A DNA stretch of 64,000 nucleotides, taken from the sequence record SRR20825019_1535. One strand, written 5' to 3'. Below the pieces are notes generated by a model. That model had not been told where the DNA came from. It worked only from the letters and a program-made list of their open reading frames with translations, and made no database searches. Positions 1 through 64,000 of this stretch are shown here, piece by piece. Both the position numbers and the translations under genes were made by a program. Within the stretch, counting starts at the first letter, position 1; each line of letters opens with the position of its first letter.

Positions 1-82
1 TCATCCCGTTGAAAAACGGGACCCAGGGATGGAAGGTGCAGCCTTATGATCATCTAGGTCCCGGCTCTCTGGCCGGGATGAC
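1..82. repeat. REP-like palindromic doublet (CGTCA-type), truncated at the window edge
   Basis: tcatcccgttgaaaaacgggacccag ... ctaggtcccggctctctggccgggatgacg: two hairpins in inverted orientation, same architecture as 45097-45178; overlaps the 3' end of the DMT gene. Confidence 0.7.
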
Positions 83-1015
83 GCTTGGGGCTTTACTCCG
101 TCCCGGTGCCGCGACGAGCAGGCCTGCGGCTGTAATCAGCACCATGCCGCAGACTGTCAGCAGGTCCGGTTGTTCGGCGAAGAAGACAAAACCCCAGAGT
201 GCTGCGGAGACCAGGTACACATAGTCGAACGTCGCGATGATCGATGGTGGTGCGATCTGGTAGGCCTTGGCTGTACCGGCGGAATAAAGCGCCATGAGTG
301 CGCCGAGAAGCGCCATCACACCCCATTCCCGGACTCCCATGGCTCCCCATTCGCCAAGCAGGAACGGAGCCCTGGCTTGTGTCTCCCCATCGAGGTTTGC
401 GAGTGCAAGCAGTATCGTGAGGATCAGCCCGGTGATGAGGAACGCGCTGTTGAGGGTGAAGGAAAGTGTCAGCGGCGTTTCATCGCGGCACTTGCTCCGT
501 GTCAGAATCATTGAGAGGGAATAGAGCAGGGCGGCCAGCAGAGGCAGGAGCGCGTACCAGGAAAAGGCATCAGTGCCCGGCCGAAGAATGGCGATGACGC
601 CGAGAAAGCCGAGCAGGACACCACCCCAGCGGCGCGGCGAGACTTTTTCGCCGATCAATGCGGCGGAGAGCAGGGCGGTGATGATCGGGTTTGTGTAGAC
701 GGCGACGGCGGCAACGGAGAGTTTGAGTTCCGGCAGCGAGCTGTAAAAGGCGATCCAGGTGAGCACCAGCAAGACGCTGCGCAGCCAGGTCCAGCGCGGC
801 GTACGCGGCCGGAAACCGGCTTTCCTCACAAGCATCAGGGGGACCAGAATAGGAAGCGCCATGAGTGCGCGTGCGGCAAAAACCTGCCACAGAGTGAGCT
901 CGGCACTGACCAGCTTCACCACTGCATCGGCGAAGGCCATGAACAGCACCGAGACGAGAATGCACGCGATGCCAAAAGCGATCTGGTCCGGCCGCGTATC
1001 GTCGCCCTGTTCCAT
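50..1015 (-). CDS. DMT/EamA family transporter
   Basis: 321 aa, about 10 hydrophobic segments, EamA-like motifs (LIGEKVSPRRW; FFAEQPD). Confidence 0.85.
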   Translation of the reverse strand: MEQGDDTRPDQIAFGIACILVSVLFMAFADAVVKLVSAELTLWQVFAARALMALPILVPLMLVRKAGFRPRTPRWTWLRSVLLVLTWIAFYSSLPELKLSVAAVAVYTNPIITALLSAALIGEKVSPRRWGGVLLGFLGVIAILRPGTDAFSWYALLPLLAALLYSLSMILTRSKCRDETPLTLSFTLNSAFLITGLILTILLALANLDGETQARAPFLLGEWGAMGVREWGVMALLGALMALYSAGTAKAYQIAPPSIIATFDYVYLVSAALWGFVFFAEQPDLLTVCGMVLITAAGLLVAAPGRSKAPSVIPAREPGPR

Positions 1016-1063
1016 GTCCTTCTGGTCCCCGTCCCTCTAGTCCCCGCGCCGTGGTCACGCGGT

Positions 1064-1828
1064 CTAGGCCTTAACCTCCGGCCGCAAAATATGCGTGTGC
1101 TCTGCGTCATAGAGCGCACTGTCCCGGAAATTCTCCTCACTCAACACCCGGCCGACCATGATCAGGGCGGTGCGGGTGATCTTGGCCGCGCGGACCTTGC
1201 CGCGGATATCCGACAGAGTGCCCCGGATGATCTGTTGGTCCGGCCAGCTGGCGCGGTAGATCACGGCCACCGGGCAGTCCGCGCCGTAATGCGGTGTCAG
1301 CGCGCGTTCGATATGGCGCAGATTGCGGATCGAGAGATGGATGGCGAGGGTGGCTTTCGAGCGGCCGAGTTCTTCCAGCTCTTCGCCTTCCGGCATGGCG
1401 CTGGATTGCATGGTGGTGCGGGTCAGGATCAGCGTTTGGCTGATTTCCGGCAGGGTCAGCTCGGTTTCCAGCGCGGCGGCCGCTGCCGTATAGGCGGGCA
1501 CGCCGGGGATGATCTCGAATGGGATACCCAGAGCGCGCAGGCGGCGGATTTGTTCCGCGATGGCGCCATAGAGCGACGGGTCGCCGGAATGGACCCGGGC
1601 GACGTCATGGCCCGCCACGTGGGCAGCCTCGATATCGCCCAAGATCTCGTCCAGCGTCATCGGTGCGGTGTCGATCACCTTGGCGCCCTTGGGCGCATGG
1701 GAGACGACCGCTTCCGGTACAAGCGATCCGGCATAGAGGCAGACCGGGCAGCGGGCGATCAGATTCCGGCCTTTGATGGTCAAGAGGTCCGGATCGCCGG
1801 GGCCGGCGCCGATGAAATAGACGGTCAT
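1064..1828 (-). CDS. cobM: precorrin-4 C11-methyltransferase
   Basis: VYFIGAGPGDPDLLT, LYAGSLV, RVHSGDPSLYGAI motifs; cob cluster context. Confidence 0.93.
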   Translation of the reverse strand: MTVYFIGAGPGDPDLLTIKGRNLIARCPVCLYAGSLVPEAVVSHAPKGAKVIDTAPMTLDEILGDIEAAHVAGHDVARVHSGDPSLYGAIAEQIRRLRALGIPFEIIPGVPAYTAAAAALETELTLPEISQTLILTRTTMQSSAMPEGEELEELGRSKATLAIHLSIRNLRHIERALTPHYGADCPVAVIYRASWPDQQIIRGTLSDIRGKVRAAKITRTALIMVGRVLSEENFRDSALYDAEHTHILRPEVKA

Positions 1829-3621
1829 TGTGCAGCCTCTGAAGTCTTGTCTGCGCGGATAGAGGTGCCGGCCTTACCGGCATAGCCGCGCGGGGTATAG
1901 ACGTGTTTGCCGTTGAACCGTGTCTCGCTGGAGCCGACCATGACCAGCGTCAGCATGTCGACCTGATCGACGGACAGATCCTGAAGAGTGGTGACGGTGA
2001 TCTTCTCTTCGTCGCGGCCGAGCGAGCGGCCGAGGATCACTGGTGTCTCCGGCGGCCGGTGCTGCAACAGCACCTCACGGGCATAGGCGAGCTGGGTCCG
2101 GCGGCGCATGGAGACCGGGTTGTAGAAAGAGATCACGAAATCTCCTTCAGCGGCGGCCTTCACCCGCTGCTGGATCGCCTCCCACGGGGTCAGCAGATCG
2201 GACAGGGAGATGGTGCAGAAATCGTGGCCGAGCGGCGCGCCGATCCGGGCGGCGCAGGCCTGCAGGGCGGAGATGCCGGGCGTGACCCAGACATGCAGCC
2301 GCTCCCAGTCCTTCCGGCCCGCCTTGTCCAGCAGCTCATAGACCAACGTCGCCATGGCGTAGATGCCGATATCGCCGGAAGAAACCAGCACGACCGACTT
2401 GCCTTCCGCCGCAAGATCGAGCGCATAGGCGGCACGTTTCTCTTCCTCACCGAGGGCAAAATCATGCCGCTCCTTGCCAGCCGCGAGCGGGCCGAGCAGG
2501 TCGATATAGAGGCCGTAGCCGACGATCACTTCGGCATTGCGGATGGCCGCATCTGCTTCCGGGGTCCGCCAGAAATCCGCACCGGGGCCGATGCCGACCA
2601 GGGCGAGTTGCCCGCGCGCGATGCCGGCGGAGCCAGTGTCGATCAGTGCCGGTGCTTCGGCGATGGCGCAGGTTGCCCGTTTTGATTTCCGCTTCGGCAC
2701 GATCAGCGCCGCGTCCGGCCCGGCAGCGGCAAGGGCCGCACCTTCGCTGACGCCATGGCAGCCGACTTCCCGGAACACCACGTCCGATGGCGTGGCGAGA
2801 CGCGGGGTTTCTTCTTCCAGTCGGGCCGCATCGAAGAACCGAACAGGCCGGCCCAGATGGGCGCCGAGGGCATGCACTGCCGCTTCATCCATCTTCACAT
2901 CGATGGAATAGACACCGGCAATTGCCTCGCGGGCGAGATTGTTCTCGGCCAACGTCTCTTCGACCAGACGGATCAGCTCGTCCGGCTCCGCATCCCGCTC
3001 GCAGCCGACGCCGAGGGCGAGGCGCTCGGGGTGATAGGTCAGGCTCTTTTGTGCGGCATCGGCGATTGTGACGGAGGCTGTGATCCGGCAATCGGCAGCA
3101 TCGTCCCGCTTGAGATCAGCGTCAGCCAGCCAGTCCAGCGCCGGGTCGATGGAGGCGTTCTCTCCGGCCAGCAGGGCTGCGGCGACGCTCTTGTAATCGG
3201 CGCCGGGGGTGAGGTGCCAGCCGGTGGGTGGATTGTCGAGCGCGACGCCCAGGCTGAGGTCGCTGGCGGTGGTGATCGATGGTGCGATGCCGAGTGCTTG
3301 ACCGGCCCGGCGGGCCAGATCGTTGGCGCCGTGATGGCCGCCGAGCAATGGCACGACGGCAGAGCCGTCCTCGGCGATGGCCAGCACTGGCGGTTCCGCT
3401 TCCTTGTCGGCCAGCAGCGGCGCCAGGATGCGGATCAATGCTCCGGCGGCCCCGACGAACAGGATAGGCGAGCCGATGGTAAACAGATCGCGCAAGTGCT
3501 CTGCGACTTCGGTGAAAACCCGGTCGGCGGGCGCGCTGCGGGCATGCAGCTCCATCTCCAGCGCCTTGGCGAGCTTTTCACCGGTCTCGCGGCCGGAGGG
3601 GGACAGAACGACGATTGTCAT
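1825..3621 (-). CDS. cobJ: CbiG/CobE-precorrin-3B C17-methyltransferase fusion
   Basis: N-terminal CbiG motifs (LLGGHHGANDLA, GVSEGAAL); C-terminal CobJ motifs (VGIGPG, GHDFCTISLSDLLTPW, YTPRGY). Confidence 0.9.
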   Translation of the reverse strand: MTIVVLSPSGRETGEKLAKALEMELHARSAPADRVFTEVAEHLRDLFTIGSPILFVGAAGALIRILAPLLADKEAEPPVLAIAEDGSAVVPLLGGHHGANDLARRAGQALGIAPSITTASDLSLGVALDNPPTGWHLTPGADYKSVAAALLAGENASIDPALDWLADADLKRDDAADCRITASVTIADAAQKSLTYHPERLALGVGCERDAEPDELIRLVEETLAENNLAREAIAGVYSIDVKMDEAAVHALGAHLGRPVRFFDAARLEEETPRLATPSDVVFREVGCHGVSEGAALAAAGPDAALIVPKRKSKRATCAIAEAPALIDTGSAGIARGQLALVGIGPGADFWRTPEADAAIRNAEVIVGYGLYIDLLGPLAAGKERHDFALGEEEKRAAYALDLAAEGKSVVLVSSGDIGIYAMATLVYELLDKAGRKDWERLHVWVTPGISALQACAARIGAPLGHDFCTISLSDLLTPWEAIQQRVKAAAEGDFVISFYNPVSMRRRTQLAYAREVLLQHRPPETPVILGRSLGRDEEKITVTTLQDLSVDQVDMLTLVMVGSSETRFNGKHVYTPRGYAGKAGTSIRADKTSEAAQ

Positions 3622-4337
3622 AGGCGGCTTCCCTCAAGGAAGGCCTCACCGCGTTTATGCAGGAGGATCATGGAGAAATAGGGGGCGGCGGAGGCGTCCA
3701 CCTCGGCAAGTGGCAGGCAGCGCTGGCTGTCCATCGTCGCATGTTCGATATAGCGGGCATCGTCGAGCAGGCCGAGATCCGCCAGCAGGGTCCGGACGCG
3801 CTCAAGATGGCGGCCGATTTTCATGATGACGGCGCCGTCTGTGTTCTCCAGCCGGGCGCGCAGAATGTCGTCCGGCAGGGGCGCGGGCAGCACCGTCAGC
3901 ACGTCATTGCGGGAGACCAGCGGGGCGCCGAGCGCGGCGGCGGAGGCCATCAGGGAGGAGATGCCGGGCACCACCTCGGCCCGGTGCTTCGGGGCCAGCC
4001 GTTCATAGAGATACATGAAGGAGCCATAGAAGAACGGATCACCCTCGCACAGCACGACGACATTCTGGCCCTTGTCGAGCGCTACGCCGATATGCAGGCT
4101 GGCCGCGTCATAAACCTGCGCCGCCGGGAAGCGGGATGTGACCATCGGCATGCGGATGGCGTATTCCGCACGGCCTTCCGGGATGTGCGGCGCGGCGATC
4201 TCGCGCGCCAGACTGTCGCCATCCTCCGGCGCCGGATAGCAGATCAGATCCGCCGCCTGCAGCCGTTTCAGCGCCTTCAGCGTGATCAGGTCCGGGTCGC
4301 CCGGTCCAACGCCGATGCCTGTGAGCAAACCGGTCAT
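3618..4337 (-). CDS. cobI: precorrin-2 C20-methyltransferase
   Basis: GIGVGPGDPDLITLKA, CEGDPFFYGSFMY, PYFS; start trimmed to ATG at 4337. Confidence 0.92.
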   Translation of the reverse strand: MTGLLTGIGVGPGDPDLITLKALKRLQAADLICYPAPEDGDSLAREIAAPHIPEGRAEYAIRMPMVTSRFPAAQVYDAASLHIGVALDKGQNVVVLCEGDPFFYGSFMYLYERLAPKHRAEVVPGISSLMASAAALGAPLVSRNDVLTVLPAPLPDDILRARLENTDGAVIMKIGRHLERVRTLLADLGLLDDARYIEHATMDSQRCLPLAEVDASAAPYFSMILLHKRGEAFLEGSRL

Positions 4338-4341
4338 GCCG

Positions 4342-5574
4342 CTATTCCGCCTTGTCCGTTTCGGGCTTGGTGGCGGCCCATTGGGTGACACTCATCAATG
4401 GCCGCCAGCCCTGATAGGGGCCGACAGGTTCCGCGCGAGAGACGGCAATGCGGGAAAGCAGCCCGCCGAGGCGCGCTTGCGCCGCGAACAGTGCCGCCTC
4501 GCCTTCCAGCGTCACCACATTCGCGACCAATTTTCCGCCGGGTTGTAAAGCAGACCAGCAGGTATCCAGCACACCGTCGCCGGTAATCCCGCCGCCAATG
4601 AAGATCGCATCTGGCGCTTCAAGCCCAGCCAGTGCCTCCGGTGCGCGGCCTTCCACGATCCTGAGAAACGGCACCCCGAGGGCGTCTGCATTGAGCCGGA
4701 TGGTTTCAATACGTTCCGGATTGCTCTCGATGGCGATGGCTTTCGCTAATGGGTCCGTGCGCATCCATTCGATCGCAACGGAGCCGGAGCCCGCCCCGAC
4801 ATCCCAGAGCAACTGGCCCGGACCCGGCCGCAGGGCGGAGAGTGTCGCCGCGCGGACCTCGCGCTTGGTCAACTGCCCGTCGCTTTCGTAAAGATCGTCA
4901 TCCAGGCCCGGCGTGGTGCCGAGAGCGACGGGTCTGCCCGGCTGGCATAGCGCCACGGCAATGGTGTTGAAATCGGCACCGGGCTGGTGCGGCCAGTCCG
5001 ACGCCGTACCGTCCAGCCGCCGCTCGGACGAGCCGCCCATATGCTCGAACACGCTCATGGTGCTGGCGCCGAACCCGGCACCGGAGAGATAGGCCGCGAC
5101 CTGCCCCGGTGTCTCCCGGCTGTCGCTCAGCAGCATCAGTTTCAGGCCCGGCTGCAGGGCGGCGGCGAGCAGGGCAAGCGGGCGTCCATGCAGGGTCAGC
5201 GTGCGCACTTCGGAGAGCGGCCAGGCAAGGCGCGCGGCGACGAGGGAGAACGCGGACGGTCCCGGATAGATCGCCATTTCACTGGCCGGGAGATGCTTGG
5301 CGAGGGTGGCGCCGATGCCAAACTGCATCGGATCGCCGGTCGCCAGCACCGCGATCGGGCGGCCGCGCATGGTGAGGATAGCCTCGACCAGCTTGCTGAG
5401 CGGGGAGGGCCATTCATGCCGTTCGCGCCCGTCGTCGGGCACCATTGCGAGATGCCGGGCGCCGCCGATCAGCACTTCGGCACTGTCCAGCAACGCGCGG
5501 GCGGTGGGTGTAAGTCCCTCCAGCCCGTCTTCGCCGATGCCGATCACACGCAGCCATGGCGTCTTGGTCGTCAT
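4342..5574 (-). CDS. cobL: precorrin-6Y C5,15-methyltransferase (CbiE/CbiT)
   Basis: IGIGEDG, LATGDPM, GQLTKREVRA, LWDVGAGSGSVAIEW. Confidence 0.92.
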   Translation of the reverse strand: MTTKTPWLRVIGIGEDGLEGLTPTARALLDSAEVLIGGARHLAMVPDDGRERHEWPSPLSKLVEAILTMRGRPIAVLATGDPMQFGIGATLAKHLPASEMAIYPGPSAFSLVAARLAWPLSEVRTLTLHGRPLALLAAALQPGLKLMLLSDSRETPGQVAAYLSGAGFGASTMSVFEHMGGSSERRLDGTASDWPHQPGADFNTIAVALCQPGRPVALGTTPGLDDDLYESDGQLTKREVRAATLSALRPGPGQLLWDVGAGSGSVAIEWMRTDPLAKAIAIESNPERIETIRLNADALGVPFLRIVEGRAPEALAGLEAPDAIFIGGGITGDGVLDTCWSALQPGGKLVANVVTLEGEAALFAAQARLGGLLSRIAVSRAEPVGPYQGWRPLMSVTQWAATKPETDKAE

Positions 5575-6224
5575 GGGGTGGTGCCTTTCCCGGCAAGGAT
5601 CGCCAGCGCATTCACCGCCGCCGCCGCCATGGCACTGCCGCCGCGTCTGTCCGGCAGGGTGAGGAAGGGCGGCAGACCATCGGTTGCCGCCAGTGCCTGC
5701 TTCGATTCCGCCGCGCCGACAAAGCCGACCGGAAAACCGAGAATAATCGCCGGGCGCGGGCCACCGGCAAGAATGCTCTCCATCAGGCGGAACAGCGCTG
5801 TTGGTGCATTGCCGATGGAGACGACAGCGCCCTCCAAGTGATCCTGCCAGAGGGTGACCTGGGCGGCAGAGAGCGTGGTCGCTTCGGCCTTCGCCAGATC
5901 GGACAGGCGCGGATCGCGGATCAGGCTGATCACCTCATTCCCTGCCGGCAGTAGTTTTGGGGTGACGCCGTGGGCGACCATGGCTGCATCGCAAATGATT
6001 GGTGCCCCGGCGGCAAGCGCTGCCCGCCCAGCCTCGACCGCGCCTTGGGAGAAAACCAGATCCCGCGCAATCTCCGGCATGCCGCAGGCATGCACAAGGC
6101 GCACCGCGACCTCGGCCTCGTCGGTGTCGAAGCGGGAAAGATCGGTCTCCGCCCGGACGATCTCGAAGGATCGCCGGTAGATGGCGGCCGGGTCTTCCTC
6201 GTATTCGAAAGTTGGCGCGGTCAT
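5571..6224 (-). CDS. cobH: precorrin-8X methylmutase
   Basis: IYRRSFEIV, IGNAPTALF, PVGFVGAAESK, RGGSAMAAAAVNA. Confidence 0.95.
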   Translation of the reverse strand: MTAPTFEYEEDPAAIYRRSFEIVRAETDLSRFDTDEAEVAVRLVHACGMPEIARDLVFSQGAVEAGRAALAAGAPIICDAAMVAHGVTPKLLPAGNEVISLIRDPRLSDLAKAEATTLSAAQVTLWQDHLEGAVVSIGNAPTALFRLMESILAGGPRPAIILGFPVGFVGAAESKQALAATDGLPPFLTLPDRRGGSAMAAAAVNALAILAGKGTTP

Positions 6225-6238
6225 GTCGGCGGGCCGGA

Positions 6239-7327
6239 TCAGGAATCGTTCAGCGTGCGCGGACCAAGCGGATGGTCCGCATGGGGATAGGGATGATGGT
6301 GGTGGTCATGCCCGTGCCCGTCTCCGTGATCATGCCCATGGCTGTGCCCGTGGTCATGGGAATGCCCGTGCTTGTGATCGTGATCATGGTGATCGTGCTC
6401 ATGATCATGATCGTGGCTATGGCCATCACTGTCGTTGATGCCCTCGACATGGTGGTGATGGCTTTCCTGCGGCAGGCCGACCTCGTCCTCGAAGCCGAGC
6501 ACCTGCTGGCGGTACTTGCACATCTGGCAGTTCATGTTGCCGGTGCCGTCGGTGATCTCCCTGACCCGGTCAAGGAAGGTCTCGATCACCAGCGGGTGGT
6601 CGTTCAGGTAGGGCGCCTTGACGAAGTCGATCTCCGGATGCCGGGCCGCGACCTTGTCGACATAGTCATAGATCCGGGTGATCAGAATGCCGGTGAAGAG
6701 GAAATAGGGGAACACGACGATGCGCTTGTAGCCGAGCTTGGCGGCATGCTCGAGCGCCGGTTCGACCAGCGGGAAAGTGACGCCGGAATAGGCGGTCTCG
6801 CCCCAGCCGAAGCCCATGCCCTCCCAGAGCAGGCGCATCACCTTGGAGACGTTCGAGTTGGCGTCCGGGTCCGACGCGCCACGGCCGACCACGACCAGCA
6901 TGGTTTCATGCCGGGAGATCTCGTCACCGGCAGCAGCCAGCGCTTCCTCGACGCGGGCCGAGGCGGCGCGGATCATCTTCACATCGATGCCGAGCTCGCG
7001 CCCGTAATGGATATTCATGCCGCCCGACTGGGCCTGGTAGGTGTTCAGCACCGAAGGAATGTCGTTCTTGGCATGACCCGCGGCGAACAGCATACCGGGC
7101 ACGGCCAGCACATCCGTCACACCCTGTTCCTTCAGGGCATCGAGGCCGGTTCGGATGATCGGCGTGGCGAATTCGAGATAGCCGTAATCCACCGGCATGT
7201 CCGGCATCTGTTCCTTGATCCGGACGGCGAGTTTCGCGAACTCGTCCACGGCGGCCTGATCGCGGCTGCCATGCCCGCAGACCATTACACCCAGTTTTCC
7301 GGTAATTTTTTTATCTGAAACGCTCAT
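6239..7327 (-). CDS. cbiX: sirohydrochlorin chelatase CbiX-like protein with CxxC motif and His-rich tail
   Basis: CGHGSRD, LFAAGHAKNDIP, GRGASDPDAN, MNCQMCKYR, long His-rich C-terminus. Confidence 0.85.
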   Translation of the reverse strand: MSVSDKKITGKLGVMVCGHGSRDQAAVDEFAKLAVRIKEQMPDMPVDYGYLEFATPIIRTGLDALKEQGVTDVLAVPGMLFAAGHAKNDIPSVLNTYQAQSGGMNIHYGRELGIDVKMIRAASARVEEALAAAGDEISRHETMLVVVGRGASDPDANSNVSKVMRLLWEGMGFGWGETAYSGVTFPLVEPALEHAAKLGYKRIVVFPYFLFTGILITRIYDYVDKVAARHPEIDFVKAPYLNDHPLVIETFLDRVREITDGTGNMNCQMCKYRQQVLGFEDEVGLPQESHHHHVEGINDSDGHSHDHDHEHDHHDHDHKHGHSHDHGHSHGHDHGDGHGHDHHHHPYPHADHPLGPRTLNDS

Positions 7328-7859
7328 CTCATCCCCCACCGCCGCGTGCACGGGGGCGCGGGAATGCTGCCATCCCGGCCACGAGCCGCCGCGGATATCC
7401 TTGCTGGATCTATCCGGCCCCGGAGATCTCCGGGGCGCCCGTCACGTCAGTGTCCCGGGCCGAAGTCTTCTGGATAGAGCGTCGGGTGGATGGGGGCAAG
7501 TCCGGATCTGACCATTTGCATCGTGATCGCGACTTCGATTCTGTATGTCATCCCTTTGTTCCCTGATCCCCATCGGGGTATCGCGGAGTGGGATTAATTG
7601 ACTGTAAAAGTAGTTCCGAGGACTCTTGCAGGAGCCTTTTCCGCTGAAGCGGGGTGGCCCGGATGATCGGGAAATCATTTATCAAAAAGTGCTAAATTCA
7701 CCGACCGCTACAAGCACAAAATCAGGACCACAGCCGAGATTGCGGAGATCGTTGTGGGCTTCCCGAGGCGTATGAAGGTGAGCATACCCACGGAGCGTTC
7801 GATGTGCTGCACCCAGGACATCTCCGTCATCTGGGCTTCGTGAAGGTAAGGCCAAGATT

Positions 7860-7990
7860 TTGGTCGCAAGCCTGACTGCGGACCGGCATATAGCGAAGGG
7901 TGTTTATCGTCCGCATGTATCCGAGCAGCCGCAGGCACTCAATCTCGCGGTATTTGAAATGGTCGATTATGTTGTCATCGACCCGACCCG
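7860..7990 (+). pseudogene. fragment of an HldE/RfaE-like nucleotidyltransferase
   Basis: VASLTADRHIAKGVYRPHV...ALNLAVFEMVDYVVID resembles the cytidylyltransferase-type domain of ADP-heptose synthase-like proteins; isolated fragment only. Confidence 0.5.
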
Positions 7991-8197
7991 GCCAACCACC
8001 AACAAGAATGCCATTCTTGCATGGGAAGTTGCGTTTGCGGCCGACCCTGATTTACGGGGCCACCGATCTGCACAATGGTTATGGTTCGAACCGTTTCATG
8101 CGGCTTGCCCCCACGAGTGAGAAAATCCGGCTGTCCTGCTAGAAGAGCGAGGTGATTGATCAGGACAGGGCACCATGCCGCATAAGGGTTACCGGCA

Positions 8198-8340
8198 TTG
8201 ATCCGGGCTCTCCGCGAGATCAGCCGGGTCGGCAAGGGCAAGAGCTTCGTCCGTGTGGACTCGTGTTACACGCCGGAGCAGAAGGCCGTCTTGGAGGACT
8301 GGGTGCTGATAGCTGAGTTCCATGACCACCCGGATGGCTT
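8198..8340 (+). pseudogene. C-terminal fragment of a class I SAM-dependent methyltransferase
   Basis: ALREISRVGKGKSFVRVDSCYTPEQKAVLEDWVLIAEFHDHPDG resembles the C-termini of glycan-cluster methyltransferases; no SAM-binding N-terminus. Confidence 0.5.
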
Positions 8341-8472
8341 TCGATATCGAGCGAGAAAGGCTCCGGGCATAATGAATTGCGGTCGATACCGATCATTTTC
8401 TTCGGGTTGGCATTGTTGAGCAGATATTTAGCGGCATGGATATCGAAGTTGCCGTCGCCGATAACCGCCTGC

Positions 8473-8500
8473 TCCGGAGCCACTTCGGGGTGGCTCCGGA
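8473..8500. terminator. hairpin downstream of the epimerase gene
   Basis: tccggagccac-ttcggg-gtggctccgga, perfect 11-bp stem just after the 8512 stop; no clear U-tract. Confidence 0.45.
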
Positions 8501-8511
8501 ATTTCGGCGGG

Positions 8512-9534
8512 TCAGGACGCGTTGATCGCTTTGAGCCTTTTGACATTGTAGTAGAAATCATCGGTCATCGGCTCGGGCAGCTTGTCTGCCTTGAACGCTT
8601 TGACGAGGTCCCGGACGGCATCCTCGATGGAGTGTGCCGGGCGGAAGCCAAGCTTCTCCGCGATCTTGTCGGAATTGATGTGATAGGAGCGATTGTCGTC
8701 GCTCGGGGTGGTAACGAGTTCGATGTCCCCAAGCTCTGGCATTTCCTGCTCGACCACTTTCTTGACGATCTTGGCAATATCCATGATCGACTGGTTCTGG
8801 TAGCCGGCATTGAAGGTCTCGCCGGCGATCTTCTCGTCCTCGACCTCAAGCAGCAGCTTGTAGAGGTTGCACATGTCCTGGATGTGCAGGTTCGGACGTA
8901 GTTGGTCGCCGCCGAACACGGTGATCTTGCCGTTGTTGATAGCATGGTTGGTCAGAATGTTGACTGAGAGATCCAGGCGCTGGCGGGGGCCGTAGCCACA
9001 AACCGTAGCCGGGCGGATCGTGACGCAGACGAAATCATCGCTCTGATGTTTGAACAGTAGCGGCTCACACATGCCTTTGAACTTGTTATAGAGGGTCAGC
9101 GGTAGAAGCGGATGATCTTCTTTCACGTCGGGCTCGTCGGAGACGCCGTAGACCGAGCTGGAGGAGGCATAGACGAAGCGCTTCACGCCAGCCGCCTTGG
9201 CGGCGATTACCATCGGCTCGAAGGCATCGAAATTGATGGTCTCGCTCAGCGATTCGTTCAGCTCGAAGCTGGCATCGTTGGAGATGCAGGCAAGGTTGAT
9301 CATCGCATCGCAGCCCTTGAGGGCTTGCGACAGGGCCGCCGTATCGCGGATATCGCCTTTAACCGAGGTCAGCTTGGGATCGTTCTTCGGCAGAAAGTCA
9401 TCGCCAAAGAACTGAATGTCGTACGAAACGACTTCGTAGCCCAGATCCAACAGTTGGGGAACCAGCAGGCTTCCCACATATCCGGCCCCACCTGTAACCA
9501 GGACCTTCTTGAATCGATTTGCCAACGGGCACAC
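8512..9534 (-). CDS. NAD-dependent epimerase/dehydratase (extended SDR)
   Basis: TGGAGYVGS, ASSSSVYG, YNKFK (YxxxK). Confidence 0.9.
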   Translation of the reverse strand: MCPLANRFKKVLVTGGAGYVGSLLVPQLLDLGYEVVSYDIQFFGDDFLPKNDPKLTSVKGDIRDTAALSQALKGCDAMINLACISNDASFELNESLSETINFDAFEPMVIAAKAAGVKRFVYASSSSVYGVSDEPDVKEDHPLLPLTLYNKFKGMCEPLLFKHQSDDFVCVTIRPATVCGYGPRQRLDLSVNILTNHAINNGKITVFGGDQLRPNLHIQDMCNLYKLLLEVEDEKIAGETFNAGYQNQSIMDIAKIVKKVVEQEMPELGDIELVTTPSDDNRSYHINSDKIAEKLGFRPAHSIEDAVRDLVKAFKADKLPEPMTDDFYYNVKRLKAINAS

Positions 9535-9570
9535 TCCCCTGAATTTGTCTGCTTCAGACTGGTTGAAGTT

Positions 9571-10294
9571 CTATTCGACGACGATGTCGTAACCAGCCGA
9601 TGTAGCATCGTCGAAGAACATTTTCACCGTCTCCGGTGAAAATGCATCCAGATCTCTGTCTATCCCAGCAAGTTTCTTTAACAAATCATCGGTGACTGTG
9701 ATGATGTTGTAGCCGACCGTATCGGTTTGAAACAGGTTCAACATCTCGCGCTGGCTTGCCCAAAGCAGTTGTGCCGCAGGCTTGCCGATGAGAATGTCCT
9801 TACATATTTTTATTATAGGTCCGAGGTCGCGCTCGGTATCGGCGATGCGTCTAGCAAAAACGGAGACAATAGAGGACGTTTCATCGCTTAACGCTTCAGC
9901 TATAATCTCCACCTGTATTTCAGTCATGATGCCGTTACGTTGATCGAAATGCCGTTGGCGGACAGTGTGTGGATCAGCGTTGCGGCTGACACGCCCCCAG
10001 TGTTGGAAACCGGACTTTTAACCGATACGTTTTTGCCCCAGAACGTGCTCTGCCGAGCCTGCTTTTCCATTGTTGGAAAGTCATCAGCAAACACCTCGAA
10101 ATTTATTGATTTGTCCCTAATCAAGGCTAGAGCATCCTTGGCGAAACATTCATAGTCCTGAATGCCGTTTTGCGTATGGGCGTTGGATTCGTTGTGAAAA
10201 CCTTGATAAAAGGATCTTTGGTCCATGCGGCGATGGTCTCAAGATCGGCACCATCAGCGTAGACAGCAATACTAAGGTCTGATGTGAAAACCAT
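9571..10294 (-). pseudogene. transaldolase-family pseudogene (two frameshifts)
   Basis: Three consecutive frames read MVFTSDLSIAVYADGAD...FTTNPT / ...INFEVFADDF...VSVKSPVSNT...INVTA / ...VSVFARRIADT...LLWASQRE...TVKMFFDDA, a continuous transaldolase. Confidence 0.85.
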
Positions 10295-10321
10295 ACTATG
10301 ATGCTCCCTTATGTTCTGGAA

Positions 10322-10520
10322 TCACCATTTGGTCTCAGCAATTTGCAATTCTGGATGGCTGACCAAGGCATACCAAATTACACTCTAGAAGGTTTCTGTA
10401 ATCGTTGACCGTGTGATCCGCATTGCCGCCAACACCGAGAATAAATAATCACCCTCCGTCGTCGCGAACATTTTTCAGCGGTAGCGCCATTACCTCAATT
10501 TCTACTGTCTCAAGAGACAA
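10322..10520 (-). pseudogene. SIS-domain (GmhA-like) sugar isomerase remnant
   Basis: Minus-strand reading IEVMALPLKNVRDDGG*LFILGVGGNADHTVND, joined through an apparent large deletion to F*SVIWYALVSHPELQIAETKW*. Confidence 0.6.
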
Positions 10521-10694
10521 AGAACGCTTGTCCAGAAAGCTCAAAGAAACGCTGTATACCGTCCCCCTGACGGTCACTCTGAACATAATCTAGACCCGCA
10601 ACATAGCTTTTCGCAGGGCCGCTGAGGCAGTACAAGTTTCGCGTCCAGAGTCGCCAACAGGGACAAAAAATACTCCCTCTGATTATGAGGCCTC

Positions 10695-11744
10695 TTATCG
10701 CGAGACCAGCCGGTTCAGATAGCAGATTTGATCGTCGGTATAGGCACCCGGGTAGGTGTTATGAATCTGGTTTACGAGATCAGGCGCAGGCATACGGTCC
10801 ACTGGGTCCTTGATTGTAGGAAGCATCGTATAGAGCGCGGAGAAGAGCAGCCGTCGGTTGCTCTTCGGGTGTTGACCTTTATGAATGCTGCCGGTGTTGC
10901 CCAGAATGGCTGAACCTGCAGGGGCGGTCTTCACCGCTACACGATCCGCCCCGAAGAGTTCTTCGATTTCCGCGTCAGTCTTGCGCTGTTTTCCAAGAAT
11001 CTCGTTATAGCGCTTCAGAAGTTCCTGGTTTCCGGCTGCTTTTTGTGCCGCGTGGGCGTAGTTGGCGCCATAATTGCCGGTTGCCCGGACATAGACGTGC
11101 GGCCCCGAATCTTCGTCCACGTCCGTCAAGTAGATGAAGAGTTTGCAGAACCGGTAGCAATGCCGGTCAATGTGGAACAGCTCCGCATGCTCACCTTCGA
11201 CGCGGCCCGGGAATGACCACCACATGCTTGTGGCCATCAGACTTGGCATCACACCGAGAAGGCGCGCTGCGACGCCAACGACCCTTGGGTGATTAGCCAG
11301 CATGTGGAGGTGCGGCGCGGCCATGATGTCTTTGCGGTCATATCCTCCAACGCTGACATTCGGAGGAGGCGAATCCGGTGAGAACGGTTCCAGTGCCCGA
11401 TCCCAGAAATAGCGTACTTTCTTGTCCCGAAGGTATGCGAAGACATCATCACGTTGCTGCTTGTTCATCAGTTCGCCAAGATCGGCATACCCGTCCGTCT
11501 GCATGAGACGGCCCCACTCGTTGAGCTGCTCGAAATCCTCATCCGGAGGAGGAATCATCTTGAATTGCTGCAGCTGATTAAGGGAGTTAGCAACGATGCC
11601 GGCGAAGTTTCCGTAAGCTTTGAGGTCAATATTGTATCGCAGCCGCAGCATGAATTGGCGATACCAATCGATATTATCGAAGTCGAACAGGTCTGCGACC
11701 GGGGACTTGACTGGCTTGCTTTGAGATCCGCCTATAAAATTCAT
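10695..11744 (-). CDS. phytanoyl-CoA dioxygenase-like (2OG-Fe(II)) protein
   Basis: FHIDRH (HxD), KLFIYLTDVDEDSGPHVYV, GSIHKG...RRL. Confidence 0.7.
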   Translation of the reverse strand: MNFIGGSQSKPVKSPVADLFDFDNIDWYRQFMLRLRYNIDLKAYGNFAGIVANSLNQLQQFKMIPPPDEDFEQLNEWGRLMQTDGYADLGELMNKQQRDDVFAYLRDKKVRYFWDRALEPFSPDSPPPNVSVGGYDRKDIMAAPHLHMLANHPRVVGVAARLLGVMPSLMATSMWWSFPGRVEGEHAELFHIDRHCYRFCKLFIYLTDVDEDSGPHVYVRATGNYGANYAHAAQKAAGNQELLKRYNEILGKQRKTDAEIEELFGADRVAVKTAPAGSAILGNTGSIHKGQHPKSNRRLLFSALYTMLPTIKDPVDRMPAPDLVNQIHNTYPGAYTDDQICYLNRLVSR

Positions 11745-12054
11745 TGTCTGCTCTTTCCGAAGATCGCTGCGAAGTCCGAGGGGGCAAAAAACCAAGGCAG
11801 TGTGGCTTTACGAAAAGATTAGCCTTAATGGCAAATGGCTTGCCCATGTCATTTTGTTACATCTCGCTGCTGGCTTATGCCAGAGCCGTATTCAGACTAC
11901 TGACATATAGCTAGTTCTATGCGAATGACGGTAGTCGATCTAGATGATTTGCCATCACTGAGCATCGCAAGAACCAAGGCCCGAGAAAGATGCCAAATTC
12001 GCATTTCGTCCTCAAGGAGGCAATCCTTTTAAGCTGAAATCAGCTTAGAGCTCA

Positions 12055-12390
12055 GTGACTAAGTGCTCAAATATGATTTTAGGTGCACTCTTCATTCTAA
12101 AATTTCGCGAGGAATTCCGCCCGTTCGCTTCGGTAACGCTTGTGGAAGAGGCATCCACTCTGTTCGAGATGTCCAAACCTTCACCTTACATGACAAAGGC
12201 CTTCCCGGTGCGGGAAGGGAAGAAGGTGATCCTGGGGAGCGTCACCCACCTGAACGGAACGGCTCGGGGGCAGACGGTCTCAGCTAAGAGCAATCCAAGG
12301 TTTCGTGCTGTCATCAAGGCTTTTGCGAATGCAACGGGCGTTCTGTCCGCCATGAACACGAACTTTAATATCAAGAGACCGAAGCGCTAG
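12055..12390 (+). pseudogene. carbamoyltransferase (NodU/CmcH family) C-terminal fragment
   Basis: KFREEFRPFA, SPYM, VTHLNGTARGQTV, NTNFNI; N-terminal domain absent. Confidence 0.75.
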
Positions 12391-12926
12391 ATGCATTAAC
12401 GATTGCTGAAATACTCGCGTTACGACACAGATTGATAATGCTGCTGTTGATTTCAGCGTCGTGCACGCTGTTGCCCGATGCCATACGATCAAAGGCAAGG
12501 TGAATGGTTCTGTACTGACAAGTCGATGGTGGCGACTTTCCTGTTCGGGGCAGAAAGATCAGACCGACCGATTGTATCTTCGAAGCTAGTCCCTAGCGCG
12601 CAAGTACTGTCGTTGCTCTTCTGGAAAAAGCAAGAATACCAATGTTTTTTACATCAAATGCTTTGAATGCATATTTGCCGAGAAACGAGCCGGCACCGGT
12701 CAAAATAGCGGGTGTGCTCACAATGATAGCCCCGGAATAATATTCGTACTTCATCGTGTCAGGTATGAAGGCGGGAGCTTCATACGCGGCTGCTGGACAG
12801 AGCTGAATGATATAATAAAATCTGGTTCGATGTGTTGCCTTAATTAAAAAACCGTTCTTTCAGCAGCGCTTTTGTTTGTGTTGGGTTTTTGGAGCGTTTC
12901 TGCGCTGCAGGTAAGTTTCCAGAAGT

Positions 12927-14258
12927 TTATTTTACCGGTGAAAGAAGGAAGAGAGATGTTCCTATTTCCTTAAGTTTCATCTTCCCCTTTGGGGCAAGGC
13001 CACGGCCTATTTTCTGGAGGTCCTGGCTCATCGCCTGCAGGTTCTTGTTGAATTTGCGGACCTGCCAATTGAACATTTGGTGGTGTTTTATGTATTGGGG
13101 TTTTGGCTCCCAACGACCGTTGTCCAGCGTTTGCTCTGATGCGGCTTTCTCGATCTGTTCGAACAGGATCTGATTGATCAGTTTTCCGTCTTCCAGATAA
13201 AAATGGTCGGAGAAATCTTCTGGCTGGGTGAAATATTCACTCACGGAATCCTGCCCTGTCTCGACCAGTTTATCGACAACCGAAAATAGCTCGTTTTCCG
13301 TATCGATCAGCCGGCCGACGAGGTTCGGAGTATAGATGTCGAAAAACGGATTGCGGAACGGGGCGAAGGATACAGAAGGCTTGTTCAGGAAAGCGGCTTC
13401 AATGCCGGTCGTACAGGAGTTTTGGATCAGCAGACGGGATGCAAGAATCCAATCGACGACAGAACCCTCGAAGATTGCTTCCGCATTCGGAACCTTATTG
13501 TTGATCTCTTGCTCCCAGATAGCCTTATCTTCACCTGGGTGGGGGCGGACAATAATTTTGATGTCGGGGTGACGTTCTGCGAGTTTCGGGATCATGGCCA
13601 TGAATGCGTCCATGGTCGTTTTCTCGAACTCGTATCGGTCCTGAACCATCTTACGGTCCGATTCAATTTCCGGATCGTAAAAGCCGACAGTTTTCATGAT
13701 CTCTTCGAACTGTGCAGGGCCTCCCCAGTTTGAGTTGGCGTAGCCGAAATTCGTGTTGATCAGGATGAAGTCGCCATATTGGTTACGGAGTTCATCCACG
13801 CGGCTTTCACGGGCAAGCCGAAATCTGGCGCGCAGCAAATCGAAACGCGAGCTCCCCACCATCCGGAACATGTTGGCCGCTTCCGGAAATTTCTCGAGTA
13901 GGGCCCTATGGTGATTTGGGCCTTGTGTGAAGAAATAGCTTATGGCCTTGAAGCTGTCTGGGTCGATATTTCGCTGCAGGATCGAATGTGCGGCAACCGG
14001 TGTCGCTTCTTCATCGCATGCGGTAACCAGATGCCCACGCCGCGCGCATTCCTTCATCCAGTTTCCCTGAACCCGGTTTGCGCCTTTGAAGAGGAAGACA
14101 CCGGGCGGCATATGTGCCGCGTTGTTGGTCAGTAACCACTGTTGTCCGAAGACAACCTCCCATCCTGCTTCGACGGCATGAAGCGCGAGCAGGAGGCGGG
14201 CATCGAGATCGCGTACCGCTTCCTCAATTGGGAGATATAGAATCTTTGAGATTTGCAC
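12927..14258 (-). CDS. surface carbohydrate biosynthesis protein
   Basis: YLPIEEAVRDLDARLLLA, DEE, RFDLL, ILINTNF, IIVRPHPGE, NSCTTGIEA. Confidence 0.75.
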   Translation of the reverse strand: MQISKILYLPIEEAVRDLDARLLLALHAVEAGWEVVFGQQWLLTNNAAHMPPGVFLFKGANRVQGNWMKECARRGHLVTACDEEATPVAAHSILQRNIDPDSFKAISYFFTQGPNHHRALLEKFPEAANMFRMVGSSRFDLLRARFRLARESRVDELRNQYGDFILINTNFGYANSNWGGPAQFEEIMKTVGFYDPEIESDRKMVQDRYEFEKTTMDAFMAMIPKLAERHPDIKIIVRPHPGEDKAIWEQEINNKVPNAEAIFEGSVVDWILASRLLIQNSCTTGIEAAFLNKPSVSFAPFRNPFFDIYTPNLVGRLIDTENELFSVVDKLVETGQDSVSEYFTQPEDFSDHFYLEDGKLINQILFEQIEKAASEQTLDNGRWEPKPQYIKHHQMFNWQVRKFNKNLQAMSQDLQKIGRGLAPKGKMKLKEIGTSLFLLSPVK

Positions 14259-14395
14259 GATCGTGGCTGTCTTCTATTTGTGGACTTTATCGGAGCTTAG
14301 CGAGTAACAGAATCGCCAATTCCGGTAAAGAGCGCCGCATTCACAGCATTTGGTGAGTGGTACAGCTGGAAGTGAGTAAAGGAATTTTGTCTGCG

Positions 14396-15286
14396 ATGCC
14401 TTCTCCATCCGATCTTGCCCCAGGGCACTTGTTTTGCTTCGGCCTTGGTTATACCTGCCGCCGATTGGCGCAGCGGCTTCTGAAACAGGGATGGCGTGTT
14501 TCGGGAACCACCCGTTCCCAAGAGGCAGTTTCTATCCTCAGGCAGGACGGTATTGGAGCTTGGCTTTTTGGCAGCAGCGCCGGAGACACACTGGACAAGG
14601 CGGCTTTTTCTAATGTGACGCATGTCATTGCCTCCGTTCCTCCAGGGGAGGCAGGTGATCCTGCCTTGACTAAACAGCCTGACTGGACTTCGTCTGCACC
14701 GTTGCTTCGTTGGGTTGCTTACCTCTCCACACCTGCCGTGTATGGGGATCGTGGCGGCGCTTTCGTGCATGAGGATGACGACCCAAATCCCGGCTCTGCG
14801 CGCGGCGCTCGCCGTCTTGCGGCGGAACGGGCCTGGGTCTCTGCTTTCGACAATACGGACGTCTCTGTTCAGGTCTTCCGGCTCTCCGGGATCTACGGGC
14901 CGGGCCGAAGTGCGATAGACCAGTTGCGCAGCGGTAAGGCGCGGATCATCGACAAGCCTGGGCAGGTCTTCAACCGTATCCATGTCGACGATATCGGAAC
15001 CATCCTGATGGCTTCGATGCAGCGGCCGCATCACGGCCGTATCTATAATGTCGCGGATGATGAAGCCTGTCCCAGTGGGGATGTCATTCGCTATGCGGCG
15101 GGGCTCCTCGGGATGGATCCACCGGAGCCTATTCCTTTCGACAGCGCGGAGCTGTCTCCGATGGCGCGCTCGTTTTATTCCGAGTGTAAAAGGCTCGATA
15201 CCGCGCGGATCAAGTCCGAGCTTGGTGTCGAGCTGGCATACCCCACCTACCGGGAAGGGCTGCGCAGCATTCTTGACGATGGCTGA
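14396..15286 (+). CDS. atypical SDR oxidoreductase (YeeZ-like)
   Basis: FCFGLGYT, YLSTPAVYGD, RLSGIYGPGR, FNRIHVDDI, YPTYREGL. Confidence 0.85.
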   Translation: MPSPSDLAPGHLFCFGLGYTCRRLAQRLLKQGWRVSGTTRSQEAVSILRQDGIGAWLFGSSAGDTLDKAAFSNVTHVIASVPPGEAGDPALTKQPDWTSSAPLLRWVAYLSTPAVYGDRGGAFVHEDDDPNPGSARGARRLAAERAWVSAFDNTDVSVQVFRLSGIYGPGRSAIDQLRSGKARIIDKPGQVFNRIHVDDIGTILMASMQRPHHGRIYNVADDEACPSGDVIRYAAGLLGMDPPEPIPFDSAELSPMARSFYSECKRLDTARIKSELGVELAYPTYREGLRSILDDG

Positions 15287-15335
15287 ACTGCCGCGTAGAG
15301 CGAACGGGCAAGTTCGCGCGTAAGGAAATCGCACT

Positions 15336-15989
15336 GTGTCACGAGCTCCGGTCCATATTGTCGGCTGCGGGGGTCACGCCAAGGTCATCGCTGCGATGGT
15401 GGAGGCGGGAAACCGGCTCGATATTGTCTCCTTCATTGACCGGAACCCGGCTGATGGGGCGTCTTTCCTCGGCAAGCCGGTATGCGATGAGAGGACGTTC
15501 CTCGACGGTCGCTGCGGGGAAGCCGTTATCATTGCTCTTGGCGAAGGTGTGCGCCGCCGGGACGCTGCGGCCTGCTACAAGGCGGCCGGTTTCTCCGACT
15601 TTCCAGCCGTCGTGGCGTCCTCCGCCGAGGTGGCCGATGGGGTTGTGATCGGAGAAGGCAGTGTTTTGATGCCTGGGGTCATCGTGAATCCCAGCGCGGA
15701 AATTGGTGCTTTCTGCATCCTCAACACGGGTGCGATCCTTGAGCATGACTGCGTGCTTGGTGATTATGCGGCGCTCGCTCCGGGCGCGACGGTAGGCGGC
15801 GATTGCCGGATCGGACCTGGCGCTTATATCGGGATCGGTGCCGCCGTGTCCCATGGCCGCACGATCGGATCGAATGCCGTTATCGGTGGCGGGTCTTTTC
15901 TGGCAGCCGACGCCGGCGCCGACGAATTATGGGGTGGTGTCCCCGCGATCTTGATCCGCAAGCGCGCACCGGGCGCGACGGTGCTGTGA
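15336..15989 (+). CDS. NeuD/PglD-like hexapeptide-repeat acetyltransferase
   Basis: IVGCGGHAKV, ILNTGAILEHDC, left-handed beta-helix repeats, GVPA. Confidence 0.85.
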   Translation: MSRAPVHIVGCGGHAKVIAAMVEAGNRLDIVSFIDRNPADGASFLGKPVCDERTFLDGRCGEAVIIALGEGVRRRDAAACYKAAGFSDFPAVVASSAEVADGVVIGEGSVLMPGVIVNPSAEIGAFCILNTGAILEHDCVLGDYAALAPGATVGGDCRIGPGAYIGIGAAVSHGRTIGSNAVIGGGSFLAADAGADELWGGVPAILIRKRAPGATVL

Positions 15990-15995
15990 GGATAC

Positions 15996-17024
15996 ATGCA
16001 GGATAAATCAGAAGCGGGCCGGGTCTTCGTGATTGCCGAGGCCGGGGTTAATCACAACGGCGACCTCACCCTGGCGCGCCGTCTGGTGGAAACCGCTGCA
16101 GAAGCCGGGGCGGATGCGGTCAAGTTTCAGACATTCTCGCTCGATTCCATTGTCGCGGCAGCGGCACCCATGGCCGACTACCAGAAAATCAACACCGGCG
16201 CGTCAGGCTCCCAGAAAGACATGCTGGCGGGGCTCGAGCTGCCGCTGGAAGCCTTCAGTGAGTTGGCTGCGTATTCCGCCTCGCTTGGGATCGAATTCAT
16301 GTCGACGGCCTTTGATCCGGTCAGCCTCGATCATCTTTTGTCCCTGAAGGTGGGCCGCCTGAAAATCCCGTCGGGCGAGATCACCAATCCCGAACTGGTT
16401 CAGGCGATCGGCCGGGCGGGACTGCCGGTGATCATGTCGTCCGGCATGGCCAATCTCGGGGAGATCGAACAGGCACTTGGCTGGCTGGCTGAGAGTGGCG
16501 CGGGCGATATCAGCCTGCTGCATTGCGTCAGCGATTATCCAGCCGACCCGTCGGATGCCAATCTGGCGGCTATGGACACGCTCCGGACAGCCTTCGGCTT
16601 TCCCGTGGGCTGGTCGGACCATACGCTCGGCGATACCGTAACCATCGCTGCCGTGGCGCGCGGTGCGACGATTATCGAGAAGCATTTCACGCTGGATAAG
16701 AGCCTTCCGGGGCCGGACCACAAGGCATCGCTCGATCCGTCCGAGCTGAAGCGGATGGTCGATAATATCCGGATCACCGAGGCGGCTATTGGCACTGGCC
16801 GCAAGCAGCCGACGGAAGCTGAGCGCAAGGTGGCGCTGGTTGCCCGCCGCAGCATTGCCGCCCGCTCCGATATTGCCGAAGGGGCCGAAATCACGGCGGC
16901 CGACCTGACATATCTGCGGCCGGGGGACGGTATCGCGCCGTCGCGGGCGGATATGGTCATCGGCCGGCGTGCCGTGCGGGTAATTCCGGCGGGCACGCTT
17001 TTGAGCCTTGCTGATATCGGCTGA
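15996..17024 (+). CDS. neuB: N-acetylneuraminate/nonulosonate synthase
   Basis: IAEAGVNHNGD, ADAVKFQTF, KIPSGEITN, SDHT, IEKHFTLD, GPDHKAS, C-terminal SAF domain. Confidence 0.92.
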   Translation: MQDKSEAGRVFVIAEAGVNHNGDLTLARRLVETAAEAGADAVKFQTFSLDSIVAAAAPMADYQKINTGASGSQKDMLAGLELPLEAFSELAAYSASLGIEFMSTAFDPVSLDHLLSLKVGRLKIPSGEITNPELVQAIGRAGLPVIMSSGMANLGEIEQALGWLAESGAGDISLLHCVSDYPADPSDANLAAMDTLRTAFGFPVGWSDHTLGDTVTIAAVARGATIIEKHFTLDKSLPGPDHKASLDPSELKRMVDNIRITEAAIGTGRKQPTEAERKVALVARRSIAARSDIAEGAEITAADLTYLRPGDGIAPSRADMVIGRRAVRVIPAGTLLSLADIG

Positions 17025-17072
17025 CGCAAAAGTGCCTTGCCGCGGAGCCCCTTCCGCCCCATTTACCCGCGC

Positions 17073-18290
17073 ATGAAAACACTCACCGACCGCCCCGCGG
17101 CTCTGCCGTCGATCCTTAGCGCAGAGGATGTGCAGACAGCCCGCGAAATTGCGGACTGGCTGCTGCAGGTCTCCCGAGAGGGGCGTGATCTTGGGCAGCT
17201 CTGGGACGAGTTCTGCCGCCGCCTGGCTCTCGAGGGCGTGCCGGTCGAGCGCGGGACAGCCATCCTTATGGTGCTGCACGCGATCAAGGAAGGCGTGCTT
17301 TGCGAATGGCGGATGGGGCAGGGCGTTGAGGTCGAGCCATGGCATCATGCGCCGGGCAATGCACGGATCTATCAGGAAAGCCCGCTCCGTCTGGTGCATG
17401 AAACCGGAAGCTGGCTGCATCGCGCCATCGACGGTGAAAGCGCGGCGGAATTTCCGATTCTGGCCGACCTGAAGGCACTGGGTTACTCGGACTATATCTG
17501 TGTGCCGATCATCTTCGCCAATGGCATGCAGAATGCCCTGACTTTCGCCAGCCGGGAGCCACAAGGCTTTTCCGAGCGTGATATCGCTCTGCTTCAGCAG
17601 ATCATGCCGACGGCCAAGATCGTGCTGGAGCTGATGTCCGTTTATCGCAGCATGGACGATGTGCTCGCCATGTATGTCGGACGCGAGCCCGGAGGCCGTA
17701 TTCTCGCGGGCGAAGTACGGCGCGGTGTGGTCAACAAGATGGAGGCGGCGATCCTGGTCGCCGATATGCGCGATTTCACGCTGCTGTCCGACCGGCTGGG
17801 CGACAAGCAGACGGTGGAGCTGCTGGATGCCTATTACGACTGCATCATTCCACCGATTCTTGAGCATGGCGGCGAAGTGCTGAAATTCACCGGCGACGGG
17901 ATTCTGGCGATCTTCCAGGACGGCTCCGGGATCGGGGAGTGCCAGCTTTGCCGGGGCGGTGCGCTTGAGGCCGCGATAGAAGGTCAGGCCTGCCTCGAGG
18001 CGCTGGACACGTCACAATGGGGCACGGATGTCGAGGTGAAGGCGGGCATTGCCCTGCATCACGGCAAGGTCGCCTTCGGCAATGTCGGTTCCGGCGAACG
18101 GTTGGACTTCACCGTGATCGGCAAGGACGTGAACCTCGCCGCCCGGCTCGGCGCCAAGTGCCGCACCCTGCACGAGCCGATCCTGATGTCGAAGACCTTC
18201 GCCGACTGCCTGCCGGTTCCTGTCCGCAAACTTGGCGATTTCAGCCTGCGCGGTCTGCCCGGCACGCAGGATGTCTATATCCCGGCGTAA
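17073..18290 (+). CDS. adenylate/guanylate cyclase (class III) with N-terminal GAF-like region
   Basis: ADMRDFT, KFTGDGILA, GNVGSGERLDFTVIGKDVNLAARL. Confidence 0.9.
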   Translation: MKTLTDRPAALPSILSAEDVQTAREIADWLLQVSREGRDLGQLWDEFCRRLALEGVPVERGTAILMVLHAIKEGVLCEWRMGQGVEVEPWHHAPGNARIYQESPLRLVHETGSWLHRAIDGESAAEFPILADLKALGYSDYICVPIIFANGMQNALTFASREPQGFSERDIALLQQIMPTAKIVLELMSVYRSMDDVLAMYVGREPGGRILAGEVRRGVVNKMEAAILVADMRDFTLLSDRLGDKQTVELLDAYYDCIIPPILEHGGEVLKFTGDGILAIFQDGSGIGECQLCRGGALEAAIEGQACLEALDTSQWGTDVEVKAGIALHHGKVAFGNVGSGERLDFTVIGKDVNLAARLGAKCRTLHEPILMSKTFADCLPVPVRKLGDFSLRGLPGTQDVYIPA

Positions 18291-18499
18291 GCTCACATAT
18301 CCCGAGCGTGAAGACGCAGGTTGCCCCCGGTGCTGCCACTTCCTATAGACTGAAGGGGATGGCTGGTCCCGGCAAGGGATCGCTGGCGCGTGAAGAGGAT
18401 CGCCCAATTGTCCCCGAGCCGTGTTTTCCCGACACCTGGTCTCAAAACCGTACCGGTGATGCTTGCGGAGCCGGCTGTATAGTGTCGATGCGTGACGAT

Positions 18500-19771
18500 A
18501 TGGGGCAAAGCACCAGAACCGCCGCGGTTGTCGGCGGCGGAATCACCGGGTGTGCGACCGCTCTCGAACTGACCCGTCTCGGTTTCCAGGTCACGCTTTA
18601 TGAGGCCAAACCGCTGCTTGGCGGTATTCTGCGGGACCTTGAGAGTGACGGACGCTGGTATTTCAACGGCTGCCAGTATCTGCGCACGGAACAGGCGTGG
18701 CACAAGGCTTTGCCGGACGCGCTGCAGGATAATCTCTACAGGTTCGACCATTATTACGGCGCCTACACCGATCTCGGTTTCGGTCCTGTCTCGCATGAGG
18801 ATTTCGAGGCGCCGGTCTTCGATGCTCCACCCGATGGTATGGCCGATTCTGATACCTACCGAGTATGTGCCAGTCTGGCGGACCGGATGCGCTGCTATCC
18901 ACCGGCCATTGGTGAGGCCGTGCTTGGATGGCTCAGGCATCTCGGAGCCGACCCGGAAGTGATAGATGCGGGAAATGCTTACAACGTGCAGCTTGGCCGT
19001 CTCTACCTGCGTGGTGGCGATAAAGAGATCGAGGCCCTCAAGACCGGCTCGCCCGTTGCGGATGATCTGCTCGGCTTGCCGCGCACGGTCCGGGGCGAGG
19101 GGCGCCCGATCGGCAGCCTGCCGGTTGATGGTTACAACGCCTTTTTTGACGTGTTCGAAAACATCCTGACCGAGGCTGGTGTCGCTATTCGCACAGGTCA
19201 GCCAATCGTGCCGCGGTTCGAGAATGATGCTGCCATTCTAAAGCTGCGCGGCGAGACCTTGCGGCCGGATCTGATCGTCTGGGCAGCCAACCCGACCCCT
19301 GTGATCGCCGCCGCCGGGCTGGGGCGTCTGGATGATCCCTTCGTGGATATTACCGTGAGTGCGGGCAGCATCTCCGGCCCAGGGCTTCCAGCCGATCCCC
19401 ACTATATGCAGGTCTACAGCACTGGCAGCCCGGTCACGCGGATTTTCAGCTATCCGCGTGAGGGTGGGCACTGCGTCACGGTGGAGCATATGCCGGACGG
19501 AAGGAGCCTGCCGGAGCTTCAGGCGCATGTGCAGGAGATCTGCCGCTCCTTCTATGGCGATGTCCGGATCGAGATCGCGGTTCAGCAGGCACAGCGGCGC
19601 CATATCTTCTTTTCACCGGCGGACCGCGCCCGGTTCGACGCATTCCGCGATCTCTGCGAGACCCGCTATGTCAATTTCGTCGACGGCGCGTGGGAGAGCT
19701 ACGCCCGCGATCCGAAGATCAATCGGATCGCATCGACCCTGCGGGCACGGCTGCCTCTGCTGCCTTCCTAG
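18500..19771 (+). CDS. FAD/NAD(P)-dependent oxidoreductase
   Basis: AVVGGGITG...VTLYEAKPLLGG Rossmann motif; start trimmed from the long ORF. Confidence 0.75.
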   Translation: MGQSTRTAAVVGGGITGCATALELTRLGFQVTLYEAKPLLGGILRDLESDGRWYFNGCQYLRTEQAWHKALPDALQDNLYRFDHYYGAYTDLGFGPVSHEDFEAPVFDAPPDGMADSDTYRVCASLADRMRCYPPAIGEAVLGWLRHLGADPEVIDAGNAYNVQLGRLYLRGGDKEIEALKTGSPVADDLLGLPRTVRGEGRPIGSLPVDGYNAFFDVFENILTEAGVAIRTGQPIVPRFENDAAILKLRGETLRPDLIVWAANPTPVIAAAGLGRLDDPFVDITVSAGSISGPGLPADPHYMQVYSTGSPVTRIFSYPREGGHCVTVEHMPDGRSLPELQAHVQEICRSFYGDVRIEIAVQQAQRRHIFFSPADRARFDAFRDLCETRYVNFVDGAWESYARDPKINRIASTLRARLPLLPS

Positions 19772-19785
19772 AACTCGATCCGGGT

Positions 19786-20436
19786 TTAAAACTCGATCCC
19801 TGCTTGGGCCTTGAAGCCCTGACGGAACGGATGCTTGATCTGGGTCATCTCGGTGACCAGATGGGCGGCCTCGATCAGCTCTTCCTTGGCGTTCCGGCCG
19901 GTGACGATGACATGCAGGTCCGGGCGCTTGTTCTTCAGGGTCTCGACGACCTCTTCCAGAGGCAGGTAATCGTAGCGCAGGACGATGTTCAGCTCGTCCA
20001 TCAGCACCATGTCGATGTCCGGGTCCGCCATCAGTTCCTTCGCCTGCTCCCAGGCGGCGCGGGCGGCGGCGATGTCGCGGTTCAGGTCCTGGGTGTCCCA
20101 GGTGAAGCCTTCCCCCATGGTGCGGATGGAGATCTGATCGGCGAAGGCTTCCAGCACTTTGCGCTCACCGGTCTCCCATTTGCCTTTGACGAACTGCACG
20201 ACGCCGACATTCATGTCGTGGCCGAGGGCCCGGCAGACCATGCCGAAGGCGGCTGTGCTCTTGCCCTTGCCCTTGCCGGTATGGACGATCAGCAGGCCGC
20301 CGGTTTCGGTCTTGGTGGCCATGATCTTGTTCCGGGCGGCCTTTTTCTTCGCCATCTTCTCGGCGTGACGGGCGGCCTTTTCCGGATCTATTCCAGCTTC
20401 CGGCTCGCTGCCGGTCTCGATATTCTCGTCGCTCAT
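19786..20436 (-). CDS. cobO: cob(I)yrinic acid a,c-diamide adenosyltransferase
   Basis: HTGKGKGKSTAAFG, GEGFTW, MDELN, TGRNA, KHPF...GIEF. Confidence 0.95.
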   Translation of the reverse strand: MSDENIETGSEPEAGIDPEKAARHAEKMAKKKAARNKIMATKTETGGLLIVHTGKGKGKSTAAFGMVCRALGHDMNVGVVQFVKGKWETGERKVLEAFADQISIRTMGEGFTWDTQDLNRDIAAARAAWEQAKELMADPDIDMVLMDELNIVLRYDYLPLEEVVETLKNKRPDLHVIVTGRNAKEELIEAAHLVTEMTQIKHPFRQGFKAQAGIEF

Positions 20437-20486
20437 GTTCTCGCTCCCTCTCGCCGTCCATCATGGCACCCGGCAACCCGCGTGGG

Positions 20487-23400
20487 TCAACCAGCCAATG
20501 CCGTCAATTCTTCGTGCGCCGCGTTCCGGCGCGGCCGCCATAGCCCACGGTCCAGCGCTTCCCTGAGCTTCGCCGCCATTTCCTTCAGCGCGGCCGGATT
20601 GTGCCGCTCCAGGAAGGTGCGGACCTCGTCATCGCCGAGATAGGCGTCGAACACGGCATCGAAATGATGATCGCCGACGCAGCGCGCGGTGGCGGCGAAG
20701 GCGAACATGTAATCGACGGTGGCGGCCATTTCGAAGGCGCCCTTGTAGCCGTGCCGCATCACACCTGCGATCCATTTCGGATTGACCACACGGGCCCGGA
20801 CGACCCGCGCGACTTCCTCTTCCAGAGAGCGGATGCGCGGATGCTCTGGCCGGGAATGGTCGTTGTGATAGACCGTCGGCTGCGCACCGGAAAGATGCCG
20901 GATCGCGGCGGTGATGCCACCCTCGAACTGGTAGTAATCGTCACTGTCGAGCAGGTCGTGCTCGCGGTTGTCCTGGTTGTGCAGCACCAGCTCGACATCC
21001 TTCAGGCGCGACTCGAACAGCGCATGCGCGGCCTCGCCCTCGGCGCCCTGCCCATAAGCGTAACCGCCCCAGGCAACATAGGCATTGGCGAGGTCTTCCT
21101 CATTTTCCCAGAGCTGCTCGTCGATCATTGCCTGCAGGCCCGCGCCATAGGCGCCGGGCTTGGAGCCGAACACACGGTAGCCTGCCTGCTTCTCTGCCGC
21201 CTCACGGCTGGCGCCAGTTTTTTCGAACGCGTCCGCGTCGCTCTTGTAGCGGGCGGCGAGCGGGTTCTGGCTTGCAGGCTCGTCCAGTTTTGCGACCGCG
21301 CGGGCGGCGCTGTCCAGCAGGTCGATCTGAAACGGGAAGGCATCCCGGAAGAAGCCGGAGACCCGGAAGGTGACGTCGACGCGCGGCCGGTCCAGCACGG
21401 AGGAGGGCAGGATCTCGAAACCGGTGACGCGGCCGCTGGCGACGTCCCATTCCGGCTTCACGCCCATCAGGGCGAGAGCCTGGGCGATATCGTCGCCGCC
21501 GGTCCGCATGTTGGCGGTGCCCCAGGCAGAGATCGCCAGCCGCTCCGGCCAGGCGCCGTTTTCCTGCCGGTAGCGTTCCAGCAGCAGACAGGCGGACTTC
21601 CAGCCGAGCTGCCAGGCGGCGGGGGTCGGCACCGCGCGGGTATCGACGGAATAGAAATTGCGGCCCGTCGGCAGTACGTCCGGACGCCCGCGCGTCGGCG
21701 CGCCGGAGGAGCCGGGGGCAACGAAGCGCCCGGCGAGACCGGTGAGTAGGCCCGCGCGCTCCGCCTCGCCACAGCCCGTGACGATCGGACGGAGATGGCT
21801 GTCGACCATCTCCAGCACGGCGCGGGTGCGCTCCCATTCGGGCGCGGCTTCCCGGCGCCCGGCGATGAGGTCGTGCGCCAGCAATTCCAGCCGCTCGACC
21901 GTGTCGCCATGGGTGCGCCAGTGCTGGTCATCGACAGCGGCAAGCGCGTCCGGGCGCGCGCCTTCCCAAGGCGCGCCCATGTCGGCGGCGAGCGGATCGA
22001 AGGGCTCGCCATCCAGCTCAAGGCCGAGGTCACGCGCCAATGCCCGCTGCAGGGAGGCGTCGCCGCCGTCGCCCTGGCCGCGCGGCACACGGACCAGCGC
22101 GGTCAGCAGATCGTCAAGCAGGCGGCCTTCCGGCGCGGCGCCGAAGACATGCAGCCCGTCGCGGATCTGCAATTCCTTCAGCTCGCAGAGATAGCCGTCC
22201 AGCCGGTTCAGCTTTTCCGCCTCGCCGTCCCGGTCGGAGAGACCGAGATCCTTGTCGATGCCAATGGCGGCCATCTTTTCCAGGATCTGCTGTGACAACA
22301 GCTTCAAGCGGCGCGGATCGACCCCGGCGGCCTGATAATACTCGTCCACCAGCGCTTCCAGCTCCTTCAGGGGGCCGTAGCTCTCAGCCCGGGTCAGCGG
22401 CGGTGTCAGATGGTCGATGATAACGGCAGCGGATCGGCGTTTCGCCTGCGTGCCTTCGCCCGGATCGTTGACGATGAAGGGATAGAGGTGCGGCATCGGG
22501 CCGAACACAGCCTCGGGATAGCAGCTTTCGGACAGGGCCAGTGATTTGCCCGGGAGCCATTCCATGTTGCCGTGTTTGCCCATATGCACGATTGCATGGG
22601 CGCCGAATTGCTCACGCAGCCAGATATAGAAGGCGAGATAGCCATGCGGCGGGACCAGATCCGGATCGTGATAGCTCGCCGTCGGGTCGATATTGTAGCC
22701 GCGCGCCGGCTGAATGCCGACGAGCACATTACCGAGACTGAGTACCGAAAGCCGGAAGGCATCGCCGGAGACAAAGGGATCGCTTTCGGGCGCGCCCCAG
22801 CGTTCCTCGATCTCGGTGCGGACAGTCTCCGGGAGCTTTGCGTAGGCCAGCTTGTAATCGGCAAGTGACAAAAGTGCGCCGCCCTTGCGGGAGGATCGGT
22901 CGGAGAGATCGTTTGTAGGCCCGACGGAGAGTCTGCCGATCAGGGCATCGCCGTTGATCGGGATATCGCGAATTCCATATCCGGCCTCGGCCAGAGCCCG
23001 CAGCACGGTGACGGTACCGGCAGGGGTGTCCAATCCGACGCCGTTGCCGAGCCGTCCGTCCTTGTTCGGGTAATTGGCAAGCACGATGGCAAGCTTGCGG
23101 TCTTTCGGAGTGGCTGCGCGCAAACGCGCCCATGACGCCGCGAGCTTCGCCGTGAAAACAATCCGATCCGGGACGGGCTCGTACGTGACGAGGGAGCATT
23201 CTGTGGCTTCGTCCCGGCGGGCTTCCGCCTTGAAGGAGACGGCGCGGGTCAACACCCGGCCGTCGACCTCCGGCAGGGCCACATTCATGGCGATGTCGCG
23301 GGCGGAAAGGCCATTGGTCGAGGCTTCCCAATTCTCCCGGTTGCCGCCGGAAAAGATCACCTGCAGCACCGTGCAGTCGCCGCCGTCGAACGGGGTTTCG

Positions 23401-24245
23401 GTCCCTGGTGCGCCGGGTTTGGAGACGGCAAACCCGGTGGCGTTCAGGATCACGCCCGGCGGCGCCTGCTCGATGGCCCCGCGCACGAGACCGGCGGAAA
23501 CCGGGTCTTTCAGGCTGGAGACAAAGATCGGTACCGGGGACAAACCTTCAGATCGCATCGCCTTGATCAGTGCATCCACCGGTGCGGTGTTGCCGGCCTG
23601 AACCAGCGCCCGGTAGAACACGATGGGGGCCGGATGCGCGCCGGGGTCAGACGCGGCCAGTACCTCTTCCAGAGACGGATGAGCCCTGCCGGGCAGGTAA
23701 TATCCCGCCTTCGGCAGCGGTGCGGGCTCGCGCCATTCAGTCTCGGTTCCGATCAGGCTGGCGGCAAAGCGGATGGCCTCGGCGGCATTGCCGATCCCGC
23801 CCTCGATCATGTAGCGCCAGAGCCGCTGTGTTGCGGCGGTATCGAGACTGCCGCAGCTGGTCAGCTCCGGGTCTGGTTGGTCGTCGCCAGGCAGGAAGGC
23901 GAGCGGGATTTTCTTTTTCCGGCAGATCGCTGCGAGCTGCTCGACGCCATAGGGCCAATAGCCGGTGCCGCCGATCACCCGGACCACGATCATCTTGGCG
24001 TGGACCGCCATCTCTTCGACATAGAGATCGACGGAGAGATTGTGGCCGAGCTGCATCAGGTTCGCCAACCGCAGGCTGGGGAACGGGCCGTTATGTCCCG
24101 CCTGCACCTGAGCATAGCCCTGGGCGAGGCAGGCGAGTTCGGTGTCCGCCGCGCTCAGGAACAGGATGTCGCCCGGCGTCTGGCCGAGATCGACAGCTTC
24201 GCTGCCGTCCGTGACCGAGCCGGGAGTTGCCGCGAGGAGATGCAT
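20487..24245 (-). CDS. cobN: cobaltochelatase subunit CobN
   Basis: 1252 aa; MHLLAATPG, LPEVDGR, HMGKHGNMEWLPGK, LPTGRNFY, DSDDYYQFEGG. Confidence 0.96.
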   Translation of the reverse strand: MHLLAATPGSVTDGSEAVDLGQTPGDILFLSAADTELACLAQGYAQVQAGHNGPFPSLRLANLMQLGHNLSVDLYVEEMAVHAKMIVVRVIGGTGYWPYGVEQLAAICRKKKIPLAFLPGDDQPDPELTSCGSLDTAATQRLWRYMIEGGIGNAAEAIRFAASLIGTETEWREPAPLPKAGYYLPGRAHPSLEEVLAASDPGAHPAPIVFYRALVQAGNTAPVDALIKAMRSEGLSPVPIFVSSLKDPVSAGLVRGAIEQAPPGVILNATGFAVSKPGAPGTETPFDGGDCTVLQVIFSGGNRENWEASTNGLSARDIAMNVALPEVDGRVLTRAVSFKAEARRDEATECSLVTYEPVPDRIVFTAKLAASWARLRAATPKDRKLAIVLANYPNKDGRLGNGVGLDTPAGTVTVLRALAEAGYGIRDIPINGDALIGRLSVGPTNDLSDRSSRKGGALLSLADYKLAYAKLPETVRTEIEERWGAPESDPFVSGDAFRLSVLSLGNVLVGIQPARGYNIDPTASYHDPDLVPPHGYLAFYIWLREQFGAHAIVHMGKHGNMEWLPGKSLALSESCYPEAVFGPMPHLYPFIVNDPGEGTQAKRRSAAVIIDHLTPPLTRAESYGPLKELEALVDEYYQAAGVDPRRLKLLSQQILEKMAAIGIDKDLGLSDRDGEAEKLNRLDGYLCELKELQIRDGLHVFGAAPEGRLLDDLLTALVRVPRGQGDGGDASLQRALARDLGLELDGEPFDPLAADMGAPWEGARPDALAAVDDQHWRTHGDTVERLELLAHDLIAGRREAAPEWERTRAVLEMVDSHLRPIVTGCGEAERAGLLTGLAGRFVAPGSSGAPTRGRPDVLPTGRNFYSVDTRAVPTPAAWQLGWKSACLLLERYRQENGAWPERLAISAWGTANMRTGGDDIAQALALMGVKPEWDVASGRVTGFEILPSSVLDRPRVDVTFRVSGFFRDAFPFQIDLLDSAARAVAKLDEPASQNPLAARYKSDADAFEKTGASREAAEKQAGYRVFGSKPGAYGAGLQAMIDEQLWENEEDLANAYVAWGGYAYGQGAEGEAAHALFESRLKDVELVLHNQDNREHDLLDSDDYYQFEGGITAAIRHLSGAQPTVYHNDHSRPEHPRIRSLEEEVARVVRARVVNPKWIAGVMRHGYKGAFEMAATVDYMFAFAATARCVGDHHFDAVFDAYLGDDEVRTFLERHNPAALKEMAAKLREALDRGLWRPRRNAAHEELTALAG

Positions 24246-24275
24246 GGAGCCTCCGCCTTGTGCGGTTCGGTGGAA

Positions 24276-25304
24276 TTATCCGGAGATGGCGCTGGCGATG
24301 GCGTCCCGGTCGAGCCCGTGATGACCGATTACCACGAGCCTTGAAGCGCGTGTTTCACCGGCCTGCCAGTCGCGGTCGAAATAGCGCTGGATGCGCGGGC
24401 CGACGCCCTGGATAACCTGCCGCATCGGTTTGCCGGGAATGTCGAGGAAGCCTTTCACGCGCAGAATGTCATGGCTCTCGACGGCCGCAATGATGCGTTC
24501 CTCAAGAGCTTCCGCGTCATCGACCACGCCGAGCGGCAGCACGAAGCTGTCGAAATCCTCGTGGTCATGCTCATGCCCGTCGTCATGATGCGAGGGGCGG
24601 CTGTCGAGATCGTCTTCTGCCGCCGCGCCAAGGCCGAGCAGCACGTCCGCGCCGAGTTGGCCATGGGCGCTGGTGACGGTCTTCACCGCGCTCCTGAGAT
24701 AGGGCGCAACGGTTTCCCGAACCTTCGCGAGCCCGGCTGCGTCCAGCAGGTCGGTCTTGTTCAGGACGACCATGTCGGCGCACTGAAGCTGTTCCTCGAA
24801 CAATTCTTCCAGCGGGCTTTCATGGTCGAGGGACTCGTCCGCCGTGCGCTGGTCCTGCACCGCGTCGTGATCGTCGGCGAAGCGGCCTTCGGAAACGGCT
24901 GCCGCGTCGATCACGGTGACCACGCCGTCGACGGTGATGCGGGTCCGCACTTCCGGCCAGGCGAAGGCTTTCACCAGCGGTTTCGGCAGGGCAAGGCCGG
25001 AGGTCTCGATGATGATGTGATCGGGGCGTTCCGGGCGGGCCAGGATGGCTTCGATGGCGGGCAGGAAATCGTCCGCCACGGTGCAGCAGATGCAGCCATT
25101 GGCGAGTTCCACTACGTCGTCCTCGCTGCAGCCTTCGATGCCGCAGCCGGTCAGCAGTTCCCGGTCGACGCCGAGATCGCCGAATTCGTTGATGATGAAG
25201 GCGAAGCGGCGGCCGCCGTTATTCTCGACCAGATGCCGGATCAGGCTGGTCTTGCCGGCGCCGAGAAAGCCGGTGATAACGGTGGCGGGGATCTTCTCTG
25301 TCAT
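24276..25304 (-). CDS. cobW: cobalamin biosynthesis GTPase CobW
   Basis: TGFLGAGKT, INEFG, NGCICC, IETSGLALPKP, NKTD, His-rich linker. Confidence 0.95.
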   Translation of the reverse strand: MTEKIPATVITGFLGAGKTSLIRHLVENNGGRRFAFIINEFGDLGVDRELLTGCGIEGCSEDDVVELANGCICCTVADDFLPAIEAILARPERPDHIIIETSGLALPKPLVKAFAWPEVRTRITVDGVVTVIDAAAVSEGRFADDHDAVQDQRTADESLDHESPLEELFEEQLQCADMVVLNKTDLLDAAGLAKVRETVAPYLRSAVKTVTSAHGQLGADVLLGLGAAAEDDLDSRPSHHDDGHEHDHEDFDSFVLPLGVVDDAEALEERIIAAVESHDILRVKGFLDIPGKPMRQVIQGVGPRIQRYFDRDWQAGETRASRLVVIGHHGLDRDAIASAISG

Positions 25305-25416
25305 GTCTGTCTCCTGGGCCTTCCACGGCATTATGCCTTGGACCGGTGCGTTGCGCTCTCGTCACCGAACGGAAGACCGTGCCCTGATCACACCCCGGAT
25401 CAAGGCGGGCGACGAT

Positions 25417-25620
25417 GCTGACGGCAGGTCTCCTGGCTCGCGGGTCATCACGTTCTGTCCGCCTTCCCGGATGCAGGAAATCCTGCGTCCAGTGGCTTCG
25501 GGACAGACCGCTCGCCGGCTACAGTTGCGGGGGCAGCCGCGGCTTGATCCGGCAGACACGCCGAACCGACCGCGTTCCCTTTTGATCCCCCCTCCGAGTT
25601 GAAGGGCGGGAACCGTCAGC
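25417..25620 (-). ncRNA. cobalamin riboswitch
   Basis: Minus strand shows AAAAGGGAAC, GCCCCCGCAACTGT, GCCACTG, GGGAAGG and the B12 box GAGCCAGGAGACCTGCC, closed by GCTGACGG/CCGTCAGC; directly upstream of cobW. Confidence 0.95.
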
Positions 25621-25749
25621 AAATCTCTTGTCGGACGGCGTGGGGGCAGTGTCAAGGGAGCGCGTCGACGGAGAGGCTGAAATCGGCTATATTCATGCCT
25701 ATATCGAAGGGAAGCCCCGCTTCGGCGGGCCGAAACCGGACATCCAGAA

Positions 25750-26127
25750 ATGGCCATCACAGCGACGGCTTCGATAGCGCCTCAACTCAGCACTCTGAAC
25801 CGTAGCGGAACAGGGCAAACGGGTTCGTCCGCGGAATCCGGGACGCCTGTCGCGGCGGAAAACAGTTCGGCAGTTGCGGCCACTACGGTTCTTGGCTCGT
25901 CCAGCCAGCAAAGCGCAGCCGTGTCGCAAGCGCAGTCGGCATTGCGTTCTGCTGAGAACGTCGTCGCCCGGCGCGAGGCCGAGCTGAGCGATGCGCAGAG
26001 CGCCGTCTCCGCCGCCTCCGATCGTGCAGATCAGCGCCGCCGGGCTTTGTCCGAGGCGGAAGGTGCCGAGCGTGTTGCCCTGGCCGAGGATCTGCAGCGC
26101 GGCTCCCTGGTCAATATCTCCGTCTGA
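25750..26127 (+). CDS. hypothetical Ala/Ser-rich, coiled-coil protein
   Basis: 125 aa ORF filling the gap; ends RGSLVNISV. Confidence 0.6.
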   Translation: MAITATASIAPQLSTLNRSGTGQTGSSAESGTPVAAENSSAVAATTVLGSSSQQSAAVSQAQSALRSAENVVARREAELSDAQSAVSAASDRADQRRRALSEAEGAERVALAEDLQRGSLVNISV

Positions 26128-26130
26128 AAA

Positions 26131-26766
26131 TCAGGACCGTTTCAGGTTCAGGATTTCCGCCGCGAGTGTCAGCGTGACCCGCTCGCCATCCCCGTAATAC
26201 GGATTCGTGCGGAAGGTCAGCCAGCTTGGGAAAACCGTGAGCTGGCCATTCCTGGGCGCCACCAGCATGGGGCGGCCGACTGTGTCTATCGGCAGGCTCG
26301 CAAGACCGGCAGCGGCGCGCGGATCGTCGATCTCTATGGTGCCGTTCTCGGGCGCGTCGGCATTGGGCGTGTCGCCTGCCTCGATTGTATAGACCATCGT
26401 CAGATGGTGCCCCGGCGTCAGGTGGCTCTTCTCGTAGGCGCCATAGCGCAGCACCGTTGCCGAGCCTGAAAGCCGGACCTCGAACGTGCAATCCCCTCCC
26501 GCGATCAGCGGCACCACGGCCTGGACGGCCCCGAGAGCCGTTTGCCGGATGGTGTCGATGCCCTTGTCAGGCCAGTCGAACAGATCGCCGCCGGACCGCC
26601 AGCCGCCGATCACGCCACCGGCATTTGGCTCGCCCGCGGCTTCCCGTGTCAGAACGGCGGCTTTCAGGGCGTCATTGAGTGGCGCACAGCCGTCGATGGC
26701 GAACATGAACAACCGGGTCGGGAAGATTTCGAGAATATCCGTGCGGGAATCGAATTTCAGTTCCAT
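26131..26766 (-). CDS. putative 2OG-Fe(II) oxygenase-like protein (TIGR02466-like)
   Basis: IFPT, GGWRS, DPR, FPSWL, GERVTL pattern. Confidence 0.7.
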   Translation of the reverse strand: MELKFDSRTDILEIFPTRLFMFAIDGCAPLNDALKAAVLTREAAGEPNAGGVIGGWRSGGDLFDWPDKGIDTIRQTALGAVQAVVPLIAGGDCTFEVRLSGSATVLRYGAYEKSHLTPGHHLTMVYTIEAGDTPNADAPENGTIEIDDPRAAAGLASLPIDTVGRPMLVAPRNGQLTVFPSWLTFRTNPYYGDGERVTLTLAAEILNLKRS

Positions 26767-26831
26767 CGGCCAGCCCCCTGCAAGCGCTTGTATATCCGGT
26801 CACTTCCATAGCATGCCGGGGACGCGGCCGG

Positions 26832-27992
26832 TCAAACGCCGGTTTGTCGCAGTTTTGTGAAGGCAAGGAAGAGGGTCGCAAGCGGTTGACCCGCTTCCTC
26901 CCGCATGGCGCCGCGCTCAACCTTCAGGACGCGGAGACCCGCATCAAGCGCCGCCTCTTCCAGCCCGGTCAGGCTGTGGGTGTAGGCGCCATCCGGGCCA
27001 AGACCGGGAGACGTGCCCGCTGGCGGCTCAAGAGCCGTCAGCAGGAGGGTGCCGCCCTCTTCAAGGCGGGCACTGACCACGGAAAGAAAACCGGGCAGAT
27101 CCGGGATATAGGATGTCACATCCGCGGCAATCGCGAGCTCATAGAGAGCGGGTTCGTTCCGCAGAAACGTGACGGCCTCGATCGTGACAAGGCGGTCATA
27201 GATCGCTTTCGCGTCAGCCCGCCGGATCATTTCGCCGGAAATGTCGATGCCGGTGAGATGCCTGCAATAGGGGCGGAAAACGGCACCGGTGAGGCCGGTT
27301 CCGCAACCGATATCAATGGCTGCCCGGACGGGTGATCCTGAAGAGACGACGCCAGATGCGTGTGCCAGCTTCAGCAGGGTTTCCGGCGCGGTATACTTGA
27401 GACGTCCGGTCAAATGCGTGTCGAAACTCTCCGCGTAGCCATCGAACACCATGCGGACATGGGCCGGCGGGAACGCTGCCTCGGCCGGCCCCGCTCCCAG
27501 ACGCGCGAGGGCCCGTCCGGCCCCGAGAGGATCTTCGGGGGCCAGCACAAGGGACGTGCGATAGAGCCGGGCGGCCATCGCTTGCGGCGGCCCCTGTTCG
27601 AGCGAGCTTGCGAGCAGAAAGGTGGCTTCGATATTCGCGGGATCGGAGAGCCTTAACCTGGCCAGCAAACGCTGTGCGTCGATGTACCGTTCCTGCCCGA
27701 AGGCATGCAGCGCGCTCATGATCGTGGCCGGGCCGTGCAGCGGATCAAGCACCAGCAGCCGCAGGGCTGCCTTCATGCCGGAAGGGTCTGCCGCGCCCAG
27801 ATCGTTCAGATTGCCTGCGTCCTGCGGCTCCAGAAGAACGGCCCGCAAGCGCGCCCGGGCAGGATCAAGCCCGGCGGCTTCCCGGACAATCCCCAGCGCC
27901 GTCCAGTGCGCCGCGGATAAAGGCTCTTCCCGGCAACGCTCGGCAAGCTCGTGCAGAGCGGTTGCTGGAATGTCTGCATTTTGTTGCGCCAT
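26832..27992 (-). CDS. TPR-containing class I SAM methyltransferase
   Basis: N-terminal TPR-like helices; FDGYAESFDTHL, DIGCGTGL, GIDISGEM. Confidence 0.8.
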   Translation of the reverse strand: MAQQNADIPATALHELAERCREEPLSAAHWTALGIVREAAGLDPARARLRAVLLEPQDAGNLNDLGAADPSGMKAALRLLVLDPLHGPATIMSALHAFGQERYIDAQRLLARLRLSDPANIEATFLLASSLEQGPPQAMAARLYRTSLVLAPEDPLGAGRALARLGAGPAEAAFPPAHVRMVFDGYAESFDTHLTGRLKYTAPETLLKLAHASGVVSSGSPVRAAIDIGCGTGLTGAVFRPYCRHLTGIDISGEMIRRADAKAIYDRLVTIEAVTFLRNEPALYELAIAADVTSYIPDLPGFLSVVSARLEEGGTLLLTALEPPAGTSPGLGPDGAYTHSLTGLEEAALDAGLRVLKVERGAMREEAGQPLATLFLAFTKLRQTGV

Positions 27993-28132
27993 GGCGGAAG
28001 GATAGTCGGGGGCGATCCCGTACGAAATCCCCAGGATTGGGGTGGGATTGCGCAAAGGAAAATGCAATTAAAAGTTGCTGAATATAGTATTATTCAAATA
28101 CACTGATCCGTCTTCAAAACCGGGAGGTTGGG

Positions 28133-28921
28133 ATGAAACGGAAAGTATTGATTCTGCTGGCGTGTGTTTTTGGAGCGTCGGCAAGCAGCAGTGCAATGGC
28201 GGCATGCGGATGCACGAACATGACGGTTACCCGAAGCCAGGTTATCTCGGCTTGCTCCACGCGCAATCTGGGAAACTTTGACGGCCAGTGCCTGGTGCTT
28301 GCACCCGGAGCGGGCGACAATGATTGCGGTGGAGGCGCGTACAAATACACCTGCCCGACCGGGGTAAACAGCCAGGATCTGGAGGCTGCCGAGCCGACGC
28401 AATCGACAGGTTTCTTTGTGCAGACGGCTTATGCGGGCGGGAGTAATGGTGCCGAATGCACGGCAGGCCAGATCCTGCAAATGACCATTACCAGCGGCGG
28501 CAACAACGAGCCGAATCCGAATATCAACCCGACATCCCTGAATGGAAACCAGACCATCGGTGGCCGTAATCTCAGGATCGACAATAACGGCGCGCATGCT
28601 TTCCCGAGGATCGGGACCATGGAGCAGCAGCGTCCAAAATTCGGCGGTGACAATTACATGGCCGCGAATGTGAATGTCCTGAGCGGATCATCCAATGCCG
28701 GATCATGGTGGTGGGATAATACGGACCAGACCAAGGATGAAGCGGCCGAGGCTGCAACCTGGGCTTATGAATTCGTGGCTTTCGTGCAGGGGAACGGGGA
28801 CGGACAGCCGAGCTGCGCCTGTGCCTTCACGATCGATGTGGATTGGGACTCAAACCAGAACCCGGTGACAGCCTATGCCGATGATGCCGGTAACAGCGTG
28901 AATTGCGGAGGGCTGCAATAA
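28133..28921 (+). CDS. hypothetical secreted cysteine-rich protein
   Basis: Signal peptide MKRKVLILLACVFGASASSSAMA; 10 Cys in the mature region; RBS GGAGG upstream. Confidence 0.75.
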   Translation: MKRKVLILLACVFGASASSSAMAACGCTNMTVTRSQVISACSTRNLGNFDGQCLVLAPGAGDNDCGGGAYKYTCPTGVNSQDLEAAEPTQSTGFFVQTAYAGGSNGAECTAGQILQMTITSGGNNEPNPNINPTSLNGNQTIGGRNLRIDNNGAHAFPRIGTMEQQRPKFGGDNYMAANVNVLSGSSNAGSWWWDNTDQTKDEAAEAATWAYEFVAFVQGNGDGQPSCACAFTIDVDWDSNQNPVTAYADDAGNSVNCGGLQ

Positions 28922-28946
28922 GCGGCCGAATGCCTTGGCGGCGGGC

Positions 28947-29660
28947 TTACTGCCCGCCGTTTTTCTCGAAATATTCCAGCGCCTTTTCGGCCATATAGAG
29001 GTCGAAGGCGTCGTGGATGTCGATGCCGGAGGCGACATCGTCGATCTCCAGGATATCGACCTTCATGCCGGTCCGCTTGCCGGCCCGGATCAGGTCGGCG
29101 CGGATGGCGGAGGCGAGGCCGGTATCTTCACGGAACAGCGGCTTGCGGGTCTGGCGCGGGCCGTAGATTGCCATCCAGTCGAAAACCCGTTGCCATTCGC
29201 CGTCCTCGTTCCGGGACCAGAAATTCTTGTGCGTCTTGTTGGCGACGAAGACCGTCTCCAGACTCTCATCCGCCTTCAGCCGGTTCACACATTCGGCGAT
29301 CCATTCCGGCTTGCGGAAGATGTCGGTCGGCTGCAGGAAGACGACGATGCCGAAAGGCCCGTCGATCTCTTCCGCCCGCTCCAGCGCGTCTTTCAGCACC
29401 GGCTCGGTCGGTGTCAGATCTTCTGCCAGCGAGCCTTCGCGCATGAAGGGACACCAGGCCCCGGCAGCGAGGGCGGCATCCCGGATCGCTTCGTTGTCGG
29501 TGGTGACCAGCACCCGGTCGCAGACGCCGGAGGCGAGTGCATGTTCGACGGAATGGGCAATCAGCGGTTTGCCGGCGATCGGCTTGACGTTCTTGCCGGG
29601 CAGGCCCTTGGAGCCGCCGCGGGCGGGCAGGATGGCGAGAACGCGGTCAGACTTGGTCAT
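28947..29660 (-). CDS. neuA: acylneuraminate cytidylyltransferase (NeuA family)
   Basis: LPARGGSKGLPGKNV, VTTD, LQPT, DIHDAFD. Confidence 0.88.
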   Translation of the reverse strand: MTKSDRVLAILPARGGSKGLPGKNVKPIAGKPLIAHSVEHALASGVCDRVLVTTDNEAIRDAALAAGAWCPFMREGSLAEDLTPTEPVLKDALERAEEIDGPFGIVVFLQPTDIFRKPEWIAECVNRLKADESLETVFVANKTHKNFWSRNEDGEWQRVFDWMAIYGPRQTRKPLFREDTGLASAIRADLIRAGKRTGMKVDILEIDDVASGIDIHDAFDLYMAEKALEYFEKNGGQ

Positions 29661-30319
29661 GCAATTGAATTCCTGAGTTCGGTAAAGCGGTCCGCGACCA
29701 TTTCAGCCATGGCGAGGCTCATGTCGTCGCGGATATCGACAAGGGCCCAGAACTGATCAACCACCTCGAAGCCGACAGCGTCGCCGAGGCGCCTTCCTTC
29801 GCGGATCAGCTCCGGCCGGGTGGCAAGGGCAAGGCCAACGACTTCCTGGAAATAAGTCGAGCTGCGCCGGTCGCCGCCCGGATCGAGCGCCTGGATAGTC
29901 CGGTCCGGGTCGAGCCGCCACAGGCTGGCATCGAACTCACGCACGCAGACCACGCTGTCGAGATGTTCGCGCGCGGCAAGGTTCTCGGCCGTGCGCCGGA
30001 TCAGGCCGCGTGGCCGGAACGGATGGGTAGGCTCGACCACGACGACCTGTTTCGCCGGATGTGCATCGAGCACGTCCACCAGTGCGTCCGAATAGCTCTC
30101 GGCCGTGCGGTCATGGATGGTGATCCGGTCCGCGAAGGGGGCGGCCTGGGCCTTCACCGCGTCATCGTCGGCGGTCAGCACTACATTGGCGTCCGGCAGA
30201 TCTTCCAGCACCGCTTCGATGGTACGCACGAGGCTGGAGGCGCCATGCAGGGGCTTTACCAGCTTCGGGGTTGAGCTCGCGCCGGAATAGACGGGAATGA
30301 TGGCAAGGATGTCACTCAT
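29657..30319 (-). CDS. degenerate cytidylyltransferase-fold protein
   Basis: AIIPV...K..KPL.G, EPTHPFR, VDIRD; lacks the PARGGSK motif. Confidence 0.65.
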   Translation of the reverse strand: MSDILAIIPVYSGASSTPKLVKPLHGASSLVRTIEAVLEDLPDANVVLTADDDAVKAQAAPFADRITIHDRTAESYSDALVDVLDAHPAKQVVVVEPTHPFRPRGLIRRTAENLAAREHLDSVVCVREFDASLWRLDPDRTIQALDPGGDRRSSTYFQEVVGLALATRPELIREGRRLGDAVGFEVVDQFWALVDIRDDMSLAMAEMVADRFTELRNSIA

Positions 30320-30996
30320 GGCGCGCTCGTCCGGATGTAATCGATAACCTCGGCGACGCGCTTGGCGCGGCCCTCGTCGCGGCCCTGATGGATGCCGTGA
30401 TGGTGGTAGACCCGAAGGCCCGGCTCATAGAGGATCTCGTGGCCGAGGGCGATCATGCGCTTGCCCCATTCCCGGTCCTCGACGCCGCGGATTTCCTCGT
30501 CGAACGGGTGCTCGTCCCAGATCGATTTGCGGATGCCCGAATTGGCGTTGTGGAAGAAGTAATCCCGGCGCTGGCGTACCCGTTCGTCCCGGAAGGTGGT
30601 CCAGAGGTCGCGCCGGTCGATGGCACTGGTGTCGGGCAGCGGCTCCTGCCGGCCATAGATACCGCAGAGCTTCGGGTCGCCATTCGGGCCGAGATGGGCC
30701 AGCAGGTAATCGGCCCAAAGCTCGTCCACCGGCACGCAGTGCGAGGAGATCAGCGCCACGGTGTCGTATTTCGCGGCGGCGATGCCGATATTCAGCGCCC
30801 GTCCGTAAGAGAACTCCGCGCGGCTGATATACTGGATATTCACGCCATAGGCTTCGGCGATAGGCAGCGTGTCGTCGGTGGAATCATTATCCACCAGAAT
30901 GACGTCGATATCCTTCACCCGCTGATGTTTCAGCGCAGTCAGGCAGCGGCCGATCCAGGCGGCTTCGTTCTTGGCCCGCAGGACGACACTGATCAT
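30316..30996 (-). CDS. glycosyltransferase family 2
   Basis: ISVVLRAKNE, VDNDSTDDT, YGRALNIG, EDREW. Confidence 0.9.
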   Translation of the reverse strand: MISVVLRAKNEAAWIGRCLTALKHQRVKDIDVILVDNDSTDDTLPIAEAYGVNIQYISRAEFSYGRALNIGIAAAKYDTVALISSHCVPVDELWADYLLAHLGPNGDPKLCGIYGRQEPLPDTSAIDRRDLWTTFRDERVRQRRDYFFHNANSGIRKSIWDEHPFDEEIRGVEDREWGKRMIALGHEILYEPGLRVYHHHGIHQGRDEGRAKRVAEVIDYIRTSAP

Positions 30997-31550
30997 GACT
31001 GCCTCCAGTCGTCTTCATCCACCACCCCGAAATCGAGCGCGGCGCCTTCGGTCAGGGCATAGAGCGCCTTCTTGCCGAGCACAGTCGGCTTCAGCGCGGC
31101 GGCAATGCCCGGCCCGCCCTTTTCTTCCGATATGTCCGCCTCTTCCAGCAGCTTGCCGAGCGGGATCGGCCGGGCGGCTTTCAGGGTCGGCCGGGACAGC
31201 CGGTGCAGCTCTATCCGGGCGACCAGGGTCGGCGCGAACAGGATCGGGCCGACAAGATCGCCGCGCGCCTGCATTGCCCGCAGCCGCTCCAGCGCATCGA
31301 GATCATGCACCAGGAAGGCCGCGCAGGTGCCGCTCTTCAATAGCGGTGCGGAAGCCAGATGATCCGCCGGGATGACGATGTCGAATGCCTCGGCGACAGT
31401 CTCCAGCGGCTCATGCCGGATCGCATCGAAACTGAGCGGCCATGCCGCCGCCTCGATCGTATCCGCATGATCGCCAAGCAGGATCAGGCCGGTCATGTGC
31501 GTATCGGCCATGGGGTCAGGCTCCGCATCGGGAACAGCATTCACACTCAT
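30993..31550 (-). CDS. hypothetical protein
   Basis: ORF translationally coupled to the GT2 gene within the operon. Confidence 0.6.
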   Translation of the reverse strand: MSVNAVPDAEPDPMADTHMTGLILLGDHADTIEAAAWPLSFDAIRHEPLETVAEAFDIVIPADHLASAPLLKSGTCAAFLVHDLDALERLRAMQARGDLVGPILFAPTLVARIELHRLSRPTLKAARPIPLGKLLEEADISEEKGGPGIAAALKPTVLGKKALYALTEGAALDFGVVDEDDWRQS

Positions 31551-31557
31551 TGTCGCG

Positions 31558-32433
31558 TTACCCCGCATTCCGCATGGCATTGCGCACGGCATCCAGAGAA
31601 AGGGCGCCGGGATTGGCCTTCTGAAAAGCGATCACTGCCTGGTCAAGATTCATCCCCAGCCCGTTCTGTGTCTTCAGCCCGCGCGCCGCCGCCAGTTTCA
31701 TCAGCGGGGTTTCCGCCGGCTGATAGATGATGTCATAGACCAGAGCATCCGACGGCAGGGCGGCGATCAGCGCGTCGGCATTCGCCCCAAGCGGTGTGCC
31801 CGCGTCCCCGTCCTGATATCCGGCCGAGGTGCAGTTCACCAGCACACCGCAGTCAGAGAGCAGCTCCGCCGTCAGCGGCAGCGCCGCCGCCGAGACATGC
31901 GCGCCGAGCTTCGCCGCCGCTTCTTCGGCCTTCGCTTTGGTCCGGTTGGCGACCAGCAGCTCTTTCACCGCGTCCGCCAGATAAGCCGCGACCGCGATCC
32001 CGGCCCCGCCAAGCCCGATCAGCACGGCCTTGCGGGAGGCGAGATCCGGCAGCGCGTCCGCGATCTGCGACAGCGCCCCGGCCCCGTCCGTATTGGCGCC
32101 GACCAGCTCGTCCCCGTCCCGGTAAATCGCATTCACCGCACCGATCCGTTCCGCCTCCGGCTCCAGCCGGTCCAGCAGCTTCGCGATCTCCTGCTTGTGC
32201 GGCACCGCGACCGCGCCGCCGATATAGCGGGTGTCGGCTTTCAGTGCCGCCACCAGCCCCGCCAAGTTGTCCGGCGTGACATCCATCGGCACCATCGCGG
32301 CATCGAGGCTGGCAGCCGAGAAAGCGGCGTTCCAGAGCAACGGCGACCGCGCGCCCTTGGACGGCGTCAGCCCGAGAATGGCGGCGAATTTGGCGGTGGA
32401 GATGGTCGGGTCGTTGTCGAGAAAGTCCTGCAC
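31558..32433 (-). CDS. shikimate dehydrogenase family protein
   Basis: SPLLWN, VAVPHK, GAVNAI, NTDGAG, GLGGAG, ANRT, DIIYQP. Confidence 0.85.
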   Translation of the reverse strand: MQDFLDNDPTISTAKFAAILGLTPSKGARSPLLWNAAFSAASLDAAMVPMDVTPDNLAGLVAALKADTRYIGGAVAVPHKQEIAKLLDRLEPEAERIGAVNAIYRDGDELVGANTDGAGALSQIADALPDLASRKAVLIGLGGAGIAVAAYLADAVKELLVANRTKAKAEEAAAKLGAHVSAAALPLTAELLSDCGVLVNCTSAGYQDGDAGTPLGANADALIAALPSDALVYDIIYQPAETPLMKLAAARGLKTQNGLGMNLDQAVIAFQKANPGALSLDAVRNAMRNAG

Positions 32434-32688
32434 GGTGAACCGGTCCCGGTAAGCGTTCGGAAAATGGCAGAATGCCGCCAGAAAAAGCTGGGTGATGGTT
32501 TAGCGCAGATGGGGGCGGGGTGGGAAGGGGGGAGAGTGCGGCAAGGCAGCGGACCGGAATGAAAAGTGTGCATTGATTTCTATTGAAGCACCGCTCCGGA
32601 TTGCCTAGGCTTAACCGCTTTCTCGCCTCGAATCGGCGCCATCCGGCGCCGATTTATGTTTTCTAGGCTGTTCGCCAGGAGCCATGAA

Positions 32689-33999
32689 ATGCTGAAAGCA
32701 TCCCCTGAAGAGTCCGGTTTCGTCGGTCCCGATCTTCGCGCCTTGTCGCGGGAGTTGATGGACTCTCTGCGCGAGATGTCCTTCGACGGCGTCGGCATCA
32801 GCCGGGAGACCTATGGGGCCAAGGAAACCGAGGCTCTTGAGCTGATCGAGGCGACCGCGCACCGATATGGTCTGGAGACCGCCTGGGATCGGGCGCGGAA
32901 TCTCCGGATCTGGTTGCCCGGCAAGGACGCGTCGCTGCCGGTCGTCGCCACCGGCTCGCACATGGACAGCGTACCGCAAGGCGGGAACTATGACGGGGCG
33001 GCAGGTGTCATTGCCGGCCTTGCTGCCCTGATCGCGGCGAAAGAACGGGGCCAGCCCAACCGGACGCTGGAGCTTTACGCCCTCCGGGGGGAGGAGAGCG
33101 CATGGTTCGGCGGTCCCTGCTATTTCGGCTCTCGGGCCATATTCGGTCTTCTGGAAGAGGCGGATCTGGCGAGCAGGCACAGGGACGGGAAGGCCACCCT
33201 GGCGCAGCAGATGGCGGCCTGCGGGGTGGATATGGGGCTTGTCGAGCGGCAGGAGCCGATCCGGCAGCCCGAGGATTTTCATGCCTGGGTCGAGCTGCAT
33301 ATCGAGCAGGGGCCGGTCCTGGTCGCCAAGGAGAGCCCGGTTGGTATCGTCACGGGCATTCGCGGGAATATCCGTCATCGCCGGGTGATCTGCCGGGGGC
33401 AGCCGGCCCATTCCGGTGCGGTGCCGCGCTGGTTGCGTCACGACGCCGTGCTCGCCATGTCCGAGCTTCTGATGCGTCTGGACGAGCATTGGCGGATCCT
33501 CCTGGCCTGGGGCGAGGATCTCGTCTTCACGACCGGCATCGTGGAGACGGATCCGCGCGAGCATGCGGTCTCCCGCGTGCCCGGTTATGTCAGCTTCGCC
33601 GTGGAATTTCGCAGCCAGGATGCCAAGACGCTGGAGAATTTCAGCCGCATCCTGGAAACCGAGTGCGAGAAGATCGGTGGCGAACGCGGTGTGACCTTCG
33701 AGCTCGGGGACGCCGTATCGTCGCAGCCCGCCCGCATGTCGCAGCCATTGGTCGCCCTTGCCGAGGCGCAGGCCAAAGCGGCGGGGATCGGCTATGAGGT
33801 GATGCCGTCCGGGGCCGGTCACGACACGGCGGTCTTCGCCAATAAGGGGGTGCCGTCGACGATGATCTTCGTCCGCAACGAGCACGGCAGCCACAATCCG
33901 GACGAGCATATGGAGATGGACGATTTCTATGCGGGCGCGGAAGTGCTCGCACGGGTCATGATTGCCGCCGCGGATGCGGAAGAGGATAGCTTCAAATGA
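32689..33999 (+). CDS. Zn-dependent M20 amidohydrolase (N-carbamoyl-amino acid/allantoate hydrolase family)
   Basis: GSHMDSVPQGGNYDG, GEES, ELHIEQGP, SGAGHD, SHNPDE. Confidence 0.9.
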   Translation: MLKASPEESGFVGPDLRALSRELMDSLREMSFDGVGISRETYGAKETEALELIEATAHRYGLETAWDRARNLRIWLPGKDASLPVVATGSHMDSVPQGGNYDGAAGVIAGLAALIAAKERGQPNRTLELYALRGEESAWFGGPCYFGSRAIFGLLEEADLASRHRDGKATLAQQMAACGVDMGLVERQEPIRQPEDFHAWVELHIEQGPVLVAKESPVGIVTGIRGNIRHRRVICRGQPAHSGAVPRWLRHDAVLAMSELLMRLDEHWRILLAWGEDLVFTTGIVETDPREHAVSRVPGYVSFAVEFRSQDAKTLENFSRILETECEKIGGERGVTFELGDAVSSQPARMSQPLVALAEAQAKAAGIGYEVMPSGAGHDTAVFANKGVPSTMIFVRNEHGSHNPDEHMEMDDFYAGAEVLARVMIAAADAEEDSFK

Positions 34000-34655
34000 G
34001 TATTTCGCCTGAACAGACACCCGCCCGCGAGGCGGCGAAGATCATCCTGGATGGCGGCGCGGTCCATGTCCGTACCGGCGGCGAGCCCTATTTCTTCTCC
34101 TCCGGCTGGGCGAGCCCGCTTTTCATCGATCTGAAACGGCTGATCTCGGTGCCGCAGGCGAGAGACCGGCTGATCGATCTGATGCTGGGTCACATCCGGT
34201 CGATCTATGGTGATGACGGTTTCGACCAGATCGCCGGGTGCGAGCTTGCCGGCGTGCCCTTCGCGACCATCGCCGCCCACAGACTGGGCCTGCCGCTGGT
34301 GATCGCGCTGAAACAGGCGCGCGGCTTCGACCGTCTCTCCCAGTGCGAAGGGACGTTCGAGCCCGGAACGAGGACATTGCTTCTCGATGATCTGACGACG
34401 GACGGAAAAACAAAGGCGAATTTCAAGGATGCGCTGGAGCGTGCCCAGGCGGATGTCGTCGGTATCTTCGTGCTGTTCAATTACGGCATTTTCCCGGCCG
34501 CACCGGAGGTGGGATCGCTGACCTGTCTGACCGATCTCATCGCGGTTGCCGAGGCGGAAGAAAACCTCGGAGAGGGAGCGCTTGCCCAGATCAAGGCCTT
34601 TGCCGAGGATGCCGCGCACTGGTCCCGGTTCCATGGCGGTATCGGACGGACTTGA
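33996..34655 (+). CDS. pyrE: orotate phosphoribosyltransferase-like protein
   Basis: SSGWASPLFID, PRPP motif LLDDLTTDG. Confidence 0.75.
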   Translation: MSISPEQTPAREAAKIILDGGAVHVRTGGEPYFFSSGWASPLFIDLKRLISVPQARDRLIDLMLGHIRSIYGDDGFDQIAGCELAGVPFATIAAHRLGLPLVIALKQARGFDRLSQCEGTFEPGTRTLLLDDLTTDGKTKANFKDALERAQADVVGIFVLFNYGIFPAAPEVGSLTCLTDLIAVAEAEENLGEGALAQIKAFAEDAAHWSRFHGGIGRT

Positions 34656-34804
34656 TCCTGGGTTCCGTCTTTCGGCGGTATGGCGATGAAGGGGAACAGA
34701 TTGTCCGCGCCTGCGAACAATCCCCCTCTCCCAATCTGTTATCATCATCCCATCTCTCATGAAGCATGGCCATTCCGCCGCGCCCTGAGTTTTGGAGAAA
34801 TCCC

Positions 34805-35725
34805 ATGTCCGTTCGCGCCGTGAAATCCGAGTCCCGTGCCCAGCCGACCATGGAAGGCGCAGGCGTACATCTGCACCGGGTGTTCGGGTTCGGGGATACG
34901 TCCGAGACCGATCCGTTCCTGATGATGGACGATTTCCGCAATGACGATCCGGCGAAATACGCCGCCGGTTTCCCCTGGCATCCGCATCGCGGTATCGAGA
35001 CCATCACCTATGTGCTGGCGGGCGAGGTCGAGCACGGCGATTCCCTCGGCAATCACGGCGTGCTCGGCGCAGGCTCGGTGCAGTGGATGACGGCGGGGTC
35101 GGGCATCATGCATCAGGAGATGCCGCGCGGGAATGCGAGCGGCCAGATGCACGGCTTCCAGCTCTGGGCCAATTTGCCGTCCGCGCACAAGATGACAACG
35201 CCGCGCTATCAGGATATTTCCGGTGGCGACATCCCGGAAATCACGGACGATGACGGCACGAAAGTGAAGATCATCACCGGGAATTTCTGGGGCAAGCGCG
35301 GCCCGGTGGACGGCATCGCCGCCGATCCGCTCTATCTCGACATCTCGGTGCCGCCGAACACGACCAGACGCCTGCCGGTGGACACAAGCGCGAACGCCTT
35401 CGCCTATATCTTCGCCGGCGCCGGACGGTTCCGGGACGCATCCAACCCGGTAGGTGTGCTGGTGGAGAAGGAATTCGCCGGCGAGGAGATGACCCTGCGC
35501 GACATGTCCGGCAACCGCACGCTGGTGAAGTTCGACAGCGGCGACGAGATCAGCGTCACAGCAGGGCCGGAAGGCATCCGCTTCCTGCTCGTCGCCGGAA
35601 AGCCGATCAGGGAGCCGGTCGCCTGGCACGGCCCGATCGTGATGAACACGAAGGAAGAGCTGAGGCAGGCCATCAACGACCTGAATAACGGGACTTTCAT
35701 CCGCGAGGGCGCGACGGGGATTTGA
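34805..35725 (+). CDS. pirin family protein
   Basis: DPFLMMDDF, GFPWHPHRGIETITY, QWMTAGSGIMHQE, GPIVMNT. Confidence 0.95.
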   Translation: MSVRAVKSESRAQPTMEGAGVHLHRVFGFGDTSETDPFLMMDDFRNDDPAKYAAGFPWHPHRGIETITYVLAGEVEHGDSLGNHGVLGAGSVQWMTAGSGIMHQEMPRGNASGQMHGFQLWANLPSAHKMTTPRYQDISGGDIPEITDDDGTKVKIITGNFWGKRGPVDGIAADPLYLDISVPPNTTRRLPVDTSANAFAYIFAGAGRFRDASNPVGVLVEKEFAGEEMTLRDMSGNRTLVKFDSGDEISVTAGPEGIRFLLVAGKPIREPVAWHGPIVMNTKEELRQAINDLNNGTFIREGATGI

Positions 35726-35811
35726 GGCGCCTAAAACAGAGTTGATGCCGTTTTTTGGTGGGAAGCGGTGCGGTTAGGATGCTGAACGCTGAGCAGGGCG
35801 TTAGTGTAATC

Positions 35812-36588
35812 TCAGCTGTTCAGGATCTCCAGGGCGGCGTCGTGCACCCGTTTGTCGCCCGCGGCGCAGATCCGGTTGGTCGAGCCCGGTGCGGGGCGGT
35901 TGCCTTCCCAGTCGGTGACGATGCCGCCTGCGGCTTCGATCACCGGGACCACGGCGAGGAAGTCGTAATCCTGCAGGCCGGCCTCGACGCAGAGGTCGAC
36001 ATGGCCTCCTGCGAGAGTCGCGAAGTTGTGGCAGTCTCCGCCATAGACCTGATAGCGGGTGCCGGCGCAGAGCTTGGCGTAGATCTCTTCGGCGCCCTCG
36101 AACATGCTGGGCGAGGTGGCGGCGAGGATGGCATTGGAGAGCTGCTCGCAAGGGCGGACTGACACCGGGGAGCCGTTCAGGCGGGCCATGTAGTCCCGGC
36201 CACCGATCCAGCGTTCGTCCAGCACGGGCATGTCGATCACGCCGAGTACGGGGGCGCCGTTCTCGACCAGACCGATCAGGGTGCCGAAGCGCGGGCTGCC
36301 GGTGATGAAGGCCTTGGTGCCGTCGATCGGGTCGAGCGACCAGACGAATTCCGCATCCTCGCGGAGCTTGCCGAATTCCTCGCCGGCGATGCCGTGCTCC
36401 GGAAAGCGTTCCTCGATCAGCGCGCGCATGGCCCGTTCCGCGCCACGGTCGGCCACGGTCACCGGGCTTTCGTCGGCCTTGGCTTCGATATTGACGCCGA
36501 AATTGTGGTAGCGGCGGATGACTCCGCGGGCGGCATCGGCGAGAGAGGCGGCGAAGCTGGCAAGCTCTGAGGTGGAAGGCCGTGTCAC
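35812..36588 (-). CDS. hisN: inositol monophosphatase family / histidinol-phosphatase
   Basis: SPVTVADR, GEEFG, LDPIDGTKAF, GGIVTDWEG. Confidence 0.8.
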   Translation of the reverse strand: MTRPSTSELASFAASLADAARGVIRRYHNFGVNIEAKADESPVTVADRGAERAMRALIEERFPEHGIAGEEFGKLREDAEFVWSLDPIDGTKAFITGSPRFGTLIGLVENGAPVLGVIDMPVLDERWIGGRDYMARLNGSPVSVRPCEQLSNAILAATSPSMFEGAEEIYAKLCAGTRYQVYGGDCHNFATLAGGHVDLCVEAGLQDYDFLAVVPVIEAAGGIVTDWEGNRPAPGSTNRICAAGDKRVHDAALEILNS

Positions 36589-36606
36589 GTTTTATCTCCC
36601 AAAATG

Positions 36607-36636
36607 AAAAAGCCGGGCCACAGTGCGGCCCGGCTT
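36607..36636 (-). terminator. rho-independent terminator after cytochrome c
   Basis: aagccgggcc-N7-ggcccggctt stem followed by TTTTT on the minus strand. Confidence 0.75.
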
Positions 36637-36657
36637 GATTCATAAATCAGTCGGTGA

Positions 36658-37260
36658 TCAGCCGCCGGAAGCAGCTTTGAACGCGTCTTCCGCAGCCTGG
36701 ATTTCCTCGGCCGTCGGCAGCGCTGCCGGGCTGTCCGCGAGTGTGCGCAGATAAGCAACGAGGTCGGCGCGCTGGGAAGCTTTCTTGATGCCGGCGAAGT
36801 TCATCTTCGTGCCCGGCGCATAATCCTTCGGCTTCTTCAGGAAGTGGTTCAGCGATGTGTAAGACCAGTGGTCGTTCTCGCCGGACGTCAAGAGCGCGTC
36901 GGAATAGGAGAAGTCGGCATGGTGCCCCTTGGCGGCCATCACGACACCGTAGAGGTTCGGGCCGACCTTGTTCGGGCCGCCCTTGTCGAAGCTGTGGCAG
37001 GCCGCGCATTTCTTCGCGATCTTCTGACCGGAGGCCGGGTCGGCGCTGGCGAGAAGGCCGAGGATCGGCTCGATCGGAGCGGGTCCGGCCGGCTCGGCAG
37101 CGGCGGTGGCGCCGCCTTCGGGGACTTCGACGGTATAGGCGTTGGTTTCAAGATGCTCGGGGTGCACCAGCACGCCCGCAAACTTGCCGACGCCCATCAG
37201 GAGCAATCCGCCACACAAAACGCCCGCGGCCAGCTTGTTGAATTCCAGAGAAGATGACAT
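36658..37260 (-). CDS. cycM: membrane-anchored cytochrome c (CycM/cY type)
   Basis: N-terminal anchor, CAACH, GPNLYGVV, PGTKMNFAG; conserved cyc-kdsB-pheA layout. Confidence 0.88.
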   Translation of the reverse strand: MSSSLEFNKLAAGVLCGGLLLMGVGKFAGVLVHPEHLETNAYTVEVPEGGATAAAEPAGPAPIEPILGLLASADPASGQKIAKKCAACHSFDKGGPNKVGPNLYGVVMAAKGHHADFSYSDALLTSGENDHWSYTSLNHFLKKPKDYAPGTKMNFAGIKKASQRADLVAYLRTLADSPAALPTAEEIQAAEDAFKAASGG

Positions 37261-37529
37261 GCCGAACCTCGTTCCGCCTTTGTTTCCCGCCGCGTCAGCT
37301 CCCGGAAAGGCTCCGCGCGGCCCAGCTATCTCATATACAGGCTATCTCGCCAAATTCGGCAGGCGACAGCCCTTTAACAGTTTCCTATAAGGTTCCGCCC
37401 TCTAAGACGCAAGTCCGGACATTCATCAACATGCGCGGAGGGCGGCCTGGCCGCGCGACATTTCGCCGCAAGAAATGGTAAAAAATGCGACGTCCGGCCA
37501 GGAGTGGAATTGAGAAGTGCGAGTGTCAA

Positions 37530-38285
37530 ATGGCTGAAAACAAAGCGCCGTCTAACCCGATTGTCCTGATCCCCGCCCGCATGAAGTCGGAGCGGTTGCC
37601 GAACAAGCCGCTCGCCCTGATCGCGGGCGAGCCGATGATCGTGCATGTGATGCGCCGTGCGGAGGAAGCTGGCCTTGGCCGTGTCGCGATCGCCTGCGCC
37701 GAGCAGGAAATCGCCGACGCGGTGCGCGCTCATGGCGGGGAAGCCGTGCTGACCGACCCCGGCCATCCTTCCGGCTCCGACCGGATCTGGGAGGCGCTGC
37801 TGAAGCTCGATCCCGACGGCAAACACGACGCCATCGTCAATATTCAGGGCGATCTGCCGGTGCTCGATCCGGCCGTGCCGCGCGCGGCGCTGGCCATGCT
37901 GGACCGGGCGGAAGTCGATATCGGCGCGCCTGCGGCGCCGATCGTGGACGAGGATGACATCACCAATCCGAGCGTGACCAAACCGGTGGTGGCCTGGGAG
38001 GCGGATGGCAGCCGGGGCCGGGCGCTCTATTTCAGCCGGGCCACGGTGCCGTATGGGCCGGGGCCGCTGTTTCACTTCATCGGGCTCTATGCCTATCGCC
38101 GGTCCGCGCTGGAGCGCTTCGTCAAATTGCCGCCCTCCGCGCTGGAGCTGCGCGAGAAGCTGGAGCAGCTCCGGCCGCTGGAAGCGGGCATGCGGATCGA
38201 CGTGGCCCGCGTTGACACGGTTCCGCTCGGTGTCGATACTCCGGCGGACTTGGAAAAAGCCCGCAGAATTCTTGCAAAATCCTGA
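37530..38285 (+). CDS. kdsB: 3-deoxy-manno-octulosonate cytidylyltransferase
   Basis: [40 protein letters not shown]. Confidence 0.93.
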
Positions 38286-38304
38286 ACCTGAAAGTTCCCG
38301 ACCC

Positions 38305-39174
38305 GTGTCCGAGCAAAAGCAGAAAATCGCCTTCCAGGGCGAACTAGGCGCCAACTCCCACATGGCCTGTCAGGCCGTCCGCCCCGACCTGGAGCCGCTG
38401 CCCTGCCCGAGCTTTGAGGACATGCTGGACGCGGTGAAGAATGGGGACGCGCTGTGCGCCATGGTGCCGGTGGAGAATTCCGTCGCCGGCCGCGTCGCCG
38501 ACATCCATCACCTGCTGCCGGAATCCGGGCTCTATATCATCGGTGAGCATTACCAGCGCATCAACGCCATGCTGCTCGGCGTGCCGGGCACGAAAATCTC
38601 GGACGTGAAGGAGATCCGCTCCCACGTCCATGCGCTGGCCCAGTCCCGCAAACTGATGGCCGAACTCGGCGCCCGCCCGGTGCAGCATTCCGATACCGCC
38701 GGTGCCGCCCGCTCCATTGCCGAGCTGGGCGACAAGACCATCGCCGCCATCGGCCCGAAACTGGCGGCCGAGATCTATGGTCTGGAAATTCTGCGCGAAG
38801 GCGTGGAGGACGCGGAGCACAACACCACCCGCTTCCTGCTCATGGCCCGCGAGGGCGTGGTGCCGCCGGCCGGCAACGGCCCCTGCGTGACCACGGCCAT
38901 CTTCCGGGTGCGCAGCGTACCCGCCGCGCTCTACAAGGCGCTCGGCGGTTTCGCCACCAACGGCATCAACCTGACCAAGCTGGAATCCTATCTGGTCGAT
39001 GGCAGCTTCTCGGCGGCGCAATTCTATGTCGACGCCGAAGGCCATCCCGAAGAGACCCCGCTGAAGCTGGCGCTGGAAGAATTGCAGTTCTTCTGCCCGA
39101 AAGGCGCGGTCAAGATCCTCGGCACCTATCCGGCCCATCCGTTCCGGCTGGAGCAGGCCAAGAACGGCAACTGA
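38305..39174 (+). CDS. pheA: prephenate dehydratase
   Basis: IAFQGELGANS, PVENSVAG, NTTRF, NLTKLES (ACT domain). Confidence 0.93.
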   Translation: MSEQKQKIAFQGELGANSHMACQAVRPDLEPLPCPSFEDMLDAVKNGDALCAMVPVENSVAGRVADIHHLLPESGLYIIGEHYQRINAMLLGVPGTKISDVKEIRSHVHALAQSRKLMAELGARPVQHSDTAGAARSIAELGDKTIAAIGPKLAAEIYGLEILREGVEDAEHNTTRFLLMAREGVVPPAGNGPCVTTAIFRVRSVPAALYKALGGFATNGINLTKLESYLVDGSFSAAQFYVDAEGHPEETPLKLALEELQFFCPKGAVKILGTYPAHPFRLEQAKNGN

Positions 39175-39230
39175 CCTGCCCGAAAAACAACACCGCAAGA
39201 CAGCAAAATCGCAAACCAAGGGAGCATCAC

Positions 39231-39527
39231 ATGCCTTACGCCATCATTGCCCGGGACAAGCCCGGTGCCCTCGACAAGCGCATGGAACACCGTCCGGCGC
39301 ATATCGAGTACCTCAAGTCCAAGCTGGACCTGATCATGGCCGGCGGCGCCACCACCGGCGGGCCGGACGACAGCATGGATGGCAGCGTCCTGATCCTCGA
39401 TACCGAGGACCGCGCCGTGGCCGAGGATTTCGCCAGGAACGATCCCTTCGCCCTCAACGGCGTGTTCGAGGCCGTCATCGTGACCCCGTGGCGCAAGACC
39501 ATCTGGGACAAGGCGCTGCAGGGCTAA
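39231..39527 (+). CDS. YciI family protein
   Basis: RPAHIEYL, GSVLI, DPF. Confidence 0.9.
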   Translation: MPYAIIARDKPGALDKRMEHRPAHIEYLKSKLDLIMAGGATTGGPDDSMDGSVLILDTEDRAVAEDFARNDPFALNGVFEAVIVTPWRKTIWDKALQG

Positions 39528-39566
39528 AGCGCGGCACGCACTGCCGTCACCACCATCACTTTCCAC

Positions 39567-39594
39567 CGTCACCCCGGCGCAGGCCGGGGTGACG
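39567..39594. repeat. REP-like palindrome between convergent genes
   Basis: cgtcaccccggc-gcag-gccggggtgacg perfect stem; first 20 nt identical to 45969-45988. Confidence 0.8.
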
Positions 39595-39609
39595 ATCCGA
39601 GCTGTGTTC

Positions 39610-40002
39610 CTAAATCGCCGCCGCCCGCGTTCCGCGCCAGACGATCCAGGTGAACAGGAACATGTTCGCGAACAGAGACGTCGAGAAAAGCGCCGCGATC
39701 GGATCCCCTAGTTCCGGGTTCGAGCCCGAATAGATCAGGTGCAAGCCGACGATCATGCCGATCAGGGCAATATGCGCCACCGCAGCATGGATCTTCGGCA
39801 GCAGGCCCGCCGCCGCGCCCGGCCAGAGCTTGTAAAACGTGGCATAGAGCATCATCCCGACCCAGCCGAACAGCATGAGATGCGCGTGCGTCGGCATCTG
39901 CCCGTGATCCTGTGACGCTGCCATGTGAATGCCAAGCGCCATGCCGGCGATGGCATAGAGAACGGACGCCCGGACAAAATGGGCGGCAAGCCTGTCAGTC
40001 AT
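39610..40002 (-). CDS. small 4-TM membrane protein
   Basis: GMALGIHMA...PTHAHLMLFGW pattern, hydrophobic. Confidence 0.75.
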   Translation of the reverse strand: MTDRLAAHFVRASVLYAIAGMALGIHMAASQDHGQMPTHAHLMLFGWVGMMLYATFYKLWPGAAAGLLPKIHAAVAHIALIGMIVGLHLIYSGSNPELGDPIAALFSTSLFANMFLFTWIVWRGTRAAAI

Positions 40003-40254
40003 GCGAATATCTCCCCCAAGAGCCGGCGCGTTGACCGGCGGCCGCAAAATTTGTGCGTGATCAGATTTTGCGCCAAGGCGCCGGGCTTGGCGAGAGACAA
40101 GTATGGGTTACAGTGGTTTATATGCTCAGCGCGCATTTCTTGCGGCCCTGGCAGCAGGACCCGGTGTCAAACGCGGCCATGGACGGCAGCTTTCCGATCC
40201 CCGACACTGCAGGCTGTGCCATCGCCGTTCGAGCGCAGACGAGGAGGCCAGGGC

Positions 40255-41310
40255 ATGCAAAAACTCAGGATCGCGGTTGCCGGTGCCGGGGTGATCGGGC
40301 GGGAGCATTGCACGCTGATCGCGGGCCATCCGGGGGCGGAGATCGCGGGTATTGCCGACCCGGCGCCCGAAGCGCGGGCGCTTGCGGAGAGCCTCGGCGT
40401 ACCGCATTTCGGCGATCTGGAGACCATGCTGGATGCGGTGAAACCGGACGGGGCGATCGTCGCCCTGCCGACCGGGCTGCATAAATCCGCCGCTCTCGCC
40501 TGTATCGAGCGCGGCATCCCGAGCCTGATGGAAAAGCCGGTCGCGGCTACCCTCGCCGACGCCTTCGAGATGGCGCGGGCGAGCGAGGCTGCCGGTGTCC
40601 CCATTCTCGTCGGCCACCACCGCCGCCACAGCACGGATATCAGGGAAGCCCGGCGGGTGGTGCGAAGCGGCACGCTCGGCCGGATCGTGACGGTCAACGG
40701 CATGTCCTGGGTGGACAAGCCCGACAGCTATTTCGACGTCGCCTGGCGGCGGGAGCCGGGTGGCGGCACGCTGTTGATCAACCTGATCCACGATGTCGAT
40801 TGCCTGCGCTTCATCCTGGGCGAAATCCGCCGGGTCAGCGCCTTTGTCTCGAACGATGTGCGCGGGCTTGGCGTTGAGGACACGGCCAGCGTGTCCTTCG
40901 AGTTCGACAGCGGCGTGCTCGGCAGTTTCACCATCAGCGACGCGGTCGCCTCGCCCTATAGCTGGGAGAGGACTTCCGGCCAGGCGCTGTATTTTCCGCA
41001 TCAGCCGGGGAACTATCTTTTCATCGGCGGCCGCGCGGGATCCTTCGAGGTCCCGGGCATGGCGCTCTGGTCGCATGGCCCGGACGGCGGGGACTGGCAG
41101 GACAGGCTTGAACGGGAAATCCTGCCGCTCGACGGCAGCCAGACCTACGAAAATCAGCTCGCGCACTTCCTGAAGGTGATCACCGGAGACGAAGCACCGG
41201 TGATCGACGCGGCAGACGCCGCCCGGTCGCTCGCCGTTATCCTCGCCGTGAAGATTGCTGCCGGGGAAAAGCGGGTGGTGGATATCGCGGAGCTGCTGGA
41301 GGAAGTGTAG
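40255..41310 (+). CDS. Gfo/Idh/MocA family oxidoreductase
   Basis: AGAGVIG, MEKPVA, GHHRRH, GGG..INLIHDVD; RBS GAGGAGG. Confidence 0.92.
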   Translation: MQKLRIAVAGAGVIGREHCTLIAGHPGAEIAGIADPAPEARALAESLGVPHFGDLETMLDAVKPDGAIVALPTGLHKSAALACIERGIPSLMEKPVAATLADAFEMARASEAAGVPILVGHHRRHSTDIREARRVVRSGTLGRIVTVNGMSWVDKPDSYFDVAWRREPGGGTLLINLIHDVDCLRFILGEIRRVSAFVSNDVRGLGVEDTASVSFEFDSGVLGSFTISDAVASPYSWERTSGQALYFPHQPGNYLFIGGRAGSFEVPGMALWSHGPDGGDWQDRLEREILPLDGSQTYENQLAHFLKVITGDEAPVIDAADAARSLAVILAVKIAAGEKRVVDIAELLEEV

Positions 41311-41332
41311 GGCAGCGGCCTCCGCGTACCCG

Positions 41333-42172
41333 TCATTTACACGGATAGGGCCAGATCCGCCTGGCATTCGCGGGCACCGGCGTGCCGTCCGTCTTCAGAT
41401 AGGCGACCGGCACGGATTTGTCCGACGACGGCAACTGGGCAAGCTCCGCCGAGACATACGGGCCTTCGGGCCGGTAGAAGGCGACCGGGTCCATGAAGAA
41501 GCCGTCGGCGGGCACGAACACGCGGCCGTCATTGCTCCAGGATGGCGTGGTGCTGAACAGGATGGCGAAATGCAGTGCGTCGCGCCGGATGTTCCGGCCC
41601 ATCTTGCCCGAATTGCCGGTTTTCCCGATCTCGGCGCCCATAGCTACGGCGTCACCGATGGCAAGCGCCGGCATTTCGGTCAGATGGGTGTATTGCGAGT
41701 AGGTCCAGAAGGGCAGACCGGTCTGCTCCGGGGTGTGGCGCAGGGCGATCTCGATGCCCTTGCGGTTGCCGTCATTCTCGAACACCGCGATCACCGTGCC
41801 GGCGGCCACGGCCAGGATCGGCGTGCCGCGCGGCTGCGGGATATCGACGCCCTTGTGCCGGGCCGGCCACGGGCGCTTGCCGGTATAATTGATGGCCCAG
41901 CCCTCGGTATCGATCCCGGGACAGCTGAGCTCATCGGGGAAGGCCGGTTTCAGGCCGGTCCTGACCACACCGCGCGCCTCCTGGATCTCGACGCTGCGGA
42001 CCTTGTCGCTCCGCCTGGCCTTGCCGACCATCAGATAGAGATCCCCGTCGATCGCATCGGGCGGCACGAACCCGTCGAGCCCGGCACAGGCGGCGCACGG
42101 CTCCGCGGCGGCCAGGGATGGGGCGAGCAGGAAGAGGCAGAACACAAGAGCCGGCAGAGATGCGGATTTCAT
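41333..42172 (-). CDS. secreted M23 family metallopeptidase
   Basis: Signal peptide; HKGVD, YTHL, GNSG, ALHF. Confidence 0.85.
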   Translation of the reverse strand: MKSASLPALVFCLFLLAPSLAAAEPCAACAGLDGFVPPDAIDGDLYLMVGKARRSDKVRSVEIQEARGVVRTGLKPAFPDELSCPGIDTEGWAINYTGKRPWPARHKGVDIPQPRGTPILAVAAGTVIAVFENDGNRKGIEIALRHTPEQTGLPFWTYSQYTHLTEMPALAIGDAVAMGAEIGKTGNSGKMGRNIRRDALHFAILFSTTPSWSNDGRVFVPADGFFMDPVAFYRPEGPYVSAELAQLPSSDKSVPVAYLKTDGTPVPANARRIWPYPCK

Positions 42173-42290
42173 CAGGTGTTTCCCGGTGGTGAGCCAATAT
42201 GCCCCGATACGGGCGGGTCTCGACTGTGGCTAGATGATGCCGCATGCAGGTGCTGCAGGATAGCGTGGATCGGGGGCGCAAAGAGGGCCG

Positions 42291-45011
42291 ATGATGAAAG
42301 ATCCTACGGAGCGGGACGCGGTGAACATCTGGCACGCAGCGACGGCTGAAGAGGCTCTTGCGGCTCTGGGCACGGATATTGGCGGGCTTTCACATGAAGA
42401 GGCAGCGGCGCGGCTTGAAAAACATGGCCCCAATCGCCTGCCGGAGCCGGCAAAGCGCGGTGCGTTCTTCCGCTTTATCCTGCATTTCCACAATATCCTG
42501 ATCTATGTGCTGCTTGGTTCCGCCGTGATCACCACGGCGCTCGGCCATCTCATCGATACCTCTGTCATCCTCGCCGTTGTCATCGCCAATGCGGTCATCG
42601 GCTTCGTGCAGGAAGGCAAGGCGGAAAAGGCGATGGACGCCATCCGCAAGATGCTGGCGCTGAAGGCGTCGGTGCTGCGCGGGGGAGAGCGCCGTGCGGT
42701 GGACGGCGACAACCTCGTTTCCGGCGACATCGTCCTGCTTGAGGCGGGAGACAAGGTGCCAGCGGATCTGCGCCTGTTGCAGGTGAGCTCCCTGCAGATC
42801 CAGGAAGCCATTCTGACCGGCGAGTCGGTGCCGGTGGAAAAGCATACCGGGCCGGTGCAGCGCGAGGCCCCGCTGGGGGACCGGGTCTGCATGGCCTATA
42901 GCGGAACCCTGGTCACCAGCGGACAGGGCCGGGGGATCGTGGTTGCCACGGGGGGCGGGACCGAGATCGGCCGGATCAGCGGCCTGCTGTCCGGTGTCGA
43001 GACGCTGACCACGCCGCTGGTCCGGCAGATGAACGCCTTCGCCAAGTGGCTGACAGTTCTGATCCTGCTGATCGCAACCGCCCTGCTGGTCTTCGGCTAT
43101 CATTTCGGGGAGTCCGGTTTTGCCGAACTGTTCATGGCGGTTGTCGGCCTGTCCGTGGCGGCGATACCGGAAGGCCTGCCCGCCGTTCTGACAATCACCC
43201 TGGCCGTCGGCGTGCAGGCCATGGCGCGACGCAATGCCATTGTCCGCCGCCTGCCGGCGATCGAGACGCTCGGCTCCGTCTCGGTGATCTGCACGGACAA
43301 GACCGGGACGCTGACCCGGAACGAGATGATGGCCGCCTCCATTGCCACCAGCGCGCATACCTTCTCGCTGGAAGGCACGGGGTATGAGCCGCGCGGCGCG
43401 ATCACGCTGAACAATGCCGCCGTCAGTGTCGGCGAGCATCATGTGCTTGAGGAACTGGGCCGTTCCGCCGCTCTCTGCAACGATGCCTCCCTGCACGAAC
43501 GGGACGGCGTGTGGCATGTCGAGGGAGACCCGATGGAAGGCGCGTTGCTAGCGCTGTCCGGCAAGCTCGGCATCGACACGCGGGCGGAGCTTGCCGCCTG
43601 GACGCGCACCGACGCGATCCCGTTCGACGCCAGGCACCGTTTCATGGCCACCCTGAACCATGACCACGACAATCATGCAGTCGTGTCGATCAAGGGCGCG
43701 CCTGAACGGATCCTGGCAATGTGCAGCACGCAGCGGAGCGCATCGGGCGGCACCGAGCCGCTGCTGGCGGAGGACTGGCATGCCCGGGCCGAGGCGATCG
43801 CCGCCGAGGGCCAGCGCGTGCTCGCCTTTGCCGTCCGCCCGGTCGATCCCGGGCACACCGTGCTTGAATTCTCAGACGTTGAATCGGATCTGGTTCTGGT
43901 TGGTCTGGTCGGGCTGATCGACCCGCCCCGGCCCGAAGCCATCGAGGCCGTGAGCGCCTGCCACGATGCCGGTATCCGGGTGAAAATGATCACCGGGGAC
44001 CATCGCGGCACGGCCGCCGCGATCGGCCGGCAGATCGGCCTGCAAAGCCCGGACAAGGTTCTGACCGGGGCCGATCTGGACGCCATGGACGACACCGCGC
44101 TGGCCGCCTGCATCCTTGAGACGGACATCTTTGCCCGCACCAGCCCCGAGCACAAGCTCCGGCTGGTCATGGCCCTGCAGGCGCATGGTCTGACCGTCGC
44201 CATGACCGGCGACGGGGTCAATGACGCTCCGGCTTTGAAGCGCGCCGATGCGGGCATCGCCATGGGGCTGAAGGGCAGCGAGGCGGCCAAAGAAGCCGCG
44301 GAGCTTGTTCTGGCGGACGACAATTTCGCGTCCATCGCAGCGGCCGTGCGCGAGGGCCGGACCGTCTATGACAACATCAAGAAGGTCATAAGCTGGACCC
44401 TGCCGACCAATGCCGGCGAGGCCATGACCATCATTGTCGCCCTGCTGTTCGGCATGACGCTGCCGATCACGCCGGTGCAGATCCTCTGGGTCAACCTGAT
44501 CACCGCCATCACGCTGGGCATGGCGCTGGCCTTCGAGCCGACGGAAGAGGACACCATGCGCCGCCCGCCACGCCGGCGCGGCGAACCGCTGCTGACCGGC
44601 GCGCTGGGCTGGCATATCCTCTTCGTCTCCGCCCTGTTCCTCGGCGGCGTTTTCGGCATCTACACCTATGCCACCGATCGCGGCTACCCGGTCGATCTGG
44701 CCCGCACCATGGCCATGAACACCCTGGTGGTGATGGAAATCTTCCACCTGTTCTTCATCCGGAATATCTACGGCACCTCGCTGACCTGGAAGGCGGTGCG
44801 CGGCACAAAAGTCGTCTGGGCCACAATCCTCGCCGTCACGGCGGCGCAGTTCATCATCACCTATGCCCCGCCGCTGCAAGGCGTCTTCGGTACACAGCCC
44901 GTGCCGTTCCTGGACGGCGTTCTGATCGTTGCCACCGGCGTGGCGCTGTTCGCCATCGTGGAAACGGAGAAGCAACTCCGCCTGCGCATCTGGAAGCGCG
45001 GGTCGGAGTGA
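42291..45011 (+). CDS. cation-transporting P-type ATPase (type II)
   Basis: TGES, PEGLP, DKTGTLT, KGAPE, TGDGVNDAPAL. Confidence 0.95.
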   Translation: MMKDPTERDAVNIWHAATAEEALAALGTDIGGLSHEEAAARLEKHGPNRLPEPAKRGAFFRFILHFHNILIYVLLGSAVITTALGHLIDTSVILAVVIANAVIGFVQEGKAEKAMDAIRKMLALKASVLRGGERRAVDGDNLVSGDIVLLEAGDKVPADLRLLQVSSLQIQEAILTGESVPVEKHTGPVQREAPLGDRVCMAYSGTLVTSGQGRGIVVATGGGTEIGRISGLLSGVETLTTPLVRQMNAFAKWLTVLILLIATALLVFGYHFGESGFAELFMAVVGLSVAAIPEGLPAVLTITLAVGVQAMARRNAIVRRLPAIETLGSVSVICTDKTGTLTRNEMMAASIATSAHTFSLEGTGYEPRGAITLNNAAVSVGEHHVLEELGRSAALCNDASLHERDGVWHVEGDPMEGALLALSGKLGIDTRAELAAWTRTDAIPFDARHRFMATLNHDHDNHAVVSIKGAPERILAMCSTQRSASGGTEPLLAEDWHARAEAIAAEGQRVLAFAVRPVDPGHTVLEFSDVESDLVLVGLVGLIDPPRPEAIEAVSACHDAGIRVKMITGDHRGTAAAIGRQIGLQSPDKVLTGADLDAMDDTALAACILETDIFARTSPEHKLRLVMALQAHGLTVAMTGDGVNDAPALKRADAGIAMGLKGSEAAKEAAELVLADDNFASIAAAVREGRTVYDNIKKVISWTLPTNAGEAMTIIVALLFGMTLPITPVQILWVNLITAITLGMALAFEPTEEDTMRRPPRRRGEPLLTGALGWHILFVSALFLGGVFGIYTYATDRGYPVDLARTMAMNTLVVMEIFHLFFIRNIYGTSLTWKAVRGTKVVWATILAVTAAQFIITYAPPLQGVFGTQPVPFLDGVLIVATGVALFAIVETEKQLRLRIWKRGSE

Positions 45012-45096
45012 GCTGAGCGGCAACCTACCGCCGTCACCCCGGCTCCCGTCACCCCGGTTCATCTCGGCGCACGCCACCCCGACACACCCCCACCAT

Positions 45097-45178
45097 CGTC
45101 ATCCCTGCGGACGCAGGGACCCAGAGATCGTAGAGCGCCACCCGCCATCCCTGGGTCCCCATTTTCATGGGGATGACG
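45097..45178. repeat. REP-like palindromic doublet
   Basis: cgtcatccctgcggacgcagggacccag ... ctgggtccccattttcatggggatgacg. Confidence 0.8.
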
Positions 45179-45297
45179 TGTTTAGGGACGGGATGACGAT
45201 CAGTGTCTGGACACGTTAAGATTGCAGCGGCAATTAAGTCGGGAGTTCCTTTAGCTCAAGTGACGTGCCCCCTAAATCCGATTGAGAAAACGGCTCA

Positions 45298-45834
45298 ATG
45301 CCTGACCTGTCCGAATTCCTGACGTCCCGCCTTCGCCTTCGGCCATTTCGGCCGGAAGATCTTCCGTTCATTCAGAGGTATGCCTTGCGGGAATACTTCT
45401 GGAAGTTTCTTCCACTCGAACCGCAAACACCGGAAAGCGTGAAATCTTTCCTGGAGCGTAGATTGGCCGATGTTTGGGGGCACGGCAGCTATTGCTGCGC
45501 AGTTGAACTGATCGAAGCGTCGCATCTGATAGGAACAGTGCGCGTTGCCGTGACCGACGCCAAACATCGAAGCGGTGACGTTGGCTTTGCGCTGAGTGAC
45601 GAATTCTCGGGCAAGGGCTACATGACCGAGGCTGTGAGCCGGATTTTGCAAATCGGTTTCGAGGAACTCGAGCTTAACCGCATCTGGGCGACTGCCGATG
45701 TCTCGAATACGGCTTCGTGGCGGCTCATGGAACGGGTCGGTATGCAGCGTGAAGGCCTGTTGCGTCAGGATAAACTGATGCGCGGCGCGTGGCGCGATAG
45801 CTATCTCTATTCAATCTTGAACAGCGACACGTGA
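45298..45834 (+). CDS. GNAT family N-acetyltransferase (RimJ/RimL type)
   Basis: TSRLRLRPF, GKGYMTEAV, NTASWRLMERVGM, EGLLR. Confidence 0.9.
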   Translation: MPDLSEFLTSRLRLRPFRPEDLPFIQRYALREYFWKFLPLEPQTPESVKSFLERRLADVWGHGSYCCAVELIEASHLIGTVRVAVTDAKHRSGDVGFALSDEFSGKGYMTEAVSRILQIGFEELELNRIWATADVSNTASWRLMERVGMQREGLLRQDKLMRGAWRDSYLYSILNSDT

Positions 45835-45968
45835 TCCTGTGATGACGGCGCGCGCACGCGGGAAGACGAGAGTGGCGTACGGCGGTTTCAACCTGCGTCG
45901 TGACGGAAGGGCAGGAGCCGTTGCTCTTGAGCATAAGCCCGGTATCCTTTTCCAACGACACCCGCCGC

Positions 45969-46049
45969 CGTCACCCCGGCGCAGGCCGAGGCAATTGATC
46001 ATGGAGCGTTGCCCGTCATCCATGGATCCCGTCCTGCGACGGGATGACG
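45969..46049. repeat. REP-like palindromic doublet (degenerate)
   Basis: cgtcaccccggcgcaggccg ... catggatcccgtcctgcgacgggatgacg. Confidence 0.7.
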
Positions 46050-46129
46050 GGTAGGGATTGGCTGCGCCCGGCAATTAAGTGGTGTGTCCCTTTAATCTTC
46101 CCTTTGATTTTCTTTATTTCTTGATTTCT

Positions 46130-47665
46130 CTATGTCTGACTTTGTGTGTATCCACGAATATTGTGTATCGCAAATATTTTTGATGAAATTCGATCTCTGG
46201 TAAATTCAAAATCATTTTGAAGTTGTTCTTCAACTGATTGATCATTCGTTTTTATAGAATAAGCTTGAAGAATTTTCGGCTCGCCAAGAAATATTTTAAG
46301 TTTTTTTCCTTCTTGTATTTTTTCTGTCACTGGGCGACGTATTATAGAAAAGCAAACGCTGTCTGCGAATGGCTCAACAATCGAATATACGAAATCTTCT
46401 ATTTTCATTAGAGGTTCTGTATGTGTATCCGCATCAGTGTTAAGGGCAATGTCGATACTAAAAGATGGCTGATCAACAAGAGATTTTATTTCGATTAATC
46501 TAAATAAATCAGAAAATATTCCGTGTGCGCTTATTTCTACATCTGCTTTAAAGTGTGTTCGAAAAAAATGACAAATTTTTTTGAGGGTATTCCATGTTTC
46601 AATAGACTCTGAGTCATTAATTTTAATTTCTGCGCCGAGAATTCGTTTTTCCTCAATCCATAACTGAATGTCTACAGGGCCGTCATGGAACCATTTCATT
46701 ATAGTCGAGAAATTCTCTAGATCCATAATTTTTATTGATTTATTGGATTCGAATTCAATATAAAAATCAGATTTTTCATCGAGTCGCCATAGAATTTCGA
46801 GAAAAACAGCGGAAATACGGATTATCTTAAATCGATCGTCAAATTTACCCAGACCAGTTGAAAAAACCTGACCATCTAAAGAGACAGATTGGAGGGAATT
46901 TATTCCACGAAAGTCGATTCTGCATTCTGTCGGAGGTACTGGGCCAATGCTGGCGGTGCCTCCTTTAAATTCGATGAGAGGAAATTTATTGGAAAGTCCA
47001 AACCTAGAAGGTGTGAAGGTGAATTTCTCAATTTCTATAGGCTTTTCAATTCCAAGTAATTGTTTAATAAATCTATCTTCATCTTTCATGGAAAAAGTAA
47101 TGTTGCCATTTCCATATCCGTCCTCATATCCTAGGATTTCAGCATATTTTCTCTTTTTTATGTTGTAGAGTGAGCCGTGTTGAGAAATAATTTTTTCCAT
47201 CCAATCAAGTAAATCATATGTATGATCGTCTTTATCGTCGAATCGAAGATTGATATATTTTCGATTTAATCTGTGCCCTTCGATATCTGCTTGGCGCACG
47301 GCCTTAAGACTCTTGTAAATCAAATCATCCCAATAATGTAATGCATATATTTTTAATTCATGATCCTTGGGTTGATGGAAGAGAATTATAAACCAAGGAT
47401 CGTCGTGCTGGCTGGATTGTCTCGCGTTGGTGAGTTTTATTCGCGTTTGGCGAGCGACTTGGGTAGTAGATTTGATTTGAACATAGGCCCGACTTCCGGC
47501 CGGCATGCTCTCTGCGGGTCCAGAATACTCATTGGTCGGAAACTCCACCAAAAAATCCCAAGCCATCTCGTCTTCAGTGGCTGAATGGCAAAGAACTCCG
47601 GCCTCAGAACACATCGTTGCGAATTGTCTTTCACTTGCCTTAGGGCCTCTGCGAAGACGAGTCAT
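46130..47665 (-). CDS. AT-rich protein with an N-terminal PD-(D/E)XK-like (DUF4365-like) nuclease motif
   Basis: E..F...(DEMAW)DFLVEF...YVQIKST; composition far more AT-rich than the flanks; RBS AGAGG before ATG 47665. Confidence 0.65.
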   Translation of the reverse strand: MTRLRRGPKASERQFATMCSEAGVLCHSATEDEMAWDFLVEFPTNEYSGPAESMPAGSRAYVQIKSTTQVARQTRIKLTNARQSSQHDDPWFIILFHQPKDHELKIYALHYWDDLIYKSLKAVRQADIEGHRLNRKYINLRFDDKDDHTYDLLDWMEKIISQHGSLYNIKKRKYAEILGYEDGYGNGNITFSMKDEDRFIKQLLGIEKPIEIEKFTFTPSRFGLSNKFPLIEFKGGTASIGPVPPTECRIDFRGINSLQSVSLDGQVFSTGLGKFDDRFKIIRISAVFLEILWRLDEKSDFYIEFESNKSIKIMDLENFSTIMKWFHDGPVDIQLWIEEKRILGAEIKINDSESIETWNTLKKICHFFRTHFKADVEISAHGIFSDLFRLIEIKSLVDQPSFSIDIALNTDADTHTEPLMKIEDFVYSIVEPFADSVCFSIIRRPVTEKIQEGKKLKIFLGEPKILQAYSIKTNDQSVEEQLQNDFEFTRDRISSKIFAIHNIRGYTQSQT

Positions 47666-47681
47666 TTCCTCTCTCATCCCT

Positions 47682-48359
47682 CTAAATCAACTCCCGCTCC
47701 CGATCATCCGTCTCGCCGAACCGTTGCAGTGACGGCTTCTTCAGCCCCGCATAGAGCTTGTCGATCCCTTCATTGATCTCCCGGTTGTTCCGTTCGAACA
47801 GCGAGTTCCCGGCATAGTCGCTTTCGACCAGCAGCGGGCCGAATTTTTCCACTTCCAGCACCCACATGGCCTGGGCGATGCCGAGCTCGTCGAGCCAGTG
47901 TGCCGCCTTCACCTGTCTGATGCCGCGCCCGAGCAGGGCCCCGGTGCCGTAGCCGACTGTGGTCAGGTAGACCGCGCCGGCGGGGACGAAGAGGGTCTTG
48001 TAATCCTCCTCCGACATGCCGCCCTTGCCGATCACCATCTTGGCGCCGGAGGCCTTGAACCAGTCCTTCATCCATTTCGAAAACCGGAAGCTGGCCGTCG
48101 CGGTGACCGCGCTGACGTGCAGGCTGCCGTCCTCCTGCTCGGCGGCGGCGGGGGAGCAGTGGAAATTGACGTTGCCGAGCTCGGTGAAGGGGGCGGGCGG
48201 GGCCGCGCCGTCTGCCAGGATCTTTTTGTAGACGCCTTCCCGGGCCGTATAGATCAGCCCGTCGAGATAGACCACGTCGCCGAGTTCAAGCGCGGCCAGC
48301 GCCTCATCCGTGACGGGGGTCTTCAGGCGGACTGTCTTGCGCTCTGGGGCTTTTCCCAT
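47682..48359 (-). CDS. fumarate hydratase/tartrate dehydratase beta subunit (Fe-S hydro-lyase)
   Basis: LELGDVVYLDGLIYTARE, IGKGGM, LEVEKFGPL. Confidence 0.85.
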   Translation of the reverse strand: MGKAPERKTVRLKTPVTDEALAALELGDVVYLDGLIYTAREGVYKKILADGAAPPAPFTELGNVNFHCSPAAAEQEDGSLHVSAVTATASFRFSKWMKDWFKASGAKMVIGKGGMSEEDYKTLFVPAGAVYLTTVGYGTGALLGRGIRQVKAAHWLDELGIAQAMWVLEVEKFGPLLVESDYAGNSLFERNNREINEGIDKLYAGLKKPSLQRFGETDDRERELI

Positions 48360-49285
48360 GAGACCGTCTCCCGTCGCATATAGGGGGTGAACCAGTTCGG
48401 ATCGGTGCGGAATTCCGCCCTGCCGTCCGCATGAAGCCGCACCGTGGCGCGGCGGGAGGAGAGGCAGAAGGCGTGCAGGCTCATCGGCATGCCGCCTGTG
48501 TGCGTGAAGCCGGCCTCGATATGGCAATCGACCACCATGCTCTTGCCGACAAATCCCATGGCGCCCATGCCGATGGAATTGCCCAGCTCCTGCAGCTCCA
48601 GCTCCAGCGCGGCGATTTCGGGGTCCGGGTTGCGGTCGCCGACAATGCGCAGGCAGGCGGCCTGCTTGCCGAGTACCATGCAGGTGTCTTTCGAGCCGCC
48701 GAGCCCGACGCCGACAATCGCGGGCTGGCAGGCCAGGCCCCGTTTGCCGAAAGCGATCATGCCGTCGAGGAAGAAGCGCTTGATGCCGTCGATGCCGTCC
48801 CCCGGAAACAGCATCCGGTAATCGGTGCCGAACAGCCCGCCCTTGTGCACGGTGGTGATATCGACCCAGTCCGCGTCCGGCTCGAAGCTGTATTCGATCT
48901 CCGGCGCGTTGATGCCGATATTGTTGTTGTGGTCCGTCCGCCAGAGCGGATGCACCCGGTTCGGCCGCAGCGGAATATCGTGCGTGGCCCGGGCGGTGGC
49001 GGAGCGCAGCGCCTGCTCAAGCGCGATAAAACCGCCCTCGATCTTCGCCTCGTTCCCCGCCTTCACGTAATAGCGCGGCACGCCGGTATCGGCGCACATC
49101 GGCCGGCGGTCTTCCGACGCCGCCTCGTAATTCTCCAGCATGGCTTCCAGCACGAAGGCGGAAAGATCCCCGTCCTCCGCCGCGGCCATCCCCTTGATGC
49201 CTGCGAGATAGTCGTCCGGAATATCGATCCCGGCCTTGAACATGATCTCGTAGGCAGCCTGTTCGGCTGCTTCTTTACTGATCAC
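48323..49285 (-). CDS. fumarate hydratase/tartrate dehydratase alpha subunit
   Basis: PMCADTG, KGG, ACQPAIVGVGLGG, GMGAMG, CLSSRR; RBS GGAGGAG. Confidence 0.85.
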   Translation of the reverse strand: MISKEAAEQAAYEIMFKAGIDIPDDYLAGIKGMAAAEDGDLSAFVLEAMLENYEAASEDRRPMCADTGVPRYYVKAGNEAKIEGGFIALEQALRSATARATHDIPLRPNRVHPLWRTDHNNNIGINAPEIEYSFEPDADWVDITTVHKGGLFGTDYRMLFPGDGIDGIKRFFLDGMIAFGKRGLACQPAIVGVGLGGSKDTCMVLGKQAACLRIVGDRNPDPEIAALELELQELGNSIGMGAMGFVGKSMVVDCHIEAGFTHTGGMPMSLHAFCLSSRRATVRLHADGRAEFRTDPNWFTPYMRRETVSWEKPQSARQSA

Positions 49286-49444
49286 CGGCGCTCCTCCCCA
49301 GTTGCGTTGGCCTGTGCGGCACGCGGCTGGCGGGGACAAGCCTAATCCCATTTCAACCGGATGTGGAAGGGGAGCCGGTGAAAAGAGGGTGTCGCGCTGC
49401 CAACGCTTTGGATGGAGGAGCGCCAGTGAGCCCTGTGTGGCCGG

Positions 49445-50062
49445 TCAGCGAACGCTGACGATCTCCCAGACATCGCCGGGCCGCAGGCAGGCTGTGCCGA
49501 CCTGTTGCTGATTGCTGCTGCCGACCGCGACGCTGCGCCGGAACTCCCGGCAATAGTCGCCCGACGCGGGTGTCTTGCCTGCCTGCTGCTGCCATGCGCC
49601 GTCAGGCTGAAGGCAGGCGGTGCCGTATGCCGGAACCGCAGAACCGCCGATGCTGATCGTGTCCTGATACTCGCGGCAATGGGCTGTCGTGACGGGCGCC
49701 GGAGTGGGCGCGGGAGTGGGGACAGGCACGGGCACATAGGTTGGCACCCGGATCACTTTCGGGGGTGTTGCCGGGTAGACGGGCACGGCCTTATAGACGG
49801 TGCGCGTTTGCTTCCGGGACGTGACCCAGTGGCATTTGCCGCGCACGATCTCGTAATGCCCCGACCCGCGATGATGCACATTCTTGTTCTTGTAATAGGT
49901 CCGGCAATAGCTGTCGGGGTAATTGCCGTGATCATGCCTGTCCGGATTTTTCCAGGGCGCGGACAGGGCCTCGCCGGCGGCGAAGACAATCAGCATGCCA
50001 AGCAGACCGGCGGCGATGCGTAGGAAGAGAAGGCGGGGAGGCAAGATGGTGTGCATGGTCAT
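49445..50062 (-). CDS. exported protein with two 17-kDa-surface-antigen-like C-terminal repeats
   Basis: Hydrophobic N-terminus, Pro-rich linker, two CREY/F...GTACL.P...W repeats. Confidence 0.65.
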   Translation of the reverse strand: MTMHTILPPRLLFLRIAAGLLGMLIVFAAGEALSAPWKNPDRHDHGNYPDSYCRTYYKNKNVHHRGSGHYEIVRGKCHWVTSRKQTRTVYKAVPVYPATPPKVIRVPTYVPVPVPTPAPTPAPVTTAHCREYQDTISIGGSAVPAYGTACLQPDGAWQQQAGKTPASGDYCREFRRSVAVGSSNQQQVGTACLRPGDVWEIVSVR

Positions 50063-50253
50063 GGGAAATTCCGATCCCGGAAATGGTGTCTCGGAATAAG
50101 AACGGCCCAGCACGGGAAATCCGTCGCGGGCACGCGGTGCAAAAGTGCGTGACGCGGCTATTTCCCGTCCGGCTTCTTCAGCGCCCGCCGTCCGAAATCC
50201 TGAGAAGCTGGTCTGCGGTGTCAAACCCGGAGTGACCTCTCCAGGTGCTGACG

Positions 50254-50293
50254 GCCGAATAGGCCGTCAAGCCCTGCCGGGTGGGAAGCGGTC
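50254..50293 (+). repeat. 40-bp direct repeat, copy A
   Basis: gccgaataggccgtcaagccctgccgggtgggaagcggtc; 36/40 identical to 53435-53474. Confidence 0.9.
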
Positions 50294-50427
50294 AGACGGC
50301 GCACCCGTTAAGCGTTCGTTTCGATCGGCAGGCGCGTGCACCCAAAGTTTCCGATCCCGTCGGCGCGCAGAATGTCGGAGTTGGCGGTGACAGCCTCTTC
50401 CCAAAAATTGGCGCCACCATTCTCGAT

Positions 50428-50556
50428 CTACTCACCGAGGTTGCCGAGTGCTGGCACGATGGCGTTATTGAAAAAGGATTCGATCGTCATGCCGAGCTTC
50501 GACGTAAGTACGTCGGCATAGTAGTTCTTCCAGGAAGCGTCGACGGATGCGTGCAT
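50428..50556 (-). pseudogene. truncated paralog of the 60567-60925 gene
   Basis: MHASVDASWKNYYADVLTSKLGMTIESFFNNAIVPALGNLGE* versus YADVSAARHGKTIQSFLDDVTLPAI (11/25 identical). Confidence 0.6.
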
Positions 50557-50874
50557 TTTAGCCGGATAATATGGCCGCCGTTTCGGGTCAACGCGCCTTC
50601 TAAGATAGCAAATTGGGGGGAGTGGGTAGCTTCAACTATATCCCACCGAACGTCTTCCGGATGGCCTCATCCACGGCATCAGAAGGCAGGCCGCATCCAG
50701 GTCACGGCGCCTACCTTCCTGCTGCCCCGACGGTCAAGCTGCCGAAGTGGTTAGACCTCGACCACCACGCCGACCGCACGCGCGCACGACAGTGTGCAGG
50801 GGCTAATTTGGGCAATGGGTGGAAGGGGAGGCTGTGGCCTTCCCATGCTGACCCCTCTTCAGGCGCTACGCGGT

Positions 50875-53145
50875 TTACCTGGCGGATACGGGAAGAACCT
50901 GCCCACCAGCTTCAAGAATGGCATCCCTCAAGATGTCGTGCAGTTGGTCTAAAAAAGCTCGAGCATCAGAGCTCATTGCAGCGCTGATACGCGGGGCTGC
51001 ATGATCATGAATTTCCTCGATTACTCGAGAGCGTTTTCCTGCCGAGCCGGGGCCACTGAAATCGTACGCATCACGCCAACTTCCTACCTGCTCATCTGTA
51101 AGTCGATTTTTGGTGAGCCGAGACAGCTCCTTGAACACGGCTTCTCGAATGGCATCCAATGCGATCTCGCGCTCATCATCGTTCTCGGGTTGCCTCGTCC
51201 AGCCGGCCGGCCGGTCCAGCCACTTGGAAGCTTCTTCCTGAAGGCGCGCGAGCAAGTCCGCGACGGGTGTCAGTGTATCGTACTCGTCCGCCCAACAGTT
51301 GGCCAACCTCCGACTGAGAGCCTTGATACGTGTCCAGTGCTCCTTAGAAATGCCGTCGTGATAGGAAAGACCGAGCCTTGCACCCCAAGGATCCCTAAAT
51401 GCATCGATGGCGTCATGCATGGCGATTTCAAGCCCCTTAAACTCATACATCGGACTGCAGTCCGTTTTCTCGATGGGTTCGATTGCGCGCTGCATCATGT
51501 CGATGAGGCGAGCGAGTTCGCGCTTGAAGCCGCCGGGTAATTTCGCAGTTCTGCGGTCCAATCCACCTAGAAAAATAGAGTGGCCATCAACTTGGCGTTC
51601 AATTGCACCGGCGACGCCAGAGCCGACTACGTCTCGCAGGCTTGCGACGGCATTACCGACCGACCCAAGGACGTGATCTCGCTTCTGTTCGAAGGACCCG
51701 AGATTGGGCCCTTTGACCTGATCGAAGTGGGTAAAGGCGATGGCCAGCTTCCTTGCGAAACCAGAGCTGCCGACCGAACGCAGCAGAGCCAACGGAGCAG
51801 CCTGCATAGGCTGCTGCGCATTGTCGACCAAGAGAACCATGTCGACGCTCGCGAACTTCTTGGTGATGCGTGTTGAAACGGACGACACGCTCGTTGCGGT
51901 GTGTCCGAGCCCCTGACCGTCGAGCAATACCAGCTGAGGATCGTCGCTGACTCCAGAGAGTTCGGGAAAGAGCGGCCCCTTCACCCTAATCCCATCCACA
52001 ATCGGCGTGAGGAGGCGCCCAAACTGCTTGTGATGATTGCTCGAGAACCAACGGACAGCAGAAAGGAAATGATCGCGATCATCGGCCTCCATCGTCCAGA
52101 GGAGTGGCCAGTCAGTCGACGACCTTTGCAGCTCACCTTCCTCGATCCTGGAAAATCGATCGGCGATTTCCTCCATTATGTCCAAGGCCAAGTTCGAGAA
52201 TTGCGAGTGCTTGAACGCTTCGACACCGAACAGCTCCAGCCAGGTCGCCCTATCATCGGCGGTTTTCTGGTCGGCGATCTTGCCGAGGCTACCGGCGAAC
52301 TGTTCCTCCACCTCCGCCGTCAGCGCAATGATCCGGTTAACGAAGTCCTTGAGTCGAGCATGGTTTTGTTCCTGCTCCTCGGGCGGAACCGCTTCGGCCT
52401 CATCAATTTCAGCGGCAGTGTCCTGTTCGTCATCGAACGAGAAGTCGTCGTCTTCCATCGCCGCTGCGCCGGTCCAGCCACCAAGAACATATGACAGTCG
52501 GAACCGCTGCTCACGATGCTCAAGGAGTGCGGCTGCGATCTTGCCGCTCCGTTTCTTCTGGACTGCCTCGAGGCAGGCTTCCTCAAGGCATTCGTCGATA
52601 TGTGCACGGACCTCTTGCTCCGGCATGAACGTGACAGCGGCCATGTAGCCACCAGGTGCGGTGACGATCTCAAAATCAGCGGTGGTCGTCTTAGCGGTCG
52701 ACGTGGACGGGAAGCGGTCCGCTTCAGGGTCAGAACCGATTACGTGCCTGAGTAGAGTTGTCTTTCCAGCACCTGTTGTGCCGAGGAACAACACGGTGCT
52801 GTAGCCTTCGCTGGCATCGGGAAGCGGAATCACTTCGCCACGCCTTGCTTCTGGATCGACACGTAACACCTCGATCCCGTCGAAGAAGGCCGAAACAACA
52901 ACTGGAGCATACCGGACTTCTGCGTCGCCGCGACGGTCACCACTCCACCAGGATCCGTCACATAGGAGCTCATTCAGTTGGGCAACGAGGCGATCCGCCT
53001 CTGCTTCGTCACTCGTGCCGAGACCTCGCCGAACTTTGAGGCCACGCCCGCCGCGACTGTCAGATCTTACAGGATGGCGAAATGTGACGCTCCACCCGGG
53101 GCGGTTGGAGCGTGATTTCGATGCGGTAAACGATTTCTCGGCCAT
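50875..53145 (-). CDS. large P-loop GTPase (dynamin-like) with an N-terminal integrase-arm-like domain
   Basis: G1 GTTGAGKT, G2 T in STAKTTT, G3 DGQG, G4 THFD; helical C-terminus; N-terminal WSVTFRHP...VRRGLGTSDEAEA. Confidence 0.7.
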   Translation of the reverse strand: MAEKSFTASKSRSNRPGWSVTFRHPVRSDSRGGRGLKVRRGLGTSDEAEADRLVAQLNELLCDGSWWSGDRRGDAEVRYAPVVVSAFFDGIEVLRVDPEARRGEVIPLPDASEGYSTVLFLGTTGAGKTTLLRHVIGSDPEADRFPSTSTAKTTTADFEIVTAPGGYMAAVTFMPEQEVRAHIDECLEEACLEAVQKKRSGKIAAALLEHREQRFRLSYVLGGWTGAAAMEDDDFSFDDEQDTAAEIDEAEAVPPEEQEQNHARLKDFVNRIIALTAEVEEQFAGSLGKIADQKTADDRATWLELFGVEAFKHSQFSNLALDIMEEIADRFSRIEEGELQRSSTDWPLLWTMEADDRDHFLSAVRWFSSNHHKQFGRLLTPIVDGIRVKGPLFPELSGVSDDPQLVLLDGQGLGHTATSVSSVSTRITKKFASVDMVLLVDNAQQPMQAAPLALLRSVGSSGFARKLAIAFTHFDQVKGPNLGSFEQKRDHVLGSVGNAVASLRDVVGSGVAGAIERQVDGHSIFLGGLDRRTAKLPGGFKRELARLIDMMQRAIEPIEKTDCSPMYEFKGLEIAMHDAIDAFRDPWGARLGLSYHDGISKEHWTRIKALSRRLANCWADEYDTLTPVADLLARLQEEASKWLDRPAGWTRQPENDDEREIALDAIREAVFKELSRLTKNRLTDEQVGSWRDAYDFSGPGSAGKRSRVIEEIHDHAAPRISAAMSSDARAFLDQLHDILRDAILEAGGQVLPVSAR

Positions 53146-53148
53146 GAC

Positions 53149-53230
53149 GTTGTTCTCCGTTGTTCCGAAGCTAACCTTCTCTCACGCTTACGCGTCGCGG
53201 TCAATTTTTTTTGGAACAACATGGAACAAC
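53149..53230. promoter_or_regulatory. two inverted pairs of GAACAAC boxes upstream of the GTPase gene
   Basis: gttgttctccgttgttcc (53149-53166) and ggaacaacatggaacaac (53213-53230). Confidence 0.55.
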
Positions 53231-53410
53231 GACTTGCCGCTTGGCTCTCTAAGATAGCATTCGATGCCCTCCCCTCGCGGAACTATCTTCGTCGCTGTCC
53301 GTCACCGACCCGCACAGTGAGGTGTGCCCGAGTGCGTGCCGGCCGCTACAAGCTCAGTCACCAGGGAATTGCGGTGACACGCGACTTAACTCCCAATCAT
53401 CGACGGTTAG

Positions 53411-53476
53411 ACGACCGCTTCGGGTCGACCGCCAGCCGAATAGGCCATCCGGCCCTGCAGGGTGGGAAGCGGTCGT
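53411..53476 (+). repeat. 66-bp site with perfect 11-bp terminal inverted repeats (contains repeat copy B)
   Basis: acgaccgcttc ... gaagcggtcgt; includes 53435-53474; left arm matches 61572-61587 at 15/16. Confidence 0.85.
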
Positions 53477-53889
53477 TGCCGCAAACGATAGATACATCGA
53501 AGTGTTGCTCAGCCCTCGCCGACCTATCTGCCCAACAAGGCAGCTTCGATCTCACCAGGGAGATGGATCAGCTGAGCTACTGCCCGGAAGCTGAACAGTG
53601 ACGGAAACTATGGCATGAGGTCTGCTGATCTTCGAGAGAGGAGATCTGACGTGACCGTAATTCGTTTGTAAGCATACAGGGGGAGTCCGGTACGGAAACC
53701 CCGAAGCCGGCCAACCCGACGTGGGTCTCGTGAAGCTCATGGTGCTGATGCTGGAGTGCTTCATCGCCGCAGATCGCGGCTTTGCAAAGGCGCGGCGGCA
53801 AGACAAGACGAGAGTTTCTCTCTGAGAGCTGCCGTTGCAGACCCATGATTTTATGTGCCATACTCATTAAATCATGGGTGTCAGGCACA

Positions 53890-54180
53890 GTGACCTACGA
53901 CGATTTCATCACCGAACTGAACAAGGCGGGGCTTACCGTCCGGCGCTTCGCCCATCTTATGGGAATGCAACCAAACTCAATCTCAAACAATAAGAAGAAG
54001 GGCGAGATTCCCGATCATCTCGGGGTTATTGCGAGCCTCCTCGCCGTGATGTCAAACCATGAAATTAACTTCGAAGCGACCTTCGCGCGGCTCGAACCCA
54101 GGCTAAAGAAGCCGCGGGGGGCTTCCAAACCCGGCAAATTTGCGGGAGACCCGCAGGGTGTACTGGAGCTGAGAAAATGA
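53890..54180 (+). CDS. small XRE-like HTH regulator
   Basis: MTYDDFITELNKAGLTVRRFAHLMGMQPNSISN; GTG start; directly upstream of the MTase. Confidence 0.7.
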   Translation: MTYDDFITELNKAGLTVRRFAHLMGMQPNSISNNKKKGEIPDHLGVIASLLAVMSNHEINFEATFARLEPRLKKPRGASKPGKFAGDPQGVLELRK

Positions 54181-54273
54181 TGCGTCAGACGCGCCCTTGC
54201 AGTGCTTTGTTCTTTATTTGTTCCACCCCCTGCGCTATGTCTGCATATCTCAAGCGCCAACGGGGGGCAGGGC

Positions 54274-57200
54274 GTGGCTGATAGTTTTGCGATGCATTGG
54301 CGCGAGGCTCTCGCTCTCGAGCGTCGAGCGGCGCCCGAGTTCTATACCTCCGCCACCGAAGTAGAACCGGGGCCGCATGCGGAAGCGATTCGCTTTGCCT
54401 TGGTCGATCTCGGCTTGGCCGCCGTATTCTGTATCGAGGGGGTTCCGACCATCGGCTTCCTAAATCAGCCAGATGTTTTGCCTGCCCGTATAGACGAATT
54501 GCACCGCATCCTCTGGAATCAGGGATTAATGAGTTTGTTGCTGGTCCTCAAAGAGGAGGAACTGGTGGCCTACTCCTTGGTCCAGCGGCCGTTCCAGCAC
54601 AAAGTGGGGCAGCGAAACGACCCGCGGCTAATCACAACTCTTTCGCTTCTTTCTGACGCGATAGCGCTTCGTGAACTGCTCGACTCTACCGAGTCGGGGC
54701 GCTTTTGGTTCGAGAACGACAAGTTCTTCAATCCGGAGGATCGGGTCGACAGTGTCCTGCTCTCAAACCTGCTTGAAGCTTTTCGCGACATGCGCGACGA
54801 CCTTGGTGGGGAGGCCGCCCAAGCACTTTTGATGCAAACCATGTTCATCGCATATCTTGAGGATCGAAAGATCCTCAAGGAAGCGGTGTTCCAAGAAGCG
54901 TCCAACAAGACATGCTCCAGTCTTGCGGAGATGCTTGCGGCAGAGTCCCCAGGACATTTCGAGTCCCTGTTCGTATGGCTAAAAGGAGCATTTAACGGAA
55001 ACCTGTTCAACGCGCCTTGCGCCTTCGAAATGGATAATGCAGCGCCCCCGAAACTGGCCGTAAGACACCTGCAAACGCTCGCGCGGTTTCGGCATGGTCG
55101 GGAGGAAATGGCTTCTGGGCAGCTTCGCTTATGGGGCTACGATTTTCGATACATGTCGATCGGCCTCATTAGCGCGGTTTACGACCGCTTTCTGAAGGAA
55201 GAGGCGGAGAAGAAGAGCGCCGATGGCGCATTCTACACGCCGATGTTTTTGGCCGATGTGGTCGTAAACCAGCTATGGGACGATCTCTCCGACGAGCAGC
55301 GGGCCAGCGGGATTTTCTGCGATCCGGCATGCGGGTCGGGGATTTTTCTCGTAAGGCTGTTCCAGCGCCTAGTGGCGCACCACTGCCGTATCAAGAAAAA
55401 GCGTCATGCCACATGGGAAGAGTTGAAAGCCATCGCTCATCGCCTGCATGGGGCAGACATCAACCCCTCGGCTGTCCGGGTGGCAGCTTTTTCTCTGTAT
55501 ATAGCGCTGCTCGAACAGTCCAATCCGCCCGTTCTGCCGGCCCTCATCGACGCAGGCAAGCTTCTGCCATCGCTCTATGGAGATACCCTCCTTCCTGCAT
55601 GCGACTTCTTTGCGGCTGATGAGCGACCCAAATATGATGCGGTCATTGGCAACCCGCCTTGGAAGGGGCGCAGTGGTCAGGTCACGACGGCCGAGACCTG
55701 GGCAAAGACACATCGCTACCCTCATCCTGCCAAGGACATTGCTTGGGCGTTCGTCTGGAAAGCTCTTAATGTCGTTAAGCCGGACGGGCATATAGCCTTC
55801 CTGCTGCCAGCAATGGGTATTTTGCATAATACTTCGCGCGAGGCACAAGAGGCTCGGCGGCGGCTCCTTCGGGAAGCCCGAGTTAAACGGATCATCAACC
55901 TATCGGACCTTTGCTTCCAATTGTTCGATGGGGCCCAGAGACCGACGGCATTTGTGCTTTACACGCCTTCAGGCGACGATCTCCCCTATCGATTCGAATA
56001 CTGGGTGCCGAAGGCTGATCTTAACCTGCGGCTCAAGCGCCTGATGACACTGTCGCGTGCCGACCGTATCAGGTTCCGTTCCGATTTGGTCGGAAAGGAT
56101 CCCACGCTGTTCAAGCGCCGTCTTTGGACTCGGTCGCCAGATGAAAAGCTGCTGCAATATTTACGGACTATTCCATCGTTGAATACGTTCATTCGTGAAT
56201 ACAGGGAGATCCACCGGACAAGAGTCGTGATGAACCGGGCAACTGACTGGGTAATTGGACAAGGGTTCAAGCCGGCGCAGGAAGAACGACTAGACGACCC
56301 GGATTACGAGACAACGACAAGTGAAAGCGTGACTCGCTATCGGTATATGGACGCCCGCGCGTTCCGCACGATAGCGTTGCCGCCGATTGACGCTGATCCC
56401 TGGCCGACGTCGGTCGTTCATCGTCCCGGATTTGCTGAAGGATTTACGGGTCCCCATATCTTGATCCCTCAGGGTGTCGAGCGTTCAATTGGGCGCGCTC
56501 GCGCAGCTTATTCCGAGCAGAGCTTGACATTTGAGCACTCACTGCAGGCTATAGCCGTTCCTGAAACGGAACGACGGAAGGCAAAGGTACTGACGGCTGT
56601 CCTGAATAGCAGCCTTGCCGCATGGGTATATTTTCATGATACGGCTAACTTGGGAGCAGACCGTGCGAAGATTCATCAGGGCGAATTGCTCAAGCTGCCG
56701 TTTGACGTGCCTGAGAACATGCCGGACCCCATACGAGCGACTGAGGCGGAAGAGAAAATCGTTCAGTTAGTCGATCGCCAAATTGCAAACGCGAACGAAC
56801 TCCTGTCGATGGAATCGACTCCTCTCGATGAGATCGATCATCTGGTTTTTGATTATTACGGGCTTGATGCGCGAGAGATCGCACTCATCGAGGATACCTT
56901 CCGCTACATTATTCCAGCGATGCAGCCGCGGCGTAGAGCAGGGTTGCAGAAGATCTGGACCAACAGCGACGTTGAGCATCGATCCGACTACGCATCCATG
57001 CTGTGCGATGCTCTCGAACCGTGCTTCCGGCAGAGTATTAGCGCTTCGCTCGCTGCGAAGTCAGCGGACGTTGCAGTTCTCAAACTGACGATCAGCGACG
57101 AATCTAGCAATTATAGGGAGGAGGCGTCATCCGAGTTTGGAAGATTCCTTCAGTCCATAAAGGACAACCTGCCTATGCCCCTGCCTGGAAATGTGCAGTT

Positions 57201-57372
57201 GGTGCCGGACCTTTGCTTCGTAATCGGAGCCGACATGTACCTCGTAAAACCGATGCAATTGCGGCATTGGCTGAGGTCGACGGCACTCGCTGATGCAGAG
57301 CAAATCACGGCCGAGTTCAGCGCAGCGGTTGCGCGCCATAGCCAGGGCGGTTATGCGTATGCTGACTGGTAG
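54274..57372 (+). CDS. large N6-adenine DNA methyltransferase (Eco57I/type IIG-like architecture)
   Basis: GAFYTP, motif I DPACGSGIF, motif IV NPPW, C-terminal TRD-like region (AVLNSSLA). Confidence 0.88.
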   Translation: MADSFAMHWREALALERRAAPEFYTSATEVEPGPHAEAIRFALVDLGLAAVFCIEGVPTIGFLNQPDVLPARIDELHRILWNQGLMSLLLVLKEEELVAYSLVQRPFQHKVGQRNDPRLITTLSLLSDAIALRELLDSTESGRFWFENDKFFNPEDRVDSVLLSNLLEAFRDMRDDLGGEAAQALLMQTMFIAYLEDRKILKEAVFQEASNKTCSSLAEMLAAESPGHFESLFVWLKGAFNGNLFNAPCAFEMDNAAPPKLAVRHLQTLARFRHGREEMASGQLRLWGYDFRYMSIGLISAVYDRFLKEEAEKKSADGAFYTPMFLADVVVNQLWDDLSDEQRASGIFCDPACGSGIFLVRLFQRLVAHHCRIKKKRHATWEELKAIAHRLHGADINPSAVRVAAFSLYIALLEQSNPPVLPALIDAGKLLPSLYGDTLLPACDFFAADERPKYDAVIGNPPWKGRSGQVTTAETWAKTHRYPHPAKDIAWAFVWKALNVVKPDGHIAFLLPAMGILHNTSREAQEARRRLLREARVKRIINLSDLCFQLFDGAQRPTAFVLYTPSGDDLPYRFEYWVPKADLNLRLKRLMTLSRADRIRFRSDLVGKDPTLFKRRLWTRSPDEKLLQYLRTIPSLNTFIREYREIHRTRVVMNRATDWVIGQGFKPAQEERLDDPDYETTTSESVTRYRYMDARAFRTIALPPIDADPWPTSVVHRPGFAEGFTGPHILIPQGVERSIGRARAAYSEQSLTFEHSLQAIAVPETERRKAKVLTAVLNSSLAAWVYFHDTANLGADRAKIHQGELLKLPFDVPENMPDPIRATEAEEKIVQLVDRQIANANELLSMESTPLDEIDHLVFDYYGLDAREIALIEDTFRYIIPAMQPRRRAGLQKIWTNSDVEHRSDYASMLCDALEPCFRQSISASLAAKSADVAVLKLTISDESSNYREEASSEFGRFLQSIKDNLPMPLPGNVQLVPDLCFVIGADMYLVKPMQLRHWLRSTALADAEQITAEFSAAVARHSQGGYAYADW

Positions 57373-58030
57373 TCTGGATCACTGGCTCCGTCACTTCCGA
57401 AGTCTCGAAGAACGGGTCGCTGGCGCGGTTGAGGCCGCATGGCCCATTTGCATTGCACCACTTCAATCGAAGAAGGACGCGATGACTCACGAAGATCACA
57501 TCACTGAGCATCTCGTTCAGTCGTTAATTCAGACGAAATCTCTTCCGGGCCGCATCGTCTATCAATACACCCTGCTCGTCGAGGACGCCGATGGCAATGT
57601 ATCGATGTCGAGCAACGTCGATTTTGTCCTGACCGTCGGCGATGACGAGGATGTCTATCTTGCCTGCGAATGCAAGCGATTGAACGTGCCCTACAAGACA
57701 GGGCTGAGGGGGCTCGTCGGCGAGTATGTAAACGAGGGCCTTATGCGGTTCGTGACTGGGCAGTACTCAAACGGTCTGCCTGTGGCCATGATGCTGGGAT
57801 ATGTAATGAATGCCCGAACGGACAGGGCACGCCGAGGAGTGAAACGCGCTATGGCACTTCGATCTGCAGCCATCCGGCTTCAGTCCGATCAAGATGCCCC
57901 GATCGTGGATGGTCGATCACTGCGTTTCCACACCACGCACTTATGCGTGCCTGGACACACAATAGAAGTAGCTCACACATTTCTAGCATGGGGTTCCGGC
58001 ACCAAATCTGCCGAGAGTGGCGGGAACTGA
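57353..58030 (+). CDS. putative PD-(D/E)XK nuclease coupled to the MTase
   Basis: EDHIT...NVDF...ECKRL; overlaps the MTase stop codon. Confidence 0.6.
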   Translation: MRMLTGSLDHWLRHFRSLEERVAGAVEAAWPICIAPLQSKKDAMTHEDHITEHLVQSLIQTKSLPGRIVYQYTLLVEDADGNVSMSSNVDFVLTVGDDEDVYLACECKRLNVPYKTGLRGLVGEYVNEGLMRFVTGQYSNGLPVAMMLGYVMNARTDRARRGVKRAMALRSAAIRLQSDQDAPIVDGRSLRFHTTHLCVPGHTIEVAHTFLAWGSGTKSAESGGN

Positions 58031-58194
58031 TTGGGAACTTGGGGTCCGGCCGCTTGCCAGTTTGTAGTTGGCGTATTGGGGTTTCTTTACTCGGTTTCCC
58101 AAAAAATATCGGTATAGCTTTTGAGTAATTTCAAATGCCTACATTCTTCCGTAGAAGATAGTATAGAAAGCCCAACGTCGCACTCATCGCGGCG

Positions 58195-59118
58195 TCACCG
58201 GAGGCGATCGAGTAGGGTTTCGACCATTTCCTGGCTTGAGTTTGCGACGATGTCGAGCGGCCGGCCCTCTTGCCTCATCAGCGCGATCAGAAGGCAGGCG
58301 GTGAAGGGCCAGAAGGACGAGTCGGGGGACAGATTGTAGCTGCCGATCAACGCCGTCAGCCGCTCGGCGATCGGCGGGTACTGACGGTTGCCCCAATGCG
58401 CGTAGGTCGGCGTCATCGCGTGTATTGTTACGGCGGCGAGCGCTATTCCCATCGCGCGTTTCTGGTGAACATCGGCATATTGGTGCCCGTGTTCTTTCGC
58501 GTAGGCGGCGAGACCGCTGGTCATGAACTCGCGGGCCCAGATGTCGCAGGCGATTTCCTCTTCTGGCAAGGTAGACGGCGCGTTGTTGTCGGCGCAGAAC
58601 ATAACGTGTCGAAACTCGTGCAGCAGCGCGAAGGCGAGAGCTAACAAGACGAGGTCAAACATCGCCTTGTGCTGCTCATCCCCCAAGCTTTCTCGGTCAG
58701 CGGTCGGTTCTGGGATGTCCGCGGGCCATGAGATTTGCGCGGTCAGTTCAGCAGTGACGAGCGACTGGGCGCTGGCAATGCGTTGCTTATAGTCAAACTC
58801 AAATTGTCCGCGTTCGGCGTCAATGTTGAGCGCCTGATCGAGCGGTATGCCTGTGAGCGTCGCGAGCTCCAGGCCGGGCGAGTAGACCTCGATTGCGTGC
58901 CAGGCGCTGAAACCGAGTAGCCAGAAGAAGTCGATCGTCTTGGTGTCGAACTTGATGCGATTGGCGTCGGCATTCATTGTTGGGCCTTCGGCGCTTGGCG
59001 CGACTTCTACCGCGTGGCCGTATTGGCTCCAAAGGCCGCTGACTTCGTCGGCACGCTCGGGGACGGCGCCGCGCAAGAGGTGAAGGACGATCGTCCGTTC
59101 GGATGGTTCTGTCTTCAT
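58195..59118 (-). CDS. lit: Lit-family (peptidase U49) phage-exclusion zinc protease
   Basis: FALLHEFRH (HExxH) followed by EEEIACD; about 307 aa; RBS AGGAGA. Confidence 0.75.
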   Translation of the reverse strand: MKTEPSERTIVLHLLRGAVPERADEVSGLWSQYGHAVEVAPSAEGPTMNADANRIKFDTKTIDFFWLLGFSAWHAIEVYSPGLELATLTGIPLDQALNIDAERGQFEFDYKQRIASAQSLVTAELTAQISWPADIPEPTADRESLGDEQHKAMFDLVLLALAFALLHEFRHVMFCADNNAPSTLPEEEIACDIWAREFMTSGLAAYAKEHGHQYADVHQKRAMGIALAAVTIHAMTPTYAHWGNRQYPPIAERLTALIGSYNLSPDSSFWPFTACLLIALMRQEGRPLDIVANSSQEMVETLLDRLR

Positions 59119-59167
59119 GCCAGGTAGTTCTCCTGTGATGGGCGACGGTGCCTGTCTGTTGGGCCGA

Positions 59168-60583
59168 TCATGGGGGCTCGCTTTCACTTTTCGCGACGTC
59201 TGTCTTGTCGGGCTCGCCAGCCATGCGCAGATGAGTGATCGACGAAATGACCGAGTTCGCCCACATGGTGCGGCACTCGACATCGCCGCCGCGCTCGAAC
59301 CAATGCGTCGCGCCCGGTATGAGATTGAAGGGAATGGGGTACGTCGCCTTCGGGTTGTGAAAGACCTCCAGCTCCTGACACCATGCTTCGCCCCAAGGCC
59401 AAAGTGCCTGGTATTCGGCGCCGCCGACCGACAGATGGAAGTCAATGGGCTCCAGCGCGCCTGGGGTTCGGTCGAAGAGAATGCCCCGGCGAGTCATCGT
59501 GAGGCCGGGCGGCTGCCATCCGGCGAGAAAGCCCATGCGGTTGAATTTGGCGAGCGTCGCCGCGTTGCTGAAGATGACGGCGGAGAGGTGGGCGAAGTCG
59601 GGATCGCGGAACAGTCCGGCCGGAATGCCGTGCCTTCCCGTAAGGTTGCTGATCGGCGTGCCGACAGCGCGTCGTCCGGCGCCTTCGCCTTCGACATCGG
59701 CCCGCAGGCCGTAGAGATAGGTCGGCAAAGCCTCGCGGCTCCATACCATCGAGCCCGATTCGTGAAAGTCGGCGATCGCCAGCGCGAAGGGCTGACCTTT
59801 CACATGATCCAGCTCATGATAGTTGCGTTGAAGCTTGCTTCGCAGAGTCTTGGCGTAGCGCTCGGCAGGCGCGCCAGTCAGGCGTTCGTTTCGGTCGACT
59901 GGAGCGTGCGCCCAGTCTCCGATCCCGCTGGAGTGCGGCGTCTCGGAGTTCGCGGTCACGGCTTCGACCCAGCAGACGGCGTCGTCGTTTTCGATCAGGA
60001 AGTCGGGCGAGACATGCTTCTGCCTGACGCTCAGGCCTTGCTCGCGGAAGCAAGCCAGAAGGTAGAGTTCGAAGAGCCGGGACGCGAAGTTGTTGGTCTG
60101 CAGATCGGTGACGAAGTTGGCGTCCGGATTGGGAAGGGCGAGGTAGCATTCGTCGATCGCCCTCAGCGCCGGGTAATGGCTGATCGTGCTCGTCAACAGC
60201 TCGAACTCCGGTGATGCCCCGCGCGGGCCGGTCTTCAGTAGAAGCGGGCGCCGCCGCGCGCCCGGGGGCAATGGTTCAGGCGGCTCGCCGGCGCGCATAT
60301 CGAGGCTCAGGTGATCCAGCGCGACCTCGGGCGTGGAATAGGGGCCGCCTTCACTAACGCGGACCCAACGATGATCGACGCGTCGTCGCAAAGCCAATGT
60401 GGTGAAAGTCCCGCGCTCGTGATCGAGGAGGATGCAGCCGCTCGCTCTGCCGCGCCCTACCTGATAGCTCCCGAAGATCCGCGCGGGATCGAAATTGGGC
60501 CCGCGTTCGAGCGACAGCGCGTAAATCTCGAACTGGCGTTGGCTGATTGGTGAGATCAGTCGTTGCTCATCGCCGACGGCCAT
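59168..60583 (-). CDS. hypothetical protein with a PD-(D/E)XK-like motif
   Basis: FASRLFELYL...SPDF...WVEAVT; SAVIFSNAATLAKFNRMG. Confidence 0.65.
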   Translation of the reverse strand: MAVGDEQRLISPISQRQFEIYALSLERGPNFDPARIFGSYQVGRGRASGCILLDHERGTFTTLALRRRVDHRWVRVSEGGPYSTPEVALDHLSLDMRAGEPPEPLPPGARRRPLLLKTGPRGASPEFELLTSTISHYPALRAIDECYLALPNPDANFVTDLQTNNFASRLFELYLLACFREQGLSVRQKHVSPDFLIENDDAVCWVEAVTANSETPHSSGIGDWAHAPVDRNERLTGAPAERYAKTLRSKLQRNYHELDHVKGQPFALAIADFHESGSMVWSREALPTYLYGLRADVEGEGAGRRAVGTPISNLTGRHGIPAGLFRDPDFAHLSAVIFSNAATLAKFNRMGFLAGWQPPGLTMTRRGILFDRTPGALEPIDFHLSVGGAEYQALWPWGEAWCQELEVFHNPKATYPIPFNLIPGATHWFERGGDVECRTMWANSVISSITHLRMAGEPDKTDVAKSESEPP

Positions 60584-60925
60584 TTTCTACCTCTCGGGTT
60601 GGCAAGCACCCGCCGCGGCATCTCGGGCGCATGATCATGACGCCTGCGCTGCAACCTGAGCCAGGATGTCGTTGGCCTCTCACTCGTCGCCGTGCGGCGC
60701 AATGACGAATTCGCGATCCCAGACGCCCCAAGTTGGTCTCATATAGCAAGTCCTCCATTTCGGATTGCTCGAAGTCAGCCGCCGGCTCGTCACTCTCCCA
60801 GCGATCCGCTCCTTGACCTTCCGGATCGCTGGGAGAGTGACGTCGTCGAGAAACGATTGAATCGTTTTACCGTGCCGTGCCGCCGAGACATCGGCATAGC
60901 AGAATTGCCGGCGAAACGGCGTCAT
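60567..60925 (-). pseudogene. frameshifted/deleted hypothetical gene
   Basis: Starts with an ATGA overlap on the upstream stop; homologous-looking pieces in two frames (YADVSAARHG...; EMEDLLYETNL; PHGD). Confidence 0.55.
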
Positions 60926-61494
60926 CGGACTCGCTCCGCCGCTTCCGCGATCATGTCGCGATAGGCATATGTGATGAGATCTCGGATTAGCTCGAGAAGT
61001 CCGCCGACCGGCAATCCGTCAAACGGATCGCCGTGCGCTGCCAAATTTCGGCGGTCCGATAGGCTCGGTTTGGTCTCGCCGGTCAGTTGTCCGATCGCCG
61101 TCCCATCGCAGCGAACGACCATCGGTATGGCTTCGTCAGTGAGACCGTCGACCTCGACCATGTGTTTTAGGAGAACGGACAGACTCCGCTGCCTCTTCCG
61201 GTACAGATGTCCGTAACGGTCGGTCACTGCCAGTTCGAGCGCAGTAAGCGCGACGAGCTCAGCCGCCTTGATTAGATCGGTGTCGAACCATGCGAGCAGG
61301 TAGAGCTTCTGGGCACGCAGATACTTGAGATGAACGATTTCGGGGACGAAGGGACTGAGAGACAGGCCGTCGACGGCATCGCGCCAGCTTTGTGCATCTT
61401 CGAACGCGAGCAGTGCCCCTGGTGCCCCAGGTTTGGGCCAAGGGACCACCAAGGGGACCTTGCGAGGTGGCAGTTCGTGGAATGCGCTCGCCAT
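60922..61494 (-). CDS. HEPN-like protein
   Basis: Helical; ALTALELA motif and C-terminal RRNLAAHG (R-X4-H). Confidence 0.6.
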   Translation of the reverse strand: MASAFHELPPRKVPLVVPWPKPGAPGALLAFEDAQSWRDAVDGLSLSPFVPEIVHLKYLRAQKLYLLAWFDTDLIKAAELVALTALELAVTDRYGHLYRKRQRSLSVLLKHMVEVDGLTDEAIPMVVRCDGTAIGQLTGETKPSLSDRRNLAAHGDPFDGLPVGGLLELIRDLITYAYRDMIAEAAERVR

Positions 61495-61536
61495 TTTGGC
61501 CCCTTTCGACTGACGATCGTCTCATAGACCTCCGGT

Positions 61537-61587
61537 GACCGCAATTGGTCAAACGTCGGAGATACATCGGGCGACCGCTTTGGGTCG
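61537..61587. repeat. site upstream of the recombinase
   Basis: gaccgcaattggtc (61537-61550) and cgaccgctttgggtcg (61572-61587; 15/16 identical to 53412-53427). Confidence 0.65.
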
Positions 61588-61664
61588 CGTGTTGCCAAGA
61601 TGAGCGTGAAGGCATTGAATCCCGTGACAGGAGGGAAGGAGCATTCTTTTGAGAGGATGCGACG

Positions 61665-62300
61665 ATGCTTACCGACCATGATGATTTTGGAAGTTCCTCA
61701 CTGCGTACACCCTGGAACAAGGGAAGATTGGTCGGCCAGAAGCGGCCACTCAAGCCGAAGGATGTCTGGTCAATCCGGGTGAGGCTTGAGATAGCGGGGA
61801 GCTTGCGTGACCTCGCTTTGTTCAATCTCGCTATCGACAGCAAGCTGCGGGCTTGCGACCTGGTGAGCCTGCGGGTCGATGATATTCTGTCCGACGGTCG
61901 TATTCGCGAGCGCACGACAGTTGTTCAACAGAAGACCGCACGTCCTGTCCAGTTTGAGATGACAGCGGCAACCCGGAACGCACTGGCCGCATGGATAGAC
62001 CAAGCCGGACGACGTCCCGGCGACTATCTCTTCATCAGCCGGCTCCGCAAGAGCGCTCACTTGTCGACGCGCCAATACGCCCGGATTGTACATGGCTGGG
62101 TCGAGAGCGCCGGTCTCGATAGCTCGGCTTATGGGACGCACACCATGCGCCGGACCAAAGCGGCTCAGATTTACCGGAAGACTGGTAACCTACGCGCCGT
62201 TCAGCTTCTCCTCGGTCACACAAAGCTTGAGAGCACGGTGCGCTACCTCGGCATAGAGGTCGAAGACGCATTGGCGATATCAGAGCAGGTCGAATTATGA
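61665..62300 (+). CDS. short tyrosine recombinase/integrase (catalytic domain only)
   Basis: 211 aa; KLRACDL (R), HTMRRTK (HxxR), LLGH, TVRYL (Y). Confidence 0.92.
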   Translation: MLTDHDDFGSSSLRTPWNKGRLVGQKRPLKPKDVWSIRVRLEIAGSLRDLALFNLAIDSKLRACDLVSLRVDDILSDGRIRERTTVVQQKTARPVQFEMTAATRNALAAWIDQAGRRPGDYLFISRLRKSAHLSTRQYARIVHGWVESAGLDSSAYGTHTMRRTKAAQIYRKTGNLRAVQLLLGHTKLESTVRYLGIEVEDALAISEQVEL

Positions 62301-62307
62301 GGAACAG

Positions 62308-62335
62308 CCGCCGCTCGTGATACTGTGAGCGGCGG
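62308..62335. terminator. hairpin between the convergent integrase and MFS genes
   Basis: ccgccgctc-N10-gagcggcgg. Confidence 0.5.
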
Positions 62336-62358
62336 TCCTCATCCTGAGTGTATCCCGG

Positions 62359-63762
62359 TTAGGCGCGTGATCTCGGGGCGACGAAAATTGCCGAAATGAT
62401 GAAGGAGAGCAGCAGCATGATGCTGCCGGTCAGGATCGAGGCGGAGATCTGATGTGCCAGCATATGGTGGTCCGCCACGCCTTCGCGTGATGCCGCGGCG
62501 AATACCACAATCAGCAGACCAAGGCCGAGAGAGCCGCCGAGCTGGTGCGCGACATTCACAAGGCCGGAAGCCGCACCTGCCTGAGCCGCGGGAACCCGGG
62601 CAACGCCGGCGACGGTCAATGGTCCGAGAGCAAAACCGTTACCGAAGCCGATCAGCAGCATGGGCAATGCAATCGCGGTCCAGTAGGAGGCCTCGGCGCC
62701 CGCAAAAGACAGCCACACCATACCGGCGGCTGTGAGGCCGAGGGCGGAGCACAGCAATCCGCCATTGCCGAGTCTCCGGGTGAAGGCCGGGACCAGCGTG
62801 GCAGCGATGAAGGTCGGAACGGTCATCGGCAGGAAGGCGGCTCCGGCAATGAGGGGTGTATAGCCAAGCACGCCCTGCAGGAACTGCGTGGTGAAAAAGA
62901 AGAACCCGACCATAGCGCCGAGAAATAGCATCCGGGCGGCATAGGCGCCCGACCGCTCCCGGCTGGCGAACAGCCCGAGCGGCAGGATCGGCTCGCGCAC
63001 TCGGCGTTCGATCAGGATGAAGGCAACGAGCAGGATGATGGCGGCGGCAATCGACGCGACGGTTACGGGCGCGCTCCAGCCTTCTTCCGCAGCATGCACG
63101 ATACCGAATACCAGAGCACCCATGCCAAGCGTCGAGCTGATTGCTCCAGCCACATCGAAGCGGACGGAAGCGCGGGGTGTCTCCGTCAGGACCCGGAGCG
63201 AAATCAGGATGAGGCCGATGCCGATCGGCACGTTCATCAGGAAGCCGACCCGCCAGGAAAGCAGGTCCGCGAATACACCGCCGAGGACAAGGCCTGCACT
63301 GGCGCCAACGCCCGCGACCATCGAATAATAGGCAAGAGCGCGCGTACGCTCCGGGCCTTCCGGGAAATTGATGGAGATAAGAGCAAGCACGGACGGGCCG
63401 AGAATGGCCGCACCGGTGCCCTGCGCGGCCCGCGCGGCGATCATCTCGACTGGCGTCTGTGCCACGCCGATCACGAGCGACGCGGCTGTGAACAGCACCA
63501 GCCCCACGATGAACATGCAACGGCGCCCGAACACATCGCCGGCCCGCGCCGCGAGCAGCAGGAAGGCGCCGAAGCAGAGGAGATAGGCGTTTTGCACCCA
63601 GGACAGGGTGATCGGCGAGAAGCCCAGATCTTCACGAATGCTCGGCAACCCGGTGATGACGATGGAAATGTCGAGCAGGATCATTAGATAGCTCGTGAGT
63701 ACGATTGCGAGCACGGCGGCGGGCCGTGCCGCTGATCGCACTGGCGATGCGGCATTGGTCAT
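62359..63762 (-). CDS. MFS transporter, DHA2 (EmrB/QacA-like)
   Basis: LDISIV, WVQNAYLL, GDVFGRR, WRVGFLMNVPIG; about 14 TM; RBS AAGGA. Confidence 0.92.
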   Translation of the reverse strand: MTNAASPVRSAARPAAVLAIVLTSYLMILLDISIVITGLPSIREDLGFSPITLSWVQNAYLLCFGAFLLLAARAGDVFGRRCMFIVGLVLFTAASLVIGVAQTPVEMIAARAAQGTGAAILGPSVLALISINFPEGPERTRALAYYSMVAGVGASAGLVLGGVFADLLSWRVGFLMNVPIGIGLILISLRVLTETPRASVRFDVAGAISSTLGMGALVFGIVHAAEEGWSAPVTVASIAAAIILLVAFILIERRVREPILPLGLFASRERSGAYAARMLFLGAMVGFFFFTTQFLQGVLGYTPLIAGAAFLPMTVPTFIAATLVPAFTRRLGNGGLLCSALGLTAAGMVWLSFAGAEASYWTAIALPMLLIGFGNGFALGPLTVAGVARVPAAQAGAASGLVNVAHQLGGSLGLGLLIVVFAAASREGVADHHMLAHQISASILTGSIMLLLSFIISAIFVAPRSRA

Positions 63763-64000
63763 TATCTTTTCCTTATGGCGTTGGAGTTCTATGGCGTTGG
63801 AGTTCTTGGTCGGCCGAGACAATTCATTCTGGCGACTTGCTCCATCGCGTGGCGGGGAGCCGTTTACCGGCTCCGCGATTACGATTTAAGGTTGTCGCGG
63901 CCCTGTCGATGACCCCAACCTTGTCTGTCTGTTGCTGTGTGCAGAGCAGCTTGGGAAATGCGCCCGGATGAGGCATTTCGATACGCTTTCGTCACTCACC

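Follow-up and report, generated by a model that had tools for sequence, protein, structure and literature searches.

How did unrelated anti-phage genes come to lie side by side, in both orientations, near one end of this DNA? From 50.3 to 62.3 kb of the window, by which we mean the whole 64,000-nt stretch that was analyzed, the GC content is ~0.56 versus 0.65, and this island ends with the gene of a short tyrosine recombinase. A sequence-only reading had proposed a distinct gene-capture system that stockpiles anti-phage modules at repeated sites. We consider the island to be probably a short array of modules bounded by recombination sites of widespread ~200-aa recombinases, with an exchange of modules that would be integron-like without the array being an integron. 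The proposed capture system agrees with the sites, their clustering and the breakpoints described below, but three of its sites and its restriction to defence cargo did not hold. The genes of the island are as follows.

50286..50428, minus strand: frameshifted remnant of a PD-T7-1 paralogue, covering about aa 197-243 and truncated at the junction with the right arm of site L
50875..53145, minus strand: P-loop NTPase, 756 aa, in the module between sites L and M (weak matches only: AAA_22 2.9e-4, MMR_HSR1 6.7e-3, PADLOC mad8 1.6e-4)
53782..54180, plus strand: ORF, 132 aa (no Pfam match at E 0.01; weak PHROG transcription-regulator matches, E 0.0035-0.0098)
54202..57372, plus strand: type IIG restriction enzyme-methyltransferase, 1056 aa (PADLOC REase_MTase_IIG 2.7e-87; Pfam N6_Mtase, Eco57I and TaqI_C)
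57293..58030, plus strand: ORF, 245 aa (no match in Pfam, PADLOC, NCBIfam or PHROGs)
58195..59118, minus strand: Lit-type phage-exclusion protease (NCBIfam PRK09672 4.1e-57, PADLOC Lit 1.3e-16, Pfam Peptidase_U49); the start at 59118 was picked by eye, and the ORF as listed extends to 59445
59168..60583, minus strand: PD-T7-1 defence protein, 471 aa (PADLOC PD-T7-1 1.9e-85, almost full length)
60680..61494, minus strand: two small ORFs of 81 and 190 aa, divergent from the recombinase gene (no family matches in Pfam, PADLOC, NCBIfam or PHROGs)
61665..62300, plus strand: tyrosine recombinase, 211 aa, consisting of the catalytic domain preceded by a short, basic N-terminal part

These assignments sharpen the earlier ones. 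Lit had been recognized correctly, the methyltransferase is more precisely a type IIG restriction-methylase, and the supposed nuclease at 59168-60583 is PD-T7-1. The protein called a GTPase is indeed a P-loop NTPase, but its family matches go no further, and the HEPN and XRE proteins had no Pfam match in the small ORFs. Judging from its weak matches, the 132-aa ORF upstream of the restriction gene might encode a small transcription regulator. The remnant aligned with the intact PD-T7-1 in tblastn (15/20 and 25/64 identities), and at the DNA level 50287-50344 is 78% like 59857-59914. Homologues of the NTPase, 40-54% identical, were found in 6 of 401 alphaproteobacterial genomes (7 loci), and none of the 7 loci had a site within 1.5 kb; therefore, the modules do not bear sites wherever they are present. 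The notion of an anti-phage stockpile fits the cargo here (type IIG restriction-modification, Lit and PD-T7-1), but the system is not specific to defence: elsewhere the cargo includes iron uptake, catabolic operons, metal resistance, acetyltransferases and regulators.

Three sites divide the island.

50254..50293, plus strand: site L, partial, with the inner part and right arm (…GGGTGGGAAGCGGTC) and without left arm or centre; identical to 53435-53474 at 36 of 40 positions
53410..53476, plus strand: site M, full, 66 nt, with left arm and centre GACGACCGCTTCGGGTCG, an inner part of 35-40 nt and the inverted right arm GAAGCGGTCGT; matrix score 21.3 bits
61534..61593, plus strand: site R, composite, with an accessory copy GGTGACCGCAATTGGTCA and a core GGCGACCGCTTTGGGTCG 36 nt further on; 15.8 and 21.5 bits

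The 40-nt direct repeat of L and M, reported from the letters alone, was found again (2 matches versus 0 expected from 100 shuffles), and so was the perfect 11-nt inverted repeat ACGACCGCTTC/GAAGCGGTCGT that frames the copy at 53411-53476. The predicted hairpin there is also supported by calculation: the single-stranded fold has -21.9 kcal/mol (z -2.96), and 1 of 200 shuffles was as good. The left arm of M, CGACCGCTTCGGGTCG at 53413, recurs with 15/16 identity at 61573, with GACCGCAATTGGTC 36 nt before it, and forms site R, 72 nt upstream of the recombinase start. M and R are full family sites in direct orientation that enclose an 8.1-kb defence block (type IIG restriction-modification, Lit, PD-T7-1 and small ORFs), while M and the partial L have the inner part and right arm in common and enclose the 3.2-kb NTPase module.

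We scored the window with a position-weight matrix derived from the upstream regions of 82 recombinase relatives. Between 50200 and 62400, the only matches of at least 10 bits were at 53410 (21.3), 61534 (15.8), 61570 (21.5) and 61727 (17.5), the last on the minus strand within the 5' coding sequence of the recombinase; the remaining 52 kb of the window had no match of at least 16 bits. A degenerate copy proposed at 50771-50830 and weaker ones near 58035 and 60595 scored below 10 bits, and the segment 50760-50840 folded no better than shuffles (z +0.69). Because these extra sites fall below 10 bits, the finer partition proposed before is reduced to three blocks bounded by verified sites: the NTPase; the type IIG enzyme with Lit, PD-T7-1 and the two small ORFs; and the recombinase.

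The 40-nt inner part brackets only 50254-53474, has no copy past the recombinase and was not found in the 87 loci searched. M-like copies of the same layout occur in other contexts, in the sequencing run X8 (loose ends 53429 and 53474) and on contig C4 of the close relative G137, and the 36-nt spacing of R is seen also in composite sites of G137 and of another relative, G001. The similarity of L and M begins (50254/53435) only past the GGGTCG centre of M, at a distance of 7-13 nt, and a single crossover point therefore fails to explain L, M and R together. A classical integrative island is flanked at its two outer ends by att sequences in direct repeat, frequently located within a tRNA gene. 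Rfam and tRNA scans gave nothing at the sites and no tRNA or tmRNA gene in the 64 kb, and the 40-nt repeat does not lie at both outer ends; a tRNA-targeted island was thus rejected. The sole Rfam match in the window is a cobalamin riboswitch at 25406-25632.

The 211-aa protein matches the Pfam Phage_integrase family (PF00589; 83.5 bits against a cut-off of 27.1) over residues 44-195. Judging from an alignment to XerA (4a8e) and from motif positions, it has all six catalytic residues (R62, K90, H159, R162, H185 and Y194), by which the enzyme looks intact. The integron-integrase models scored far under their cut-offs (TIGR02249 26.1 versus 265; PRK15417 22.2 versus 435) and aligned with residues 130-197 only, in agreement with the initial view that this is not IntI; in the alignment to XerA, 211 aa are too few to accommodate a core-binding domain or the IntI-specific insertion. 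It also fails the XerC (68 versus 335.15) and XerD (49.8 versus 329.6) models. More than 574 relatives with 63-80% identity were found in Alpha-, Beta- and Gammaproteobacteria in one-genome-per-species collections, and 207 plasmid records carry the family at 60% identity or more. The family, widespread and consisting of the catalytic domain only (~200 aa), is apparently described nowhere in the literature we found; our search, which covered mainly literature outside subscription journals, returned no account of the recombinases, the sites or such arrays.

In these relatives, the recombinase is accompanied by sites of one family, with the consensus AACGTCCGCTTTGGGCCGGAAGCA. A site reads as an imperfect palindrome: the conserved left arm ACGNCCGCTT is followed by a centre that differs between lineages (TGGGTCG in the window; CTGGCCG or TGCGCCA in others) and, in some sites, by GAAGCGGNC as an inverted right arm. 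Often a further, accessory copy of the left arm lies 36 nt upstream, and some relatives have arm-centre-arm palindromes, such as GGCCGCTTCTGGCCGGAAGCGGCC in locus L042. The tie of recombinase to sites that had been suggested for this locus was seen across the family: a '+' site of at least 14 bits lay within 300 nt upstream of the recombinase in 39 of 74 loci versus 0-6 of 47-72 in control windows, which lessen but do not remove the circularity arising from a matrix trained on the same upstream regions. This upstream cognate site consists of the left arm ACGNCCGCTT and a TGGGTCG or CTGGCCG centre. Downstream, an inverted '-' site lay within 300 nt in 25 of 75 loci (controls, 0-4 of 41-68). Sites of at least 18 bits numbered 114 in 1.155 Mb of loci and 3 after local shuffling. 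There was a weak tendency for sites to have the same centre type as the recombinase-proximal one (42 of 84 versus 32.5 +/- 5.3 expected), and 80 of 2000 shuffles reach 42.

Genome-wide counts come from the genomes of relatives, not from the window's own. In G001 (5 Mb), CCGCNNTGGGTCG had 29 matches versus 11 for the control, and 14 of the 29, all on the plus strand, fall in 73 kb around the sole intact recombinase gene; by the matrix, this array comprises 16 places with 29 '+' and 4 '-' matches. The 544-kb Agrobacterium plasmid pAtNT1RE has 13 of its 43 matches of at least 13 bits in a single 20-kb bin, forming a site array without a recombinase. In G137 the pattern gave 15 matches versus 5 for the control, 3 of them on the same strand of the recombinase contig. 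A looser CTGGCCG-type pattern stayed at control level in 4 of 5 genomes, and CCGCTNNTGGCCG was dropped as a search motif for being too near the coding background. Instead of scattering genome-wide, which had been named beforehand as speaking against the proposal, the motif forms oriented clusters around or near the recombinase; the objection of genome-wide scatter fails because the sites are tied to the recombinase, clustered and situated at gene-content breakpoints. We likewise rejected a REP-like dispersed repeat, which would have many copies throughout the genome, given the 29 matches versus 11 in G001, half of the 29 in one array, the 15 versus 5 in G137, and the remaining 52 kb of the window free of matches of at least 16 bits.

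As had been predicted, gene content changes at the sites between related replicons. In four Agrobacterium pAt plasmids, blocks end in or at sites (a slash marks the end of the block): GTGCGC/CAGAAGCGGTCATT, CCGCTT/TGCGCCAATTGCGG, …CAGAAGCGGTCA/ and /GTCTCCTTCGGGCCGA. In G137, the left flank is 92.7% identical up to 50293, the last base of L, and then diverges; site L is kept, and the next gene is another defence gene, a PDC-S28 helicase. L marks the left edge of the variable region. A module of aldolase, GMC, TauD and LysR genes is common to G001 and G137 (77.8% over 4,284 nt) with sites on both sides in each, and an extra WGR and mer block in G137 ends at a 25.2-bit site. The G001 and G137 C4 arrays have a partial order in common, and therefore inheritance of entire islands also occurs.

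At the right end of the island, the recombinase itself is the unit.

61575..62346, plus strand: recombinase cassette, 772 nt, the sole island DNA common to the relative G137
62308..62335, no strand assigned: hairpin with 9-bp stem CCGCCGCTC/GAGCGGCGG and 10-nt loop, at the right end of the cassette

In G137 the 772 nt are 97.9% identical, with a 100% identical protein and no similarity on either side, and they sit on a different contig, inside a metal-resistance island. The left end of the cassette falls within the R core. At the right end, where conservation in G137 includes the hairpin and reaches 62346, the matrix scan of the window found no site of 10 bits or more. The recombinase gene is itself a cassette and not a fixed platform gene. 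By eye only, the arms of the hairpin are similar to the site arms.

A conserved left flank with different defence cargo in G137 is also what known hotspots look like. Accordingly, the island could be an ordinary defence hotspot or integrative island whose parts were brought in separately, either by a classical integrase or through homologous recombination in flanking DNA; L, M and R would then be leftover att fragments, with no ongoing exchange. The low GC over 50.3-62.3 kb with a recombinase at one end, the partial array synteny between genomes and the identity of the island in five runs would all suit this, yet we think it unlikely. A tRNA or tmRNA target is lacking; the site nearest the recombinase separates it from the cargo instead of marking the outer end; the 40-nt repeat encloses the NTPase module alone, and this module brings no integrase; and a single recombinase lies amid 16 same-strand sites in G001. 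Moreover, the unit common to G137 is the recombinase alone, and the flank similarity stops to the base at the end of an element that is also found inside the island.

As for the five sequencing runs, they contain the island with all sampled words, and therefore no variation is seen among those isolates. Contigs of four runs at low depth contained no joints of L, M and R, and such contigs cannot show absence. The plasmid collection had no near match to the island, with flank matches of 72-78% only. A metagenome scan with the MFS protein found no empty site; its sole close match was L088 (98.6%), a contig of the same species that stops within the recombinase gene. The additional 9.7 kb of L088 beyond the window had neither a site reaching 12 bits nor synteny with G137.

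The inverted downstream sites in 25 of 75 relatives, together with inverted repeats of 30-100 nt around the gene in about 14 of 77 loci, bring up a still less probable explanation. Here the only substrates of the recombinase would be the inverted sites that flank its own gene, making it a self-inverting switch or FimB-like invertase, or a plasmid multimer resolvase; the other copies would be terminator- or REP-like hairpins, whose similarity allows homologous recombination to shuffle the neighbours. The enzyme has the size of FimB and a weak match to a tyrosine-type DNA invertase (1.6e-10), the family is common on plasmids, and an inverted site-like sequence lies at 61727 in the 5' coding region. 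On the other hand, the invertase models are far under their cut-offs (PRK09871 40.8 versus 222; PRK09870 21.8 versus 221), the sites are direct, not inverted, in the window and in G001, and 13-40 nt in common are short for homologous recombination. Breakpoints fall in the site centre, and a genome has only a small number of sites, in clusters, which sets them apart from REP elements. We also rejected, as extremely improbable, a true integron (an IntI integrase and attC cassettes), which the locus resembles only in its general layout of a tyrosine recombinase beside a site and site-bounded genes: the IntI models, the lack of space in 211 aa and the multi-gene modules in both orientations speak against it, and no GTTRRRY core was read in L, M or R, just as the sequence-only reading had said.

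We return to the preferred reading, an array of modules exchanged between sites. From the sequences we infer that recombination occurs, presumably catalyzed by the 211-aa enzyme, with strand exchange and hence the crossover point inside the site centres; the substrate might be double-stranded DNA or a folded single strand. Between directly repeated sites, a module would be freed as a circle able to enter another site, whereas inverted sites would give inversion. Occasional use of look-alike secondary sites could truncate genes and may account for the PD-T7-1 fragment at L. Should modules indeed be moved by the recombinase in this way, genes would be captured and shuffled widely by a route that escapes present-day finders of integrons and mobile elements, and the swaps of defence genes at this locus between close relatives would be explained; such a small recombinase with a short site might also be of interest as a tool. 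A broader proposal, which could equally turn out right or wrong, is that of a second, integron-independent gene-cassette system in Proteobacteria, including Alphaproteobacteria, which lack integrons, and intensively studied replicons like Agrobacterium At plasmids, in which a catalytic-domain-only recombinase, itself a sub-kilobase cassette, moves modules of one to several genes (defence, metal resistance, catabolism) between arrays via short imperfect-palindrome sites.

Integrons use the IntI integrase with its specific insertion and attC sites with RYYYAAC / GTTRRRY cores that recombine as a folded single strand; their cassettes are mostly promoterless, carry a single ORF and lie in one orientation downstream of attI/Pc. 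Like them, the present system places a tyrosine recombinase beside a primary site and forms arrays of exchangeable genes delimited by sites; its cargo is of cassette type (acetyltransferases, small regulators and defence), and the site is able to form a hairpin, as computed for M; arrays without a recombinase, as on pAtNT1RE, are similar to CALINs. Unlike them, it has a ~200-aa recombinase with neither a core-binding domain nor the IntI insertion, which scores below the IntI cut-offs, a different site consensus without the GTTRRRY core, modules of one gene to about 14 kb in both orientations with their own regulators, and a recombinase gene that is itself a cassette, often between inverted sites. 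It is also present in Alphaproteobacteria, and site-bounded module swapping that resembles integrons seems to take place in bacteria without integrons as well. Cury et al. (2016, PMC4889954) report no integron, In0 or CALIN in 243 alphaproteobacterial genomes, an absence called "extremely puzzling", for which the present system, if real, would be a concrete candidate explanation.

FimB/FimE invertases are likewise ~200 aa without a separate N-terminal DNA-binding domain and have inverted sites near the gene, but the model match is weak, most arrays here are directly repeated, and content varies by gain and loss, not by promoter inversion. Tandem accretion at one att site also leaves att-like sites repeated between unrelated blocks with a single recombinase; here, however, the blocks have no integrases of their own, as many as 16 sites occur in one array, and sites also delimit the recombinase itself as a unit of less than 1 kb. 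The Xer/dif site has 28 bp, with two 11-bp arms and a 6-bp centre, and the pdif (dif) modules of Acinetobacter plasmids are similarly bounded by short imperfect palindromes of two arms and a centre, related plasmids differing by whole modules. Whereas pdif uses the host XerC/XerD, here the sites have an unrelated sequence and move together with a dedicated short recombinase that fails the XerC and XerD models. IS elements are described as targeting pdif (PMC10132070), and in locus L136 an IS with a 3-bp duplication likewise lies inside a site.

GC content drops from ~0.65 to ~0.56 across ~50.3-62.3 kb of the window, and this island, unchanged across five sequencing runs, contains the following sites and genes.

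Sites and genes of the island, with its neighbours
Left neighbours: fumarase subunits and a small surface-antigen-like gene
50254-50293: partial site L
53411-53476: full 66-nt site M
61534-61593: composite site R
61575-62346: 772-nt cassette holding the recombinase gene
P-loop NTPase, 756 aa: weak family matches only
Small ORF: weak regulator matches
Type IIG restriction-methylase: 2.7e-87
245-aa protein: no assigned family
Lit: 4.1e-57
PD-T7-1: 1.9e-85
Two small ORFs between PD-T7-1 and the recombinase: no assigned family
61665-62300: tyrosine recombinase, 211 aa
Right neighbour: MFS transporter

Read as a small array, this stretch has the order L, PD-T7-1 remnant and NTPase, M, defence block (restriction enzyme, Lit, PD-T7-1 and the two small ORFs), R and recombinase cassette. 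The remnant, 140 nt of a frameshifted PD-T7-1 paralogue (aa 197-243), abuts L, and its final codons continue into the arm sequence GACCGCTTC. Neither the window nor same-species sequence beyond it (L088) showed where the variable region ends on the right, and NTPase homologues elsewhere were site-flanked at 0 of 7 loci. At 4 of 46 metagenome loci found via the MFS transporter (L095, L108, L114 and L118), a recombinase relative (54-72% identity) lies within 10 kb; the transporter gene may itself be array cargo, and no DNA match to it was seen in the genome of a close relative, G137.

The sequence-only reading had proposed a 40-nt direct repeat, a hairpin and a recurrence of its left arm before the recombinase, and all three were borne out. 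The repeat copies (50254-50293 and 53435-53474) are identical at 36 of 40 positions, with two matches found against none expected from 100 shuffles. The second copy sits within M, the ends of which form a perfect 11-nt inverted repeat; when M is folded as a single strand, only 1 of 200 shuffles does as well. The first 16 nt of M recur with 15 matches at 61573, 72 nt ahead of the recombinase start, and are preceded, at a distance of 36 nt, by a weaker copy. L has no left arm, its similarity to M beginning 7-13 nt beyond the centre of M. Copies of the 66-nt unit with the same layout occur in other contexts, namely on contig C4 of G137 and in sequencing run X8, where similarity ends at the identical right limit, 53474. 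Three further suggested copies (50771-50830, ~58035 and ~60595) had to be dropped: all score below 10 bits with the family's position-weight matrix, and the fold of 50771-50830 is no better than chance against shuffles.

The 211-aa recombinase has a PF00589 domain in which none of the six catalytic residues is missing, and is alignable to XerA and XerD in the catalytic domains only, from residue 31 onward, which leaves no space for a core-binding domain. It scores far below the cut-offs of curated models for integron integrases, XerC, XerD and FimB/E-type invertases, in line with the claimed short non-IntI enzyme. Relatives were found in more than 574 stretches among one-genome-per-species contigs, the best 80 of which (63-80% identical) come from Alpha-, Beta- and Gammaproteobacteria, and in 207 plasmid records at an identity of at least 60%. 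On the IncP plasmid pRSB223 (L081), the family recombinase adjoins class 1 integron cassettes and has 59-nt inverted repeats on both sides of its gene, and on the P. aeruginosa megaplasmid pPA942-IMP45 (L082) it adjoins a ptxD-phn phosphite operon.

Sites are enriched beside these genes. A 24-nt matrix (consensus AACGTCCGCTTTGGGCCGGAAGCA) derives from the sequences upstream of 82 recombinase copies and was trained on the regions first scored, distant windows and shuffling serving as the safeguard; with it, a same-strand site was found at most 300 nt upstream of the gene at 39 of 74 loci, compared with 0-6 of 47-72 in windows 1-8 kb off, and an inverted site at most 300 nt downstream at 25 of 75 loci, compared with 0-4 of 41-68. 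Across 80 loci, 114 sites reached at least 18 bits and 3 did so after local shuffling. Inverted repeats of 30-100 nt surround the gene at ~14 of 77 loci, and centre types within a locus agree, but weakly. The codons for LVGQKRPL in the recombinase N-terminus (61727-61750, minus strand) also give an inverted site-like match of 17.5 bits, as in ~12 of 80 related loci. Together with the upstream site it would frame a ~160-bp segment with the promoter and start codon, which could be a self-switch or merely a codon coincidence.

The sites also cluster, against the genome-wide scatter that would have spoken against a link. G001, a 5-Mb chromosome with a recombinase of 83% identity across residues 14-211, has 29 matches to CCGCNNTGGGTCG (11 for the reversed control); 14 lie on one strand in 73 kb around the sole intact recombinase gene, and the remaining 15 are dispersed over the two strands. 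With the matrix, this array has sites at 16 places, mostly composite, their two copies spaced by 36 nt like those of R, parting modules of 0.6-14 kb; those annotated (a histidine kinase, a FecIR-TonB iron operon, the recombinase with an HTH gene, an aldolase-GMC-TauD-LysR operon and an RTX protein) include no known defence genes. A second, broken recombinase copy (G001:C1:4782649-4783130) lies ~19 kb to the left of the array's first detected site, and the array may once have been longer. On the 544-kb Agrobacterium plasmid pAtNT1RE, which has no recombinase of the family, a single 20-kb bin contains 13 of the 43 matches that reach 13 bits (mean 1.6 per bin). G137 has 15 pattern matches (control, 5), three on the same strand of the recombinase contig. 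A looser CTGGCCG-type pattern stayed at control level in four of five genomes, and in the fifth gave 7 matches within 12 kb of the recombinase gene.

Gene content changes at the sites between related strains. Four At plasmids of Agrobacterium have the blc/att operon and avhB genes in common and differ between them by one- and two-gene modules (acetyltransferases, MgtC, OsmC, MarR-SDR, MFS-NUDIX and, in one plasmid, the recombinase). Four block ends fall in or at sites, and the fifth difference between the plasmids comes from an insertion sequence within a site, with a 3-bp duplication. As sites occupy, by rough arithmetic, ~1-2% of the compared sequence, such coincidence by chance is unlikely. 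This insertion sequence (L136, 14087-16549) has a transposase, terminal inverted repeats and a duplicated GGC, lies exactly inside its site and carries or adjoins a methyltransferase, recalling insertion sequences that target attC or pdif sites.

G137 matches the left flank of the window at 92.7% up to 50293, the last base of L, which is kept; beyond it come an 824-aa PDC-S28 helicase, a 21.7-bit site, a composite site (36-nt spacing) and genes of native GC, and the recombinase is absent from this locus. Its recombinase, 100% identical in protein, lies on another contig in a low-GC copper/mercury island, which has only 61575-62346 in common with the window (772 nt, 97.9%). The left end of this cassette lies within the core of R, and its right end, which follows a conserved hairpin, has only that arm-like hairpin. 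Since the identity of the cassette exceeds that of the core flank, it points to recent movement. In G137, the cassette end is followed by an extra WGR and mer block and then by a 25.2-bit site. The aldolase-GMC-TauD-LysR module, common to G001 and G137 (77.8% over 4,284 nt), has sites on both sides in each, and arrays also travel as whole islands.

Taken together, it is rather likely that the sites are the recombination sites of this family and bound exchangeable modules, which the recombinase would swap between them. Such a system would work like integrons and like pdif modules, yet be a member of neither. Several results sit less well with it: L without a left arm, the hairpin-only right end of the cassette, NTPase homologues not flanked by sites, the weak agreement of centre types, whole-island travel and the invariance over five runs; low-depth contigs of four runs also showed no recombination product joining L, M and R. 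Of the anti-phage stockpiling that had been claimed, defence cargo is present in the window and at the corresponding locus of G137; in other places the cargo is any accessory genes. Full-text searches of a literature set without most subscription journals, and excerpts of two tyrosine-recombinase surveys (PMC8138268 and PMC3414803), gave no description of the recombinase family, sites or arrays, and an earlier published description is possible. One of the two surveys covers 1,309 proteins from plasmids, phages, prophages, conjugative transposons and genomic islands, and excerpts of it mention proteins of at least 280 aa for one plasmid only. An excerpt of Cury et al. 2016 (PMC4889954) gives 243 alphaproteobacterial genomes without integron, In0 or CALIN, an absence termed "extremely puzzling".

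Three other features of the window were recorded. A 515-aa ORF of 37% GC (46130-47677, minus strand) with a weak DUF4365 match under the cut-off (2e-4) lies between genes of 62-66% GC and has a counterpart of ~82% identity at the same place in G137. An inverted repeat with perfect 21-nt arms around a 13-nt loop (60788-60842) lies within an 81-aa ORF (60680-60925); either this ORF is spurious or the repeat is a regulatory or terminator element. A cobalamin riboswitch (25406-25632, minus strand, 119.5 bits) is unrelated to the array.
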